From Neodothiora populina (lineage: Eukaryota): a stretch of 64,000 bases of DNA. Positions 1 to 64,000 of the stretch are shown here, in pieces. The notes below the pieces were generated by a model. The model saw only the letters and a program-made list of their open reading frames with translations, made no database searches and had not been told where the DNA came from. A program made the position numbers and the translations under genes. How positions within the stretch are numbered: the first letter of the stretch is position 1; each line of letters starts with the position of its first letter. Location of the stretch: NCBI RefSeq assembly GCF_041146345.1, contig NW_027191407.1, forward strand, positions 186,001 through 250,000, in the 5' to 3' direction.

Positions 1-659
1 CTTCTCGTCGGCGCCAAGCATGGCAATCGAGGAGTCGGCTTCGGGGGGTAGAATGTCGACTAGGGAGTTGGAGTGACGGTGTAAGGCGACAGAAGATGAG
101 GGCTTGAGCAATTCGCGATCGAGGGTCGAGAGAATGCGGACGACATAGTTGGAACCTGTCGAGGATTGCACGATACCAGTGCTGCACAGCCGTCAGTCGG
201 GCTCTCTGCTGCCTTAGTCACCGAGAAATGTATCTTACTTTTGGTCGATGGCTTCCATGAATTGGCCTATGACGAGAGGCACACTCTGTATCCGCTTGAT
301 CTCCTCCTGTGCACGGACGAGCTCCCTCTTCAGACTCCTGTTGAGTTGTCAGTATTGAATGTGTGCGGTGACAGTAGAGAATAGTGTGGACGAACCTCTG
401 CTCATCCTTGATGTATTCCTCTTGAAGCTTGATATATCTGCACGGAGTCAGCAAAGAGTGGCAGTGACAGCCACAGCCAAGGGCAGACGCAAAGACAAAC
501 GCACTCTAGCTGTCTCTGGAGCTTCTTGAATGTGGTGTAGTGATCGCCAGAAGCAGTGCCAAAGCCCTCGAGTGATTCGAGATTAGGCATGGTTGATGCG
601 AGCTGTTTCTTGTGCGGCGGCACTGTGTTCAGCGGACTTTCGGTTGCGACATCAGCCAT
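1..659 (-). CDS. RPT3: 26S proteasome AAA-ATPase subunit 6B; 5' part, gene runs off the window start
   Basis: Spliced reading gives MADVATE...[58 protein letters not shown]/..[36 protein letters not shown] introns at about 504-438, 395-338 and 238-182. Confidence 0.95.
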
Positions 660-1119
660 GTCGAAGTTTGGTTTTCCGTGTCTTTGTGTCTAGTAGCCGA
701 GTGTTTCGTTTTGTAGCCAGAAAGCAAGACGTTTGATGTCTGATGGCTCAGTGATGGATGTTGTGATGGTGGAGTGAATAGGTGGTGGTTGACGACTTGA
801 TGGCGAATGCAGCAGGTGCCAGGTGCCAGGTGCCTCTCACAGACAGCAACTGCAGCTGCAGGCAGTCGCGCGTCAATGTCACTACGTACTTGTGGCTTCC
901 ACATCCATGGAGAAACGCCGGATCTTCTCTCATTGTCTTGGCAGCCGCCTCGGAATTGCATCGCAGAGACATTCATCATGGGCATATAATATTATTGTAA
1001 AGACACCCATCACCACCTTCTATCGCCCAGCAGGATTGCCCGAAATAGCCACTACATACCGCGAGCCGTAACACTTCAATCTGCAAAAGCATACCTGCGG
1101 CAATTGCCAGACCGTCAAA

Positions 1120-1536
1120 ATGTTCAGCCTTGCCAGCCGCGCGCTCTTCCGAGCAACCTCCTCCATCTGCACACGCTCAGTTCAAACAACGCAATTCAGC
1201 ACAAGGGCCTCTCTCATCAGCACGACATCACTTCTGGCTCTCGCACGGCCGATACCTACACAGATCATCCCATGGGCGACGCAACAAAGAGGCATGAAGG
1301 TGCGAAGCTCGGTCAAGAAGCTATGTGATGGCTGCAAGGTAAGACTACCCGTCATGACCAATATTGGTTTCTAGCGAGAGCATCATGGCTGAGTTGAGAT
1401 GTAGAGTGTACGAAGGAAGGGTGGCAGATATGTCTACATCATCTGCAGCAAGAACCCCAAGCACAAGCAGAGGTAAGCGCGAATCGTGAAATCAGAAGTG
1501 TATGTCAAGATACTGACAAACCTCAGGCAAGGATAA
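1120..1536 (+). CDS. RTC6: mitochondrial ribosomal protein L36 (bL36m), 3 exons
   Basis: Presequence-like N-terminus, then MKVRSSVKKLCDGCK/SVRRKGGRYVYIICSKNPKHKQR/QG*. Introns 1339-1404 and 1473-1526. Confidence 0.92.
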
Positions 1537-1663
1537 GGGACGGTAGACCATCAATTTTTGTATTATACTCATACCCAGCATATTCCAGCGTCAGGTTGAT
1601 TAGGCTTCCAACAAACTACTTGTACCAAAAAAAATTCCAACAGCTCGCCATGTGCGTGTCTTG

Positions 1664-2422
1664 CTACAAATCTGGATCGATGTGCATCTTGAACTTCTTG
1701 TTGGCGCGATCCGGCGCTCTCATCTCGAATTGACTGCCATGTAATTCGAAGACCAGTGGCTTTGACCTCATTTCATCTGTCTCATTCCCTGCCGCTCCGC
1801 TCTTGTTTTGTAATGGCAGCTCGAAGCGGAACACAGTGTGCTCCTTGGGCACTCTTTTGACTTCATTCTTTGCAGTGATGATCTCGAACGTGAATTTCGT
1901 ATCCTTGAGCACGATGCCCTTGATACCAACTCTGCCCACACACCTACTGCGCACGACTTCCACCAGCGCACCATGAAAGTCGGCACTTGCCAGCATTGGT
2001 CCAGCACTCGAAGGAACAACATAAGCAGTCGTTTTCACATCGCCCGTTCCACCTCTGTTCGCCGCTCCTTCGAGCCCCAGAATCTTGCGAATGTAGGCGC
2101 ACCACATGGCGTGCATAGGCTCGTAGGTGGCATATTTCCTCTGCTCCCTGGGGATGTCGTAGATTTGCAGCTTGCGCTTCTGGGCAGCAGACAATGGTTT
2201 GGGCTTCTTGGAGCGGCGCAGAGATGCGGCCTTTTCTTGTCGTACTGTGCGCCGCTGGTCGCGCGCTGTGGACTTGGGATCCGGTGACGAAGGTCGGAGC
2301 AGAAGAGGTTGCTTTGTCACTTTGTCGCGGAAGATCTGTGCCGTGGTTGTGGGAGAATGCGCGCGCGATAAGAGTGACGAGACGGGGTGTTCCCTCGAGG
2401 GTCGGGGTGTTGATGTCGCCAT
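1664..2422 (-). CDS. POP4: RNase P/MRP subunit p29
   Basis: 252-aa ORF with YEPMHAMWCAYI and LASADFHGALVEVVRSRCVGRVGIKGIVLKDTKFTFEII...VPKEHTVFRF. Confidence 0.93.
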   Translation of the reverse strand: MATSTPRPSREHPVSSLLSRAHSPTTTAQIFRDKVTKQPLLLRPSSPDPKSTARDQRRTVRQEKAASLRRSKKPKPLSAAQKRKLQIYDIPREQRKYATYEPMHAMWCAYIRKILGLEGAANRGGTGDVKTTAYVVPSSAGPMLASADFHGALVEVVRSRCVGRVGIKGIVLKDTKFTFEIITAKNEVKRVPKEHTVFRFELPLQNKSGAAGNETDEMRSKPLVFELHGSQFEMRAPDRANKKFKMHIDPDL

Positions 2423-2989
2423 GGCTGCGATTGCTGTGCTTCAATATGTCCCGGATGCCACGATCGCGTCTGGTCACATGGCTACTTTATGCGTGTGTCC
2501 TTGTTGTGTGGAATTATACCACTTCCAGAATACGGAATTACGGATGCGTCGCGCTAATCGTCATGTTTCAGTGTAGGAACAACAGCTTGGAAGTTCCAAA
2601 GATTCAGGTGCTGCCCTATGCGAAAAGTAGGTAATTATCACCGAAGCAATATTGTACAACCATCGGCCCGTCGCTCATTCCGCACTCGATCGAGGCTTAG
2701 TTAGTGTCGCTTGGCGTGCTCTCGTCTATATAAGGTAAGGTAGGTAATTAATGTAAAGTCCAGATGTAAATGTGATCGTCAACCATACAGCCATGAAGCA
2801 TCTGATTAGATGACCACTGAATTGGTGTTTCATGCTGCCTGCCTATGGTCAATCTGCTAATTAGTGGTCACCACTAAGTCTGGTTGTGAATGACAAAGCT
2901 AATGCATCGGGTTCTCTCGAATCGTCTCTCCACTAATGACCTTTTGACAACATCATCAATCTTCCTCATTGAATCGATAGTAAGAAGAG

Positions 2990-4489
2990 ATGGCGAGTTT
3001 GATCGCAAGCAGCCAGAAGCTGCCGTCTTCTTCTCGTAAGTCGCGAAGTATCATGCTACTATAGGCCAGGGTCTGATATGCGACCAGATCGTCTTCCTAC
3101 CGTATCTGCAGCCGAAGCACTACACAATCTCAAGACTCAGGACACTAGATCAGTATCATCTGGACTTGACCGATTGGACTGCCTTTTGGGCGCCCAGGAC
3201 TACAATGTGTCCAACGGTCAGAGTCTCCAAGGGGGGTTTGAGCGTGGCAAAGTCTCCGAGATCTGGGGCCCTCCTGGGTCAGGCAAATCTACTGTAGCGT
3301 AAGTGTATACATTTATCACGTGGAACTAAGACACGTACAATGACTATTGGCTTACGGTTAATTTCAAATAGTATGCAAGTTGCCGTCGAAGCTCTGGAGA
3401 CAGACAATACTGTAGTCTGGGTAGGTGGGTCAGACCTCCAAGGCACAGATGGGATCAACGATGAGCTAACATCATACAGATGCAACCGACACCTTGGTAA
3501 AACCTCGCTTGGAAGCAATGCTCGAAAGCCCGGATGCAGAAGACAGTTCGGACACTCAGCTCAAGCGGGTTGTGTCCATATTTGCACCTACGCTTGCGCA
3601 TCTTCTCGGCCTCGTTGTACATGCACCAGCTTCGTTCCCGCCTGCAAATACAGCCTTGCTCGTGATTGATGGACTGCACTCGCTATTCGACGTTGCATAC
3701 CCTCGTCACAAATCCAATGTCTACTCTAGCAAAAGCGACGCAGCAAAGTGGGCGACTAATCGCAAATACGCTACTATGGGTACCCTGATGACCGCCTTGA
3801 GGAAGCTGGCCGTGCTCAATGACATGGTGGTCTTGATCACAACCGGCTGTGCTACCAGAATGCGCGCCGGAACATCTCTAGGTGCTGTCATCGTGCCTGG
3901 AGTCAGCAGTGCAGACTGGGAAAGCGGTGTGGCGAACAGGCTCGTGTTGTTTCGCGATATCGATTCATCCAAAGACAGACTATCGCTCGATCCCACAAAC
4001 CAGAAAGCAGGATGCGCAAGGTTTATCGGGCTGCAGAAGGTCAATGGAGTAGCATGTGGAGAAGACGGAAACATGAGTCACCTCATCCCGTTCGCCATAA
4101 ACGAAGGCGGACTGGCCGCTGTGAACGAACCACCGACTCTACTCGACAGGGCGCAGGCATCACTTATCATTTCCTCCCCAAGCAAGACCCGCAAAAAGAG
4201 ACGCCACGACGCGATCGCGGACTCAGATGCAGACTCGAATGCGGGGAGTGAATATGGCTGGCTCGAGGACGACGCAGATGGTCTGCTGGATGCAGCTGCA
4301 CTGAACGAAGCACATGCAGATGAGGTCACGGAGATTGTTGCTCCCGTAAGTCGTCCCATTTTCTCTCATTCATTACCACAGAATATAAATACTGACAACG
4401 CGCAGAAGAGGCAGCACTTGACACAAGACTACAACCCCGGGCCCAGGCAGGAGGAGCAGACACATGGTGCCGACGTTCCTGCCGATTGA
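2990..4489 (+). CDS. RAD55: RecA/Rad51-paralog DNA repair protein (Rad55/Rhp55-like), multi-exon
   Basis: ATG 2990, first intron 3036-3088. HRLPTVSAAEAL, SSGLDRLD, Walker A EIWGPPGSGKS, Walker B LLVIDG, acidic tail IADSDADS..EYGW. Confidence 0.8.
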
Positions 4490-5493
4490 AAGACCTAACG
4501 GCAGAGCTCTTTTTCACTTGCCGTCTGTAAAGACGAGAGACGATCCCCAGGTCCATGACTACCACGGAAAAGCGCACGCGCTAAGTCACATCTAGACTTA
4601 CAAGCATGCTGCCTCACGAACAAGCAAGACCCAACAGCATAGACTTCGCGGAACAACCTATCGAAAATGCTAGTCAGGTATGCCGTCTCATCATCGACCC
4701 TACCCGCAAGACTCGTGTGTATCGGTGTTGTGGGGGGCCCAGGAATATATCGAGTACCTGCGCATCCAACCATCCCCCCCCCCCCACGACATGGCATGCT
4801 GTACACAATCCGCCCTCAGATATCCATAAAGCCAGACTATTGCATGCAGATGAAAGAAAAAGCATAATCTGGTGTTCACAAAAGCAGCAGTAGCAGCAGC
4901 AGCAGCGCTCTACGAAAGAGTGTGAACTTTTGGATATACAATATACAGAAGAAAGTTGTGTCCCATGGACAGACAGATGGGAACTGCATCAGCGCTAGGT
5001 TATGACCAAGTCCAGCAATTTGAGAGACACAGAAAGACACGCGGAGTGCCCATAACGGCGCCATGCGCTTATGGATGATCAAGGTATAAAAGGAGCGTGA
5101 ATTAGGAGGTATTCCTTCCATGGGTGGTGTCGTATTCATCAACGAAAGGAGAAATTTTGCAGAATGCCGGGTAGAGAACGGGCGATAGACAGAAGAATGG
5201 AGGAAACTGACAACAAGCAAAGAAGTGAATGGTATCTATCTGATTTGGTATAAAGTCGTGTGTAGAAAGGAAAAAGAAAAAAAAAAGACTCTGCCCGCTT
5301 TCCCTTCCTTCCCCTTACCTGTACTGTCCTCAGGGAAGAATGAGCATGGAATTGGAAAACATAGAGCAGGTCTCGGCTCTATGCATGCGGGAGACAGACG
5401 ATCTCGGTAGCTAATCGTACAAGTAAAACATAAGTGACCGGTCTGGTCGATTGATCATGCGGTAGAGATAGGCTAATTGCGTGTGTGACGAAA

Positions 5494-5524
5494 TCACTGC
5501 TGTTGTCCCAAACCCTGATCCACA

Positions 5525-5559
<35 letters not shown>

Positions 5560-7625
5560 AGTAGGCGCAACAGCAGCAGCAGCATAATACCTCTCCTTGT
5601 TGCCCCTGACGAACGCCAGCAGTCTCAGCGCGCCATGCGGCGTGACGCCCTCGATGCGTCTCGCCTGCCCGATACTCTCGGGCCGCGTGGCAGCCAGCGC
5701 CTTCTTCTCCTCGAAGCTCAACCCATGAATGCCCTCGTAATCGAGATCCGCAGGCAGCAGCAACAGCTCGTCTTTGAGGAACGTCTTTTGCGCCGCCGTT
5801 TGTTGCGTTATGTAGGGCGCGTAAGTGCCTTCGATGTCGATTCTTGACAGTATCGAGGGGGGCAGGGAGGAGAGTTCGGGGATGATGGGGAGCAGAGACG
5901 CGGTCGTCGTGTTGGAGAGACGGAGGAGGTCGAATGCGCTGCGCCTGACCGAGTCGGAGCGCACGCCGAAGCCGTGCGCTGACCAGCCTGTTGACGACAG
6001 CTTTTTGTCTTCTAGTAGGGATATGGCGCTGTCGATTTGTGATTTCGTGTCGCTGAAGGCACGCCAGCGCTTGTCACTCACGGCGCCGTGGGCGCGGCCC
6101 AGAGCTGTCAGGCGGAGGTCGGCGTTGTCGGCTCGTGCGGACATGCGGTATTCGCTTCGCGAGGTGAACATGCGGTACGGTTCGCTGACGCCTTTGGTGA
6201 TGAGGTCGTCGATCATGATGCCGATGTAAGCGTCTGAGCGCTGGATGACCATCTGCGGTTTGCCGAGCGATGAGTTGCCGGCGTTAATTCCGGCGACGAT
6301 GCCTTGTGCTGCTGCTTCTTCGTAGCCGGTCGTGCCGTTGATTTGACCTGCGAGGAACAAACCGCCTATGGCTTTCGTTTCGAGGGTGGAGCGCAGAGAG
6401 CGTGGGTCTACGTAGTCGTATTCCACGCCGTAACCGGGCTGCAGCATCTTTACGTTCTCGAGCCCGACGATGGTCTTGAGCATCTCTTCCTGTGCTGAGG
6501 CTGGCACGGTCATGGAGATTCCGTTCGGGTACACGACGTCTGTGTCGAAGCCTTCGGGCTCTAGCCAGATGAGATGGTGGTTCTTTGTGGTGAAACGGAT
6601 CACTTTTGATTCCAGAGACGGACAATAGCGCGGTCCTTTTACGGTCTCGCGGATGTGGATGCTTTTGTCAAGGTTCGCTCGGATGATGTCGTGGGTCTTT
6701 GGGTTTGTGTGAGTGGAGTAGCAGTTGAGTTGGTTCTCGACAGTCACTCTATCGTTGAGATACGAAAAAGGGATTGGGGGATCGTCTCCGGGTTGCACCT
6801 GTAGAGGGGCATAGTTGATGGTTTTGCTGCTGAGGCGCGGAGGGGTGCCGGTCTTGAGTCTTCCTAGGGTGAAGCCAGCTTCCCGTAGCGAATTCGACAG
6901 ACCAAAGGTGGCGGCCTCTCCCATGCGTCCAGAAGGGTAGACGTCCATGCCAATGTGGATCTCACCACCGAGAAAGGTTCCAGTAGTGATGACTGCATTG
7001 TTTGTCGGAATGATCTGTCCGCTTTCCAGTCGTACACCTGTGATTTTGCCATGCTTGCCATCGACAACGCCTTCTCTTTCAACCACGATATCTGCCACTT
7101 TGCCCTCCAGCACACTCAATCCCTTGTAATTCGTCAACTCTTCCTTCATGTGCCTCTTGTACAGACTGCGATCAATCTGCGCCCTCGGACCCCAGACGGC
7201 GGGGCCCTTTTTCTTGTTCAAGACGCGGAACTGAAGACCAGCCTTGTCGACGATTCTGCCAACAACACCGTCCAGAGCATCAATCTCGCGCAGCATGGTG
7301 CCCTTGCCGATGCCTCCAAACGAGGGGTTACATGAACAAACGCCGAGGTTCTCGACAGAAGGTGTGACAAGAGCAGTGCGAGCACCGGTACGGGCAGCAG
7401 CGGCCGATGCTTCACAGCCGGCATGGCCACCGCCGATGACAACGACATCGTAAGGTCTGGTTTCTTGTCAGCAGCGCTTCAATATTGAACACACGAAAAG
7501 GATATTTACTGGGTAGAAGAGTTGGAAACGGTGGCGAAGGTGCGGCGCACAAGAGCAGCCGACCGCACTCGAGGGGCATGGCCCCAGAGCATCCGGGCTC
7601 TAGAGGAAACGGCAAAGGCGACCAT
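5494..7625 (-). CDS. MTO1: mitochondrial tRNA wobble-uridine modification enzyme (GidA/MnmG family)
   Basis: Presequence exon 7625-7510, intron 7509-7457. [18 protein letters not shown] motif, [46 protein letters not shown]. Confidence 0.96.
5525..5584. repeat. (GCCGAC)~6 plus a short (CAG)n microsatellite in the MTO1 3' coding end (SASASA and poly-Ala)
   Basis: Directly visible tandem repeats. Confidence 0.9.
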
Positions 7626-8021
7626 GGTGTTGATGACACAGTTCAACACCAACGCGATGCTGCATACAACATGCAGGTACAAAGCAGTAACTTGATAATT
7701 ATAAATTATTTGGACGGGGACCATCATCGGAGCTGTCTTGGCAGGGTACCTGCTTACTTGCGTCTTATCTCCGCTGGATAAATCAATCTTCGGGCTTTAG
7801 ATTATTGTTAGTTCCATGTTGACGGTGTGGTTTCATGTTCGGACACTCTTTGTTGTACAACGAGCTTATCACTTCGTTGGCTAAGGCAGTGTTTCAATCG
7901 ACTCTGTTCCCTTAGTTGATCACAAGTCTGATCATGATTATGCTATGATACTGTACATGCTATCTACACAGATCTATTGTCATGTCCGCTCCATTTTGTT
8001 TTTATATGGCTCTATCTTGCA

Positions 8022-9929
8022 TTATCTGTTCTTCTTGTTCTCCACGTCCCTAGATAGGTCCGCCTTCCTGATCCGCGAATCCTGTGCACCTACTAGGACG
8101 TGTTCAGCAGTCAGGGCGCACACCCCACCAAGTCCGAGTAGGACAACAATGATATCCAGCACATGTACAGCCCACCATATGTGCTGCACACCAAGTACGC
8201 AGGTAGAATACTCGAATTTCCACTCGTGGCTGGACTGATCATACCACGCGGAAAGGAGACCTGCGGTCCCGCCGTAGGCTCCCATCATGCTGCGAACTGT
8301 AATCTCTCTCAGGCTGGAGGCATCCTCGGGAGTGTTGATGCCGTCAATCTCCTCCGCTTCGTCAATCTCTTCCGCTTCGTTTGCGGGCACCTCGGCGTCA
8401 TGAGTCGGGGATGACTCGAATGAGACATGTTCATGAGCGTATCGTGCTGCGTGCCACCTTGGGTCCTTTCCACCCTCGTTTTCTTGACCGGATTCAGAAA
8501 CAGAGTTGTGCGATAGCCGATGCAAAGTGTCGCATCCCTCATGATCGTGGCCGTTCAGAATGATACCACAACCAACAGTCGTTCCCCCGGCGGCATTGCC
8601 GAAATCATCGGACTGACTTTCTTCGCCGAAGAGTCCGTTAAGAATCATTTGGCTTGTTTCCTCGCTCAGATGATTCTGTTCCTTTATTCCTCCGCCATGG
8701 GAAGGAGGGAAGTAGGAGAAGTATGGAGCATCCACGCATATGCCAGCCGGCTTGTGCAATGGAATATGTGTGAGTACCACGGCAGCGTGTTCAGAGGGAA
8801 GGGAGGAAGAGGCCTGAGATTGTCGACGTGACGAAATGGCAGAGGCTAGGAAGTCCTGTGAAGCGGCATGCGCGTTGGCATCCCAGGTCGGAACATCCAG
8901 ATTCATGCTGTTCAGAATCACTAGGGACAGCGAGGGTGGTGAGATAGATGCATCACTGTCAGTGCTATCGCTACTGCCATTAGTGGCGTTGTCCGTGGGA
9001 AGAGTGAATGTGATTTCCCAGTTGACGCGTCCGAAGCGTCTTTCAAACCGAGCGAGTCGTTCAGTATTGATATCGCCCGAGTAGCCGATGTCATGATTCC
9101 CGGCAACGGCGATGAGTCGGTTTTCCCATGCCTTCCACTCGTCGCTACCAACAACCTCTTTTCGTACCACCGGCGTTGTCTCATGCGCCGCGTTATCCTG
9201 TTCATTTTCCGAGCTTCCGACGCTGGTCTCGTCCAAGGTTGCGACATCTTGTGCAGACCCCATGAACTCCTCCTCCACTTTTTCGACTCCTTGGAACACC
9301 GTGCCCCAGAATCTTTCCGTTCGCCTCTCAAACTCCTCGTCCTTGATCCACTGGCTTCCGAGTAGATCTCCGAGCACAACTACATGCGTCGGCTGTGTCC
9401 ACCACCTTACTAGCCAGAAGATATGCGCAAGATATCGATCGTTGCCCCACAAATCTAGCTTTTTTCTATAGGTGTAGATTGTGCGCGGTAGATCGCGCAC
9501 GAAGAGTTCGCGAAGTCCATCACGAACAACGAAAGGCAAGAGCGTAAGGTCCTGAGACGTCCGCAGACGGTGCAAAAGGTTCGTACACGAAGGGAACGAA
9601 GGCTCGCCTGGTAAGGGGAGAGAAGTGTCTCCTTCGAGTTGTGGATCCCCAAGCGCCAGTAGGCGGAAGGGAGCCTTTTCGCCTGCTCTCCGGCCGAACA
9701 AAGCAGGGCCTATTTCGTCACTCAAGCCTCGAGCGGCTTGCGTGACACCAGAATTCCCATCCAGGGCACACTGCGCGGCTGATGTTTCTGCGTTCTCGTC
9801 AAGGCGAGGCGCAACAGAGGGAAAGCTGCACAGCTGTACAGCAGGATAAAAATACAGCAGTAGCGTCGCGATGATAGCGGGTGGCAACAAGAAGCGGAAG
9901 AGCGCGAGGAGAATTGTCGAGGCGCGCAT
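8022..9929 (-). CDS. TED1: calcineurin-like metallophosphoesterase, Ted1/PGAP5-type GPI-remodelling enzyme
   Basis: N- and C-terminal TM helices. Motifs LGDPQL, LGDLLGSQW, AGNHDIGY, LTHIPL, LNGHDHEGC, REITVRSMMG. Likely ATG at 9929. Confidence 0.85.
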   Translation of the reverse strand: MRASTILLALFRFLLPPAIIATLLLYFYPAVQLCSFPSVAPRLDENAETSAAQCALDGNSGVTQAARGLSDEIGPALFGRRAGEKAPFRLLALGDPQLEGDTSLPLPGEPSFPSCTNLLHRLRTSQDLTLLPFVVRDGLRELFVRDLPRTIYTYRKKLDLWGNDRYLAHIFWLVRWWTQPTHVVVLGDLLGSQWIKDEEFERRTERFWGTVFQGVEKVEEEFMGSAQDVATLDETSVGSSENEQDNAAHETTPVVRKEVVGSDEWKAWENRLIAVAGNHDIGYSGDINTERLARFERRFGRVNWEITFTLPTDNATNGSSDSTDSDASISPPSLSLVILNSMNLDVPTWDANAHAASQDFLASAISSRRQSQASSSLPSEHAAVVLTHIPLHKPAGICVDAPYFSYFPPSHGGGIKEQNHLSEETSQMILNGLFGEESQSDDFGNAAGGTTVGCGIILNGHDHEGCDTLHRLSHNSVSESGQENEGGKDPRWHAARYAHEHVSFESSPTHDAEVPANEAEEIDEAEEIDGINTPEDASSLREITVRSMMGAYGGTAGLLSAWYDQSSHEWKFEYSTCVLGVQHIWWAVHVLDIIVVLLGLGGVCALTAEHVLVGAQDSRIRKADLSRDVENKKNR

Positions 9930-10267
9930 CGATGTGCTTCTGCACTTGGACCTTGTCGAAAGTGTAGTATATGAATCTAAATAAAAGGGTCCGGTATGAA
10001 TTCGCGCGAAGAACAGCACGGAATTAGATGGGCTCTGGAATCAAACAGTGTGAAGATCTCGCTGATACATGGCGCAGTGTCGCGACCGCCATCTACAGCT
10101 ATGTGAAACCACCTGACAGTGGACAGAAGTCCTACCAGACATCTACCTTATACAAGGCTACAACTTGTTACAAAACGGAGATTATCGGAGATGAGACATG
10201 GGCTGGGTTGCCAAGACCATGTGGGATGAGTGTTTGACGTTTGTGGTCTTGGCGTCATCGATGGTGG

Positions 10268-10323
10268 GGTGTCCTGAGGTGTTCTGAGGTGTCCCTGAGG
10301 TGTCATTGAGGTGTACTGGGGTG
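10268..10323. repeat. degenerate 10-11 bp tandem repeat (GGTGTCCTGA-like, ~5 copies) between divergent TED1 and PDX3
   Basis: ggtgtcctga ggtgttctga ggtgtccctga ggtgtcattga ggtgtactgg ggtg. Confidence 0.75.
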
Positions 10324-10521
10324 ATTCAACAAAGTCAAAGACTAAAGAGTCACGAGCTGTGACTCTTGGACAAGAACAAGGCACTAAAAGAAGACAGTAG
10401 AGAGAGAGTGGGGAATAGTCGAGATACAAGTACATATATTCTGCGCCTTCCTTGTCGGTAATCCCTCGATCGTCACTACCAATCGAACCTCGCCGCTACC
10501 TTGTCGCAAATTAATCAGTCT

Positions 10522-11310
10522 ATGACAGCCACCATCCGCCTCCGCCAACTGCTACGCACCATCAACCCACCTCCCTCTCGACGCCATATCACAATCTCAC
10601 CCACCATGGCGTTGTGCAACAGCAACAACTCCTCGAAACGCATCTTTGCGCCAGGCGGCACAAACGACTCCCACCAAGCAGAGCAATACACCAAGGGCTC
10701 CCTAGAAGCCAACCAACTCGACTCGTCACCCTTCAGCCAATTCGACACGTGGTTCAAGCACGCCCAGGAAGAAAACGTCCGTCAACCCGAGACCGTGACC
10801 CTCAGCACCGCCGAGCTGCCCTCTGGCCGCGTGCACGCTCGAGTAGTCTACCTCAAAGAAATGGACGATCGCGGCTGGGTCATCTACAGCAACTGGGACA
10901 CGAGCACAAAGGCCGCCGACGTTCGCTCGAACCCTCATGCTGCTTTGACTTTCTGGTGGCACGAACTCGAGCGTCAGGTCCGTGTCGAGGGTGTTTGCGA
11001 GAGATTGACGTCCGAGGAGTCACAGGTCTACTACGACACGCGGATAAGAGGGAGTCGACTGGGCGCTTGGGCCAGCAGGCAGAGCAGTATGCTCAAGAAC
11101 AGAGAAGAGCTGGAGCGTCAGGTCAGCGAGGTCGAGAAGAAATTTGACGGGCATGACAAGATCCCTGTGCCTGAGTTCTGGGGTGGTCTGAGGATCATTC
11201 CTGAGAGCGTCGAGTTTTGGCAGGGACGTCCTAGCAGACTGCATGATCGGTTCAGGTACACAAAGGACGAGAAGACGGGAGAGTGGAGACTCGACAGGTT
11301 GAGCCCTTGA
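10522..11310 (+). CDS. PDX3: pyridoxine/pyridoxamine 5'-phosphate oxidase
   Basis: PFSQFDTWF, ARVVYLKE, ERQVRVEG, SRLGAWASRQS, VEFWQGRPSRLHDRFRY, terminal RLSP. Confidence 0.96.
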   Translation: MTATIRLRQLLRTINPPPSRRHITISPTMALCNSNNSSKRIFAPGGTNDSHQAEQYTKGSLEANQLDSSPFSQFDTWFKHAQEENVRQPETVTLSTAELPSGRVHARVVYLKEMDDRGWVIYSNWDTSTKAADVRSNPHAALTFWWHELERQVRVEGVCERLTSEESQVYYDTRIRGSRLGAWASRQSSMLKNREELERQVSEVEKKFDGHDKIPVPEFWGGLRIIPESVEFWQGRPSRLHDRFRYTKDEKTGEWRLDRLSP

Positions 11311-11432
11311 TCTGGACAGAGTTTGAGGCAACGAGATAACGAATAAAATGTGAATCAGCTTGTCAAGACTGATCATCGGGTATCATAAAAAAGTGAAATG
11401 GTGCCGTCTTCCCCCTTGATCCGTCTGGACTG

Positions 11433-12219
11433 TTACTTGGCTGCAGCCTTTTGTTTCTTCTTCTTCTTCTTGTTGGCTTTCTCCGCCAGCAATTGATCAA
11501 GATAGGACCCTCCGCGTCGCTTCCCCGGCCTGGCATCTTCCTCTTCAGACGAGTCTGCTCGGGCCGGAGTCGAAGACTTCCCACCATCTTTCCCCGTCTG
11601 CGTCTCCTCCTTATCGTCTGCCCCATCTTTCACATCCGGCTTGACATTCGTCATCTGAGGCTTCTGGCCCGGTCTCTTCCTCTTCGACGCCACCATGCTA
11701 GCTCTCCCCTCCTCCTCATCGTTGTCATCATCAGCACTGGCACCTTTCGTCGCTTGCGCGGTAGTAGACTGGACCTTGGCGAACCGGTTGGGGGTCTTGG
11801 ACGCTATATGCTTGTTCGCGGCTTTTTTCCCCAGCAGCTGCTCGAGGAGTTTCTGATTCGAGGGACCGCGTCGCTTCACGAGCGAGTCCTGGTCGCTGTC
11901 GGGGAGTATAGCGCCCACACCTAATCTTATTCATCACATAAAATATCAGATCACTTTCCCACAAAGTCCAAACGTGTTCTCTATCTTCCGCGATATGAAG
12001 CAAGCAAGGAGGTCTGTCTTACAACTCAGGCGTTGCCTTGAACAACTCCTCGTCTTCCTTGAGGAGCTCCTCGTCCGTCTTGTGTGAGTTTGCTTGTTCT
12101 GCTGCACTCGGCGCTGGCAGCCACGACTGGATCAGAGCCCGACTTCGCGCCAGAGCGACGTTCGCTCGGTTGAATATTATGTCCGCTTCGCTTGGGGGTT
12201 GGGGTTTTTTCGGGGCCAT
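11433..12219 (-). CDS. conserved fungal Lys-rich protein (DUF3245-like), 2 exons
   Basis: NRANVALARSRALIQSWLP...PEL/LGVGA..., C-terminal GSYLDQLLAEKANKKKKKK. Intron about 12022-11926. Confidence 0.7.
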
Positions 12220-12440
12220 GGTTTTTGATTACTCGGCTGTTCAAAGAAAGAGAAAGTATGGTGTTATTGAAGATCAGGTATGTTCGGGGTATTACAGTAA
12301 AAGTAATAAAGTCTCGGGGGTGAATTGCGGCTTTGTGGCTTTCTGATTGGCTGAATCTTCTCTCAAGCCGTCGGTATGCAGAGTACAGTAATTACCCCCA
12401 CTTCGTCCAGGTACAAAGGATATGGGCTGGCTTTTGTTGA

Positions 12441-12447
12441 TGAGTCA
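12441..12447. promoter_or_regulatory. putative Gcn4/CpcA site TGAGTCA upstream of SER2
   Basis: Perfect heptamer about 115 bp before the SER2 ATG. Confidence 0.5.
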
Positions 12448-12561
12448 AATAATTTCTCGAAGCTGTGGTAGAACATTGTGTAATAACCGATCTACACAAT
12501 TCGAGTTCCAGGAAAAGGGAACAAGAATTCACTCATTCATTAAAAAGAAAAGAAAGCGACC

Positions 12562-13785
12562 ATGTCAGCGCCCGGTGCTGTGAACTACGAAACATTCTCC
12601 TTTGCGGCGAACCCGCAGGGCGAGCAGCAGCCGACCGGGACTACGACAACTGAAAAAGGCAGGAGGAGATCCAGTGCCCGGGGACGATCGTCTCCCAAAC
12701 ACCAAGTCGTCGCTCTCGTCTTGTCCAAGTCTGGACCTCTTGCCGCCGAGCAATGGAAGACGGTCACTCCGCTAGTCGTCTATACTCTGCAGGAAGAGCT
12801 GGGCCTGCGACGCTCCCTCTCTATCCCGCGCCGCTTCCTCGACGAGACCAATGCCTCTGAAAACGATGGTTTAGTACCGACGGACCATCAATCCACCACT
12901 ACCCCCGAGAAGCCCTCACCCTCGCACCCATGTCGAATTCTCGAACTCAGCATTCCTCTTCCGCAAAAGACGCCGCTCCCAGACCTCGCGCAATGCAGCG
13001 TCATCAGCAAAGCCCTCGCCATAGTCTCGCTGTGCCAGCGCAACGACATCGAACTCGTCATCCAGCCGCACTCGCTCTACCTCGCTCATCGAACTCCTGG
13101 CCTGGCCGTCTTCGACATGGACAGCACCCTGATCCAACAGGAAGTCATCGACGAGCTCGCACGCGCGGTGGGACGCTACGCCGAGGTCTCGGCCATCACG
13201 GAAGCTGCGATGAGGGGCGAGGCGCCCTACACGGATTTTGAGGCCAGTCTGAGAGCTAGAGTCGGCCTTTTGGCCGGTGTGCCTACGAGCATCTGGGATC
13301 ATCTACGCACGGGCATCATCACATTCACACCTGGCGCGCGAGAGCTGCTGCGCATGCTCAAGAAACTCGGCTGGAAGACGGCGGTCTTGAGTGGTGGCTT
13401 CACCCCATTGGCCATGTGGGTCAAGAGTGAGCTGGGACTGGACTACTGTTTCGCGAATCACCTTGTCGAGTCGAACGGTGTGCTGACTGGAGAGCTGGTG
13501 GCCGGCATGCCAATCATTCATGCGACGAAGAAGAGAGAATTGCTCGAAGAGATTGCGAACGCAGAGGGCATACCGCTGGACAACGTTATCGCTGTTGGCG
13601 ATGGAAGCAATGATCTATTGATGATGCACAAGGCAGGACTTGGAATTGCTTTCAATGCGAAGCCCAAGGTGCAGCTACAAGCTCCGGTAAAGCTGAACGC
13701 TGCAGGTCTTCTGGATGTTGGCTATATTCTAGGCTACTCTGTGGACGAGGTGACCGAGCTCTCGCAGCAAGGAACGGTATGGTGA
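12562..13785 (+). CDS. SER2: phosphoserine phosphatase (HAD family)
   Basis: AVFDMDSTLIQQEVIDELA, ITEAAMRGE, VLSGGF, AVGDGSNDLLM, GIAFNAKPKV. Confidence 0.95.
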   Translation: MSAPGAVNYETFSFAANPQGEQQPTGTTTTEKGRRRSSARGRSSPKHQVVALVLSKSGPLAAEQWKTVTPLVVYTLQEELGLRRSLSIPRRFLDETNASENDGLVPTDHQSTTTPEKPSPSHPCRILELSIPLPQKTPLPDLAQCSVISKALAIVSLCQRNDIELVIQPHSLYLAHRTPGLAVFDMDSTLIQQEVIDELARAVGRYAEVSAITEAAMRGEAPYTDFEASLRARVGLLAGVPTSIWDHLRTGIITFTPGARELLRMLKKLGWKTAVLSGGFTPLAMWVKSELGLDYCFANHLVESNGVLTGELVAGMPIIHATKKRELLEEIANAEGIPLDNVIAVGDGSNDLLMMHKAGLGIAFNAKPKVQLQAPVKLNAAGLLDVGYILGYSVDEVTELSQQGTVW

Positions 13786-14392
13786 GAACATTTTTTCGAC
13801 ATTGTTGATGGTTGTGTACCCAAGTGCCGATGAGAAGGATGTTCTGAAGGTGCCAAGGTGGATCTTGCAAAATTGTTATTTGTATTGTTGTCATGGCTTC
13901 ATGTATCATGACGAGCGTGACATTTGCGCTCAATGAATAGATCCAAGTCCTTGGACATTGGCGACAAAGAGTCCTTGCCGGAATTAGGCCGGCGTGTAAT
14001 CTGGAAACAGTATGCTACTGAAGCACCTCTACAATCCCCCCGTCCGAGATGTCTTCGGGTCGTACGAGATACTCCTTCAAGAGTGCTCACCACGCCTGGC
14101 GCTTGTGATAAGGCTCGATTGGTGACCATCGTTGGATTGGGTCGTGCCGTCGTAGATATCGACCAGACCGACCGCTCCGACTTGCTTCCAACGAACACAA
14201 TTCTGACCGATGCCGTCATTAGCTGCTTTGGTAGCAGAGGCTCGATCTTGCGGCCCCGTGTAGGGATTATCGTGATCCGAATGCATTTGAGGCTCCTACA
14301 CTGGCGCGACGCGCATGTCTGTGAGCGCGGTTCCTGGGTCCAAACGAGCTACGGCGGCGGCTCGAATGTTCATCTTCGGGAACTTGGCCATA

Positions 14393-15541
14393 CTAAAACC
14401 AGATCTTGATGAGCTCCTCGCTCACTGCAGAGGGCAAGAGGACTCCGGACTCGGTGATGATACCGGAGATCAGGTTTGGAGGCTACAATGATGAAGTTAG
14501 CAAGACGTGAGAACGAAGACAATGCAGAGGCAAACATACGGTAAAGTCCACGGCTTCGGCAACAGCAGGAGACTCGGACGAAATGGAAGCAGCGTCACCA
14601 TCCATGTCGGCAACTCCCTCATCCTTTGCGCTGACGGTGCTTCTCATGCTATTCGCGCTCTTAGGCCTCTCATCCTTGCCATCAGCAGTCTTGAATTCCA
14701 CGATCCTCTGATCGATGCCAAGGTCCAGCTGGCCGAGAGGATATAGTCGAACAAATTTGTGACTCTCGCTGACAACATAAAAGGGCTTTCCTGCGGCTTT
14801 GGCGAGCATGGCGATCTGATAAGTGCCCAGTCTACTGATGATACCTCCGTTCTCCACAACGCCCTCGGCTCCGACGAAGCATTGAGTGACTTGCTGCAGG
14901 CAGTATGCGATGGCAGTTGGTGGGATGGTTGCGACCGGGATGCCTAGCTTCCTCAAGACGGAGATGTTCTCAGTGCTCTCAGCGTCAGGAGCATGAGAAG
15001 AAACAACATAGATGACTCTGAAGCGGATGCTGCCCTGAGCACCAAATCCTCCACTAGCCTCCGCGGCTGACCGTAAAAGCGCGCCAACAACACGCGAACC
15101 ACCGTTGGTCAAAACAGTGTTGCCATCTCTCACAAAGTGTTTTCCGAAGCTGGCAATCTTGTCTCTTGCTTCCTTGGCACGCTCCACGAACAACTTTCCG
15201 TTCTGCACCAAATGGTCCCGGATCGCGTCGAAGTCCCCGCCTCTGCTGCTGCTGCTGCCTCCGCGCGGGTTCTGGAGCGTCGTGATGATGTAGCGCTGGA
15301 AGAGGTCGGTACCAGCGGAAAGTGAGATTGGATTTGGTATTTTGCGTTTTAGTTCTGCGGTCAACGTAGAGAGAAGGTCAAGCGTTTCTGAGACGGTGGT
15401 GGCGGGAATATCGTGAAGTGCTTCGACGAGTGCTTCGATGGCGGCGACGGGCATAGTAATATCAGGATCGCTGGCGAGGATCTTGTGGTAAGCGGCCACG
15501 ACGTCGAAGTCGCTCGCGGCGGTGGACTTTGGGAGGGCCAT
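14393..15541 (-). CDS. GCN3: translation initiation factor eIF2B alpha subunit
   Basis: MPVAAIEAL, ISLSAGTDLF, VGAEGVVENGG, ESHKFVRLYPL, VDFT/PPNLISGIITESGVLLPSAVSEELIKIWF*. Intron about 14539-14483. Confidence 0.95.
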
Positions 15542-15898
15542 GTCTGCCGGAGAGATGAGGTGAGGGCGAGAAGCCGGACCGAAAAGTTGTATCTAAGTGG
15601 TGTGTTTGTTGGAGATGGACCAGAAAAACCCGAATTAATTAAATGTGGTTGCGGAGGATGTACTTGTACAGTCCAGTGGAATTATTGTTCGTAGCTACTG
15701 TAATGTCTGACTCTGTCGAAAACTGGAGGGTTTGAGTCATGGACTTCATGCCGTCACTGAATTCTATTCCGGCCCTCCGGACTTTCCACCAGATTGTATG
15801 TGGCAATCATTTTTTTCTTGAGCACTTTACAGAACAGTATTCTCTTTGACTCAAGACTTTTATGAATTAATTCTAGCAAAGGCCATAGCAGACCAAAG

Positions 15899-17119
15899 AT
15901 GCCAGGCAGAGGATTATCCACAGGCACGAATGGCAGTGCTGCAGCAAAGCAGACCTGCGCTCAGTGTCAAGAAAATGAAGCATTTGAGAATGTAAGAGGA
16001 AGATATATGTGCAGGTTCGTTTTATTATCAACCCGCATCCATCGCTCATCACTTCTAATTCAAGCAAATTAAAGAACTTGCTTCCGGCGGTACATTGAAA
16101 CAAAATGTGTCAAGCGAATGGAAGCTTTCCGGACTCGACACTCCTCCGCAGACCAACATCGATTACTATTGTTACCTCTGTCACTGGGACTTTCGTCTGT
16201 CACGCTATTGCAACTCCTGGAGGACCAACTCAAGAGACAAGTCTCAAAGTCTGGCCGAACGGGATTTGAATTGCATGTTCTTCACGTAGATGACAGCCCA
16301 TCCGTGGACTCCAACAATGATAGCCAAAGTGCAGCCATCCTGGAAAGGATAAAGTCGCGCTACCCTAAGCATGCTTACTCGATATGTCCACTGTCGGATG
16401 TCATGGCGCTGCCAGACATCGAGGACGTTCTTAACCAAAACAACATCGATACAGCCTCCTCGACGCCACTCACAGATGCATCAACAAATGATGGAAAATT
16501 ACTAAACTTCCTCTCTTCTCTTCCCTCAATGACTGCCCGCACAGACGCATTTCAGATCCTACGCCAGCGCCTAATAGTATCGGTCGCAAAATCACTATCT
16601 TGCGAGGCGATTCTATGGAGCGACACGACTACCCGACTTGCAGAGAAAACACTATCCGAGACAGCCAAAGGACGAGGTTTCAGTTTGGCATGGGCCATTT
16701 CTGATGGTCCTTCACCCCACGGAATCGATTTCTATTATCCTATGCGGGATCTGCTGAAGAAGGAACTGGTAGCCTACGCATCAATCGAGGAAATCGGACT
16801 GCAAGAGATTGCGATTCCCGAGAAGCCAACCAGCACAGTCGTGTCGGCTAAGAACAGCTCAATCGATGAGCTCATGCGCGGATACTTCGAGAATGTGGAA
16901 GCCAATTATCCCTCTATCGTTGCGAATGTTGTTCGCACAACAGGCAGGTTGCAGGCGCCGACAACAGCCACGGCGCAGGGAGACTCGAAATGCGGACTTT
17001 GTGGTCTTCCCATCATCTCTGCTGGTGGGGAAGATGGATTCAAGGTCAAGGGGATGACCAGACATGGCATCCAATTTTGCCACGGCTGCGCTCGGTCGTT
17101 TCCGCTCAGTTCGGCGTGA
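15899..17119 (+). CDS. NCS2: cytoplasmic tRNA 2-thiolation protein 2
   Basis: Exon 1 MPGRG..CAQC..VRGRYMCR, intron 16015-16074, then TCFRRYIETKCVKRME, LPLSLGLSS, RLAEKTLSETAKGRG, YPSIVANVVRT, CGLC..CHGC. Confidence 0.9.
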
Positions 17120-19083
17120 TCGAAGTCCAGTCACAAACCGTGAATTGATGGTAACTTGGACAAAGTCTATTTTAAACAGGACTTGAAGATGTATGATTTT
17201 ATGACGAATCTGTTGACCCGCCAAGTCGGACAGACAAGATGATGTTCTTAGGCAGCTATTGAAGGAGGGAAACAAGGGTGTCTTCTCTGTAATACCAGTT
17301 TGTCGAATCGAGCATGAGAAAGACACCAGCAAGCAGCGCCGTCAGCCATTCATATGCCTGGCATGACCGGCACACAATGCATGATTCACTACTCCACTCT
17401 TGGTCGCGTAAGGAAGAGAGACACGACATGCGCTGTCATACAGGCAGAGAAACATACAGAAAATAGGGTTCTGCACTGGATTCGCTGCAAAATGGGCTAT
17501 GTCGGACGGCAAATGAATAGCGTATTTGTACCTGTCAAGAGGACAAGACTGCACGATACTGAGGAGGAACTGCAACGAGTCACGTAAAACTCGTATGGAC
17601 TCATTCTGTGTACATATGTAGCTGTCCCTATTTTTCCAAATGCGCTCTAATCATCGATTAATCAATGCTGTTATAATGCCGTGCTCCTGCTGTCCGTCTT
17701 CGCTCTCTTGAATGTGCTCAACATGCGCGACATAGATTCAATCCTCACTATCACTCGCTCTGTTCAGTTCATAGGTTCTCGAATGTAGTGTTACAGTAAC
17801 AATACCGAGCAAGAGCGCAAAAGCTGTCAGCTTCAAAGATTTATCCTATTGCTTATATTGCTAAAGGGGGGAACCCTGTCTGCCGCATCCTGCTAGACCG
17901 TAGTTAACCGTTGTATGCGACCTTACAACTCGCCTTTAGGTAAACACTCAATCAAGATCAAGTAATAAGTGCTGCGACAATTGTTAAACCCCGGCTTCGA
18001 AGACTGTAGGCAACAATCTTGATGCCGTACTGACAGCATGTATACACGTACGATCTCTACGCTGTGGGACCACTCTTCTGTTTGCTTCAAGTGCTCGATG
18101 ACGTGGATGCATCTAACAGCGATATGCCCGTCACATGCGTACTCGACATGACACGGTCAACTATGACTGTGAACTCACCTTCACATACTATAGGCATAGG
18201 AAAAAAGCAACCTACCTGAGGATTCTGTTATAATGGCGGACACATTAATCAGAAAATCCTATGACCACAAGTTTCGTTATCGGATAGAGATGCTTGAAAG
18301 TGTGAAAGTTTAGATACACATATGGAACTCTATGATCTCACCAGGCAGCAAGGGTGAGCCCTACATCTCGATAGCATCTCTGGAAGGGACTGGCCTTTGC
18401 TCTGCTTTGCATATTGCAGCATGCTCCCCGCGTCGACCACCCGCCGCCGCCGCCGACACCGCTCGTACATTAGCCGCAGCGCTGCATAAGGTAAGCAAAA
18501 TTGTCGCACGACTTCATATCATCGGGTGAGGCAAGGATCAGAGTGTATTCAGCAGCGCGCGAATGAGCTGATAAGGTCAAGGAGAGATGAAGGTCAAAGA
18601 AGTTTGTGCACTGGCTGGGGGAAAAGGTTGGCCGGGGCACACGACAAGTCGTTAATGGAAGAGTCATATCTCATAGTCAAAGAGTCAAAATAATCTAATC
18701 GGAAACCCACCTCTTCCACATGTCAATTATTGTCCCTCTCCCCCATTTCCTCTCCGCCTTTCTTTCCCGTCGTTCGTCGTCGTCGGTCTTTGCATTCTCT
18801 TTGCCTTTATCGGTAACTTTCCCCCCTCTTGTTCTAACCACCCTCTCCCACCTCTGTTCAAGATCTCCCGAATCCGTTACCGAAAGCATACTACGGCGAC
18901 CAGAAACAAGAGTCACCGATCGCGTTTCATTTGGGGAAGCACAATCCCTCACGCCATACACACAATCGACAAGCCAAGTGGCTGTCCCGCATTCTTCTCG
19001 TCTCCGACACGACACCCCCTCACCCAGAAGTGTAATCCCACTCTAGCGCGCAGCAACGAGTGCGACGCCCTTGGACCACCACA

Positions 19084-21055
19084 ATGTCAAACGCGTCATT
19101 ATTTAGGACTGGAAGGCCTTTGAGCCGGATGTATGTGAGTCTTCCATTTCCCCACATCTGCCTTGCCTCTCTGTACTGTTGTACTCGTCACAAGCTACCT
19201 ACCTTGTATGTGCATTCATATCTGTGTATGCCATGTGAGTTGATCAGGTGCTCGCTGATCTGACATTCTTGATTGACTTGCTGTTTTATTCCATGTCATT
19301 GATTCCACTGTCACACGTTACATAGTCAATCTTGTTAAACACACAAGCTGCCAATATAGTCAAGTGTATAGTGGAGGACTGACGAGAGCTGCTTTGACTC
19401 ACAGAAGACCGTCCATCGCCCTTGCGCAACATCTAGAATGCACCTTGCCGGACCGCTTGGTTCGTTACCACTACCCTTCACTATGACTCAGAACAAGGCA
19501 AGCTCGACCGGCGCCCCAGGCCACAAGCGGTTAGACATCTCCAACATCAACCCAAGTGTGCTGGAGGCCAAGTACGCAGTGCGCGGAGAGCTTGCAATCA
19601 AGAGCGAGAAGTACAGGGAGGAGCTCGAGAAGGGCGACAGCAAGCTCCCGTTCGACACCGTCATCTCCGCCAATATCGGCAATCCGCAGCAATTAGACCA
19701 GAAACCCATCACCTTCTTCCGACAAGTTCTTTCGTTACTGGAGAATCCGATGTTACTGGAACACCCCGACGTCCTGATAAAATCGTTGGGCTACAAGCCA
19801 GATGTGATCGAGAGGGCACAGAGCTTGCTGGAGGATGTCAAGAGTGTGGGAGCGTATTCGCAATCCAAGGGTGCTACGGGTATCAGGGAGTCAGTCGCAC
19901 GATTCATCGAGCGAAGAGACGGCTTCCCTGCGGATCCAGAATTGATTCACATGTCGGCGGGCGCATCAGGAGGTGTGAACACCCTCATGCAGATAATCTG
20001 CGCAGGATCAGACTCCGGCGTTCTTGTACCCATTCCACAATACCCGCTATACACTGCTACTCTTGCTCTTATGAATGCCAAGGTGGTGCCGTATCTTCTG
20101 GAAGAGAGCAATCAGTGGGGAACGGATCTCACGGCCATCAAGGAAGCCCATGCCAAAGCCAAGAGCGAGGGAGTCGACGTGCGCGCCATTGTCATCATCA
20201 ACCCTGGCAACCCGACGGGAGCATGCCTGACGAGTGAAGAGATCAAGGAAGTGCTCGAGTTTGCCGCGGACGAAAAGTTGGTGGTTATAGCCGACGAAGT
20301 CTACCAAACCAACATCTTCGAGGGCGATTTCAAGAGTTTCAGGAAGAGCCTGCATGAGCTGCAGGCGTCGGGATCCGGTAAATACGACGATGTGGAGTTG
20401 GCCAGTTTGCACTCGACATCCAAGGGCATGGTAGGCGAATGCGGACACCGTGGAGGATATTTTGAGCTGCTTGGCTTCGACCAAGAGGTGAGTCCTGCTT
20501 GCACTGAATTAGCTAAGACACGCATATGCGTATGGAAGAGGAACGGACAGCCACTAACCTCTTTTCTTGCCAAACTAGGTCCTTCAACAAATCCTCAAAC
20601 TCATTTCCATTCAGCTCTGTCCTCCAGTAATCGGTCAAGCTCTGGTGTCTCTTATGGTTGAGCCTCCAACCCCAGGCTCACCCTCTTACGACCTCTACAA
20701 GTCCGAATACGACGCCATCTTCAACGGCCTGCACAAGCGTGCAATGGCCTTGTACAGCGCCTTTGAGAAGATGGAGGGTGTCGACTGCCAGAAGCCCGCG
20801 GGGTCAATGTACCTCTTCCCTACCATCACACTACCCAAGAAAGCCCTCGAGGAAGCAAAGAAGCAAGGCAAGAAACCGGACGAATTCTACTGCGACAGAA
20901 TGTTGGACGCCACGGGGGTTTGCGTCGTGGCCGGCTCAGGATTTGGCCAGAAGGAGGGGACGCTGCACTTCAGAACCACTTTCCTCGCGCCGGGGACCGA
21001 GTGGACTGGACGCATCGTCAAGTTTCATGAGAAGTTCATGGATGAGTTTCGGTGA
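19084..21055 (+). CDS. ALT1: alanine aminotransferase, 3 exons
   Basis: YAVRGEL, ANIGNPQ, PIPQYPLY, INPGNPTG, ADEVYQ, PLP-lysine motif SLHSTSKG, HFRTTFL. Introns 19135-19404 (inferred) and 20488-20578. Confidence 0.93.
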
Positions 21056-21662
21056 ATGAGGCTGGTCGATGTGTTGTTTCCGTCGTTCTACATTCTATGC
21101 CAGATCAAGGTTGACGTGAACATCCATATTTTATTCTTGAGAGATTGTGATTGGAGTCGGGTGTCGCGAATGACGATGTGAAGTGATTGTAATTGTGGGA
21201 AGGTTGAGTAGGAAGGCAGAGACAAGATAAAGTGGAGAGGAGCGAGCATGACATGACCTGACCATGCCTTATCTGACCAGATGTTCCTGCTGTGTGCGCG
21301 CATGCATGTCCTTATCTCAACTGCTCACCTCGTCTTACGTTGAGTTTTGCTATCAACCGACCATCAGCTGATCATAGAAGCACCGCGAGTCGACGCGATG
21401 ATTTACATGTGGGGTCGCTCGGTGTTATTATCGCATGTCGCTCTTCCAGATCGAACATTGTCAAGTTAAATCGAGATGCAATGGCTCGGATCTCGAAGTC
21501 CACTGTTGCACGTCCTACTATTGTACTACTCTCGTCTAGAACATATCGGTTTAGAAACAGTCACATTGTAAGTATGGGGTTCTTATTTCTTCCGCAATGT
21601 GTGTGGTATTATTGTCGACCAAGTAAAGACACTATGTACTCTTTTGTTCTCTTTTCTTTGTT

Positions 21663-22118
21663 TTAACCAGTGAAGCCGTGCTTGGTCTTGAGTGACTCGA
21701 CGAGCGCAACGTATTTCTTCTGGGCATCCTGAGGGGAAACCTTGTCGTTGACGAGCTTCTCCCATGCTCTGCGCTTGGCCTTGCCCTGTAGATGATCGTC
21801 ATTGTCAGGATATCATCCATGAAAGTAGTATACGATAGAATACGGGAGACAGAGGAGAAGGCGAGGAGCAGATCTTCCCGTACCTTGAGGTCGAACATGC
21901 CAGGTGCTTCTGACTGCTCGAAGGGAGGGTCCTGGGTGCCCTGCTTGAACAGACCGTAGAGCTAAACAAAACCCACCACCGTCAGTTTGTTTGGGTCAAG
22001 CAGAAAGCAAGAGTCATCATCCCTAACGCACCTGGAGGAGCTCGTCATCCGAAGGCTTAGCCTTGAGCTTACGGCTGTCCTCGACAGCTTTCTTGAACTC
22101 GGCAGTTTGGGCAACCAT
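21663..22118 (-). CDS. ACB1: acyl-CoA-binding protein, 3 exons
   Basis: MVAQTAEFKKAVEDSRKLKAKPSDDELLQ/LYGLFKQGTQDPPFEQSEAPGMFDLK/GKAKRRAWEKLVNDKVSPQDAQKKYVALVESLKTKHGFTG*. Confidence 0.93.
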
Positions 22119-22870
22119 CTTGTCTGTTTTGTGTGTATGTGGGTACTGTGATGGAAGTGAAGGTGAGTACAGAGAAGAGAAAAGAGGTGGTAATGTCAGC
22201 TACCTATGTCGGGGCCTATGATGGGATGCTTTCTGTTGCTTGACTGCCCGCTCTCGCTCTAGCTCTAAACAAGTTTTGCCGAGTCGAGGTGCGGGGCGGC
22301 GCGAGGGGGAAATCGGCGTGACGAGCTTGAGTCAGGCCGCAATGACGAACGAGGCAGTTTTCTGTCGCCTGAGGCATCAGATCCTGCGGGCGCGGCCTAT
22401 GCGCTCAGGGTGCGGGGTACACTTACCTACCTGCCCGAGCCTCTCTTACTATTCAGCATGCGCTGATACTCGTCCGAACAAAGCGGTCGTCATTTGGACC
22501 TTTGCAGACAATCTGTAGGGAATAAGAGGCTTCTACAGCCTTACAAAGGTGATTCATGAATCACGATTATACGGGAGCACATGATGTTTTTGTAAGATGA
22601 TTTGTCGGCGTGGCGAACATGTGCACTTTTGTAGACTCGGAGCCGATAAACATAGCAGTCGGCACGTCCGACAGCTCATCATAACGCACATCAACCCGTC
22701 CGTGAAACCGACACAGTATAGACCAAGTCCGACAGATACGTTTGCCCGAGGTAAGTGAAGAGCGTAAGTAAACATCTCAGCATAATCATCGACGTACTCG
22801 TCCAAGTATCTTCTGCTTCAACAACTTTTGCCCAAACACTACATCATAAGCAACATTCCACACCGCGAAC

Positions 22871-23833
22871 ATGTCTTCAACAGCGACTGCCACCGCCAAC
22901 ACAACGGCCACCGATACCATCACATTGGCTGGAGCTCCAGTTGCTGACTCGTCCCGACAAGATGGCAATGGTCCAGAGCTCACTCCGCTACAAGCCATGG
23001 GTCATCGAGGAGTGGCTCCGCCTGGCATTCCCAAATTCACCGATTTCGCCACTCAACGTCAATGGATCCTTGAGCACCTGGCTGGAGCCTTCCGTGTCTT
23101 TGGACGCAATGGCTTCGCAGAGGGAATCGCAGGCCACATCAGTGTGCGTGATCCTGAGTTTCCCGGTCGCTTCTGGATGAACCCCCTCGCCGTACACTTC
23201 TCGATGATGAAAGTCAGCGACTTGATCTGTCTCGATATGCAAGGCAACGTCATTGGCGGAAACACAACCATTCCTGCCAATGCGGCAGGTGTGTCAATCC
23301 ACACAGCCTGCCACATCGCGAGACCGGACGCGCACGCCATCTGCCACGCACACTCGATCAACGGCAAGGCGTGGGCAGCCTTCGGTCGTCCGCTGGACAT
23401 GATCAGCCAGGACGTCTGCTACTTCCACAATGCGCACACCGTGTACGACAACTACGGCGGTATTGCATTCGGAGCCGACGAGGGTCAGAACATTGCACAC
23501 GCACTCGGTGATGCCAGAGCGAGTATCCTCGTCAACCATGGCCTTATCACTGTCGGAAGCACTGTGGACGAAGCGGCGTATCTGTACACGCTTTTGGACA
23601 AGAGCTGCGGCATCCAGCTCATGGCTGAAGCGACGGGGCTCCCGAAGAGGATAGTGCCTGAGGCGGAGGCAGCTGGCACGTTCAAGGTGGCTGCAGACCC
23701 GGTACCGTTCTTTTCTTCACTTTTCTTCAAAACTATCACCAAGCTAATTGACATTATTTAGGAGTGCCTCTATGTGGAATTCCAACCGAGCTACAAGCTC
23801 GAAGAGTATCTGAACCCTGACTTTAAGCAGTAA
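22871..23833 (+). CDS. class II aldolase/adducin family protein
   Basis: EGIAGHISVRDP, FWMNP, Zn-ligand motifs IH, HAH and NHG. Intron 23702-23761, last exon ECLYVEFQP...FKQ*. Confidence 0.9.
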
Positions 23834-24234
23834 GAGTAGTGGGTAGAGAAGAAAAGTAACTCATGATACCAACGCAAATTAAAGTCTCATTATGTTTCAA
23901 TCATAACTGCATCCAGTATCATCTACTATAGATATCAGGTCCTAGAAACCTATGGAATGTGACAATACGTCTTCAGAATGTGCCTGTGTTCATACCTTAG
24001 TTACAGTAATCTTCCATGGCGGAAAGTCGAACACAAATTGTACCGACGTCAGAGCTTCGTCTTAATCAGCGTCTCGAGTCAACTTTTTTGTGCCGAGTAG
24101 CACCATCTAAGATAAACACATACCAACCGTAAACCACCAACGTCACTTTGAAATATCAGAAGTCCTACACGTCGTGCTGCCTGCTTCCACAAGTCATAGA
24201 CCCCCCCGGCTGCGGCCTGCGACTCACCCACACC

Positions 24235-25638
24235 ATGGCTCCTCCATCAACAATTAGCGCCATCGCTACACTGACCCCTCCATCCAACACTCGCACATGG
24301 CTATCCTCACCGCACCCGAATCTACCCATCGTCGCCACAGCCTGCTCAGATCGCTCGGTGCGCATCTACTCGCTCAAGACGTTCAATCTCCTCAGCACCA
24401 TCACCGGAGGACACAAACGTAGCATCCGCAGCGTCGCTTGGAAGCCGGGCAGCGGACCCAGTGGGCCGGGCAATAATGGTATCGGAGAGAGCGTCTTGGC
24501 TACTGGAAGTTTCGATGCTAGTGCGGGGATCTGGCGACGAGACGAGGGATCAGGAGCAGCAGCAGGAGGAGGAGGAGGAGGAGGAGGAGGAGGAGGACAG
24601 ACCGATGACAACGACGGGCCACAAGAGGTTGATTACACACGGCAAAGACAGGCAGGCGATGACGACGACGACGACGACGACGACGACGAGTGGAACTTCG
24701 CAGTCATACTCGACGGTCACGAGTCGGAGATCAAGTCGCTGGCGTTCAGCTCCGTCAGTCCGTTACTGGCGACGTGCAGTCGCGACAAGAGCGTTTGGAT
24801 CTGGGAAGAGCTCGAGGACGATAATTTCGAGACTGTCGCTGTCTTGCAGGAGCATGAGGGCGACGTCAAGTGCGTTGCTTGGCATCCATCGGAAGAGCTC
24901 CTTGTCAGTTCTAGTTATGATGACAATATCCGGTTGTGGAGGGAGGATATCGATGACTGGGGATGCTGCGCTTGCCTCGAGGGACATACTGGTACCGTGT
25001 GGTGGGTTGAGTTTGAGGGCGCGGACAGGCCGGGCTCGACCAAGCTAGCCAGCATCGATACAACGGGTAGTATCCTGGGAGAGGAAAAGTCTGCCTACTT
25101 AGAGACCAGGCAAAAAGCAGGTCCTCGTCTAGTCAGTGCGTCAGACGACCTGTCCATCAGAATATGGCGGCGTATCCCAAGCGACAGACCAGCGCCGCCG
25201 ACCGGCGCAGGTAGAATCCCGAGCATCATCAAGAGCAACAGCATTGAAGAGCAATGGGTCGAGGAGGCACGGTTACCGCAAGTTCACGAGAGAGCCATCT
25301 ACGCAGTGTCTTGGAGCAAAGTCACCGGACGTATCGTCAGCTCAGGCAGCGATGGGAAGATTGTCGTCTACGAGGAGCGATGGAGAGCCACGACACCTGC
25401 GCAGAATGCAATTGACGATACTGCAATGGAGGTCGGAACTCAGCAAGAACCCACCCCCGCTGAGAGCACGTTGTCCGAATGGGTCGTGGTCGCAGAGATA
25501 GAAGACGCCCACGACATCTTCGAGGTCAACCATGTCTGCTGGGCGAAGCGCGTCGATGCAGGCAAGCAGACCGAAGACGAGGAAATGATTGTCAGCACAG
25601 GCGACGACGGCGAAGTCAGATTATGGGCGCTGTCATGA
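24235..25638 (+). CDS. CIA1: cytosolic Fe-S assembly WD40 protein
   Basis: GHKRSIRSVAW, LATGSFD, GHESEIKS, LATCSRDKSVWIWE, EHEGDVKCVAWHP, EVNHVCW, STGDDG. Confidence 0.94.
   Translation: MAPPSTISAIATLTPPSNTRTWLSSPHPNLPIVATACSDRSVRIYSLKTFNLLSTITGGHKRSIRSVAWKPGSGPSGPGNNGIGESVLATGSFDASAGIWRRDEGSGAAAGGGGGGGGGGGQTDDNDGPQEVDYTRQRQAGDDDDDDDDDDEWNFAVILDGHESEIKSLAFSSVSPLLATCSRDKSVWIWEELEDDNFETVAVLQEHEGDVKCVAWHPSEELLVSSSYDDNIRLWREDIDDWGCCACLEGHTGTVWWVEFEGADRPGSTKLASIDTTGSILGEEKSAYLETRQKAGPRLVSASDDLSIRIWRRIPSDRPAPPTGAGRIPSIIKSNSIEEQWVEEARLPQVHERAIYAVSWSKVTGRIVSSGSDGKIVVYEERWRATTPAQNAIDDTAMEVGTQQEPTPAESTLSEWVVVAEIEDAHDIFEVNHVCWAKRVDAGKQTEDEEMIVSTGDDGEVRLWALS
24565..24687. repeat. (GGA)11 and (GAC)9 coding microsatellites (poly-Gly, poly-Asp) in CIA1
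   Basis: Directly visible at 24565-24597 and 24661-24687. Confidence 0.92.
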
Positions 25639-25893
25639 GTCTTTCTGAGGGACTTACTTTCTCACGATTACATGCATATAGAACTCGGTACCTGTAGCAT
25701 GCCACAGTGACGGCATTCAAGAAACGGAAATGAGCATTTGTGTTGAGTGGGAATGACTTTGTTGTCTATCGTGGAATAAATGCAATATCGTGTGGCTACA
25801 AAGGCCTGAAAACGCACTGGGGTATCATTTTGTTGTGCGTCTTCAATCAATTGGTCTCGTCTCGTCGAAACAACGAACGGCGTATCTGTCTGC

Positions 25894-26745
25894 TTACCAG
25901 GCAGTTCTCCTCTTTCTACCAGTGTATTTCGAGTTGGCCTTGACGATCTTGCCCTGCCTCTCCATCTGCTCTTTCTTCTTGACGATCCAGCCCTTGCTGC
26001 CCTTCTTGTCGGACCTGTCTCGCCGCTGCGACATTTTCCGTCTTGCATCATCGACCTCGACGCCATCCATGCCCTTGACCACCCCAGTGATGTCCTGGCC
26101 ACCTCCTTCTCTACCAAGATCACCTCCACCAACCGTCAGAACAAGATACAGCTTCTCGCTCTTAGTGTTCTCATCATCAACAAGAATACCCGCGCCGAAC
26201 CCCGCCTTAACCGCCGCCGCAGAGATCATGTCGCGCTGCAGTTTGTTCTTGGGGTAAAACTGACAACAGGCTCTGCCACCCCTCCTCAAACTGGCATACA
26301 AGCCATCGAAAAACCGCTTCAGCCGGCCCTCAGGCGTGACATCCGACGTCTCGGCATTACACAACCACTGGATCGCAGAGATACTAATGGCGGCATCGAA
26401 CGTGCCAGGCCGAAACGGCACGCCCTGCCCGATGTCCGCGAGCAGCAAATCGCCCTCGACGTCGCGGTCCAGCGCCTGCGCCAGCATCGACGCCGAAATG
26501 TCCATTCCGATCCACGTGTGTGGCCCGCCGTCGTCGGCCTCGACGTTGCTCAGTATCTCGCCTGAGAGACCGGACCCGCACCCGATGTCGAGGATTAGAG
26601 CTGGCGAGCGCAGGTCGAGCAGTTCGAGCGCCCGCTGCGTCATGCTCGCTTGGATGTTCTTGATGCGTGAGTTCGTCGTGTATTTGCGTGACTCCGTGTC
26701 GTCGTAGAACATGTCTGGCGGCAGGATGTCTTCGGGGCGCGACAT
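25894..26745 (-). CDS. BUD23: 18S rRNA guanine-N7 methyltransferase
   Basis: MSRPEDILPP, ILDIGCGSGLSG, FDAAISISAIQWLCNA, C-terminal SKYTGRKRR. Confidence 0.96.
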   Translation of the reverse strand: MSRPEDILPPDMFYDDTESRKYTTNSRIKNIQASMTQRALELLDLRSPALILDIGCGSGLSGEILSNVEADDGGPHTWIGMDISASMLAQALDRDVEGDLLLADIGQGVPFRPGTFDAAISISAIQWLCNAETSDVTPEGRLKRFFDGLYASLRRGGRACCQFYPKNKLQRDMISAAAVKAGFGAGILVDDENTKSEKLYLVLTVGGGDLGREGGGQDITGVVKGMDGVEVDDARRKMSQRRDRSDKKGSKGWIVKKKEQMERQGKIVKANSKYTGRKRRTAW

Positions 26746-27612
26746 GGTTGCGGTGGTGGTTCTTGTTGTAGACTGAAAGGGGGGTTTTGGTTTCTTTCTC
26801 GGAGGGATTCACTCGAAGGCCAGGACTCTTATGTCAAAGGCACTCTTAAACAGCAATGTGGCGTGGTAGTGTTATGTTGCGTCGTGGGGGAGTTTTCTTT
26901 GTGCTCGGTAGTCCTTTGATGGTCAATAATAAGACAATAAATCCACAAAAGTTATTTCTTTAAACATTTATTTCCCCACATTTTGTGCTCCTCCCCACAG
27001 ACACGTCGGTCGCAGTTCACAAGGTCTTGGCGGATACAGTCCGAGGCGAAATCCAAATCATCACTTTTCACTCATCTAGTTCTGCATCAACATCTCACAA
27101 CCCATTCCTTGGATATATAATTACTGTGTTGTCTGCAAAAGACATCGTGCATCTACTCTATATCGCCGGCGAGGATCCATCCATCCCGAGCCACGCATGT
27201 CAGAGATGTCGTAAGTGCTGTTCTCGTCGACAACGACAAGTACCGAGAAGACGTCCTACTCTCGAAACGCCATGGTCGACTCGGAAAGCTCCTCGAGTGA
27301 ATATTGTTGGTCTGCTCGAGCATGAACATGGTGATGGTTATATTTCACGTTTGTTCAGACACTCAGATTGGCGCTTTTGAGGATTGACACCTCTTCTTCT
27401 TCTTCCTCTATTTCTACAAATATGGTCCGAGGCCATAGTCAGAGCTACGTCGACACATAAACAAAGCACTTTGAAAACAGGTTTGCAATGGATAAAATAT
27501 ATCAATTCGTATGTACATAGTACGGTTATACATGAGACGTATCAATACAGACGGATCAAAGAATACTTTTCCCATGACTGAACGCCATCAGTGAGGCCTT
27601 GCTGTTCTTTCT

Positions 27613-30600
27613 TTATACCAGCATCACCATCCACGTCGCGATCAATGCAAAAGCAAAAGACATGGACGAACAGCCACTGATGGCCGTAGCAGCATTTGCC
27701 GATATCGTAGGTGAAGCGCGCGCAGAAGGCACAGTAGAGTTAATGGGCGCGGTCGCTATCGCATTTGGCGAACCAGTTGTCGTGCTCGGAGTCACTGTGA
27801 CGACGCCGACGTTGCTGCTACTGCTGGTTGTAGTGGTTGCGTTCGTGGTTCCATTGTTGGAGGTCGCACTGCTACCGCCACCGAGCAGGCCATCACCATT
27901 TGCGCCGATTATGCTGAACTCGGCTACTGTGGCGCCGACTCCGTCGTCGATTGTGCATCCTTCGATTGTCAGGGTCGCGAAACGTCCGGACCAGATGGGG
28001 CTCGGAAAAGCAAATGTTGACATGTTGCCCACGTATGCCTGGATGATGTCGTTGGTAGCGGCGTCGTAGGGCGAAGAGACAAGGATGTCGGTATAGTCGA
28101 AAGTAACAATATCCTGGCTCTCCGAAGCAGACGGCGAGCTTGCGTTGAAGAAGTCCACTCGGATGGCAGTTGCGGGCCTGCGACCCCAATCAATCGTCAC
28201 CCCTGTGACTGTCTGAAACGGGATCGAGGTCATGTCGATTGTGAACGACGATGTTCCGTTGGTCTTCGGCTGCCAGCGGGTACTTGCCGCTCCATCGATG
28301 GCTGCAAGGGGAAACTGACCGGGTTGATATTCGGCCGTAGACTGCTCGATCACTGGTAGGCATTGTGCTATGTTGCCAGCCATTGTGGCGTTATTAAAAT
28401 ATTGACGATTCTCAATGACCATGGTTTCACCAAGTGCGATACTCATGTTCTGACCGGACGCGATGGCAAAGCCGACCGTGAATGGTAGACTGCGATTGGC
28501 ATAGGGGAAGCTGCTGTTGGGTGCGAGATACCTGGTCACGTCTACGCGTGTGATAGTCGTATGAGTGTAGTTCATCGTTGCCTTCAGACCAGCACCCCCG
28601 TAGATGATGGTTCGTATACTTGCGTAGGGGATCTGTGGAGGTAAGGCGGGCTGTATAATCAATCGATCTTCGACAAATCGAGCACCCAGCCACCCCATGG
28701 GTCCGACTTGGTGCCATCCGCCAGCACCAGTCATGAACGGGAATGCAGGGTTTGTACCGCCATTCGCGGCGAATTCGTCCACCTGCTGCTCGGAGAACTG
28801 ATACCATGGTGCTCTGGTATATGGTTTGAATCCGTTCAGAGCATATGTGAATGCGGAGCAGCCAGATGGAGATAACGCGTTGGCGGAAATCGAATAGAGA
28901 CTGTAAGTCATCGCTGGACCGTCTGCGGATTGCTTAACAGCATACTAGCAAGCATGTCAGTAGTACCCTTGAGACAAGATTGGAGCAGACCTCACATAGT
29001 CAAGAGAAGCCAATTTGTCAGCTTGCGTGTAGTTCTCGGATGTATAATCTAGAGGATAGTTTATCAGGTCTACATCGTCTTGCTTGATGACAGCCGTGTT
29101 GTTGGCTCCTAGATACTCGGTAAGGATTCCAGAAGGTGCGAAAGGAAGGGCTACGTTCGCCGCAATCTCGCTCAGGTTGCTGTTCACGGCAATTGAGAAT
29201 TGTTCAGCATACGCGTTCGTAATCTCGATGATTTTGGCGATTGACGACAAAGTGAAGGCTCCATCAGGCACTTGGTTTGCATATTCTGTGCCAACAAGTC
29301 AGCCATGATCACACGAAACAATGTTATCGCTTTCTATTACCATCTGGGTCTGTGAGATTTGCTACGGAATATCCGCCAACCGTAGCATTGTACTCAATAA
29401 GTTCCGAAAACATCTGTACGATGGCGTCATTTACCGGTATCGCCTGCTCCTGGAACCAGGAATCATCTCCAGTGATGCGCCAATAAATCAGGTTGTTCAA
29501 GAAGATGTCACTGTTCAGGTGATACTGGTAGTCCGTACATGGTCCAGTACCTGTGCAATTGCCAAAACGACCACTTGTCCAAGGATAGACGATAGCACCG
29601 TTAGAAAACCCGTTCTCCTCAGCATTGACTGCGGCTTGGTCTGAAAGCATTATGCGATACTTCGGTATCTGAGCAGCATATTTGGGATGAGCGACGGCGA
29701 CTCCAGGCGCCATGAAGATGTCTGCATCCCAGAAGACGAGGCCAGCATACGAGTCCGATCCCAAACCTCCAACACTGATGGACCAATGATTGATGTCACT
29801 TCCATCTTCCGGCAAGAGATTCTGCAAGAGATAATGTGCATTAGCCTTGGAGATGATCTGCATATCAATAATGTTTTGATCCGCGGGAAGAGATCCGTTA
29901 AGTAAGGTGTAATCATCCACAAGGTCTTCGTCTAGAAGCCCCGCCCACGCGCTGGAACTACTCTGGAAAAGAGCATCGTATCCGGTCTTCATGGCGCTCA
30001 TTGACGCATTACGAGCAATGGCTTCCGGATCACTATATCCGTCGGATGAGGCTATTCCAACATACTTGGAGACCGTGATTGTGGTGCCAGCGGCTACGTC
30101 TATAGTCCAAGATTGGCCAATTGTACTGTCATTACTTGGAAGATAAAACGCCTCCGATGCGTTCGTGCGGGATGATGCAGTGAAAGCAGAACTGGATACA
30201 GAGGAGTATATCCAGGCGGTAATATGTCCTAACCAATGAGGAGACACAGCAGAAAAGATTGTCGTCGAATTGTCTAGCAGACCTGTCGTGACTGGATCAG
30301 ATCGTACAGCGCCTCGACCATCGATAAGGTCAGTCACCGTGATATTCATCGATGTTGAGGGCTCAAACGTTAGTCGAACAGCGGCAATGTTAGGATCAGC
30401 ACGGTCCATGAATATTTCGTAGGAAACATCGATACTGGAATTGGGAGTCGGATGCCATGTATAGTTCCAGTTTTGAAGGCCATTCTTCAGTGACCTGCTT
30501 GAATAGAAGTTTGAAATGGTACGATTATCTACAGCGGCATTCAAGGTTGCTCCACCAGCTTCGAGGATGAGGTTGGGCCAGTTCGGGATACCAGCAATGA

Positions 30601-31045
30601 CACTCTCCCCACCGTTGTCTAACAATTCGGGGAAGTTGGTTCTTGTCGTGTTCCTCTGAGAGTTAAAGAAACCCGCAACCGTACAGAAAGTCTGTCGTGG
30701 TGAGTCAAGAGGCCAGCCATTGATAGGAAGTGATCCGCCAATTGGATCTGTGAAGTTGATATCCTGCTCGAAGAATGGGCCAACCGCCCCTAATGCACAT
30801 CCGATGTACCTGCGAAATGTTAGATCAAGTACAGATCTTCTCCTGTAATGCTCTTACCCATTGCCCATAGGAGCTCGAGACTGAAAGTAGCCCGGCAGAA
30901 GATCTCTAGTACTGAGAACCCAGTTATCATTGTCCCAATTAGAATAGGTAGAAGGAATCGAAAAGTCCGCACTCTGGCCCTCGCACGGAGAGAACAAGGC
31001 AGCGAGGCCAACCAAGAATAGCACTTTCTCTAGTAATTTATACAT
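27613..31045 (-). CDS. ATH1: secreted GH65 acid trehalase with F5/8-type-C-like module and S/T-rich hydrophobic tail, multi-exon
   Basis: Signal peptide MYKLLEKVLFLVGLAALFS. FQSRAPMGNG/YIG, DSYAGLVFWDAD, GPCTDYQYHLN, TDPD/EYAN, IKQDDVDL, GTNPAFPFMTGAGG, AAIDGAASTRWQP. Three introns. Confidence 0.9.
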
Positions 31046-32152
31046 ATCGTAAGGCAGATGTGACATTGGAAATGTCCGAGCAACGCCAAATCAATATTAT
31101 CCACCTCGCAACTGCACGACGCGCGATTAGCGATATAACAAGATACGAAGGAAAGTGAGTCGATCATGGCTTTTATATCCGTTCTCGCACAAGGAAGCGT
31201 AGTGGGCTTGCCGAGCCTATATCATCATTCCGATGCTCGCATCTGCGCCCTATTGCTACTGTGGCTCGTCACTTGTCACCCGACTGCGGGGTTACAGTGG
31301 ACAGAGGCTTGGGAGTTCCATAAAGAATCCTTGCATCGCCCATTGCATCACAGAGGCTTGCGGGGTCAGGGCGATCTAGTGTGTGGGGCCCCTCAATTGT
31401 GGCTTGAACGGGTGGTGATATGTGCGTAGGTGAGCGCCAGGATCTGGAGAAGTACCTGCTACAGTGATAGCACAATTCAATCACAGCGGTATTGACAGTA
31501 GCGATCAGACAGTCAGCGCTATGGCACACAAGATGGGAGGTGAAAGAGCTCATAAAGTCTGCTAATGGCTTGACATATGGGATATACACTGGCAGCGCTT
31601 GTGAAATGGCTTAAGAGGCAGAGGAGGACTGAGTGTCACTAAGTAAGCACAACCAAGATGGTTATTGTACACCACCTTGATCTGAGACTACACGAAACAT
31701 AGCCAAGGATGAGGTAGTACCTAGATACCTGGCTTCGCCTATGGCAGGAATGCAAGCCATTTACGCCAATTCTCAATAGGAAATGTACTTGCTCACGTCG
31801 GATTACCATGTATGTTTCAAATAGTAGCTATATGGATACCTTTCCAAGTGCGGTCATTCATGCAACACTCTCTGTGAGCTAAGCAACGTGCTAGCGAGAA
31901 GGTGTTTATGTTACCTTCTAGCAACAGGTCTCGCAGTCCGTATGGGTTTTGAAGATGCCAAATGCAATTCCATCCAGCTGCTCAAGATGGTAGTGCAAAC
32001 CATTAGCCTGAGTCCTTGAACTTGGCCTATCTGTTCCACGACATACATGTAGACGCGGGCTGCTGCAATGGCATCAACCATGGGTGTTGATATCGGAGCA
32101 GCGACCTCGAGTAGTCGACCACTTGTACACTCGACTCGTGGCATGAACGACA

Positions 32153-33058
32153 CTACTCGTCAGGCTGAGAATAGCCAAAAGAGCCTCCACGACCGATAGC
32201 GATCAGACCAGCCTTCATCTTTTCAGCCAAACGACCAAGTTCCACATCACCATCATCGTGTTTGAGCGTAGAAAAGTCACACCGATCAATCCAATCACCA
32301 ACGCCATGCTGTAGAACATTTCTGGCTCTGGCAGGATCGGCTCCTCCAATACCCATACTTCCATGCAAGGTGATGCGTTGAACCTTGCTATCATATACGC
32401 CACGGTGCAAGATGTTATTGTTGTAAAAAACGATATCACCAGCCTTCATTTCAACGATCTCCTGGCCAGGAAGATTGTCTTCGAACGGGTCAGCGGTGCG
32501 CTCAACCTCTGTCCGGGCGCGAAGATGAGACCCAGGCACAGCGATTAGCGAGCGATCATCGTAAAGGGCCAGGTTCCACTGTGCATGCAAGGCGGGTTCT
32601 TTCAGACGTTTTTCTTCCTCCTCTGGAGCGAGATCTGGCGGAATGTCATCTCGATGCCAGCGTAGTGCGAAGTCGCTGTCCGGTCGGATAAGCATATTAT
32701 AAAGCTCCATGACAAGGTCTTCAGAACTACATTGCAACAGGTCCGTCACAACACGAATGATCTGAAAGTCGAAATATGAAGCGGCAAATAGCTCGTGATC
32801 GGGTAGATCGGGATGCAGTAGATGCTGAACACCCCAGATACCTTTACCAGTGTCCGAGTTCCACGGTGGGAACTGTCTTGGAAGGGTTCGTACGAATGGC
32901 CATTTACCATTGCGCGCGAGATTGGCACTGCGTTCACCAGCCGCGCGCAGACTTGCAAGTGCTTCTGGGGTCAGGAGCGAGGGTATGCGAACGAAACCAT
33001 CTCGAGTCAAGAGTGCTCGTAACTTAGCTGGGGATAGATCGTCTGAGATAGTGGACAT
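32153..33058 (-). CDS. phytanoyl-CoA dioxygenase (PhyH) family Fe/2-oxoglutarate dioxygenase
   Basis: RDGFVRIP, GIWGVQHLLHP, WHRD iron ligands, QWNLAL, VPGSH, NILHRG. Confidence 0.87.
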   Translation of the reverse strand: MSTISDDLSPAKLRALLTRDGFVRIPSLLTPEALASLRAAGERSANLARNGKWPFVRTLPRQFPPWNSDTGKGIWGVQHLLHPDLPDHELFAASYFDFQIIRVVTDLLQCSSEDLVMELYNMLIRPDSDFALRWHRDDIPPDLAPEEEEKRLKEPALHAQWNLALYDDRSLIAVPGSHLRARTEVERTADPFEDNLPGQEIVEMKAGDIVFYNNNILHRGVYDSKVQRITLHGSMGIGGADPARARNVLQHGVGDWIDRCDFSTLKHDDGDVELGRLAEKMKAGLIAIGRGGSFGYSQPDE

Positions 33059-33346
33059 GATCCTCAACTTTCGGAAGTGTAATGGCAAGTAATATATGTC
33101 CTTGTATCCGGGTGTGACCATAAAAGTAGACAATCTCGTTTCTGGGCAGCGCGTTGAGTAGGAATCAGGCGCAGAAGTACGCTACAAGTGTTGTGATTAG
33201 TGGAGTCTGCAGTAATATGTTCAGCTCGGCCAGCGGGCAGCGGCCGGCATGAAAGTGCTACAGTACCACCTACCTTAGTTGGAAGCTTCCCCAGATCAAT
33301 CGCTTAAACGTAGCCTGCCGAAAGTGGTACTTGTAATTACATGACC

Positions 33347-33370
33347 ACGCGTCGCTCGCGTCAACCGCGT
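33347..33370. promoter_or_regulatory. three MCB-like (CGCGT) elements upstream of TERT
   Basis: ACGCGT, TCGCGT and CCGCGT at 9-bp spacing, about 100 bp before the ATG. Confidence 0.5.
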
Positions 33371-33461
33371 CCATTGCATCTCAGATAGTACATCATTCCA
33401 CCTTGCCAACCTTCGCGAATGCAACGCATCTAGCCATGGTTGCCATATTACCCTTGCTACT

Positions 33462-36400
33462 ATGAAGCGCAAAAGCAGTAAGCAGGTCAAAGACACCAAC
33501 TACAACAAGCGGATCAAGGTACAGGATAATAACAGGTTATCGTCATCATCGAAGTGGCCCGTACTGCACTTATATTATATTCGCGTATCAACGCTGCGGG
33601 AGTATCTACTCTCTGAACTGGAGAGGATTGGAGCGTCCAAAGCTAGACGGCGCATCATTACATATTATGGAGCAGCGATCGAACACGAAGAAGATGTTGC
33701 TAAACTTCTAGATGAAGTTGTAGTTGGGTCGTCTGTGTCGAAGAAGGACATCGATAATCCGGAGCAAGGACAAATCGAGCTCAGTATATTCTCTCAGCAA
33801 CTGAGCGATTCTACGGGATCTGTTACAGGGCGTCTAAAGACAGCCTCCACGGTCCTGTCACAGTCAGAGGTAAGAAATGTAGTGTTTACCAAATCACATG
33901 CGACTATATGCGTGTGCTTGCATTTTCGTGAGAGAGAAAAGCACAACATCGGTGACCAGTTTTTTTCGGATGCTGAAGCAGCGTAGATTATCGATTTTAC
34001 AATATGGTCTCTCTTCAGACGACACTCTACAGCCTATAAGCCTCCACATATGTTATGTCATGGCTTTGTGTGTTCCAAGAAGATCAATCCGAACCACGTA
34101 GGAAGTGTAAACCCAACGTCCATACCAGGTATCCTGTCTCAGAGCCCTAACCAGTATGCTCAAAGATTGAAAACTGCGCCGTGGACGGCGTTGCCACCTC
34201 TACTAGGTAAAGGAAAGGAACGTCTACTTATCAATTTGTTCCTTGACTGCGGCCTATTTATTCCACTGACTAGCGGAGACGGAGATGCGAACTTCCTACA
34301 AATCAGCGGTGTGTCCAGTCTAACGTAACAACGAGGTACCGTACTGAGCCATTTCTAGGAACGCCTATGTCTGATTTGTGCCTCACGAGCTCCAACTCAA
34401 AGAATGCATGTAATGGTGCAACCCTCAATCGAGGCGATCCTGAAGTTCCAGGGACTGTCCATGAAAACGTGAAACGTGGGCTCAACGACATACGATTTGT
34501 CCGTCATCGGATGCTATACGGTAGACCAATCGCAAGCAATCGTGTGTCGGTGGAATTTGGGCTGAGGTACGTCCATGTCCTCAATCGCTGCCGCGATACC
34601 ACGAGTCGACATGAGACGGTCCACATTATGAAGTACATGTTCCCCAGGCAGTTCTCACTTCATAACGTCTTTACCTCGGATGTGGATAAAGCCAACACTT
34701 CCCAGCCCTTCAGAGACTACACCCTGAGAGAAGTAGACATCAAGCGAGCATCATTGCAAGACGGCAAAAGTGCTTCGCAAGTACCGAAGCGATTGCGCGG
34801 TTCGTGCGAGGATCTTGTCTCTAGGCTTAGACGGCGACACACACGATGCTCGTACACCTCTTTGATGAACCACTATTGTCCCGTCGAATCCCGCGCTTTA
34901 GAAGCAAAAGCGCAAGCTTTGGAGAGCAGCATGATAAGCCTCGCATCTCCGTCGGCTCAAGTAGCCGCTTTCTGTCGAAGTGTAGTGGCTAGAGTGTTCC
35001 CCAAATCATTTTGGGGGAGCGATGGCCATAATCAAGCTAAGATCATGCGCTGTATAGACCGCTTTATGGCCCTTCGCAGGTATGAGAGTATGACTCTACA
35101 TGACGTTTTGCAAGATATCAAGATTGTGGAGATATTATGGTTGGCACCCCCTAGCCAGCCGGCAGGTCACAAATTAGCATTATCTGACCTGGCTAAGAGA
35201 AAAGAGATGTTCTCGGAATTGGTTTACTATCTTTTCGATTCCTTCCTAATCCCACTAATCAGCAGCAATTTCCATGTTACAGAGTCTTCAAGCAACAGAA
35301 ACCAACTGTTCTATTTCAGGCATGACATCTGGAAGAAATTAGCAGAACCGACCCTAACAAGGATGAAGTCAACCATGTTCGAGGAGGCGGACCAAGTTGC
35401 ATTACAAAGACTCCTTGCGAGAAGAGGTTTAGGGACAAGTCAGATACGCTTACTACCGAAAGATATTGGATTAAGACCTATCATCAATTTACGAAGGAGA
35501 GTGCTCACTAGTGTAAATGGACGTACGGTGCTCAGCCGAAGCATCAACCAGATTCTAACCCCAGCATTTAACGTGCTGAATTATGAAAAGGTGAGATATC
35601 TGTGAAAGATGGTATAGATAGGAGTACAAGCTAACACTCCGAAGTCGATGTTTCCTCAACGGCTAGGCGCATCGTTGTTTTCGGTCGATGAGATATTCCC
35701 TCGTTTGCGGCAATTCCAGGATCGTCTTCAAGGCAGTGCGCATGCCGGCAAACCACTGTACTTTGCAAAACTTGATGTCCAAGCTTGTTTCGACACTATT
35801 CCACATCGGCGTCTTATAAGCCTGTTGAGTGAGCTTCTTACTTCTGAAGAATATATCCTCACGCGCTACGCGGAAGCCAAACTCCTGAATGGCGGAAAGG
35901 CCCAATCTGGTATCACGCCGAAGCCAATATGGAAGTACTCCGGCAGAGCCAGGGCGGCAGGTACAGAGCAGTCTTTCATGAATTTTGTGGAAGCAGAGGC
36001 TTCAGGAAATCGAGGAAGAGTGTTTGTCGATAGCGTTGTTGAGTCACGCGAGAATCAAGAGAAGCTTCTATTGCTCCTGCGCGAACATATCGAGAGGAAC
36101 GTCGTACAGATTGGCAAGAAGTTATACCGCCAGAAGGTCGGCATACCGCAAGGGTCAATTGTCTCAAGTCTGCTGTGCAACTTTCTGTACGCCGAGCTAG
36201 AAAGGGAAGTGTTGGGTTTTCTGAAAAATGGGCAGCATCTGCTGCTAAGACTTATTGATGACTTTCTACTGATCAGTACCGATCAACAAGTCGCCGCACG
36301 GTTTGTCAAAATCATGCATGCCGGCATTCCCAGGTACGGCTTGTCTATCAAGAGGGAGAAGACTCGTGTCAATTTTGATGTTGAGGTGGACGGTATTGCC

Positions 36401-37402
36401 GTGACTAAACTGCCTCTCGTTGCTGACTTTCCATACTGTGGCAACGCTATAAACACGGTCGACCTTCACATCAAGAAAGACGAAGCTAGACGGGAGAGGA
36501 ACAGTGAGCAACTAAGACTACCTGCTTGCTGCAAGCTTTCTGACAAAGTCATAGATATTGCAATGGCTATCACTGTCGAAGGATCCAAGACTCCCGGTCA
36601 GAACTTCTTCCGCAAGACACTCAAGTATGTGATTAGCTTCAGGTTAAGTTTGACTCATCGACTGACAAGGCATTATAGCATGCTAAAAGTGCATATGCAT
36701 GCAATGCACCTCTGTACGTCTCACAATGGTCTCGATGTAGTACTTTCAAACCTTTACAGTGCTTTTTTCGACACTGCGGAAAGATGTATACGATATATTC
36801 AAAGCCTTCCGAATGAAAAGAAACCCAGCGAGTCCTTGATAATTAGTAAGTCTGCCATTATCTGCACCAGCTCAATCTCGGCCGTGCACAAGCAGATCCT
36901 GCGAGGCTCATAGAGTATTTCGATAATAGCTGACTCGAAATGTAGGAACGATTGAAGGATTGGTAGATGTCGCATTCGGCTTGATGCAGCGTAAAAAGGT
37001 CACAGCAGCTAGCAGCACAATCCGGTACCAGTGTTCTGTCACTAGGACTCAGACAAAATGGTAAGTCCACAAGAGGAGAGCTTCAGAGTCTACGTCCGGT
37101 CATCTCATGTCGATCGAGCGGCTGGCATACACATGTTACTTTAGTACATAGGGCCATTTGACTTGTTGAGCCATCTGCACAAGAACGTAACCAGGGAAGG
37201 TGAAAACTTTCTTCCGTGGTGTCACCAGCCCCGTCACTCTGCGTACATCTCAGCATTATATAAAATGTCTCTAACATTCGCTGCCAGGTTGGCTGCTCGA
37301 GCTTTCAGCCAGACGTTTCAAGTGCGCCAAACTCGATTCATTGGCTTGTTGTTGTGGTTAGATCGCCAGTCAGCGGAGGCGGAACAGGCTTTGATAGGCT
37401 AA
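33462..37402 (+). CDS. TERT: telomerase reverse transcriptase, 8 exons, 1095 aa by my model
   Basis: Exons 33462-33869, 33987-34308, 34359-35590, 35645-36503, 36555-36624, 36679-36845, 36946-37060, 37288-37402 sum to 3288 nt, in frame. Motifs: T (FHVTE..LFYFRHDIW), 1 (IRLLPK), 2 (LRPIIN), A (FAKLDVQACFDTI), B' (GIPQGSIVSSLLC), C (LLRLIDDFL), E (PYCG). Confidence 0.95.
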
Positions 37403-37997
37403 GTGCATGTTATCGGAAGCAAGACATGGCCCGAATCTCGAAAGATGAGAATTTGCTGCTTTGTAGAGCGAACAAACAAATGGTTGTCTAACGAGCCTCT
37501 TGTTCAGCGACTAAGCAAATATAGCCATCTACAGTTGCACGACTAATTGAGCGTTAGAACAACCGACTAAGGACCCGTCTATAGTAGTCTCTCTCATTAC
37601 TTAGTTGTGTATGAATACAAAAGAGTGGAATTAAGTCAAGGTGGTAATATACAAAAAATTGCCAATCAACACTAGCATTCATCATCCCGTCGAAATGATA
37701 CTGTATATGTAAGGTAGTACTTTGAAGCTGAAGTAGACATGACGATCGATAATTGCGTGCTCGCTTCGCTTTACCCGTACTTTGCTCCCGGACTATAACC
37801 CCGCATTATGCTTTGACGACATCCTCATATTGCTATACCATCAAGCCTCCCTCCATATACTGTAATACACTTTTGTAGAGATAGCAAATTAGCAGCTTTA
37901 TGTTCTCGCAGTGACCGGTGTGATAGATTGCTAGTCCAGGTCTCTATACTGATCTCGGACAATCCGAACACCGCTCGTCGAACGTCAGGATCCATCG

Positions 37998-39167
37998 ATG
38001 CGAGGTCATTCCTTCATACAGGGCATCTTTAAATCGACCTTTCCGAGCACAATCCGAAATCGCACGTCTAATCGAGCATTGTCATCCAGCAGCAGAATGT
38101 CATCACACAAGCTCGCAATTCTCGACGACTATGCAGGCATCGCACCCGCATACTTCGAGCACATCCCCAATCTCAAAGTAGACAGCTATGCAGACACGAT
38201 CCTACCACGGGGCGAGGAGCGTATATCGGCTCAGGTGGCCCGTCTGGAATCCTACGACATCATAGCTTCGATGCGCGAACGCACTCCGTTCCCCAAGGAA
38301 CTCCTTTCACGGCTGCCGAACCTCAAATTACTCGTGACAACCGGCCTACGGAACCTGAGCATCGACTTGCCCGCAGCGCGAGAGAACGACATCATCGTCG
38401 CCGGCACGACTGGAAAACGCGAAATCTCGCACCCGCAACTCCAGGACCTCGTCATGCCTGCGCTTAGCTACGACGCCACCACGCAGCAATGCTTCTCCCT
38501 GCTGCTATCTCTGACTTCGCGGATTCCAATCGATAATTCTGTCCTTCGAGCCGGCGGACCCTTCCAGACAGGTGTGGGCATGACGCTGTCGAATAAAGTA
38601 TTCGGATGCGTCGGCCTGGGTAGATTAGGAACTAATGCCGCGCGCACGGCGATCCTGGGGTTCGGGATGAAAGTCATCGCATGGAGCACTAACCTCACGC
38701 AGGAAAAAGCAGATGAAGCCGCCGAGAGGATCGGTTTGCCGAAGGGGTCTATCAAGGCCGTTGGTCAGGAGGAGTTGTTGCCGACTTCGGATGTGGTCAG
38801 TGTGCATTATCTGCTTTCTGATCGCAGCAGAGATTTGATCGGGGCTAAGGAACTCGGTCTGATGAAGAAGACTGCGTTGCTGCTGAATACCTCTCGCGGT
38901 CCTATTGTCAACGAGGAAGCATTACTCAGTGTGCTGAAGGAGGGAAAGATCAGAGGCGCTGGTCTCGACGTGTTCTGGACCGAGCCACTCCCTGTCGAGA
39001 GTCCCTGGAGGACGACAAATTGGGGCCAGGATGGGCGATCAGATGTCGTGCTGAGCCCGCATATGGGTTACGTGGTGGAGGAGACGATGAACAAGTGGTA
39101 CGCAGAGCAGGCTGACACTGTGGAGAAATACGTAAAGGGCCAGGAATTGCCGGATATCATGACCTAG
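37998..39167 (+). CDS. D-isomer-specific 2-hydroxyacid dehydrogenase
   Basis: LAILDDY, MRERTPF, Rossmann motif VGLGRLG, LNTSRGPIV, GLDVFWTEP, SPHMGY. A second ATG lies at 38097. Confidence 0.92.
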   Translation: MRGHSFIQGIFKSTFPSTIRNRTSNRALSSSSRMSSHKLAILDDYAGIAPAYFEHIPNLKVDSYADTILPRGEERISAQVARLESYDIIASMRERTPFPKELLSRLPNLKLLVTTGLRNLSIDLPAARENDIIVAGTTGKREISHPQLQDLVMPALSYDATTQQCFSLLLSLTSRIPIDNSVLRAGGPFQTGVGMTLSNKVFGCVGLGRLGTNAARTAILGFGMKVIAWSTNLTQEKADEAAERIGLPKGSIKAVGQEELLPTSDVVSVHYLLSDRSRDLIGAKELGLMKKTALLLNTSRGPIVNEEALLSVLKEGKIRGAGLDVFWTEPLPVESPWRTTNWGQDGRSDVVLSPHMGYVVEETMNKWYAEQADTVEKYVKGQELPDIMT

Positions 39168-40085
39168 TTGATTATGCTAATATAAGTCGAGAAAGAAGCG
39201 TTTTGAAAAGTCATTCACTATATATTCGCCTTCTCGGACGCCCTGGTCGATAGGACTCATTGTCCAGTCACTTGGATCTCATCAAGCTGTCACTTACTTT
39301 TCATCAATCTGTCAATTGAAAGTCATCTAACCCACCACTCGTGATGCACTGGCCTTAGAAGCATCTCCTTCCTCTCTGCCCTGTGCTTGTGCTTCGCTAC
39401 AAGATCGAGTCATTCCCTCGTCTTGTCCTCCCATTCTTGATCCTCCCTGACTACTCCAGAAGCAGATCTTTGACGATACGGTTATCGGGGAGGCATCCAA
39501 AAGAGTCTTCTGGTGCCTGCAGTCGTTTCCCAATAAACATTGCAAAGGCAACCATCTACAGCAACAAGCCTGAGCAGGGAGCGAAGATGAACCGGGCCAC
39601 CAAGATCTACTTCGACAAGCACGTTGCACCACACCTGGAGACTGCCGGCTCCCACTTCACTGCAGGAAAGGGATTCAAGGACACTAAAGTTACCTGATAT
39701 ATGCAGTCGTTGCGTTGCAGCAATAGTGATGAATCGACGAAGGTAAGAGTTCGTGACGTGGAGTGCGATTGTTGGCGTGCGAAAAGAGGGGGTTGTAGAT
39801 ACGAGTGCTTTTTCGACGGTTCGATGACACCAAGACCATTCCTTCCTTACAGAAACAAGTAGACTGTTGTCTAGGTAGTGTATTGATATCGACTGGGGGT
39901 TTTCAGGAGGAGAAAGGCAGGAAGAAGCCTGAGAAGTTCTTGAGAGATGGATTGTCATTAGAAACATCTGAGTGTCTTTCTTTTTCTTTATCTCGTATCA
40001 GCATTCTTCTCATACTGCTCATGTCAGATTTCAGAACAGAGCTGCGCTGCGCTATATCCTATGTACAAAAAGAAGAACAAGTTAA

Positions 40086-42091
40086 TCATGAGGCCGTGGC
40101 GACCTCTGCAACTCCCGCAGGGGCAGCGGCAGTGGGGACCTCATCATTCACGCGTTCAGGAATAGCCGCCAACGCCCTCTTGAAGATCTCGCACAACTCC
40201 TGCGTGTCCTCGAGTCCGACACTGAATCTGCATAGATCCGCAGGACAGCCGAATCCCGCGGCCCACTCCAACTCATTGAAGTGAGCCAACAGCACAAAGG
40301 GACTGGAAAGAGTGAAGTTCGTGCCGAGCGAAGGGCCCTTTGCCGTTTTGAGGTTGTCGTAGAAGAGCATGGCGTCTGAGAGAGACCAGAATGTGCAAGA
40401 TAGTAGTCCACCGTAGCCGCCGTTGGGGAGACGGCAGGCGTCGTAATTTGGTCGAGAAGGCGAGTGCTTGGGGTAGTTGACTTGTTTCACTATAATGATT
40501 TGTTAGTGGGTTGACAGGAGATGTAAACCGGAGATAAAAATGCGTACCTTTTGGGCAGGAAGTCAAAACATCACAGATGGCCTCTGCGTTGACGTTGACT
40601 CGCTTGATTCTCTCGACAAAGTCTCTCGAGTTTCGTTCAAGGAAAATGGAATCCTCTTCGAAGTGGTTGTCTTCGTAGCCGCCTTGGTCGGCAGGAAGCT
40701 CCATGGCCTTCTTGAGGGTCTGATAGTATTGACCCTGTGGGTTCAAAATAGCTGCGCCACCCATGACGTTAGAATCTCCGGAGAAGATCTTGGTCAAAGA
40801 CGAGACGACAACATCGGCATATGGCAAGACATTCACGTTCAGGAAATTTCCGATTGTCTCGTCGACTACAATAGCAAAATCGTACTTGTCGGAGAGTTCG
40901 CGTAGTCGGATAAGGTCGGGGGTTTTGAGTAGAGGGTTTCCAGGAAATTCACAGAACAAAGCCAAGTAACGCTCCCCACCCTCCAATCTCTTTTCTAGGT
41001 CGTCAATGTCCTCCTTCTCGCCAAAACCATAGAACAAAGCGCCGGGACCAAACTTCTCGAGAACTTTCAGGGTATCGACATAGGGAAAGCCATAAGAGAT
41101 GCTCTGTCTCGAGGCGCCCTCCTCGGGTCTGGCGAGCATCAGAGTGCGGTGGGTGTTGAAGATTGCGCTCATGCCGCAAGGATAAAGATAGACATCGTCG
41201 ACGGAAAATCCATGTGCCTGACGTGTTCGCTCCGAGTCTTCTGGGTGTTGCAGAGCCTCGTGTAGTTCGGCGTCTGCGGTCAATGAACCAGCAATACGTC
41301 GGCGAATGGCCAGCTTGGCGCGGGCGGCGAATTGCATGTTCAAGTTGCGACCGAAGCGCTCCTCGACGAAAGCAGAAGGGTCGCTGCCGTCGATAAGTTC
41401 CTGGCCGTAGTGGCCGTTTTGGGTATGTTGTTCGTCCTTGCTGAGGTTGCGCTGGTAGCGCCTCGGGCCCTTCTTCATGCGTGGTATGTCGACAACAGTG
41501 CTCCTCTCCACCATGCTGCCGTCGTGGAAGGCCTTTTCGCAGAACTCTGCCCTGCGAGAGGAGACACCGTCTCCGCTGTGTTGCCAGAACTGCTTGGCCA
41601 CGGGCCAATGCTCTTTGGGATAGACGACTGCGGCAAGACGAGGGAGGACCTTTTTGTTCTCAGATTGCGGGTGGCTGCTGGGATTCGGAACGAAGTCGAG
41701 AATGCGGATTTGGTTCGAGGCAAGACCGGGCACGAGTTTGCGGAAGAAGGCGACACATCGGCTTGCGGGAGCGTGTGAAGGAAACAGCATCGCCTTCTCA
41801 TTGGCGCTGCTGCCATATTTGGCAACAATAGACACTGCGAGGCGATCGATTGATTTGTGAACGAAGAACCGCGGATATCCGGTCTGCATCTTGCTGACGA
41901 CCCAGTCCTGGCCCTCTTCGTATCCTACATTTGCCGCCCACGTCGGCAGCGAGACACTGACAGCCTGGAGATTGTGTCAGTACCCGGAAGAGTGATACAA
42001 CGGAAGGTGTGTTCAATTGATTGCATACATGTGGAGTGTCGGCCGGGATGGTGTGGCCGACGGTGTTGTTGAACTCTACGATACCCGGCAT
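40086..42091 (-). CDS. STR2: cystathionine gamma-synthase, 3 exons
   Basis: TPH/AVSVSLPTW, GYPRFFVH, YPCGMSAI, CEFPGNP, VDETIGNF, PLP-lysine SSLTKIFSG, KGPSLGTNFTL, RFSVGLE. Introns 42028-41965 and 40547-40490. Confidence 0.92.
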
Positions 42092-42452
42092 TCTAGCTGT
42101 GGTAGGGTGAGTATCTGTAATTGTACAACTCAGAGGAGTATAGACGGGACAAAAGTAAAGAAGAGAGGGTGGCACATCATAATATAAGAGAGTGGCCGCG
42201 GGCGAATGAGTCGTAGATTCTTTATGCATCTATCTCTTCTTTATGCATGTTCATAAGAAAAAGAGTCCGTAATCGGCGTTGCTTTCTTGGCGGATCCGGC
42301 GGATTTGTCGCTACCAGCCGTCCGCGAATCCAAGGGTTCAATGCTGGTTTAATGGGAGTCACGAAGTAGAGGGGCGGAGTGGCAGTAGATGTTCTCTAGT
42401 TTCTATCTCTCTATACCCGCTTGCTGTTGTACAAGTCGCAGCGGATCTCACC

Positions 42453-44332
42453 ATGGTCTACGATTGGGACGATAAGCGGGAGGCATGCTACCGCATGTAT
42501 GTAGTCCAAAAATTGAGATTGGACGAGGTGATGAGGTTCTTCAAAGATGAGGGTAAGCAGCCGCGACTTCTTTGGGACCATTACTGCGTGATGCTACTTT
42601 TGGTCGACTCTAGCTAACAACAACCATCAAACAGTCGGATTCGTACCAAGGTATGCTCGCTTATGCCTTCACTTCTATATGGTCCTACGCGATCCGCAAA
42701 CGAAAAATTGGAAAATACCTTGGAAGTATGCATATTCTGACTGCAGCAGCAAGCGTGCATTCCAGACGCAATTTCGGGTAAGTTGTCTTGCGAGAAACAT
42801 TTAGTCTACTATGCCACTGTAAGGCCGTCAACAGCCAACTTGCTCCGTAGAATAACATCTTCCAGCGCTGGGGGTTTCCTAGCAAACAAAACCCCGCCCA
42901 CCGCAATGAGGCCTTAGTTGCTCGTACTCGAGAGCTATGGGAGCGCAATACGACGCAGAGGGAAATGGTCGGCATACTACAAACTGAAGGCTTCAACATC
43001 ACCGAGCGAGAACTTATGCGCCTTCGGGCAAAGCACCGTCTACTACTCAGGGGTCCTAATCGGGCCAAGGTTGAGTCTGTTGATCAAAACAATGCTCTCG
43101 ACCCAAACCTTGCCGATGAGGATGTGACGCATTTTGTAAGTCTTTTGTTATCCCTAGGTTGTCTGCTCAATAACTCATTCCATCAGCAGCCATACGAGTC
43201 ACTGCTGCCTGTAACAGCTATTGCACAAGAGGGTAAGTTGCTCAAAGACTGCTGTCAAGCGGATATTCTCATGCCGACCATGCACACTACAAGGAATTGA
43301 GCTCTGATATGCACAGGTGACATCGCTAGTGAGCGTGAACTAAGTTTCAACACAGGCGCATCTCTGAAATGTACAGAGCATCCTAGCGACCCTTTGCAAG
43401 ATGGTGAGGTCAAAGCGCCGTCAAAAAAACGTCGACGTCGCAACAACAATTGGACTGGGACACAGGGTGAGCTTTCAGAGCAGCAACGCTTTCCTTCAGA
43501 AACGACATTGGAATCCAGTAAAGTATGTTTGGGTCTTGACAACACAACACATCTGGAAGTCCGCAATATCTTCCAGTCTATCTGTCAAGAACAAGGTATC
43601 GTGAAGAAGACAGTAGTAGGGCCAGAGCGGTGGCAGGGGGCGAAGAACGAATTACTGCTGAGGCAAAGGTCGCTCAGTCAGGCATTTGAACAAGCAGAAG
43701 CTCCACTGCTCGATCAGATGCGTTTGTCGCTCGATGTGATATGCATGGATGTGACGAAACGTCTCCGAAATCTCGAGCACAAGATGACGCTCGCAGAGGC
43801 CAAGAACATGCTGAACATCAACCCAGAAGAGGGTCGTCGGCTCCGGAAAGAGCTGATAGACCTTCTCACAGCGCACAATTTCGTCAACAAATATCAGTCA
43901 GACAACTGGGAAGAGCTTCGGCAAGAGTGGCTGGCCAAGACTGGCCTCGCAGAGCGTATCCCGGCAGTCGGAAGTGCTGATCGCGCGCAGTGCCTGCGTG
44001 CCGTGCAAGCAGTGTGTCGGGACATCATGAAGCGCTGGCGAGACGCCCAGGTGTCAAAAGGCAATGGCAAGTCGCCTGAGAATTCGCGCCCGAATACAGG
44101 GAAGCGGTTACGGACAGAGGCGACGGTACAGCAGACAGGCAGCGAGGAGCAGGCCGATGCTGTCCCTTTTGTTACGAACGAGCTGGAAGACAGCTGTAAC
44201 TTCCAGATCGATCCCGAACTACTTTTAGCAGCTAAGGGATTACAGCCAGATCCCTACGGTCAGGCAACAACTAGTGGGCAGGTCGGCGAGGCTACGCTTC
44301 GTGGGGGCATGCATGCGCCGGTATACCTCTGA
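42453..44332 (+). CDS. Clr5-domain protein, many small exons
   Basis: MVYDWDDKREACYRMYV..LDEVM../GFVP/SKRAFQTQFR/RWGFPSK, then FPSETTLESSK and LDVICMDVTKRLR. Confidence 0.8.
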
Positions 44333-44823
44333 TGTAGCCGACATTCTCTTGATATGCCATAAGCAAAGCGTAGTGTTATATGACGCAGATACAAAATGTG
44401 CAGGATGATTCCCCATACACGCGCTCTGAGAGGAGACCCTGTCCTCTTCTATATTCTTATAGCAGAACTACTATTTGAATAGATTACTCAGTGCATGGAA
44501 GATTATGGTTATGATTTATAAAGCACGGAGTAATTCAGAAATGATTGTATATCGTATATTCGACGAAATTTGGCGATCATGTCACGATTGATATGCTCGG
44601 TAAAACTTGAGTGATTGTATATTGTAGCAATGAGATGCACTGGGTGTGATTTCTGTGTGCATACATCTTTACCCCAAGAAGAACGCAAACACGGCAAACA
44701 TGGCGTTATGTACGCCACCAAGGTACTTTTTTTATGGATAGCAGATGCAATAATAATTGCAGGCAGTCATGTCAGAGTAATAAGAGAAACATTGCAAAGA
44801 TCACGTATTCAACAACCACTTCG

Positions 44824-46155
44824 ATGCTAGTCCCACGGCGATCGCAGTCAATATGCCACCAAGTAAAAGGCACAACACGTCTGCTCAGCCACTTCCATTC
44901 AAATCTGACCGGAGCGCAACCCACACACCAACAACATAATGTCCCGGTAACAATCCCAGTATCAAAAGTCCGCTACGCATCCTCTTCTTCCACGCGGTGG
45001 AAGACCCGACAAACCAATGACCACTTCGCCAAAGAAGCGCGCGTGGCAGGCCTGAAGTCCCGCGCGGCCTTCAAACTCCTCGAGCTGGACTCGAAGCACA
45101 AAATCTTCCAACGGGGCGGCACAGTGGTGGATTTGGGATACGCACCGGGGAGCTGGAGTCAGGTTGCTGTGAATAGGACTTCTCCTGGCGGACGAGTGGT
45201 GGGTATCGATATCATACCTGCGCAGCCGCCCCGAGGCGCGAGTTCGATTCAGGGCAATTTCTTGAGCCCGGACGTTCAGGCTGAGGTCAGGAATTATGTG
45301 CAAGACTACTGGAAGGGGAGACCGAGGAAGAGAGGCGTTTTGGCTAGGAGAGTAGGAGAGGAGGGAGGCGCCGACGAGGGGGTATCCGAGGACGAGATGG
45401 AGACCTTGTCTAAAGGCATTGTTGACCTCGGTCGGGAGGTTGTCTCCTGGACATCAGAAGTGCAACCTTCGACACACGAAGCTGCAGAAACGACGACGAA
45501 AGCACAAGAGAAGGCAAGCGCAACGCCAGAACTGGATCAGGCCGAGAAGGACGAGCGCGATGGCAGAGTCGTCGATGTGGTGCTAAGTGACATGTCCGCG
45601 CCATGGGAACAAATCACCGGAACATGGATCAGGAGCGTTAATAACCCCTATCGCAGGATGATGAACACGAGTGGAATGCCATTCCGGGACCACGCAGGTT
45701 CTATGGTGAGAGAAACTTCCTCAATGCGTCGACCTTCGTCCCTTTGGGGACCATCCGCGGATGACTAAAAAAAGCAAGTACTAACGTGAAGCCGAGACTA
45801 GGACCTTTGCAACGCAGCCTTGACCTTCTCATACTCCACCCTTCGCACTGGCGGTCACTTCCTGTGTAAGTTCTACCAAGGCGGCGAAGACAAAGCCTTT
45901 GAAATGCGATTACGCAAGCTATTCGAAAAAGTGCATAGAGAGAAGCCCGAATCCTCTCGTAGTGTAAGTTTTAACAATTCCTACTCCTCCAGTCTTCTCG
46001 CCTCGCCTGCGACCTACGAAGAGTTAAAATTATATCATATATCGTGGCTAATATCATGCTCAACGAGAATACAGGAGTCAAAGGAAGCTTATTTCGTAGC
46101 CTTGCGCCGCAAACCAGATGTAGATCATGACTTGGTCTTTCCGGACGAGTACTGA
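44824..46155 (+). CDS. MRM2: mitochondrial LSU rRNA 2'-O-methyltransferase (FtsJ/RrmJ family), 3 exons
   Basis: KSRAAFKLLELD, VVDLGYAPGSWSQV, VVLSDM, FLCKFYQG, KPESSRS/ESKEAYFVA. Confidence 0.92.
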
Positions 46156-46350
46156 TCTTTTGATCGCTCGACTATACTACTGTTGTATTGAGAGCATGTA
46201 CAGAAAGTACTCAAAATGCACTCACACACACCTCAAGGGATTTTCGTCCGTCTTTTCCTGTCACACATGGTGGGATGGACCGCTTGGTTGGTTTCATGAC
46301 ACATCTTTAGCTTCGAAGCTACAGGTCTATCTTTATGGTCCTTATATGTT

Positions 46351-47492
46351 TTAGCGCCATTCGGCGGCCCAAGTCGTCTGTCCCCGTCTGAATGGCACAA
46401 TCTCAACTTTACCATCTGATGAGGTGAGCAAGTCCTGAATCTTTGCCCCGGCCCGTCTCAGGACGACCTTCTCGTTCCTCTCGTCGGATGCGTTATAGAA
46501 TTTCCTTCCGAAGCCACCGAGGAAGCCCTCGAGAGTCTCCTTGGTAATATCTTCAGCTTTCAGAATGCCTTTCTCAATGCCCTGCTCAAGTGCATCCACA
46601 ACCAGGCCCACAGCATGTGGCTGCGTGAAGACTCCTGCGGCAACCTTGTCACCTCGCTTGCTGATCGCTGGGTGAGGTGCGCTGTCTGTGCCGAGGAAGA
46701 ACTTCGGGTTGCCCGAGGCAGCAGTCTGCAGAAGGGCCTTCCTGTCCGCCGGCGTCTTTGCCACAGGCTTGCAGAAGCAATGTGGGTCACCAGCCCAGTC
46801 GTCCACTATTATGGAAAGGTGGTGCGCAGTGATGGTAGCAGAGACAGATGGCCCACAAGCCTTGACCGCTTCTGTTGCTGCTGCAGTAGTACAGTGCTCC
46901 AAGATGATTCTCAGCTTAGGGAATCGCGAATGCAGATTCTTCAACTGTGGCAGGAAAGCTTCCTCGGCGGATAGGACTGTAATGTCGTTCTTCGGCGAAC
47001 CAGGCACTTCACCGTGCAGATTCAAGACCATATTCTGGCGCTCCATCTCGGCGAACACAGGATAGAAAGGCTCATAGCTCACAACTCCAGAGCTGGAATT
47101 CGTAGTAACACCAGCAGGATAAGACTTGATACCCGTGATACCTGCCGCGGCTGCTTCTTTGACCACTTCAGGCGTGATTGACTCGTGAAGATAAAGAGAC
47201 ATCAGGAACGTGACGTTTGGGTCCAGAGCTTGTAAACGCTTCTTGTAATCGAGAGCGTGCTGCACAGTGGTAATTGGAGGTACCAGGTTAGGCTAGCATT
47301 GTCATGAGCAACACATCCAAGTCATGCGGCAGACACTTGGTGCAGAAAGCAACCTACCATCACGAAGACAGTGTTCACACCTCCTTGCCTGATCGTAGGC
47401 GTGACGAGTTCCATCATTGGGCCATCACGAAGATGGACATGGAAGTCTGCCGGGGCGGCAATCTCGACACCATCGAATTTCTGGAGAGCCAT
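46351..47492 (-). CDS. URA4: dihydroorotase, 2 exons
   Basis: DFHVHLRDG, VM/PNLVPP, KSYPAGVTTNS, LNLHGE, FCKPVAK, LGTDSAPH. Confidence 0.96.
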
Positions 47493-48921
47493 TGTAAGAG
47501 ACTAGAGGTGTATAAGTCAGTTATGTTCTTCCGTCTCTCAAATAAATTGTAATCTGGCATCCGAATTTGATGTCTAAGGGAATAGACATGGACTCTGCTT
47601 CGCGCTCGAAGTTGGAGCACACGGGAGGTTGCAAACAGGCGAATCGGACACATGATCTGCGTCTACCATCTCTCCTCAGAATCGACACCTACCTTGGTCA
47701 GATTCGACGTCTCCCAACTCTGATATTGCAAATACGTTTGACTGTTGTCTAGCAAAAGCCCTTCGGTGTGTCTAAATACCTTACTCAGATCGCCTCCAAA
47801 CTTTTGAGCTCGCCAAGAAAGTCGGTTGGCTCATAGAAGCAGCATAAAGCTCGGACGTCACGTCAAGGTCTCTATACCTGCATTAGGTAATAATTCGTGA
47901 CGACACCACAAACTTACAGATGAGCTGGAATAACGAGGTTGGCACGCTTGACAGGCCTCTCGAGGTAGAATGGATCATGAAGTAGCTCGATCATGGCTCA
48001 TCAATTCTTGGTGGCGGCTCCAGTGTCTATACGTCTTGCCACTTACAGCTGCTCTTCAAATATGATCTATCCAATTTACACAGATCAGTCACGAACAGAG
48101 CTACCTTCTATACCGAGGTTTCCTCCGTCAGTCGTGTTCTTGCTTACGTGGTGTGGACTTACACTAGGTCAGCAGAGGAAGGCTATATCCATGGTTCATG
48201 ATCGAACATGTACAACATCCACAGAGAAACCATATTCGACCATCGGCTGAAGCTGATACTTACTAGCCGCACATGACAGATCTAGTTGTTTGCTTTACAT
48301 CGCTTTGTAGTACCTACCCGAGACCGGTGGGCTAGGGCTTCGATGCTTCAATGGCTACCATATACACAGGCGTTCGGAACGCTGCAGCCTTCTCGTGAGC
48401 AAGCCACAGCAAGCGCCTCCTCTGACCTACCATAGTCGGCCACGGTAATCACTACATTGGCCTGGATTCCATATGTTCGAGCAAAATTTTGGTCCTGATG
48501 GTAACACATCAAGAAGAAGATTCAGAGCTCATAGGTAATTGTTATACCCCTCCGCCACTACTTTTCAATATGATGCAAGCAGGAGCAAACCTTGATCATG
48601 TGGCCTGGCACAGATGCGACTTTCAGCCATTGATACTTCGGAACGTAGTCACTGATATGGCTGTGCTTTGTACAAGGGGCCAGCAAGCAAGCAGATTCAG
48701 CCTATAATAACAAAGGCCTACCCGAGCACTGATGCTTGTGCAACTCCAAGCACTACCACCATAGACACGCCGCTCGTAAATATACTGTTCCAACTAGCAA
48801 GCCACCTGGCTATATTAGGGGGTGGTTCTCCCTCTCGTAGTGCCGGTCTAAAACAACTTACCCGGCCTTTACGCTGCATGACTTCTCTCAAGCCTTTTTT
48901 GTATCGAATTACCGTCCTGGC

Positions 48922-50481
48922 ATGTCTGGACCGAAGCCCGAATGGTTCATCTCGCGTGGAGCCGGAGTATACACTGCCCTCATTCCCGCGGATGAGCTCC
49001 CACGCTCTATTCAATTGAAGGGCGTCCCCCGTGTGATGGCGGTCGACGAAGTTGTGGGTATGGCCTTCGTCGCCGAGACAAGATCCGCCAGGCAATGCTT
49101 TTCTCTGGACGGGGGCCCATCTGCTGCGAGGGCTAGCCCAAGCCTTGCTTCCACCACTGCATCCGCAAGGCTACCTCATACTTCGGAGGAACCTAGTCAG
49201 AGAGTCGTGGTGGGCAAAGGCAAGGCTCCTGAAAGGGAAGACATGAGCCAAGAAAGTGAACGTTCAGCAGTAGGTCTGGAGAAATTGAGCATCTTGTATC
49301 ACGCATACTGAAGTAGTTTATAGATTGCCATAGCTTCTGCGTCACGTACCCCTACCGCTGTCATCCCAGCCAGATCCACTTTGAATCCTGTAACGCATCC
49401 TGTCGACAGTTTCCTCGTCCAACGCCCACTTCCTCCCTCAGGGCAGGAACCAGATGAGACCAAGAAGGTATACTGCTCTTATTGGATTCGCCACGGCGAT
49501 TGCGACTATATGCAGCAAGGTTGCAAGTACAAACACGAGATGCCAGGTTCCTTGGAGGAAATGAAGCCACTGGGCTTCCGCCGTTGGCCGAAATGGCGTG
49601 GCGAGGATCAAGTGGCGAACGGCTCTCGTGGCAGATCAGGCGCTTCTCGAGAAGTCAGAATAGAGAAAAGAAGTAGATTCTTCGGCCCGGACGCATCTCA
49701 AGCTCGAATTGCTCCCATCAGGGAGGGAACCGCGTTGGATGCAAGTAGTAAAATGGTTGACTATAAGGGATTTAACGAACCACATCCACGCATAATAGAG
49801 TATGGCTCAACTGATCTCCTTCATCCTCGGACTGAGGCCACCACTGCAATCGCTACTGCTGGACCAGCACGTCAGCCAGCAACACGGTCGACATCCAATA
49901 CAATCACCTCCCGAGTCGATCATGGCAGATCGTCACGTGGCGACGAAGTTGCCTTGCCGAAGAAAAGAAATGGTGGGTTGACGCTCATCGATCTTTCTGA
50001 TGCCGAAGAGGAAGAATCAGACAAGCATCTCTCCGCAGCCACACGCACTGCAGAGCGTGGAACCTCGTCTAAAGTGAAAAAACGGACCTCGCACCTCCCA
50101 TCCTTGTCCATCTCGTCCTACTCGTCGGACTCCGAAGGCACACATGGCCCACACACCCCCCAGAAAGCCGCCACGATGGCCCCCTCAGCAGCGTCCAAGG
50201 TCCCCGGCGTCTTTGTCCCTAGGGGCGAATCCTCGCACATGCATCAAGATCGATTCCGCCGCTACCAGCAGAGTCGTCCAGCTCCTAGCTCCGCACGTGG
50301 GTCTTCCTCTTCGTCTCCCGGACAGATGCTTGTCAATGGACCTGCGAAACCAAGAAATGGGACCGGTGATCAGATGGAGAAAAGGGCGATAGTAGATGAG
50401 AGTGCAGGTGGCGTTGCTAATCCACGCACAGCGCGTGGCTTGAATGCTAGTATTCATGCTAGCCCTGCTCTATCTGACTAG
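48922..50481 (+). CDS. CCCH (C3H1) zinc-finger protein, 2 exons
   Basis: N-terminal WFISR..YTALIPADELP; finger YCSYWIRHGDCDYMQQGCKYKHEMP. In-frame intron 49270-49323 removes the stop. Confidence 0.8.
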
Positions 50482-51113
50482 TATGCAACGATACATCAGG
50501 AGCAGTGGCCAAGGGCAAGCTCTCTGTTCTTTCACGATCGAGGATTTGGTACATTTGTGATGATCAAGATATCAATTGGGCTTCATGGGGGATTGTGGTT
50601 GATCTGATGGCTAGGATATGAAAGCCTTGGGCCTTCGATACTGAATGCTATCGTCGAATTCTTTTGGATGCGTGCTACATTTCGTTTTGGTGATAGACGT
50701 CTTCTACAACATTCCAACCCAAAGCTAATTGCAGAGCGAGTGATGATTGGACAATCAATAACTGAAGTCAGTTGCTTGAGAACGTGCACTATGCTTATGG
50801 ACCTTGCATACGACAGGACCTTGGTTGGCGCAGCTCACTACAAAACACTTATCCCAGCAGTCCCCTAGTAAGGTCTATTGCAACAGATAAGCCAAGCAGA
50901 CTCACAGGCTACAGACAGATAAGTATATGTATCGCCCTCATCCACATCTTGTTGTCTATTCATCAAATCCGGAAAGACTTGAGCATCATCTCTCAAGCCA
51001 AAACCTGCGCACAATTGAACTTGTGATCAGTCTGTAGATAAAACCTTTCCAACCCCAACCTCCAAGCGAGGATACAACTTTCTGCATCCTACACCTTGCA
51101 CCCACAAGGTCAG

Positions 51114-54100
51114 ATGCACTACTCGAGTTTCGTCCTGGCCTTCGTGGCCATCCAGGACTGGGTCAGCCACGGTATTGCCGTCTCTGGCTCGGTCCCTGCC
51201 TCTACTCGTGAGGCAGCCGCCAGCGCCGCCTCCCTCCCTCTTTCGCCCAATGGTTCGGTTCCCAAAAAGGGCCGAGGTGCCGCTGAGCATTGGCTGTCTG
51301 TTCACCGCAGTCCCGTTAACAGCGGTATCTTGCCTCGGGGAGCGGCTACTACGTGTTCGGTCTCCATTGCTGGCCCTGCCAGTACCTCGTCATTTTGGAT
51401 GCCTGCGATTCGCCCTTTCGAGATCTTCGCTCGGCAGGATGATGGTGAAGATGCGGCTGCTACTCCTGCTGTTGCTGTGGAGACTGTGACTATGCCTGTT
51501 CCCGAGCAGACTGGTCAGGCGAGCGATGGAGAGCAGGTTGAACCTTCCTCTACTTCTGACGAGGGAGTTGTTGCTACCGACTCTGCTCCTGCTTCGGCCT
51601 CGGCCACCACCGATCGCTCTGGCCATATGGTCATAGATCCTTCTCTCAAATGGGCTTTCGTCCCCATCCCTGACCCCAGGACAGACAACTCTTCCTCAAA
51701 TATCAACTCCACCGTGGTGCCCACAGACGATACCGGCAAGAAACTCGCCAAGATCCTCCCTGCATCTCTGCTGCCTCCCGCAGCCGTCTTTCTCGCGGGT
51801 CGCTGGGCCACTCTTCGCTGGCTGAACATCCGCACAGGAATGACAGCAGCCAAAGCCGCCGCGGACTCGTCTTCGTCTTCCTCGGTCTGGAACGCAGTCA
51901 CACATGCACTCTTTGACTCATCTGAAATGGCAGGAGTCAACGCACAAAGCGCCGACCACGCGGCGCTGATCGCCAAAACACTCGAATGGAAAATCAGGGA
52001 TGAAGCAGAGCGATACGCCGTCTTCCAGGGTGGTCCGATTCCGCATCTCAGCGACGAGACCCTCGAGGAAATAGTCCTTGACAGCGACGAAGCGGTGGCA
52101 AAATCCGTGACAGACAATGCCTGGAGAACGGAGCTGGAAACCGCGCTTCGCGGCGCCAAAAGCTCCACCACACTGGGAAATGGAGACTTGTTGCCTGGCG
52201 CTGCCGACGCCGTGCAAGGATTAAGGAAGCCCCAGGTCGCCAAAGCACCGGATCTCGAGACAATCCCTGAGGAGAATGCGGATGGTACTGGGCCTGAGTG
52301 GGCGCCTGAGCCGAGACCTGTGCCTGATCCCGTAACTGATTCCGAGTCGGAGTTGTCCGATTTCGAACCCATGCCTCAGAAGTACAATCCTGAATGGGAT
52401 GCGGACAGCGATGCTTCTGGATCCGGCGACGAAAGTCCTAGTGACGCTAAATCTCAGGACAGCAAGTCGGACGATGGCAAGTCGGATGATGGTAAATCCC
52501 AGGACAACAAGTCGGACGATGGCAAGTCAGATAATGTAAAATCAGTTGACGACAGTGACGCCGCATCTGAGAAATCCGCTCCAAAGGACGACTCTTCGTC
52601 CTCGTCGCCATCTGAGCATGAATCTCCCGGCGAGCCTTCTGATTCTGGATCGACAGGTGACGGCAGCTGGAAAACAGACGACAGTGGAAAGGACACCGGA
52701 TCCGAGTCTGGGAACGATGCTATATCGGAGAAGTCCTCCCTGAAAGACTCGTCGGCGTCACCATCTGAGCATGAATCGTCTGGCCCGTCGTCTGAGCATG
52801 AAACATCTGGCCCACCTTCTGAGCATGAATCATCTGGTGAACCTTCTGACGGTAGCTGGCAAACCGACAGCAGCGGAATAGAATCTGGATCCGAGCACAG
52901 CAAGGATGCCACCTCTGAGAAATCTTCTCCGAAAGACTCGTCGTCTCAACACGGGTCTGCCGATGAGTCTGCAGGTGAACCAGCTTCTGATTCAGGGTCA
53001 GCGGGCGATGGTAGCTGGCAAACCGACAGTGGAGAATCTGGCTCGGGAGGATATGGTTCGTCTGCTCCCGCTTCTCCGCCGGTTGCTCCTGCTGTCGCAC
53101 CACCAGTTGTCGCACCCGTGCCCATTCCACCTCCTGTCGTGCCTGTCGTTGTTCCCATTCCTCCACCCGTGGTTCCCATCCCTATTCCTGCACCTGGCTT
53201 GCCTATTCCTCTCCATATCCCTCATCCTCATATCCCTCATCCTTCTCTTGGTGATGCTCTCGGTGCGTTAAATCCTTTTGGTGGAGACGGGTCCCATGAT
53301 GATCACGATGATGATCACGACAAGAAACAGCACGGGCATCACAAGGATCATCATGACGATGACAAGAAGCATCATAAGGACCACGATGAGGACAAGAAGC
53401 ATCACCAGGATGACGACGACGGCAGGAAGAAACACGACGATGAGGACAAGAAGAAGCAGGCCGAGAAGGTCGCGGAGAAGCAAAACGACGAGCAAGAAAA
53501 GCAGCAAAAGCACGAGGATAAGGAGAAGAAGGAACAGGAGAAAGAAACGAAGAAAAAGCTCGAGGGAGAGAAGGAGAAAAAGCACGACGAAGAAAAGGAG
53601 AAAAAGCACGAAGAAGAGAAGAAGATGAAGAAAGCTCAGGAGAAAGAGCAAGAGAAGCAGGAGAAACAGAAGGAGAGAATCCTGAAACAGAAAGCCGAAG
53701 CAGACGAAAAGAAAAAGGAAAAAGAAGAGAGTAAATCCAAGAAAAAGCACCACTCATCCACTACCTCTACTTCGAGCTCACAGACCGACAAACACCACAA
53801 ATTGACCTCAGCGCCCAACGCGACCTTCACCTCGTACAAGCACGGCAAAAATCCATTGACTCTTTCCACCTCGACCACAACAACGACCAAGGGGCACAAG
53901 AAAGGCCACCACAACAACGCCCGCAGCCCAACAACCATCAAAATCGACCTCTCCATCCCCATCACACTCGAGACCGCATTCCAAACCCCCAGCATGACCA
54001 CCAAGCCCACCATAAGTACCCGTCCCTACACCACCCCCCGCTACTCCATAAGCCACGGCCGGATACACCAAAAGTACCATCACGAATTTTCATTCACGAT

Positions 54101-54599
54101 CTGGGGCGCGAACTTCTCACCCCCCAGCAAACCCACCGATGTACCAACTACCCCCAGGGAAAAAATCCTGCATGAGAAAGAACTCGCAGGGTACATCATG
54201 CCGCGCGACATGTTCGGAGCGTTAGACGCGTGCGGACAGCTGCGCCGATTCAGGTACTATGATCACGAGCACGGACTGGACTGGCCTTCGCCCAACGACA
54301 CGGCGAAGCAGGTCCATGACCGCGAGTGGCTCACACGTCCGCTTCAGCTCAGCGAGGGCGAGAAGCAGGGTTCTGAGCAGTGGTTCGATTGGGTCGCCAT
54401 GGGCGCGATGCAGATACATCTCGAGCACAAGAAGGTGTGGCCCCCACACTGGAGGTTCCAGGATGAGTGTGTTGCTGAGGCCATGGAGAGGTTGGGCGGT
54501 CCTCTCGTTAAGGTTGTCTATAATAGTTACAAGAAGCACTCGAAGCTGAGAGGCTTTTTGGGGCTGGGAGATGAGTGGAAAGACGATGTCGTTCAGTGA
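51114..54599 (+). CDS. large putatively secreted low-complexity/repeat protein, ~1160 aa, function unknown
   Basis: Uninterrupted 3.5-kb ORF with hydrophobic N-terminus MHYSSFVLAFVAI. Ser/Asp repeats, Pro, His/Asp, Lys/Glu and Thr blocks, then a globular C-terminus. Confidence 0.8.
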   Translation: MHYSSFVLAFVAIQDWVSHGIAVSGSVPASTREAAASAASLPLSPNGSVPKKGRGAAEHWLSVHRSPVNSGILPRGAATTCSVSIAGPASTSSFWMPAIRPFEIFARQDDGEDAAATPAVAVETVTMPVPEQTGQASDGEQVEPSSTSDEGVVATDSAPASASATTDRSGHMVIDPSLKWAFVPIPDPRTDNSSSNINSTVVPTDDTGKKLAKILPASLLPPAAVFLAGRWATLRWLNIRTGMTAAKAAADSSSSSSVWNAVTHALFDSSEMAGVNAQSADHAALIAKTLEWKIRDEAERYAVFQGGPIPHLSDETLEEIVLDSDEAVAKSVTDNAWRTELETALRGAKSSTTLGNGDLLPGAADAVQGLRKPQVAKAPDLETIPEENADGTGPEWAPEPRPVPDPVTDSESELSDFEPMPQKYNPEWDADSDASGSGDESPSDAKSQDSKSDDGKSDDGKSQDNKSDDGKSDNVKSVDDSDAASEKSAPKDDSSSSSPSEHESPGEPSDSGSTGDGSWKTDDSGKDTGSESGNDAISEKSSLKDSSASPSEHESSGPSSEHETSGPPSEHESSGEPSDGSWQTDSSGIESGSEHSKDATSEKSSPKDSSSQHGSADESAGEPASDSGSAGDGSWQTDSGESGSGGYGSSAPASPPVAPAVAPPVVAPVPIPPPVVPVVVPIPPPVVPIPIPAPGLPIPLHIPHPHIPHPSLGDALGALNPFGGDGSHDDHDDDHDKKQHGHHKDHHDDDKKHHKDHDEDKKHHQDDDDGRKKHDDEDKKKQAEKVAEKQNDEQEKQQKHEDKEKKEQEKETKKKLEGEKEKKHDEEKEKKHEEEKKMKKAQEKEQEKQEKQKERILKQKAEADEKKKEKEESKSKKKHHSSTTSTSSSQTDKHHKLTSAPNATFTSYKHGKNPLTLSTSTTTTTKGHKKGHHNNARSPTTIKIDLSIPITLETAFQTPSMTTKPTISTRPYTTPRYSISHGRIHQKYHHEFSFTIWGANFSPPSKPTDVPTTPREKILHEKELAGYIMPRDMFGALDACGQLRRFRYYDHEHGLDWPSPNDTAKQVHDREWLTRPLQLSEGEKQGSEQWFDWVAMGAMQIHLEHKKVWPPHWRFQDECVAEAMERLGGPLVKVVYNSYKKHSKLRGFLGLGDEWKDDVVQ
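52464..53040 (+). repeat. nested coding repeats: 15-bp KSDDG units, three ~45-63 aa units and 21-bp SEHE(S/T)SG units
   Basis: Large units start at about 52557, 52716 and 52905 (DAxSEKSxxKD...DGSW(K/Q)TD). Confidence 0.85.
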
Positions 54600-55163
54600 G
54601 GATTTGCTCCTTTTCATAAACTTTTGGGATGGTTTTTGTGAGGTACTGTCTCTTTCTGTTTTCTTGGGGATTTTGGACTTGGTATTCGCTCTTTCTTGTA
54701 TTGGACTTAGACTTTAGAGTGAGATACTGTTTAGACTGTTTCTTTCACGGTCATTTCTTGTGATAGTAGAGAGTCAAATAATTATTTTTAAAATTGTACT
54801 CAGGCACACTGTTGATCCAACCTCTGGAAAAGTTCTGTACACAATTAGATTATTAATGTCATTATTGTCTGCGATCGTCAGCTTCGACATCTCAACATGT
54901 CGTTGAAACATCAGAAATGTCAAAAAACCCGCATGCTACATGTCTCCACTCAGTATATCCTCTTCTCGGGGCAAGAAACCTTCCTTCTGAAAGCATCTTA
55001 TTAATAATTTCATCCGCATCCCCCCACATTATCAACATCTGTTGCCCGCATCATACCGCGGCCACACTACTTACCTTGAGCTTCATCACTTTCGAGTCCA
55101 TCTTTACGGATATCTCCTTCGATCGATGTCGTAGTGTCTGCAGACTATCGCATGCGAAAGGAA

Positions 55164-57113
55164 TCACATGGAAGTCCGCATCGTGACACATGCTGGTTCG
55201 CTCCAACCGACGCTCCACCTGACACTGCCCATTATGATAGTCATCACCCCCAATCCAACAAGGAGACTGACGACGCCGTACACGTAGGCGTGTCGTCGCC
55301 GCAACCCTTGCAGTTCCGCAACCCACGTACTCACTGTAGTCAAGCATCCGCAGAACCCATCCATTGTGCCTTGAAGCACCTGGCAGCCTACTCGTCCACC
55401 GCCAATCATGCCCCCGACCGACAATAGCGAGATGTGCTGGATGTCGTAGCACATGGCTTCTATTGCGCAGCCGAAGATGTTGACGGTGAAAGTACCGAGG
55501 GGAAAAGAGCTCAAGATCGGATTGAGCTTGATGGAGGCCACATAACGCAACAGACACCCCAGGGGAGCGAATACCAAGGCGAACAGCACCTCGCCTCGCC
55601 ATACCTCGTTTGCCCAGGTGCCTCGTGACGAAGGCCCACTCGGTCGATCAGGAGGCCAGATCGCGAGAAAGACTGCACCTAGCCAAGCGAGCGGCGCTAT
55701 CACAAGCACAATTCTGTCTAAGAAATTGCGAATGAACCTGAAAGGCAATGTGGGTGTCCATGGGTCCAACGCGATAGCTATATGCGCACCGACGAACAAA
55801 GCGCCGAGGGATAGAGCCACTGTATACAACATGACAGCAAGAAGAGCAAGGAAAGAATAGCCTCCATTGCGGTGCACGGTAGAGGTGAAAGAAGGGGCAG
55901 CGCCCGCCGTGTACGGGTGATTGACCGGCGTAGGTAGGTTGTTAGAGAGAGCGAGGAAAACGTCGCGCTGGAAAGACGAGAATGAGGTAAAAGATCCACA
56001 GAATCCAGTAGCTAGGCCGATGTATAAGGGAATAGACTTTTTGACCTTGGCATGGTTCTTGCGGGCGGCTGCTTCATCGTAATCTTCGTACGCGGTCTGT
56101 TTCTCCCGTAAGACAGAATGGCGGGAAACATTCCCCCATTCTTCGCGGAAGACACGTCTATCCTCGGAAAGAAAGCCCATGAATAGAGATCCGGCGACAT
56201 TAGCCCACGTCACAGAGGTAACGAGTGGCGCACCAGGATAGAATGTCAGCCATTGCATTCCCAACCGTGCCAGTGTTCCGAGGATAGAGAAGCAGATCAA
56301 GTAGGAATAGGTGTACAACGTGGTAGCGAGGCTGGACAGCGGTGGCAATGTTGACTCAGTTCCAGAGAAACTTTGTCTTCTCGCAAACGAAGGCGGCGGC
56401 AGCGCGGATTGCTGTGAATGATCAAGAGACTGACGATCGTCCTCCATATGGCGATGCATCTCCCATCCAGAAGTGTCACTCCTATCTTGGACAGGTTCGG
56501 GAGCATCAAGCTCGTCGAGGCCACTAGGGCCAGGATCGTGCGGTGAGCGAGTGGTGGCCGGGGCGGTCTTCTTGGACAGCCACTTGCCCGTGCTCGGTCT
56601 CGAATGCTCTTCCTCTCCATCTTCGTCGCTGTGTTCGACGTCCCCCCATGCCATCGGTACTGTGTCATCTCCGCCGCCACGTGAGATTGGAGCAGGCACG
56701 GCGGATCCGCTCTCATCTCCTGATCCATGTCCGGATACTCTCTTCTCTCGGCTTTTTCTCTTCTGCGATCTTCCTCTTGCGAGATTGGAAGCTCCTCTTG
56801 GCGGCGCTTCGATGTACGACTGCCGCTCTATGCTTGGAGTCCCTATACGCGAGGGCGCAGCAGGAGGAGTCAGGTCATGCTCATCCTCGGGGACTCGGGA
56901 GGAGGGCTGGTGGCTGCGAATGCTGGCACCGCTGGCTGGTCGCGTGCGTGATGGACCAGCGACGTCGGTATTCTGCTGTTGATAACGATCATGACCCGAA
57001 TGTGGCCTGAGGTGGTTCTGGGAGGAGGACGGTGTGGAACCAGCGCCCTCAGGCTGCGGAGTGGACCGGCGGACAGCCTTTGCGTCGAGGCTTGACATAG
57101 AGGACTCGACCAT
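55164..57113 (-). CDS. FEX1: fluoride export channel (tandem CrcB/Fluc domains)
   Basis: FSILGTLAR, WANVAGSLFMG, GLATGFCGSFTSFSSF, PLGTFTVN, DGFCGCLTTVSTW. Long disordered N-terminus. Confidence 0.92.
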   Translation of the reverse strand: MVESSMSSLDAKAVRRSTPQPEGAGSTPSSSQNHLRPHSGHDRYQQQNTDVAGPSRTRPASGASIRSHQPSSRVPEDEHDLTPPAAPSRIGTPSIERQSYIEAPPRGASNLARGRSQKRKSREKRVSGHGSGDESGSAVPAPISRGGGDDTVPMAWGDVEHSDEDGEEEHSRPSTGKWLSKKTAPATTRSPHDPGPSGLDELDAPEPVQDRSDTSGWEMHRHMEDDRQSLDHSQQSALPPPSFARRQSFSGTESTLPPLSSLATTLYTYSYLICFSILGTLARLGMQWLTFYPGAPLVTSVTWANVAGSLFMGFLSEDRRVFREEWGNVSRHSVLREKQTAYEDYDEAAARKNHAKVKKSIPLYIGLATGFCGSFTSFSSFQRDVFLALSNNLPTPVNHPYTAGAAPSFTSTVHRNGGYSFLALLAVMLYTVALSLGALFVGAHIAIALDPWTPTLPFRFIRNFLDRIVLVIAPLAWLGAVFLAIWPPDRPSGPSSRGTWANEVWRGEVLFALVFAPLGCLLRYVASIKLNPILSSFPLGTFTVNIFGCAIEAMCYDIQHISLLSVGGMIGGGRVGCQVLQGTMDGFCGCLTTVSTWVAELQGLRRRHAYVYGVVSLLVGLGVMTIIMGSVRWSVGWSEPACVTMRTSM

Positions 57114-58220
57114 CGCTTGGTTGATTGCTGTTTTGGCCTTGTTTATTTATTATCGTCCATGCGCCCGACAAGCGGGGCTTACCACGACAGTCCCATGGAG
57201 CAGTATATGTTGGATCAATGCGCCGACCAGAGCGGAAGACTCAGGCACACACAAAAAGCATACAATATCAGTACTTTAGTATAAACACCTTGGGAGTTTT
57301 GGTGGTCAGTGCGGCGAACAGTGTACTGTACTTGTACCTTGCCGTAGCGTGTGCATCCTGTATCTGCGTTGGGTTTGGATTCCACACGCTTGCACTAAAA
57401 CAGATCAGGTGATTGTATAACTACGGATCGGTCCGAGCATTTGGAGAGATCTCCAACTGTTGCATTTTGTGGATGAACCTGTGGATCTTGTGGATCTCTT
57501 TTCAGCCTTGATCAGCTGCCGAGAGCCGGATAGGAAGAGTCCATCAAACACTATTCACTAAGGTAACCACATTGTCTATTGTAGTTCCGACGTCTGGAAT
57601 ACTTGCCTCATTGAGCGACATCGCTTACTAAAGCACAGAGTCGTATGTAGTATGAAACTATGCACTTCTCTATGGGGGAAGAGATTGGCTCAAATTCACG
57701 AAGGGTAATCCGTCACCGCCGTCTTCAGAGGCCTTTGCTTTCCAATTGAGGATTCGCGTATTCAAGTAGCAATTACTGAACATATTTGTACCAAACCTCA
57801 CATGTTATATGAGTTCTGCTGGACCATAGCTCAAGCATAAGGTAAGGTAATTAAGGTAAGGTACCTTATGCTTTAAACACTTAAAGCGTGTGACGGCTTC
57901 GAGTCGCGTATAGCATGGTCCAAGCTCGAATCCGCAGCTTCTACCAGGACGACTAATTTCGTGCACAGATCATCGTTACCTCTGGACGGTCGTCCCTCCC
58001 TGATCTGATGCATGCCATGTCACTTTTCGTCGTACTTGAGTGAACCCATGATAACAAAAGCGATGAGAAGACTTTGTTAATCCAAGAGACCGACTGTGTC
58101 CGCTGAATTTCTTCATACAATAAGACTACCACTCCGAATATAGCCGGTCGCGAACGGATATAGTGCACGCACAATGAGGTCAGTTTGCGAACATCCGGGT
58201 AACATACACATAATACTAAT

Positions 58221-58764
58221 ATGTCGTAGGTAGCTTTGCGATGTTGAGCAACAGAATTTGTATCGTGGACTGACATTGAAGTACAGTGACAAATTCTTGA
58301 ACACTGTCGTGGACACTGTCCCGATATCTTATACGACCCCTCAATTTCCCGCCCTCTATTGGCCTTTCCCAATAGGAGGTACACAAGTGTCCTACCTCTA
58401 CCACTCTGCAGACATTTATCGATATACGTTTTTATGGACATATATCACTGTTGTTGGTATACATGTCATCGCCGCGTTGTATGCATGTCTCATCCAATGG
58501 AGAAACTGGAAGGTCATATGGACAGTCCCAATTGTCTATATACTCATCGGAGGCATCGAAGCCACCATTGCTGGAAATGTGGTTGGTGGACTGTAAGTTG
58601 CGCTGATCTCTGGATAGTCACGAATTCGCTGACACGCTGTTAGTCTGGGCGGAGTCTATAGCTCTGCTTCATTTCGCATGTCAACGTGGATACCATTCGC
58701 ATGGGGGGTTGTCAATGCATTGGTTCTAGTGCTATCCTCGTTTGCACTACAAGGTGGCATGTAA
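58221..58764 (+). CDS. small integral membrane protein (TMEM170-like), 3 exons
   Basis: MS/DKF..FPALYWP..YLYHSADIYRYTFLWT..IAGNVVGGL/LGGVYSSASFRMSTWIPFAWG..QGGM*. Introns 58226-58286 and 58593-58642. Confidence 0.82.
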
Positions 58765-59417
58765 TGATATCAGTTCTGTCTTCCCTTGAAATTGCATTGG
58801 AATTAAATAATGCCTCGTTCGCTTACAACACATCTGTTCACTTGTGGATGAATTGATATGATCTCAGGTACAATTAATGCATTCAGGCCTATTCACAAAG
58901 AGATTTGGGGTGAAGTGGATGAAAATACATCCGATATCTGGTAAAGCAATTTTTATTGTCAAGCTTGCTGAACCAGAACTCTATGAACGTTGTGGCTTTA
59001 TTTGCCATCATTGCGATGGGCAACCCACAATTCCCAACTTTAGGTCATAGTCCTGATGCAGACAGACCCGAGGACTCAAACTAAACAGAAACCGACAGCC
59101 AGTAGTCGGTCTAAAAAGCCCGTACAGAAGCTTCAACCCAGACGAAATCATTCCTAATTCAAACGTATTCCCAAGATCAACCCAAATCCAAATAAGACCA
59201 TAACAATGGTATGAACAACGGCAATCGGAGGGATATCTCGGACGACGATGTCGCTTGAGAGACTTGACAGAGCGCCTTCTCAATCTGCTGAGATCCCCAC
59301 CAAGAGAGTGTAATTAGCCGTCTGGTCTGACTCATTGTCGACCGTTGCCAGTCCTGTTGATGGTCCTCAATAACAAAACTCCTAAACTTCCAACAGTACG
59401 CCGGACTCCGAACCAAT

Positions 59418-61322
59418 TTATTGAGCACAGCCGTTGGGACACTGGCTTTCTTGATCGAGCTCAGTGCCACAATCATTGGTGCACATCTGCCGGTAGATCT
59501 CGTGCTTCAATCCCTTCCTTATCCCACGACGCTTGGGATTAGGAGCTTTCTCCCCCTTCTCCTCGGCCTCTCCATGTGCCCTCTTCCGCCCCCGAGTCCC
59601 GTTTGCCTGGGCTCCTGGCTTGGGCCTTGTGTAATCTCCGACGTAGTCGAAATTCTCCCCGATCGCCGGGAGAGGAACACCACTGTAAGTGGGCAATTGT
59701 CTGGCATCGGCCTCCCTGTAATATGAGACCACGCCGTATTCCCTCTCCATCCACATGATGGGCCACTTCATCTTGATCAAGCCGTTGGGCCTGAATTTGT
59801 GGTTGGCTATCTGTGGCCCTAGGAGCAGGCGGTCGACCGACTCCTCTCCAGCTTGACGATCCCCCTTTGGGATAACCTTTTTGCTCTCGCCGGGAGCCGG
59901 AGGCGCGGCTTTCTCCCGGTATATGGATCCTCCCAGATGTTGACGCTCGGGAGTCCAAGCGATGTTGTCGGTCCATCGGCTCACCGGCTGCTGGGACCTT
60001 GGCAGGACTTTGCCTGCTTCGCGCTCCTCTTTCGTGGGGACCAGGAAGACGTAAACGTCCCCACTCTTAATGTTGCAGGGCTTCTGGCGTCCCGCGAATA
60101 AATGTTTGCCCTGAGTAGGGTCATTGCAATGCACGACCAACTGTCGCGCGGCAATGGGGCCATCAATCATCGTTCTGGTACATGTGGGCAGTTGACGATC
60201 TCCTCCACGAGCTGTACCAGAACGTGAAGGGTGTTGAGAGGCTGAAGACGAGGAAGCACGTCCAGGCTCTGCTGAGGGTGCATGAGCTGAAGGCATGGAC
60301 CCCTCCGATCTTTCGATTGCTGCCCCGATTGCTGCATCGTTGCGCCAGCTTCCCATCATCTCGTCGTTCTCATCAAGGGGAGGATAAATGCTCCTGATGG
60401 AGTCCCCATTCTTGTTGTTGACACCACCACGTAATGTCGAGGTGATGTTGGTGTCTTCCAGATTGAAGGGCATGGAAGAAGATGAAGCCATTGCAGGCAC
60501 GGAAGAAGAAGAAAAAGCTACCTCGGGCGCATTGATTGCTGCTAGAAGTGAGGCAGCAAGCTCCGCATCTCCACCTTGTAGGAAATCTCGAGTAGCCACT
60601 GGCTGCTCGCTTGGACAGGCGGAGACTTCATCTTTCGCTATTGGCCAGTCTAAGAGGATCAAGGGCCCCCGGCTCTCGAGATCGAACTCCCCGTTTTGGA
60701 TGCTCTCTATGAAGGCATCAAACTTATTGACTCGACCGACCAGGCTAGCAGGGTTCTCTTCGTACGCCTCGACGGGGGCTTCACCGCTCGATTGGGGCAC
60801 GGCAGGTAGTGGTATGTTGTCTTGGAGCGACGCAGGCTCGCCGTTGATGGTGCCTGTTGCGTCAGGCCCCTGGAAGTTGAATTGAGGCTCGACATCCCAC
60901 ATGTCGAATTGGTATGTTTCGTCCCCGAGCAGGGGGAAGTGCATGTCTGGGAATGGCACTTCATTCTCGACGAAAGATGATAGCATGTCTGGGAATGTCA
61001 TTTCATGCTCGGGGACAGGTGAGAGCATGGCTGGGAATGCCATTCCACCCATGAGATTGTCCTGTCTGCCTTGAGCATTGAAGGCATGGAACAGGTTGGC
61101 GGAAGCGGAGACTGGAGGCTGCTCAAGCTCTGTGCCCAGCCCTGAACCCAGCTTTAAGAGCTCTAGGTTGATGTCATCCATGAGGTTGAAGGAGAGGGCC
61201 GTGTTGGATGCCTCCTCTCCTTGCCGGCTGAAGTCTGCAGCCAGAAATCTTGGGTCGATGATGGTGCACTCCACCGACGTGTGAGCCCGTGCTTCGGCGT
61301 TGGTCGATGAAGAGCAAGACAT
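59418..61322 (-). CDS. divergent Gti1/Pac2 (WOPR)-domain putative transcription factor
   Basis: 634-aa ORF with IKSGDVYVF, SRWTDNIAWTPER, IYRE, FRPNGLIK and VVSYYREAD in WOPR block order, plus a basic NLS-like tail. Confidence 0.72.
   Translation of the reverse strand: MSCSSSTNAEARAHTSVECTIIDPRFLAADFSRQGEEASNTALSFNLMDDINLELLKLGSGLGTELEQPPVSASANLFHAFNAQGRQDNLMGGMAFPAMLSPVPEHEMTFPDMLSSFVENEVPFPDMHFPLLGDETYQFDMWDVEPQFNFQGPDATGTINGEPASLQDNIPLPAVPQSSGEAPVEAYEENPASLVGRVNKFDAFIESIQNGEFDLESRGPLILLDWPIAKDEVSACPSEQPVATRDFLQGGDAELAASLLAAINAPEVAFSSSSVPAMASSSSMPFNLEDTNITSTLRGGVNNKNGDSIRSIYPPLDENDEMMGSWRNDAAIGAAIERSEGSMPSAHAPSAEPGRASSSSASQHPSRSGTARGGDRQLPTCTRTMIDGPIAARQLVVHCNDPTQGKHLFAGRQKPCNIKSGDVYVFLVPTKEEREAGKVLPRSQQPVSRWTDNIAWTPERQHLGGSIYREKAAPPAPGESKKVIPKGDRQAGEESVDRLLLGPQIANHKFRPNGLIKMKWPIMWMEREYGVVSYYREADARQLPTYSGVPLPAIGENFDYVGDYTRPKPGAQANGTRGRKRAHGEAEEKGEKAPNPKRRGIRKGLKHEIYRQMCTNDCGTELDQESQCPNGCAQ
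60941..61043. repeat. 42-bp-period coding tandem repeat, ~2.5 copies
   Basis: gcatg(t/g)ctgggaatg recurs at 60941, 60983 and 61025. Confidence 0.8.
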
Positions 61323-63267
61323 GATCTACGTGATGGATCAGTATGCATGTTTCGATGCCAGGATCTCGATGGAGGACTTACAGATTTGATTGATGTCTCG
61401 AGGTCTTTCGAGGGATTGACTAGTGTCAAACACGAATGTGCTTGAGATCTTGAGAGGTATGTGATGCAGTTCCTTCTCTCTATGCTTTGAGGCCTGATGC
61501 CCGGAAAGCTTTGCTTGTCTTGGATGCTTGGATGTACTTGAAAGCTTTGCTTGTCTTTGGATACTTTGATTCTTGAGGGTTTTTCGGATGGTTTGAATGC
61601 TTTTGGTTCTTGAAGTGGTTGAACGCTTTTTGGTTCTTGTTTGACAGGGCTGGTTTTTCAATTCCTTGGTGTTCTTGAATAAGAATGCTTGAGTTCTTGA
61701 TGGAATTGAGATGTGGTAGATGAGATCTATGAAGAAGAAGGGGAACATGGAATCATCGCAGCTTATAAGTGAGAAATTGACAGAGTCACATCCACTAATC
61801 ATCACACTGACAGACACCAACCCCTCTCGTTTGCCTAGTATGAACGAATTCTCATGTCTATTTCGATCGAACCTCGATCGGTCCCCCCTTACCGCCATTG
61901 CCTGCTTCATTATCTCAGGCAGGAGAAGACGCAAAAACACCAGGAAAGTCGCGATAGATAGCGCTGGTCTGGCCTCGACACAGTCACCGCAAATCAACAG
62001 CATGGTGTCGATGATATGCCTCTTCTTTGGCCTCAATCGGTGGACTTGAATTGAAAGGACACAGGAGCGTTGTGTGTCGAAGTTTTCAGAACACCATCAC
62101 TACGCGCTAGCTAGCCATCGTCAGCTTATCCACAGCTCGTCGATAGGTTCGACTGCAACAAGCTGGCCCTTGACTCCGCTCGATCCCGAAGTAGAAACAA
62201 CTCAGCCAACAGCCGCATACCCTTTAGAACTGCCCCTGGCGCACTCCAATCGACTCCCAGTACCCGAATCATCATCAATTCCGTCTCAAAAGAAGCATAC
62301 AACGACATACTCGAGACGATACTCGACTGTGTGCGATTTCCAGCGACTGATTCGACCAACGAATCGAGGAGAGGACTACAGGCGGTAGCCATCGATCTCG
62401 AGGTGCCGTATTGTGTGCAGCAAAGAATGGCGTCAACGAAGTCGAGTCTCAACGCCGACCTCCGTGAGACTCCACCTCTCACGTCACAAAGTCACTTCAC
62501 AATGTCGCAGCTCTGACCTCGACAATGGACACAATACACAACTGAGAATGAGCCTATGCCTCAATCTTCCATCAATCTAAACAATTTCATTAACAAAAAG
62601 TCTATATTCCACTCCTAAACCATCTTTAAACGCATCTCCAACACAAATATCAAAGAAACCATGATAAACCTATTTAGCGACCACAAGCAACACAAAGTGA
62701 GGTGCGAATAGAGATAAGAATAAGAATTCCCTAGCGCTGACCTGCACCCCAGGTAATCAGGATTCTCGGGCCCACGCTAGTTTAAAAGGATGAAGATTTG
62801 CGTCGCCCACCCCCTGAGAGCGTTCACTTAACTTAGCTGGTGGCTGTGCTGTGCTGTGCGGACCGGACCTGCGCTCCGGACTCCCCTGCTTGGCGGTGCG
62901 TTATTGGGTTGCATACTCGCATTCGATTTTTGCAGCGACTGGCAGCGGGGAGCTCGCTCGCCTGGTGCGCGACTGCATGTGAAGTGCCAAGGCAAGGACT
63001 GCCAGGCCGCCGCGTCAGGCTGTAAGGCAGCCGGCTTAGACCGTGATGCAGCGGCGTCAGGCTTCGAAGAGCTCTTGCAAGATCAAGATGGGATATAGGC
63101 AGGATCGAGTATGGAATTGGTTCTATAATACCACAAAATTTCATCAAGACATAAATTGCGTATGTACTACTATCCTCAAATCCCATCGTTGGTATTCCTT
63201 CGACAGATAATGCCAACATCAATGTCCTTATAACGTTTTGTCCATCACTTTTGTTCTACGCAAGTAT

Positions 63268-64000
63268 TCATTGCCCATTGTCGGGAGGCACCTCCTCGTC
63301 CCACCATCTATCTACAGACTGGTCCACAGCACGCTCATCGAGCGCCATCAGTCGTCGCTCCCCACAGAACCCGCCTGGTTGAGCCGTGCGCTTCACACTC
63401 TCGAATCTACCCCTCAAGTTCCCTGTATGCATCCAGTCGTCGTCCTTGAATGTCCATAAACGATCAGTCACCTCCTCGCCCACCTCTTGTAGCCTACGTG
63501 GATTGTGTTGTGGATTTCCAGCAAGCCAGTCGTGTATGCGATGGAAGGGAATGGAGACACGCTCGAAGCGTCTGGCGAAGCGAAGGTGCTCGAGTGTCTG
63601 CCGATCGGGCGCTACTCTGATATAAGGGTTCATGTAGATCCCAGAATCTTCCGCTTCGCCAGCCTCTTTCTTGTTGTTCTCATCGCCCACACGGAACGCC
63701 AGGTCGGCGAGCGCAAGGCAACATTCGGATGCTTCCCAGTATGTGTCCGTGCTTACGCGAAAACGGACAGGCGATGTCGGTCGTGATGGTACAGCCGGGA
63801 TATGGCGATGCAGCTTCTGAGTCGACGTATCTGTGTCCAGGTGCCAATTGAGGTTCATGTCGACGTCGGGATGATAGTCGACGACGGAGGAGGACGTCGA
63901 TTTCACTCCGGTGATTGTCGTGGGCGTGTTCGAGGCGAGAGTAGATGGTGACATAACAGTTCCGTTGTGATCGTTTGCTGAATCTGGCGGAGGCATACTC
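63268..64000 (-). CDS. 3' part of a GT69 (CAP59/CMT1-like) alpha-1,3-mannosyltransferase; gene starts beyond the window
   Basis: VRFR..WEASECCLALADL..IYMNPYIRVA, PQHNPRRL and GGFCGER resemble the GT69 C-terminal motifs. The frame is open to the window end. Confidence 0.72.
   Translation of the reverse strand, partial: SMPPPDSANDHNGTVMSPSTLASNTPTTITGVKSTSSSVVDYHPDVDMNLNWHLDTDTSTQKLHRHIPAVPSRPTSPVRFRVSTDTYWEASECCLALADLAFRVGDENNKKEAGEAEDSGIYMNPYIRVAPDRQTLEHLRFARRFERVSIPFHRIHDWLAGNPQHNPRRLQEVGEEVTDRLWTFKDDDWMHTGNLRGRFESVKRTAQPGGFCGERRLMALDERAVDQSVDRWWDEEVPPDNGQ

Follow-up and report, generated by a model that had tools for sequence, protein, structure and literature searches.

A divergent WOPR-family gene of Neodothiora populina, neither a Gti1 nor a Pac2 orthologue, and its candidate third subfamily

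Fungal shape, effector expression and virulence are controlled by WOPR proteins, which act as master switches. In Wor1, 15 residues contact DNA. Passages of three papers divide the family into two clades and place the domain at the N-terminus of the protein (PMC3364952, PMC13729134, PMC4917244), and a passage of a 2021 review reports no significant duplication or loss for either Gti1 or Pac2, describing the N-terminal domain and the DNA target of these proteins as highly conserved (PMC8232033). We found no third WOPR clade in the mostly open-access literature searched. This two-clade picture would be contradicted by a third subfamily in which the architecture is reversed and a further conserved module is present.

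Here we describe such a candidate from a 64,000-nucleotide stretch of Neodothiora populina DNA, referred to below as the window. The gene, whose product we call P0001, is a WOPR-family gene, yet neither a Gti1 nor a Pac2 orthologue. We put at about 0.55 the probability that it belongs to a small, fast-evolving third WOPR subfamily and encodes a DNA-binding activator with shifted specificity.

Gene, protein and copy number

The gene is a single open frame running from ATG to TAA with zero internal stops; among 2000 shuffled versions of it, no open stretch exceeded 240 codons. Third-position GC content (GC3 0.59) and codon bias are close to the median of 27 reference open reading frames. TpA/ApT is low and the gene therefore carries no pattern of repeat-induced point mutation (RIP). 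The gene and its upstream region comprise the following features.

59418..61322, minus strand: coding sequence of P0001, 634 aa, codon use inside the range of the 27 reference open reading frames
61326..61381, minus strand: predicted 5'-UTR intron of 56 nt, with GTAAGT donor, CTGAT branch site and TAG acceptor
61382..61770, minus strand: putative promoter and 5'-UTR, low confidence, inferred from sequence and strand composition
61767-61763, minus strand: TATAA within the putative promoter and 5'-UTR, low confidence
near 61746-61731, minus strand: pyrimidine tract in the putative promoter and 5'-UTR, low confidence
61504-61521 and 61540-61557, minus strand: 18-nt direct repeat inside an A-rich, G-poor leader, low confidence

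The intron-like signal places its TAG acceptor 3 nt upstream of the ATG. Given that the window contains nine occurrences of the GTAAGT..CTGAT..TAG pattern, with eight distinct donors, where 100 shuffles lead one to expect 0.94, the signal at 61381-61326 is probably a 5'-UTR intron. We considered and rejected a coding exon further upstream that would be spliced on through this intron, as the in-frame upstream stretch contains no ATG. A retrocopy origin of the gene was likewise dropped, the Gti1 and Pac2 genes of the same genome also being single open frames. Two features are absent from the preliminary description of this DNA, namely this intron-like signal and a C-terminal module combining basic residues with four cysteines.

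The gene is flanked by CrcB-like and TMEM170-like genes on one side and by a CAP59-like gene followed by DAP3 on the other. No second copy of the 4.5 kb around it was found in the genome at the DNA level. The one sequencing run covered, X1, is probably DNA and yielded no contig over the gene. The core of the WOPR site, TTAAAGTTT, is absent from the whole window, and there is therefore no sign of canonical WOPR-site regulation there.

The protein can be divided into the following parts, all encoded on the minus strand.

60195..61322, minus strand: acidic region, aa 1-376, rich in aromatic residues, Leu and Met, a candidate activation domain
60917..61047, minus strand: 42-nt (14-aa) repeat present about three times within the acidic region
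59907..60191, minus strand: WOPRa, aa 378-472, with a degenerate first helix/RRP motif
59943..59978, minus strand: recognition-loop core, R449-W-T-D452-x3-W456-x3-R460 kept
59925..59927, minus strand: Ser466 marker, Leu in 160/166 other WOPR proteins
59802..59906, minus strand: linker, in which the Gti1-type motifs PGEKK and R-x-L-x-G survive as remnants
59643..59801, minus strand: WOPRb, aa 508-560, with F510, G514-L515-x-K517 and S533-Y-Y kept
59421..59543, minus strand: C-terminal module, aa 594-634, ending two residues past the last Cys

The preliminary description had recognised an inverted architecture, with about 375 acidic and Ser-rich residues ahead of the domain, and this reading holds: the WOPR box starts at aa 378 rather than at the N-terminus, and the 376 residues before it contain 15% D+E, 5% K+R and 12% Ser, for a net charge of -36. 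This region has no Pfam match. It contains 17 acid-flanked F/W/Y/L residues, compared with 4-25 in the members of the proposed subfamily, while the Gti1 and Pac2 proteins of the same genome have none before the domain and 0-2 after it (two in Gti1). The domain itself spans aa 378-560 (window positions 60191-59643, minus strand), with WOPRa followed by WOPRb and a linker between them. All six motifs quoted earlier were found in the order given, and SRWT in place of KRWT and WTPER in place of WSPSR were likewise confirmed. The recognition loop carries the substitutions K448S, G453N, S457T and S459E and is directly preceded by an insertion of about 12-15 aa in WOPRa, and the WOPRb consensus K-T-x-S at 518-521 reads M-K-W-P. 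In the C-terminal module, an NPKRR basic patch is a candidate nuclear localisation signal and Cys614/618/628/632 form a candidate metal site.

Family membership was established by the Pfam profile Gti1_Pac2 (PF09729), which matches P0001 at E 1e-6 and 29.4 bits (cut-off 23.6); the other members of the proposed subfamily score 54.9-90.3 bits. In an Atlas feature comparison, Gti1/Pac2 clusters were top-ranked for P0001 (0.93). We modelled aa 370-634 with AlphaFold2 from a 67-row alignment composed of the five subfamily members, the two WOPR proteins of the same genome, 43 of 58 trimmed metagenome domains and 17 short hits. The model has a mean pLDDT of 70.4, the domain being folded and the spacer disordered, and Foldseek returned WOPR structures only at E<=0.001 (4 chains). 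The model superposes on Wor1 (VIA-align vs 4qtj_A, Z 12.7, rmsd 2.4, 123 aligned) and on YHR177W (4m8b_R, Z 12.4), the next structure being Ssr4 at Z 5.8. Residues 378-560 are thus predicted to adopt the WOPR fold, a match that is not independent of the family assignment because the alignment behind the model was rich in WOPR sequences. A single-sequence search of solved structures with P0001 gave no match at E<=10.

A family search of the genome (G000, 24 Mb, 18 contigs) gave at least five matches and at least three WOPR loci: one on contig C1 (211 bits), one on contig C3 (129 bits) and the P0001 locus. The C1 gene is canonical Gti1-type and the C3 gene Pac2-type, both with N-terminal domains. 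The clade labels are based on sequence motifs and on named hits, P0009 (annotated Sge1) among them. Close to the C1 protein lie named proteins of Saxophila, Meristemomyces and Aureobasidium, which points to a host in the Dothideomycetidae. P0001 matches its own Gti1 weakly (E 6e-4 and 0.009) and its own Pac2 not at all at E<=1; in a three-way alignment it is 33% identical to Gti1 and 28% to Pac2, a comparison in which Pac2 is represented by one sequence. P0001 is a third WOPR copy beyond the canonical Gti1 and Pac2 genes; it is not the sole Gti1-clade gene, nor is it the ordinary Gti1 or Pac2 orthologue of its lineage. The earlier label 'lineage-specific extra paralog' stands as far as the gene is extra to C1 and C3, but 'lineage-specific', read as confined to a single species, does not cover the findings: at least two other strongly diverged lineages share the architecture and have a homologous tail.

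Relatives, cysteine tail and phylogeny

An exhaustive phmmer search with the domain, run over 1.84 billion representatives, returned 136 hits at E<=0.001, the best at 5.5e-9, and these were mostly canonical WOPR proteins. The top hit, P0004 (KAF1344448.1, Delphinella strobiligena, Dothideales), is a domain-only fragment. Two other hits, P0006 (432 aa) and P0136 (463 aa), have an acidic N-terminus, a late domain, a basic patch and terminal cysteines, and a fourth relative, P0147 (545 aa), came from a profile search that scored 8000 candidates and gave 12 hits; P0006, P0136 and P0147 are Logan records. P0004 is 64% identical to P0136, and P0147 is 80% identical to P0006, so the five proteins represent three lineages (P0001; P0006/P0147; P0136/P0004), between which the domains are about 31-37% identical. 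The proposed subfamily is seen so far in the Dothideomycetidae. Across 172 WOPR proteins the full layout was found in four, P0001, P0006, P0147 and P0136. Within the P0006/P0147 pair, identity is 83% in the domain, 81% in the tail and 76% in the N-terminus, domain and tail being only slightly higher. The N-termini of P0006, P0147 and P0136 (176-289 aa; net charge -12, -35 and -35, respectively) cannot be aligned to that of P0001 (p 0.08-0.89), and therefore only composition is common to the N-termini of different lineages.

The family size is a lower bound, as shown by a word-index search that missed P0136 although P0136 was in the query alignment. This search gave 16 hits of 5134 candidates with that alignment and none of 490 candidates with aa 370-570. 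A metagenome scan yielded 158 relatives, 80 of which were kept; WSPSR is present in all 80, and none of these 80 has the Cys tail.

The tail of the full-length members follows the consensus N[PS]KR..C-x3/4-C-x9/11-CP[ND]G[CH]xQ. The pattern C-x3/4-C-x8-11-C-P-x-G-[CH] occurs in 4/172 proteins, exactly the four full-length members, each of which ends in Gln two residues past the Cys/His pattern. Three Cys ligands are invariant in these four and the fourth is C or H, with His in P0006 and P0147. Aligned to the tails of P0006, P0147 and P0136, the C-terminal 45 aa of P0001 reach scores of 60, 63 and 77; none of the 5000 shuffles made for each comparison came up to these, and 167 other whole proteins scored 37 at best. 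Taken by itself, the tail pair P0006-P0136 gave p 0.07. The tail has no Pfam match above noise, no usable Atlas hit and no second copy in its own genome. It is modelled as a hairpin (pLDDT 71-75) within aa 370-634 vs a helix (pLDDT 56) when folded alone. From the ligand spacing only, we infer that it may be a zinc-binding site.

Two positions within the domain also set the five members apart. Position 466 is Ser in 5/5 members and in 0/166 others (one further protein was not scorable), and the second Ser of WSPSR (S459) is lost in 5/5, three of them having Glu, while it is kept in 164/165 others. In a domain-only leave-one-out comparison, the profile built from the four remaining members gave P0001 72.2 bits, compared with maxima of 65.7 bits on 40 random control profiles and 65.1 bits on 20 divergent-WOPR control profiles, the members and most controls having originally been found with P0001.

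In a domain tree of 56 rows, taken from 169 domains cut, the five members form one clade at 94/87, a value that was not starred, in a tree where long branches meet and the bootstrap had not settled. When each of the three lineages was dropped in turn, the remaining members still joined, at 81, 96 and 73. The subfamily is nested inside Gti1 at 88/92 in the 56-row tree, with an attachment point that shifts in the drop-one trees, and the terminal branch of P0001 is the longest or second-longest across trees. AU tests on 30 rows reject neither P0001 with its own Gti1 (p 0.58, that tree being 2.3 log units better) nor P0001 with its own Pac2 (p 0.46), nor any other placement tried. Given these AU tests and the long branches, the case for a subfamily rests on the tail and the common residues and not on the tree. 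We consider it very probable that the five proteins are one homologous subfamily. Because of the linker remnants and the weak matches to the own Gti1, the subfamily most likely derives from the Gti1/Wor1/Sge1 branch, a placement that is uncertain.

DNA-binding surface and alternative readings

Conservation was scored over 71 columns, chosen for conservation of 85% or more among 62 rows of non-members, which are mostly Gti1-type. P0001 keeps 32/71, the fewest of the five members, the others keeping 34-42, its own Gti1 all 71 and its own Pac2 43. Invariant in all five members are G421, R449-W-T-D452, W456, R460 and Y-R-E 468-470 in WOPRa, as well as F510, G514-L515, K517 and Y534-Y535. Such invariance across about 31-37% identity points to selection on a surface formed by the loop, YRE, GL-x-K and YY. 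We take R449 to be the arginine through which WOPR proteins read the minor groove. In P0001 the RRP-x-x-x-ER motif, S459 and the WOPRb K-T-x-S are lost or changed. Passages of published work describe minor-groove reading by a deeply inserted arginine (PMC13729134) and support of the recognition loop by a DxxxW motif (PMC9252788). Wor1 Thr210, named as DNA-critical in a passage of PMC4917244, corresponds via the numbering offset to Pro521 in P0001. According to the same source, Ros1 differs at the Thr210 position yet binds the Wor1 consensus, and Pro521 alone therefore does not imply new specificity. With the loop core kept and flanking positions changed, altered DNA specificity is plausible.

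The putative kinase site is also modified. KRWTDG reads SRWTDN in P0001, whereas K or R precedes RWT in 163/165 other proteins; in the five members the preceding residues are S, A, K, T and D, with P0006 keeping KRWT. The PKA consensus is thus broken in 4/5 members, P0001 included, while the Thr of RWT is invariant, and no [RK][RK]x[ST] site occurs anywhere in P0001. A passage of PMC10149712 reports that T67A abolishes the function of Fgp1 and that the Thr is needed for activity, so loss of the kinase site may lower activity just as readily as free the protein. Release from PKA control is one of these two readings, and the sequence hints at it faintly.

If the five proteins are one homologous subfamily, we think it likely that P0001 is a sequence-specific DNA-binding activator. 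The protein would enter the nucleus through basic patches at RKR 579 and PKRR 596 and dock on DNA by the kept loop (R449, D452-x3-W456, R460), and the changed flanks (S459E, loss of RRP-x-x-x-ER, K-T-x-S to M-K-W-P) would direct it to an altered Wor1 site or make it bind the same core more weakly. Transcription would be activated by the acidic, aromatic-rich N-terminus and not by the Gln/Pro/Ser-rich C-terminus of canonical WOPRs, and the Cys4/Cys3His tip might form a small zinc knuckle, an extra partner or DNA contact that offsets the worn domain. That its role is narrow and stage-specific is a guess prompted by the fast evolution. We hold tentatively, at well below even odds, the fuller version in which an old third WOPR clade of the Dothideomycetidae combines a new DNA motif, an acidic activation domain at the front and an undescribed C-terminal metal-binding knuckle. 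Were the new motif real, WOPR proteins, described as having the same binding site across fungi, would gain their first natural example of altered specificity.

A rather unlikely alternative keeps the subfamily but assigns it the canonical WOPR site, with P0001 competing with Gti1 at the same promoters, or standing in for it there at particular stages, and novelty confined to the effector modules. The recognition-loop core, invariant in the five members, is what such a protein would retain, and passages of PMC4917244 and PMC8232033 describe conserved sites for all characterised WOPRs and the tolerance of Ros1 to the Thr210 change; however, the replacement of S459 in every member, with three Glu, and the altered WOPRb K-T-x-S strand and RRP motif speak against this reading. 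It is improbable that the WOPR fold has become a scaffold without specific DNA binding, acting as a chromatin or partner adaptor via the acidic region and the Cys tip. The loss of all but 32 of the 71 conserved columns and the insertion immediately before the recognition loop would fit such a role, and a passage of PMC9252788 describes relatives by fold that lack support for DNA binding, Ssr4 of the same fold group being a proposed case, but the residues surviving in all members cluster in the loop and its DxxxW support, and the domain remains basic (28 K+R vs 19 D+E).

We regard it as very improbable that P0001 is a recent, relaxed duplicate of its own Gti1 that is decaying, its likeness to the other members being long-branch convergence. 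The AU test does not reject the placement with the own Gti1, the end branch is among the two longest, nothing in the 1.84 billion representatives comes closer than E 5.5e-9, and among the 27 reference open reading frames the gene has the lowest CpG o/e (0.72) and the highest (CA+TG)/(AC+GT) (1.61). Yet the tail and Ser466 are common to other lineages and missing from the own Gti1, no DNA similarity is found elsewhere in the genome, the 634 codons are intact and the intron-like signal is kept. Least probable of all, with only a slight chance of being correct, is that the gene is mobile-element cargo, or a piece of such an element that was domesticated, which would explain its patchy occurrence (none among the 80 kept metagenome loci) and recall the transposon links of the WRKY/GCM1 fold group described in a passage of PMC9252788, but it is single-copy with unique flanks, lies between ordinary genes with host-like codon use, and has no long terminal repeats in 57200-64000 and no viral-contig relative (0 of 48 candidates).

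The third-subfamily reading would provide natural variants for probing the residues that set WOPR specificity and the role of the KRWT Thr outside a kinase consensus, and its value would fall sharply if P0001 lacked DNA binding or expression.

Comparison with described proteins

We take the tail to resemble zinc ribbons or knuckles, with two spaced Cys pairs and Pro/Gly in the second knuckle. It differs from them in its spacing, C-x3/4-C-x9/11-C-x3-[CH], and in having no profile match above noise. P0006, P0147 and P0136 share with P0001 the late WOPR domain, the acidic N-terminus and the Cys tail, and P0004, known from a domain-only annotation, shares the Ser marker and the loss of the WSPSR Ser.

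Pac2/Pth2 proteins belong to the same domain family and P0001 is, like them, a non-Wor1 paralogue, but the genome has its own Pac2 on C3 and P0001 is closer to Gti1 (33% vs 28%). With the Gti1/Wor1/Ryp1/Sge1 clade (Wor1, 4QTJ/4QTK; YHR177W, 4M8B), P0001 has in common the WOPRa-linker-WOPRb order, the predicted fold, the R-W-T-D-x3-W loop, YRE, GL-x-K, SYY and the linker remnants, and its coding sequence is single-exon, as a passage of PMC3364952 describes for Fgp1. In contrast to that clade, P0001 has its domain from aa 378 onwards, an acidic N-terminus where the others have a Gln/Pro/Ser-rich C-terminus, a Cys tail, altered KRWT and WSPSR, lost RRP and K-T-x-S motifs, and about 30% identity.

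Repeats and base composition of the WOPR gene

60917-61047, 42-nt repeat in about three copies, within the acidic region of the WOPR gene
61504-61557, 18-nt repeat in two exact copies, in the inferred 5'-UTR of the WOPR gene

Each 42-nt unit corresponds to 14 amino acids of acidic and hydrophobic character. Given this repeat, and given that the N-terminus of one full-length database homologue, P0147, is longer than that of another, P0006, by ~113 residues, we infer that the acidic region grows and shrinks. Both copies of the 18-nt repeat contain the palindrome AAAGCTTT, which is absent from the rest of the 64,000-nt window.

Compared with 27 reference ORFs, the WOPR gene (59418-61322, minus strand) had the lowest CpG o/e (0.72) and the highest (CA+TG)/(AC+GT) ratio (1.61). 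These extremes may mean that the gene has been mostly silent and was once CpG-methylated.

Genes in the window

33345-36913, plus strand, telomerase reverse transcriptase gene with several exons (Telomerase_RBD, RVT_1)
43301-44332, plus strand, ORF containing two stretches of Tri-helical domain (PF24465)
49324-50481, plus strand, 385-aa ORF with a CCCH-like motif close to its start
51042-54599, plus strand, 1185-aa ORF
55164-57146, minus strand, CrcB/Fluc-type fluoride exporter, extended at its N-terminus by a long charged region
63268-64000 in the window and 268-2291 in L090, minus strand, CAP59-like mannosyltransferase gene

The CAP59-like gene lies upstream of the WOPR gene and shares its strand. 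The 385-aa ORF had no Pfam matches at E<=0.01. A Pfam search with the 1185-aa ORF also gave no match; its start resembles a signal peptide, and it carries Ser/Asp repeats as well as one Pro-rich and one Lys/Glu/His-rich tract.

Other diverged WOPR proteins

The databases hold further strongly diverged WOPR proteins (P0035, P0044, P0046, P0073, P0076, and P0085, the last from Trichocladium antarcticum), in which the domain is N-terminal.
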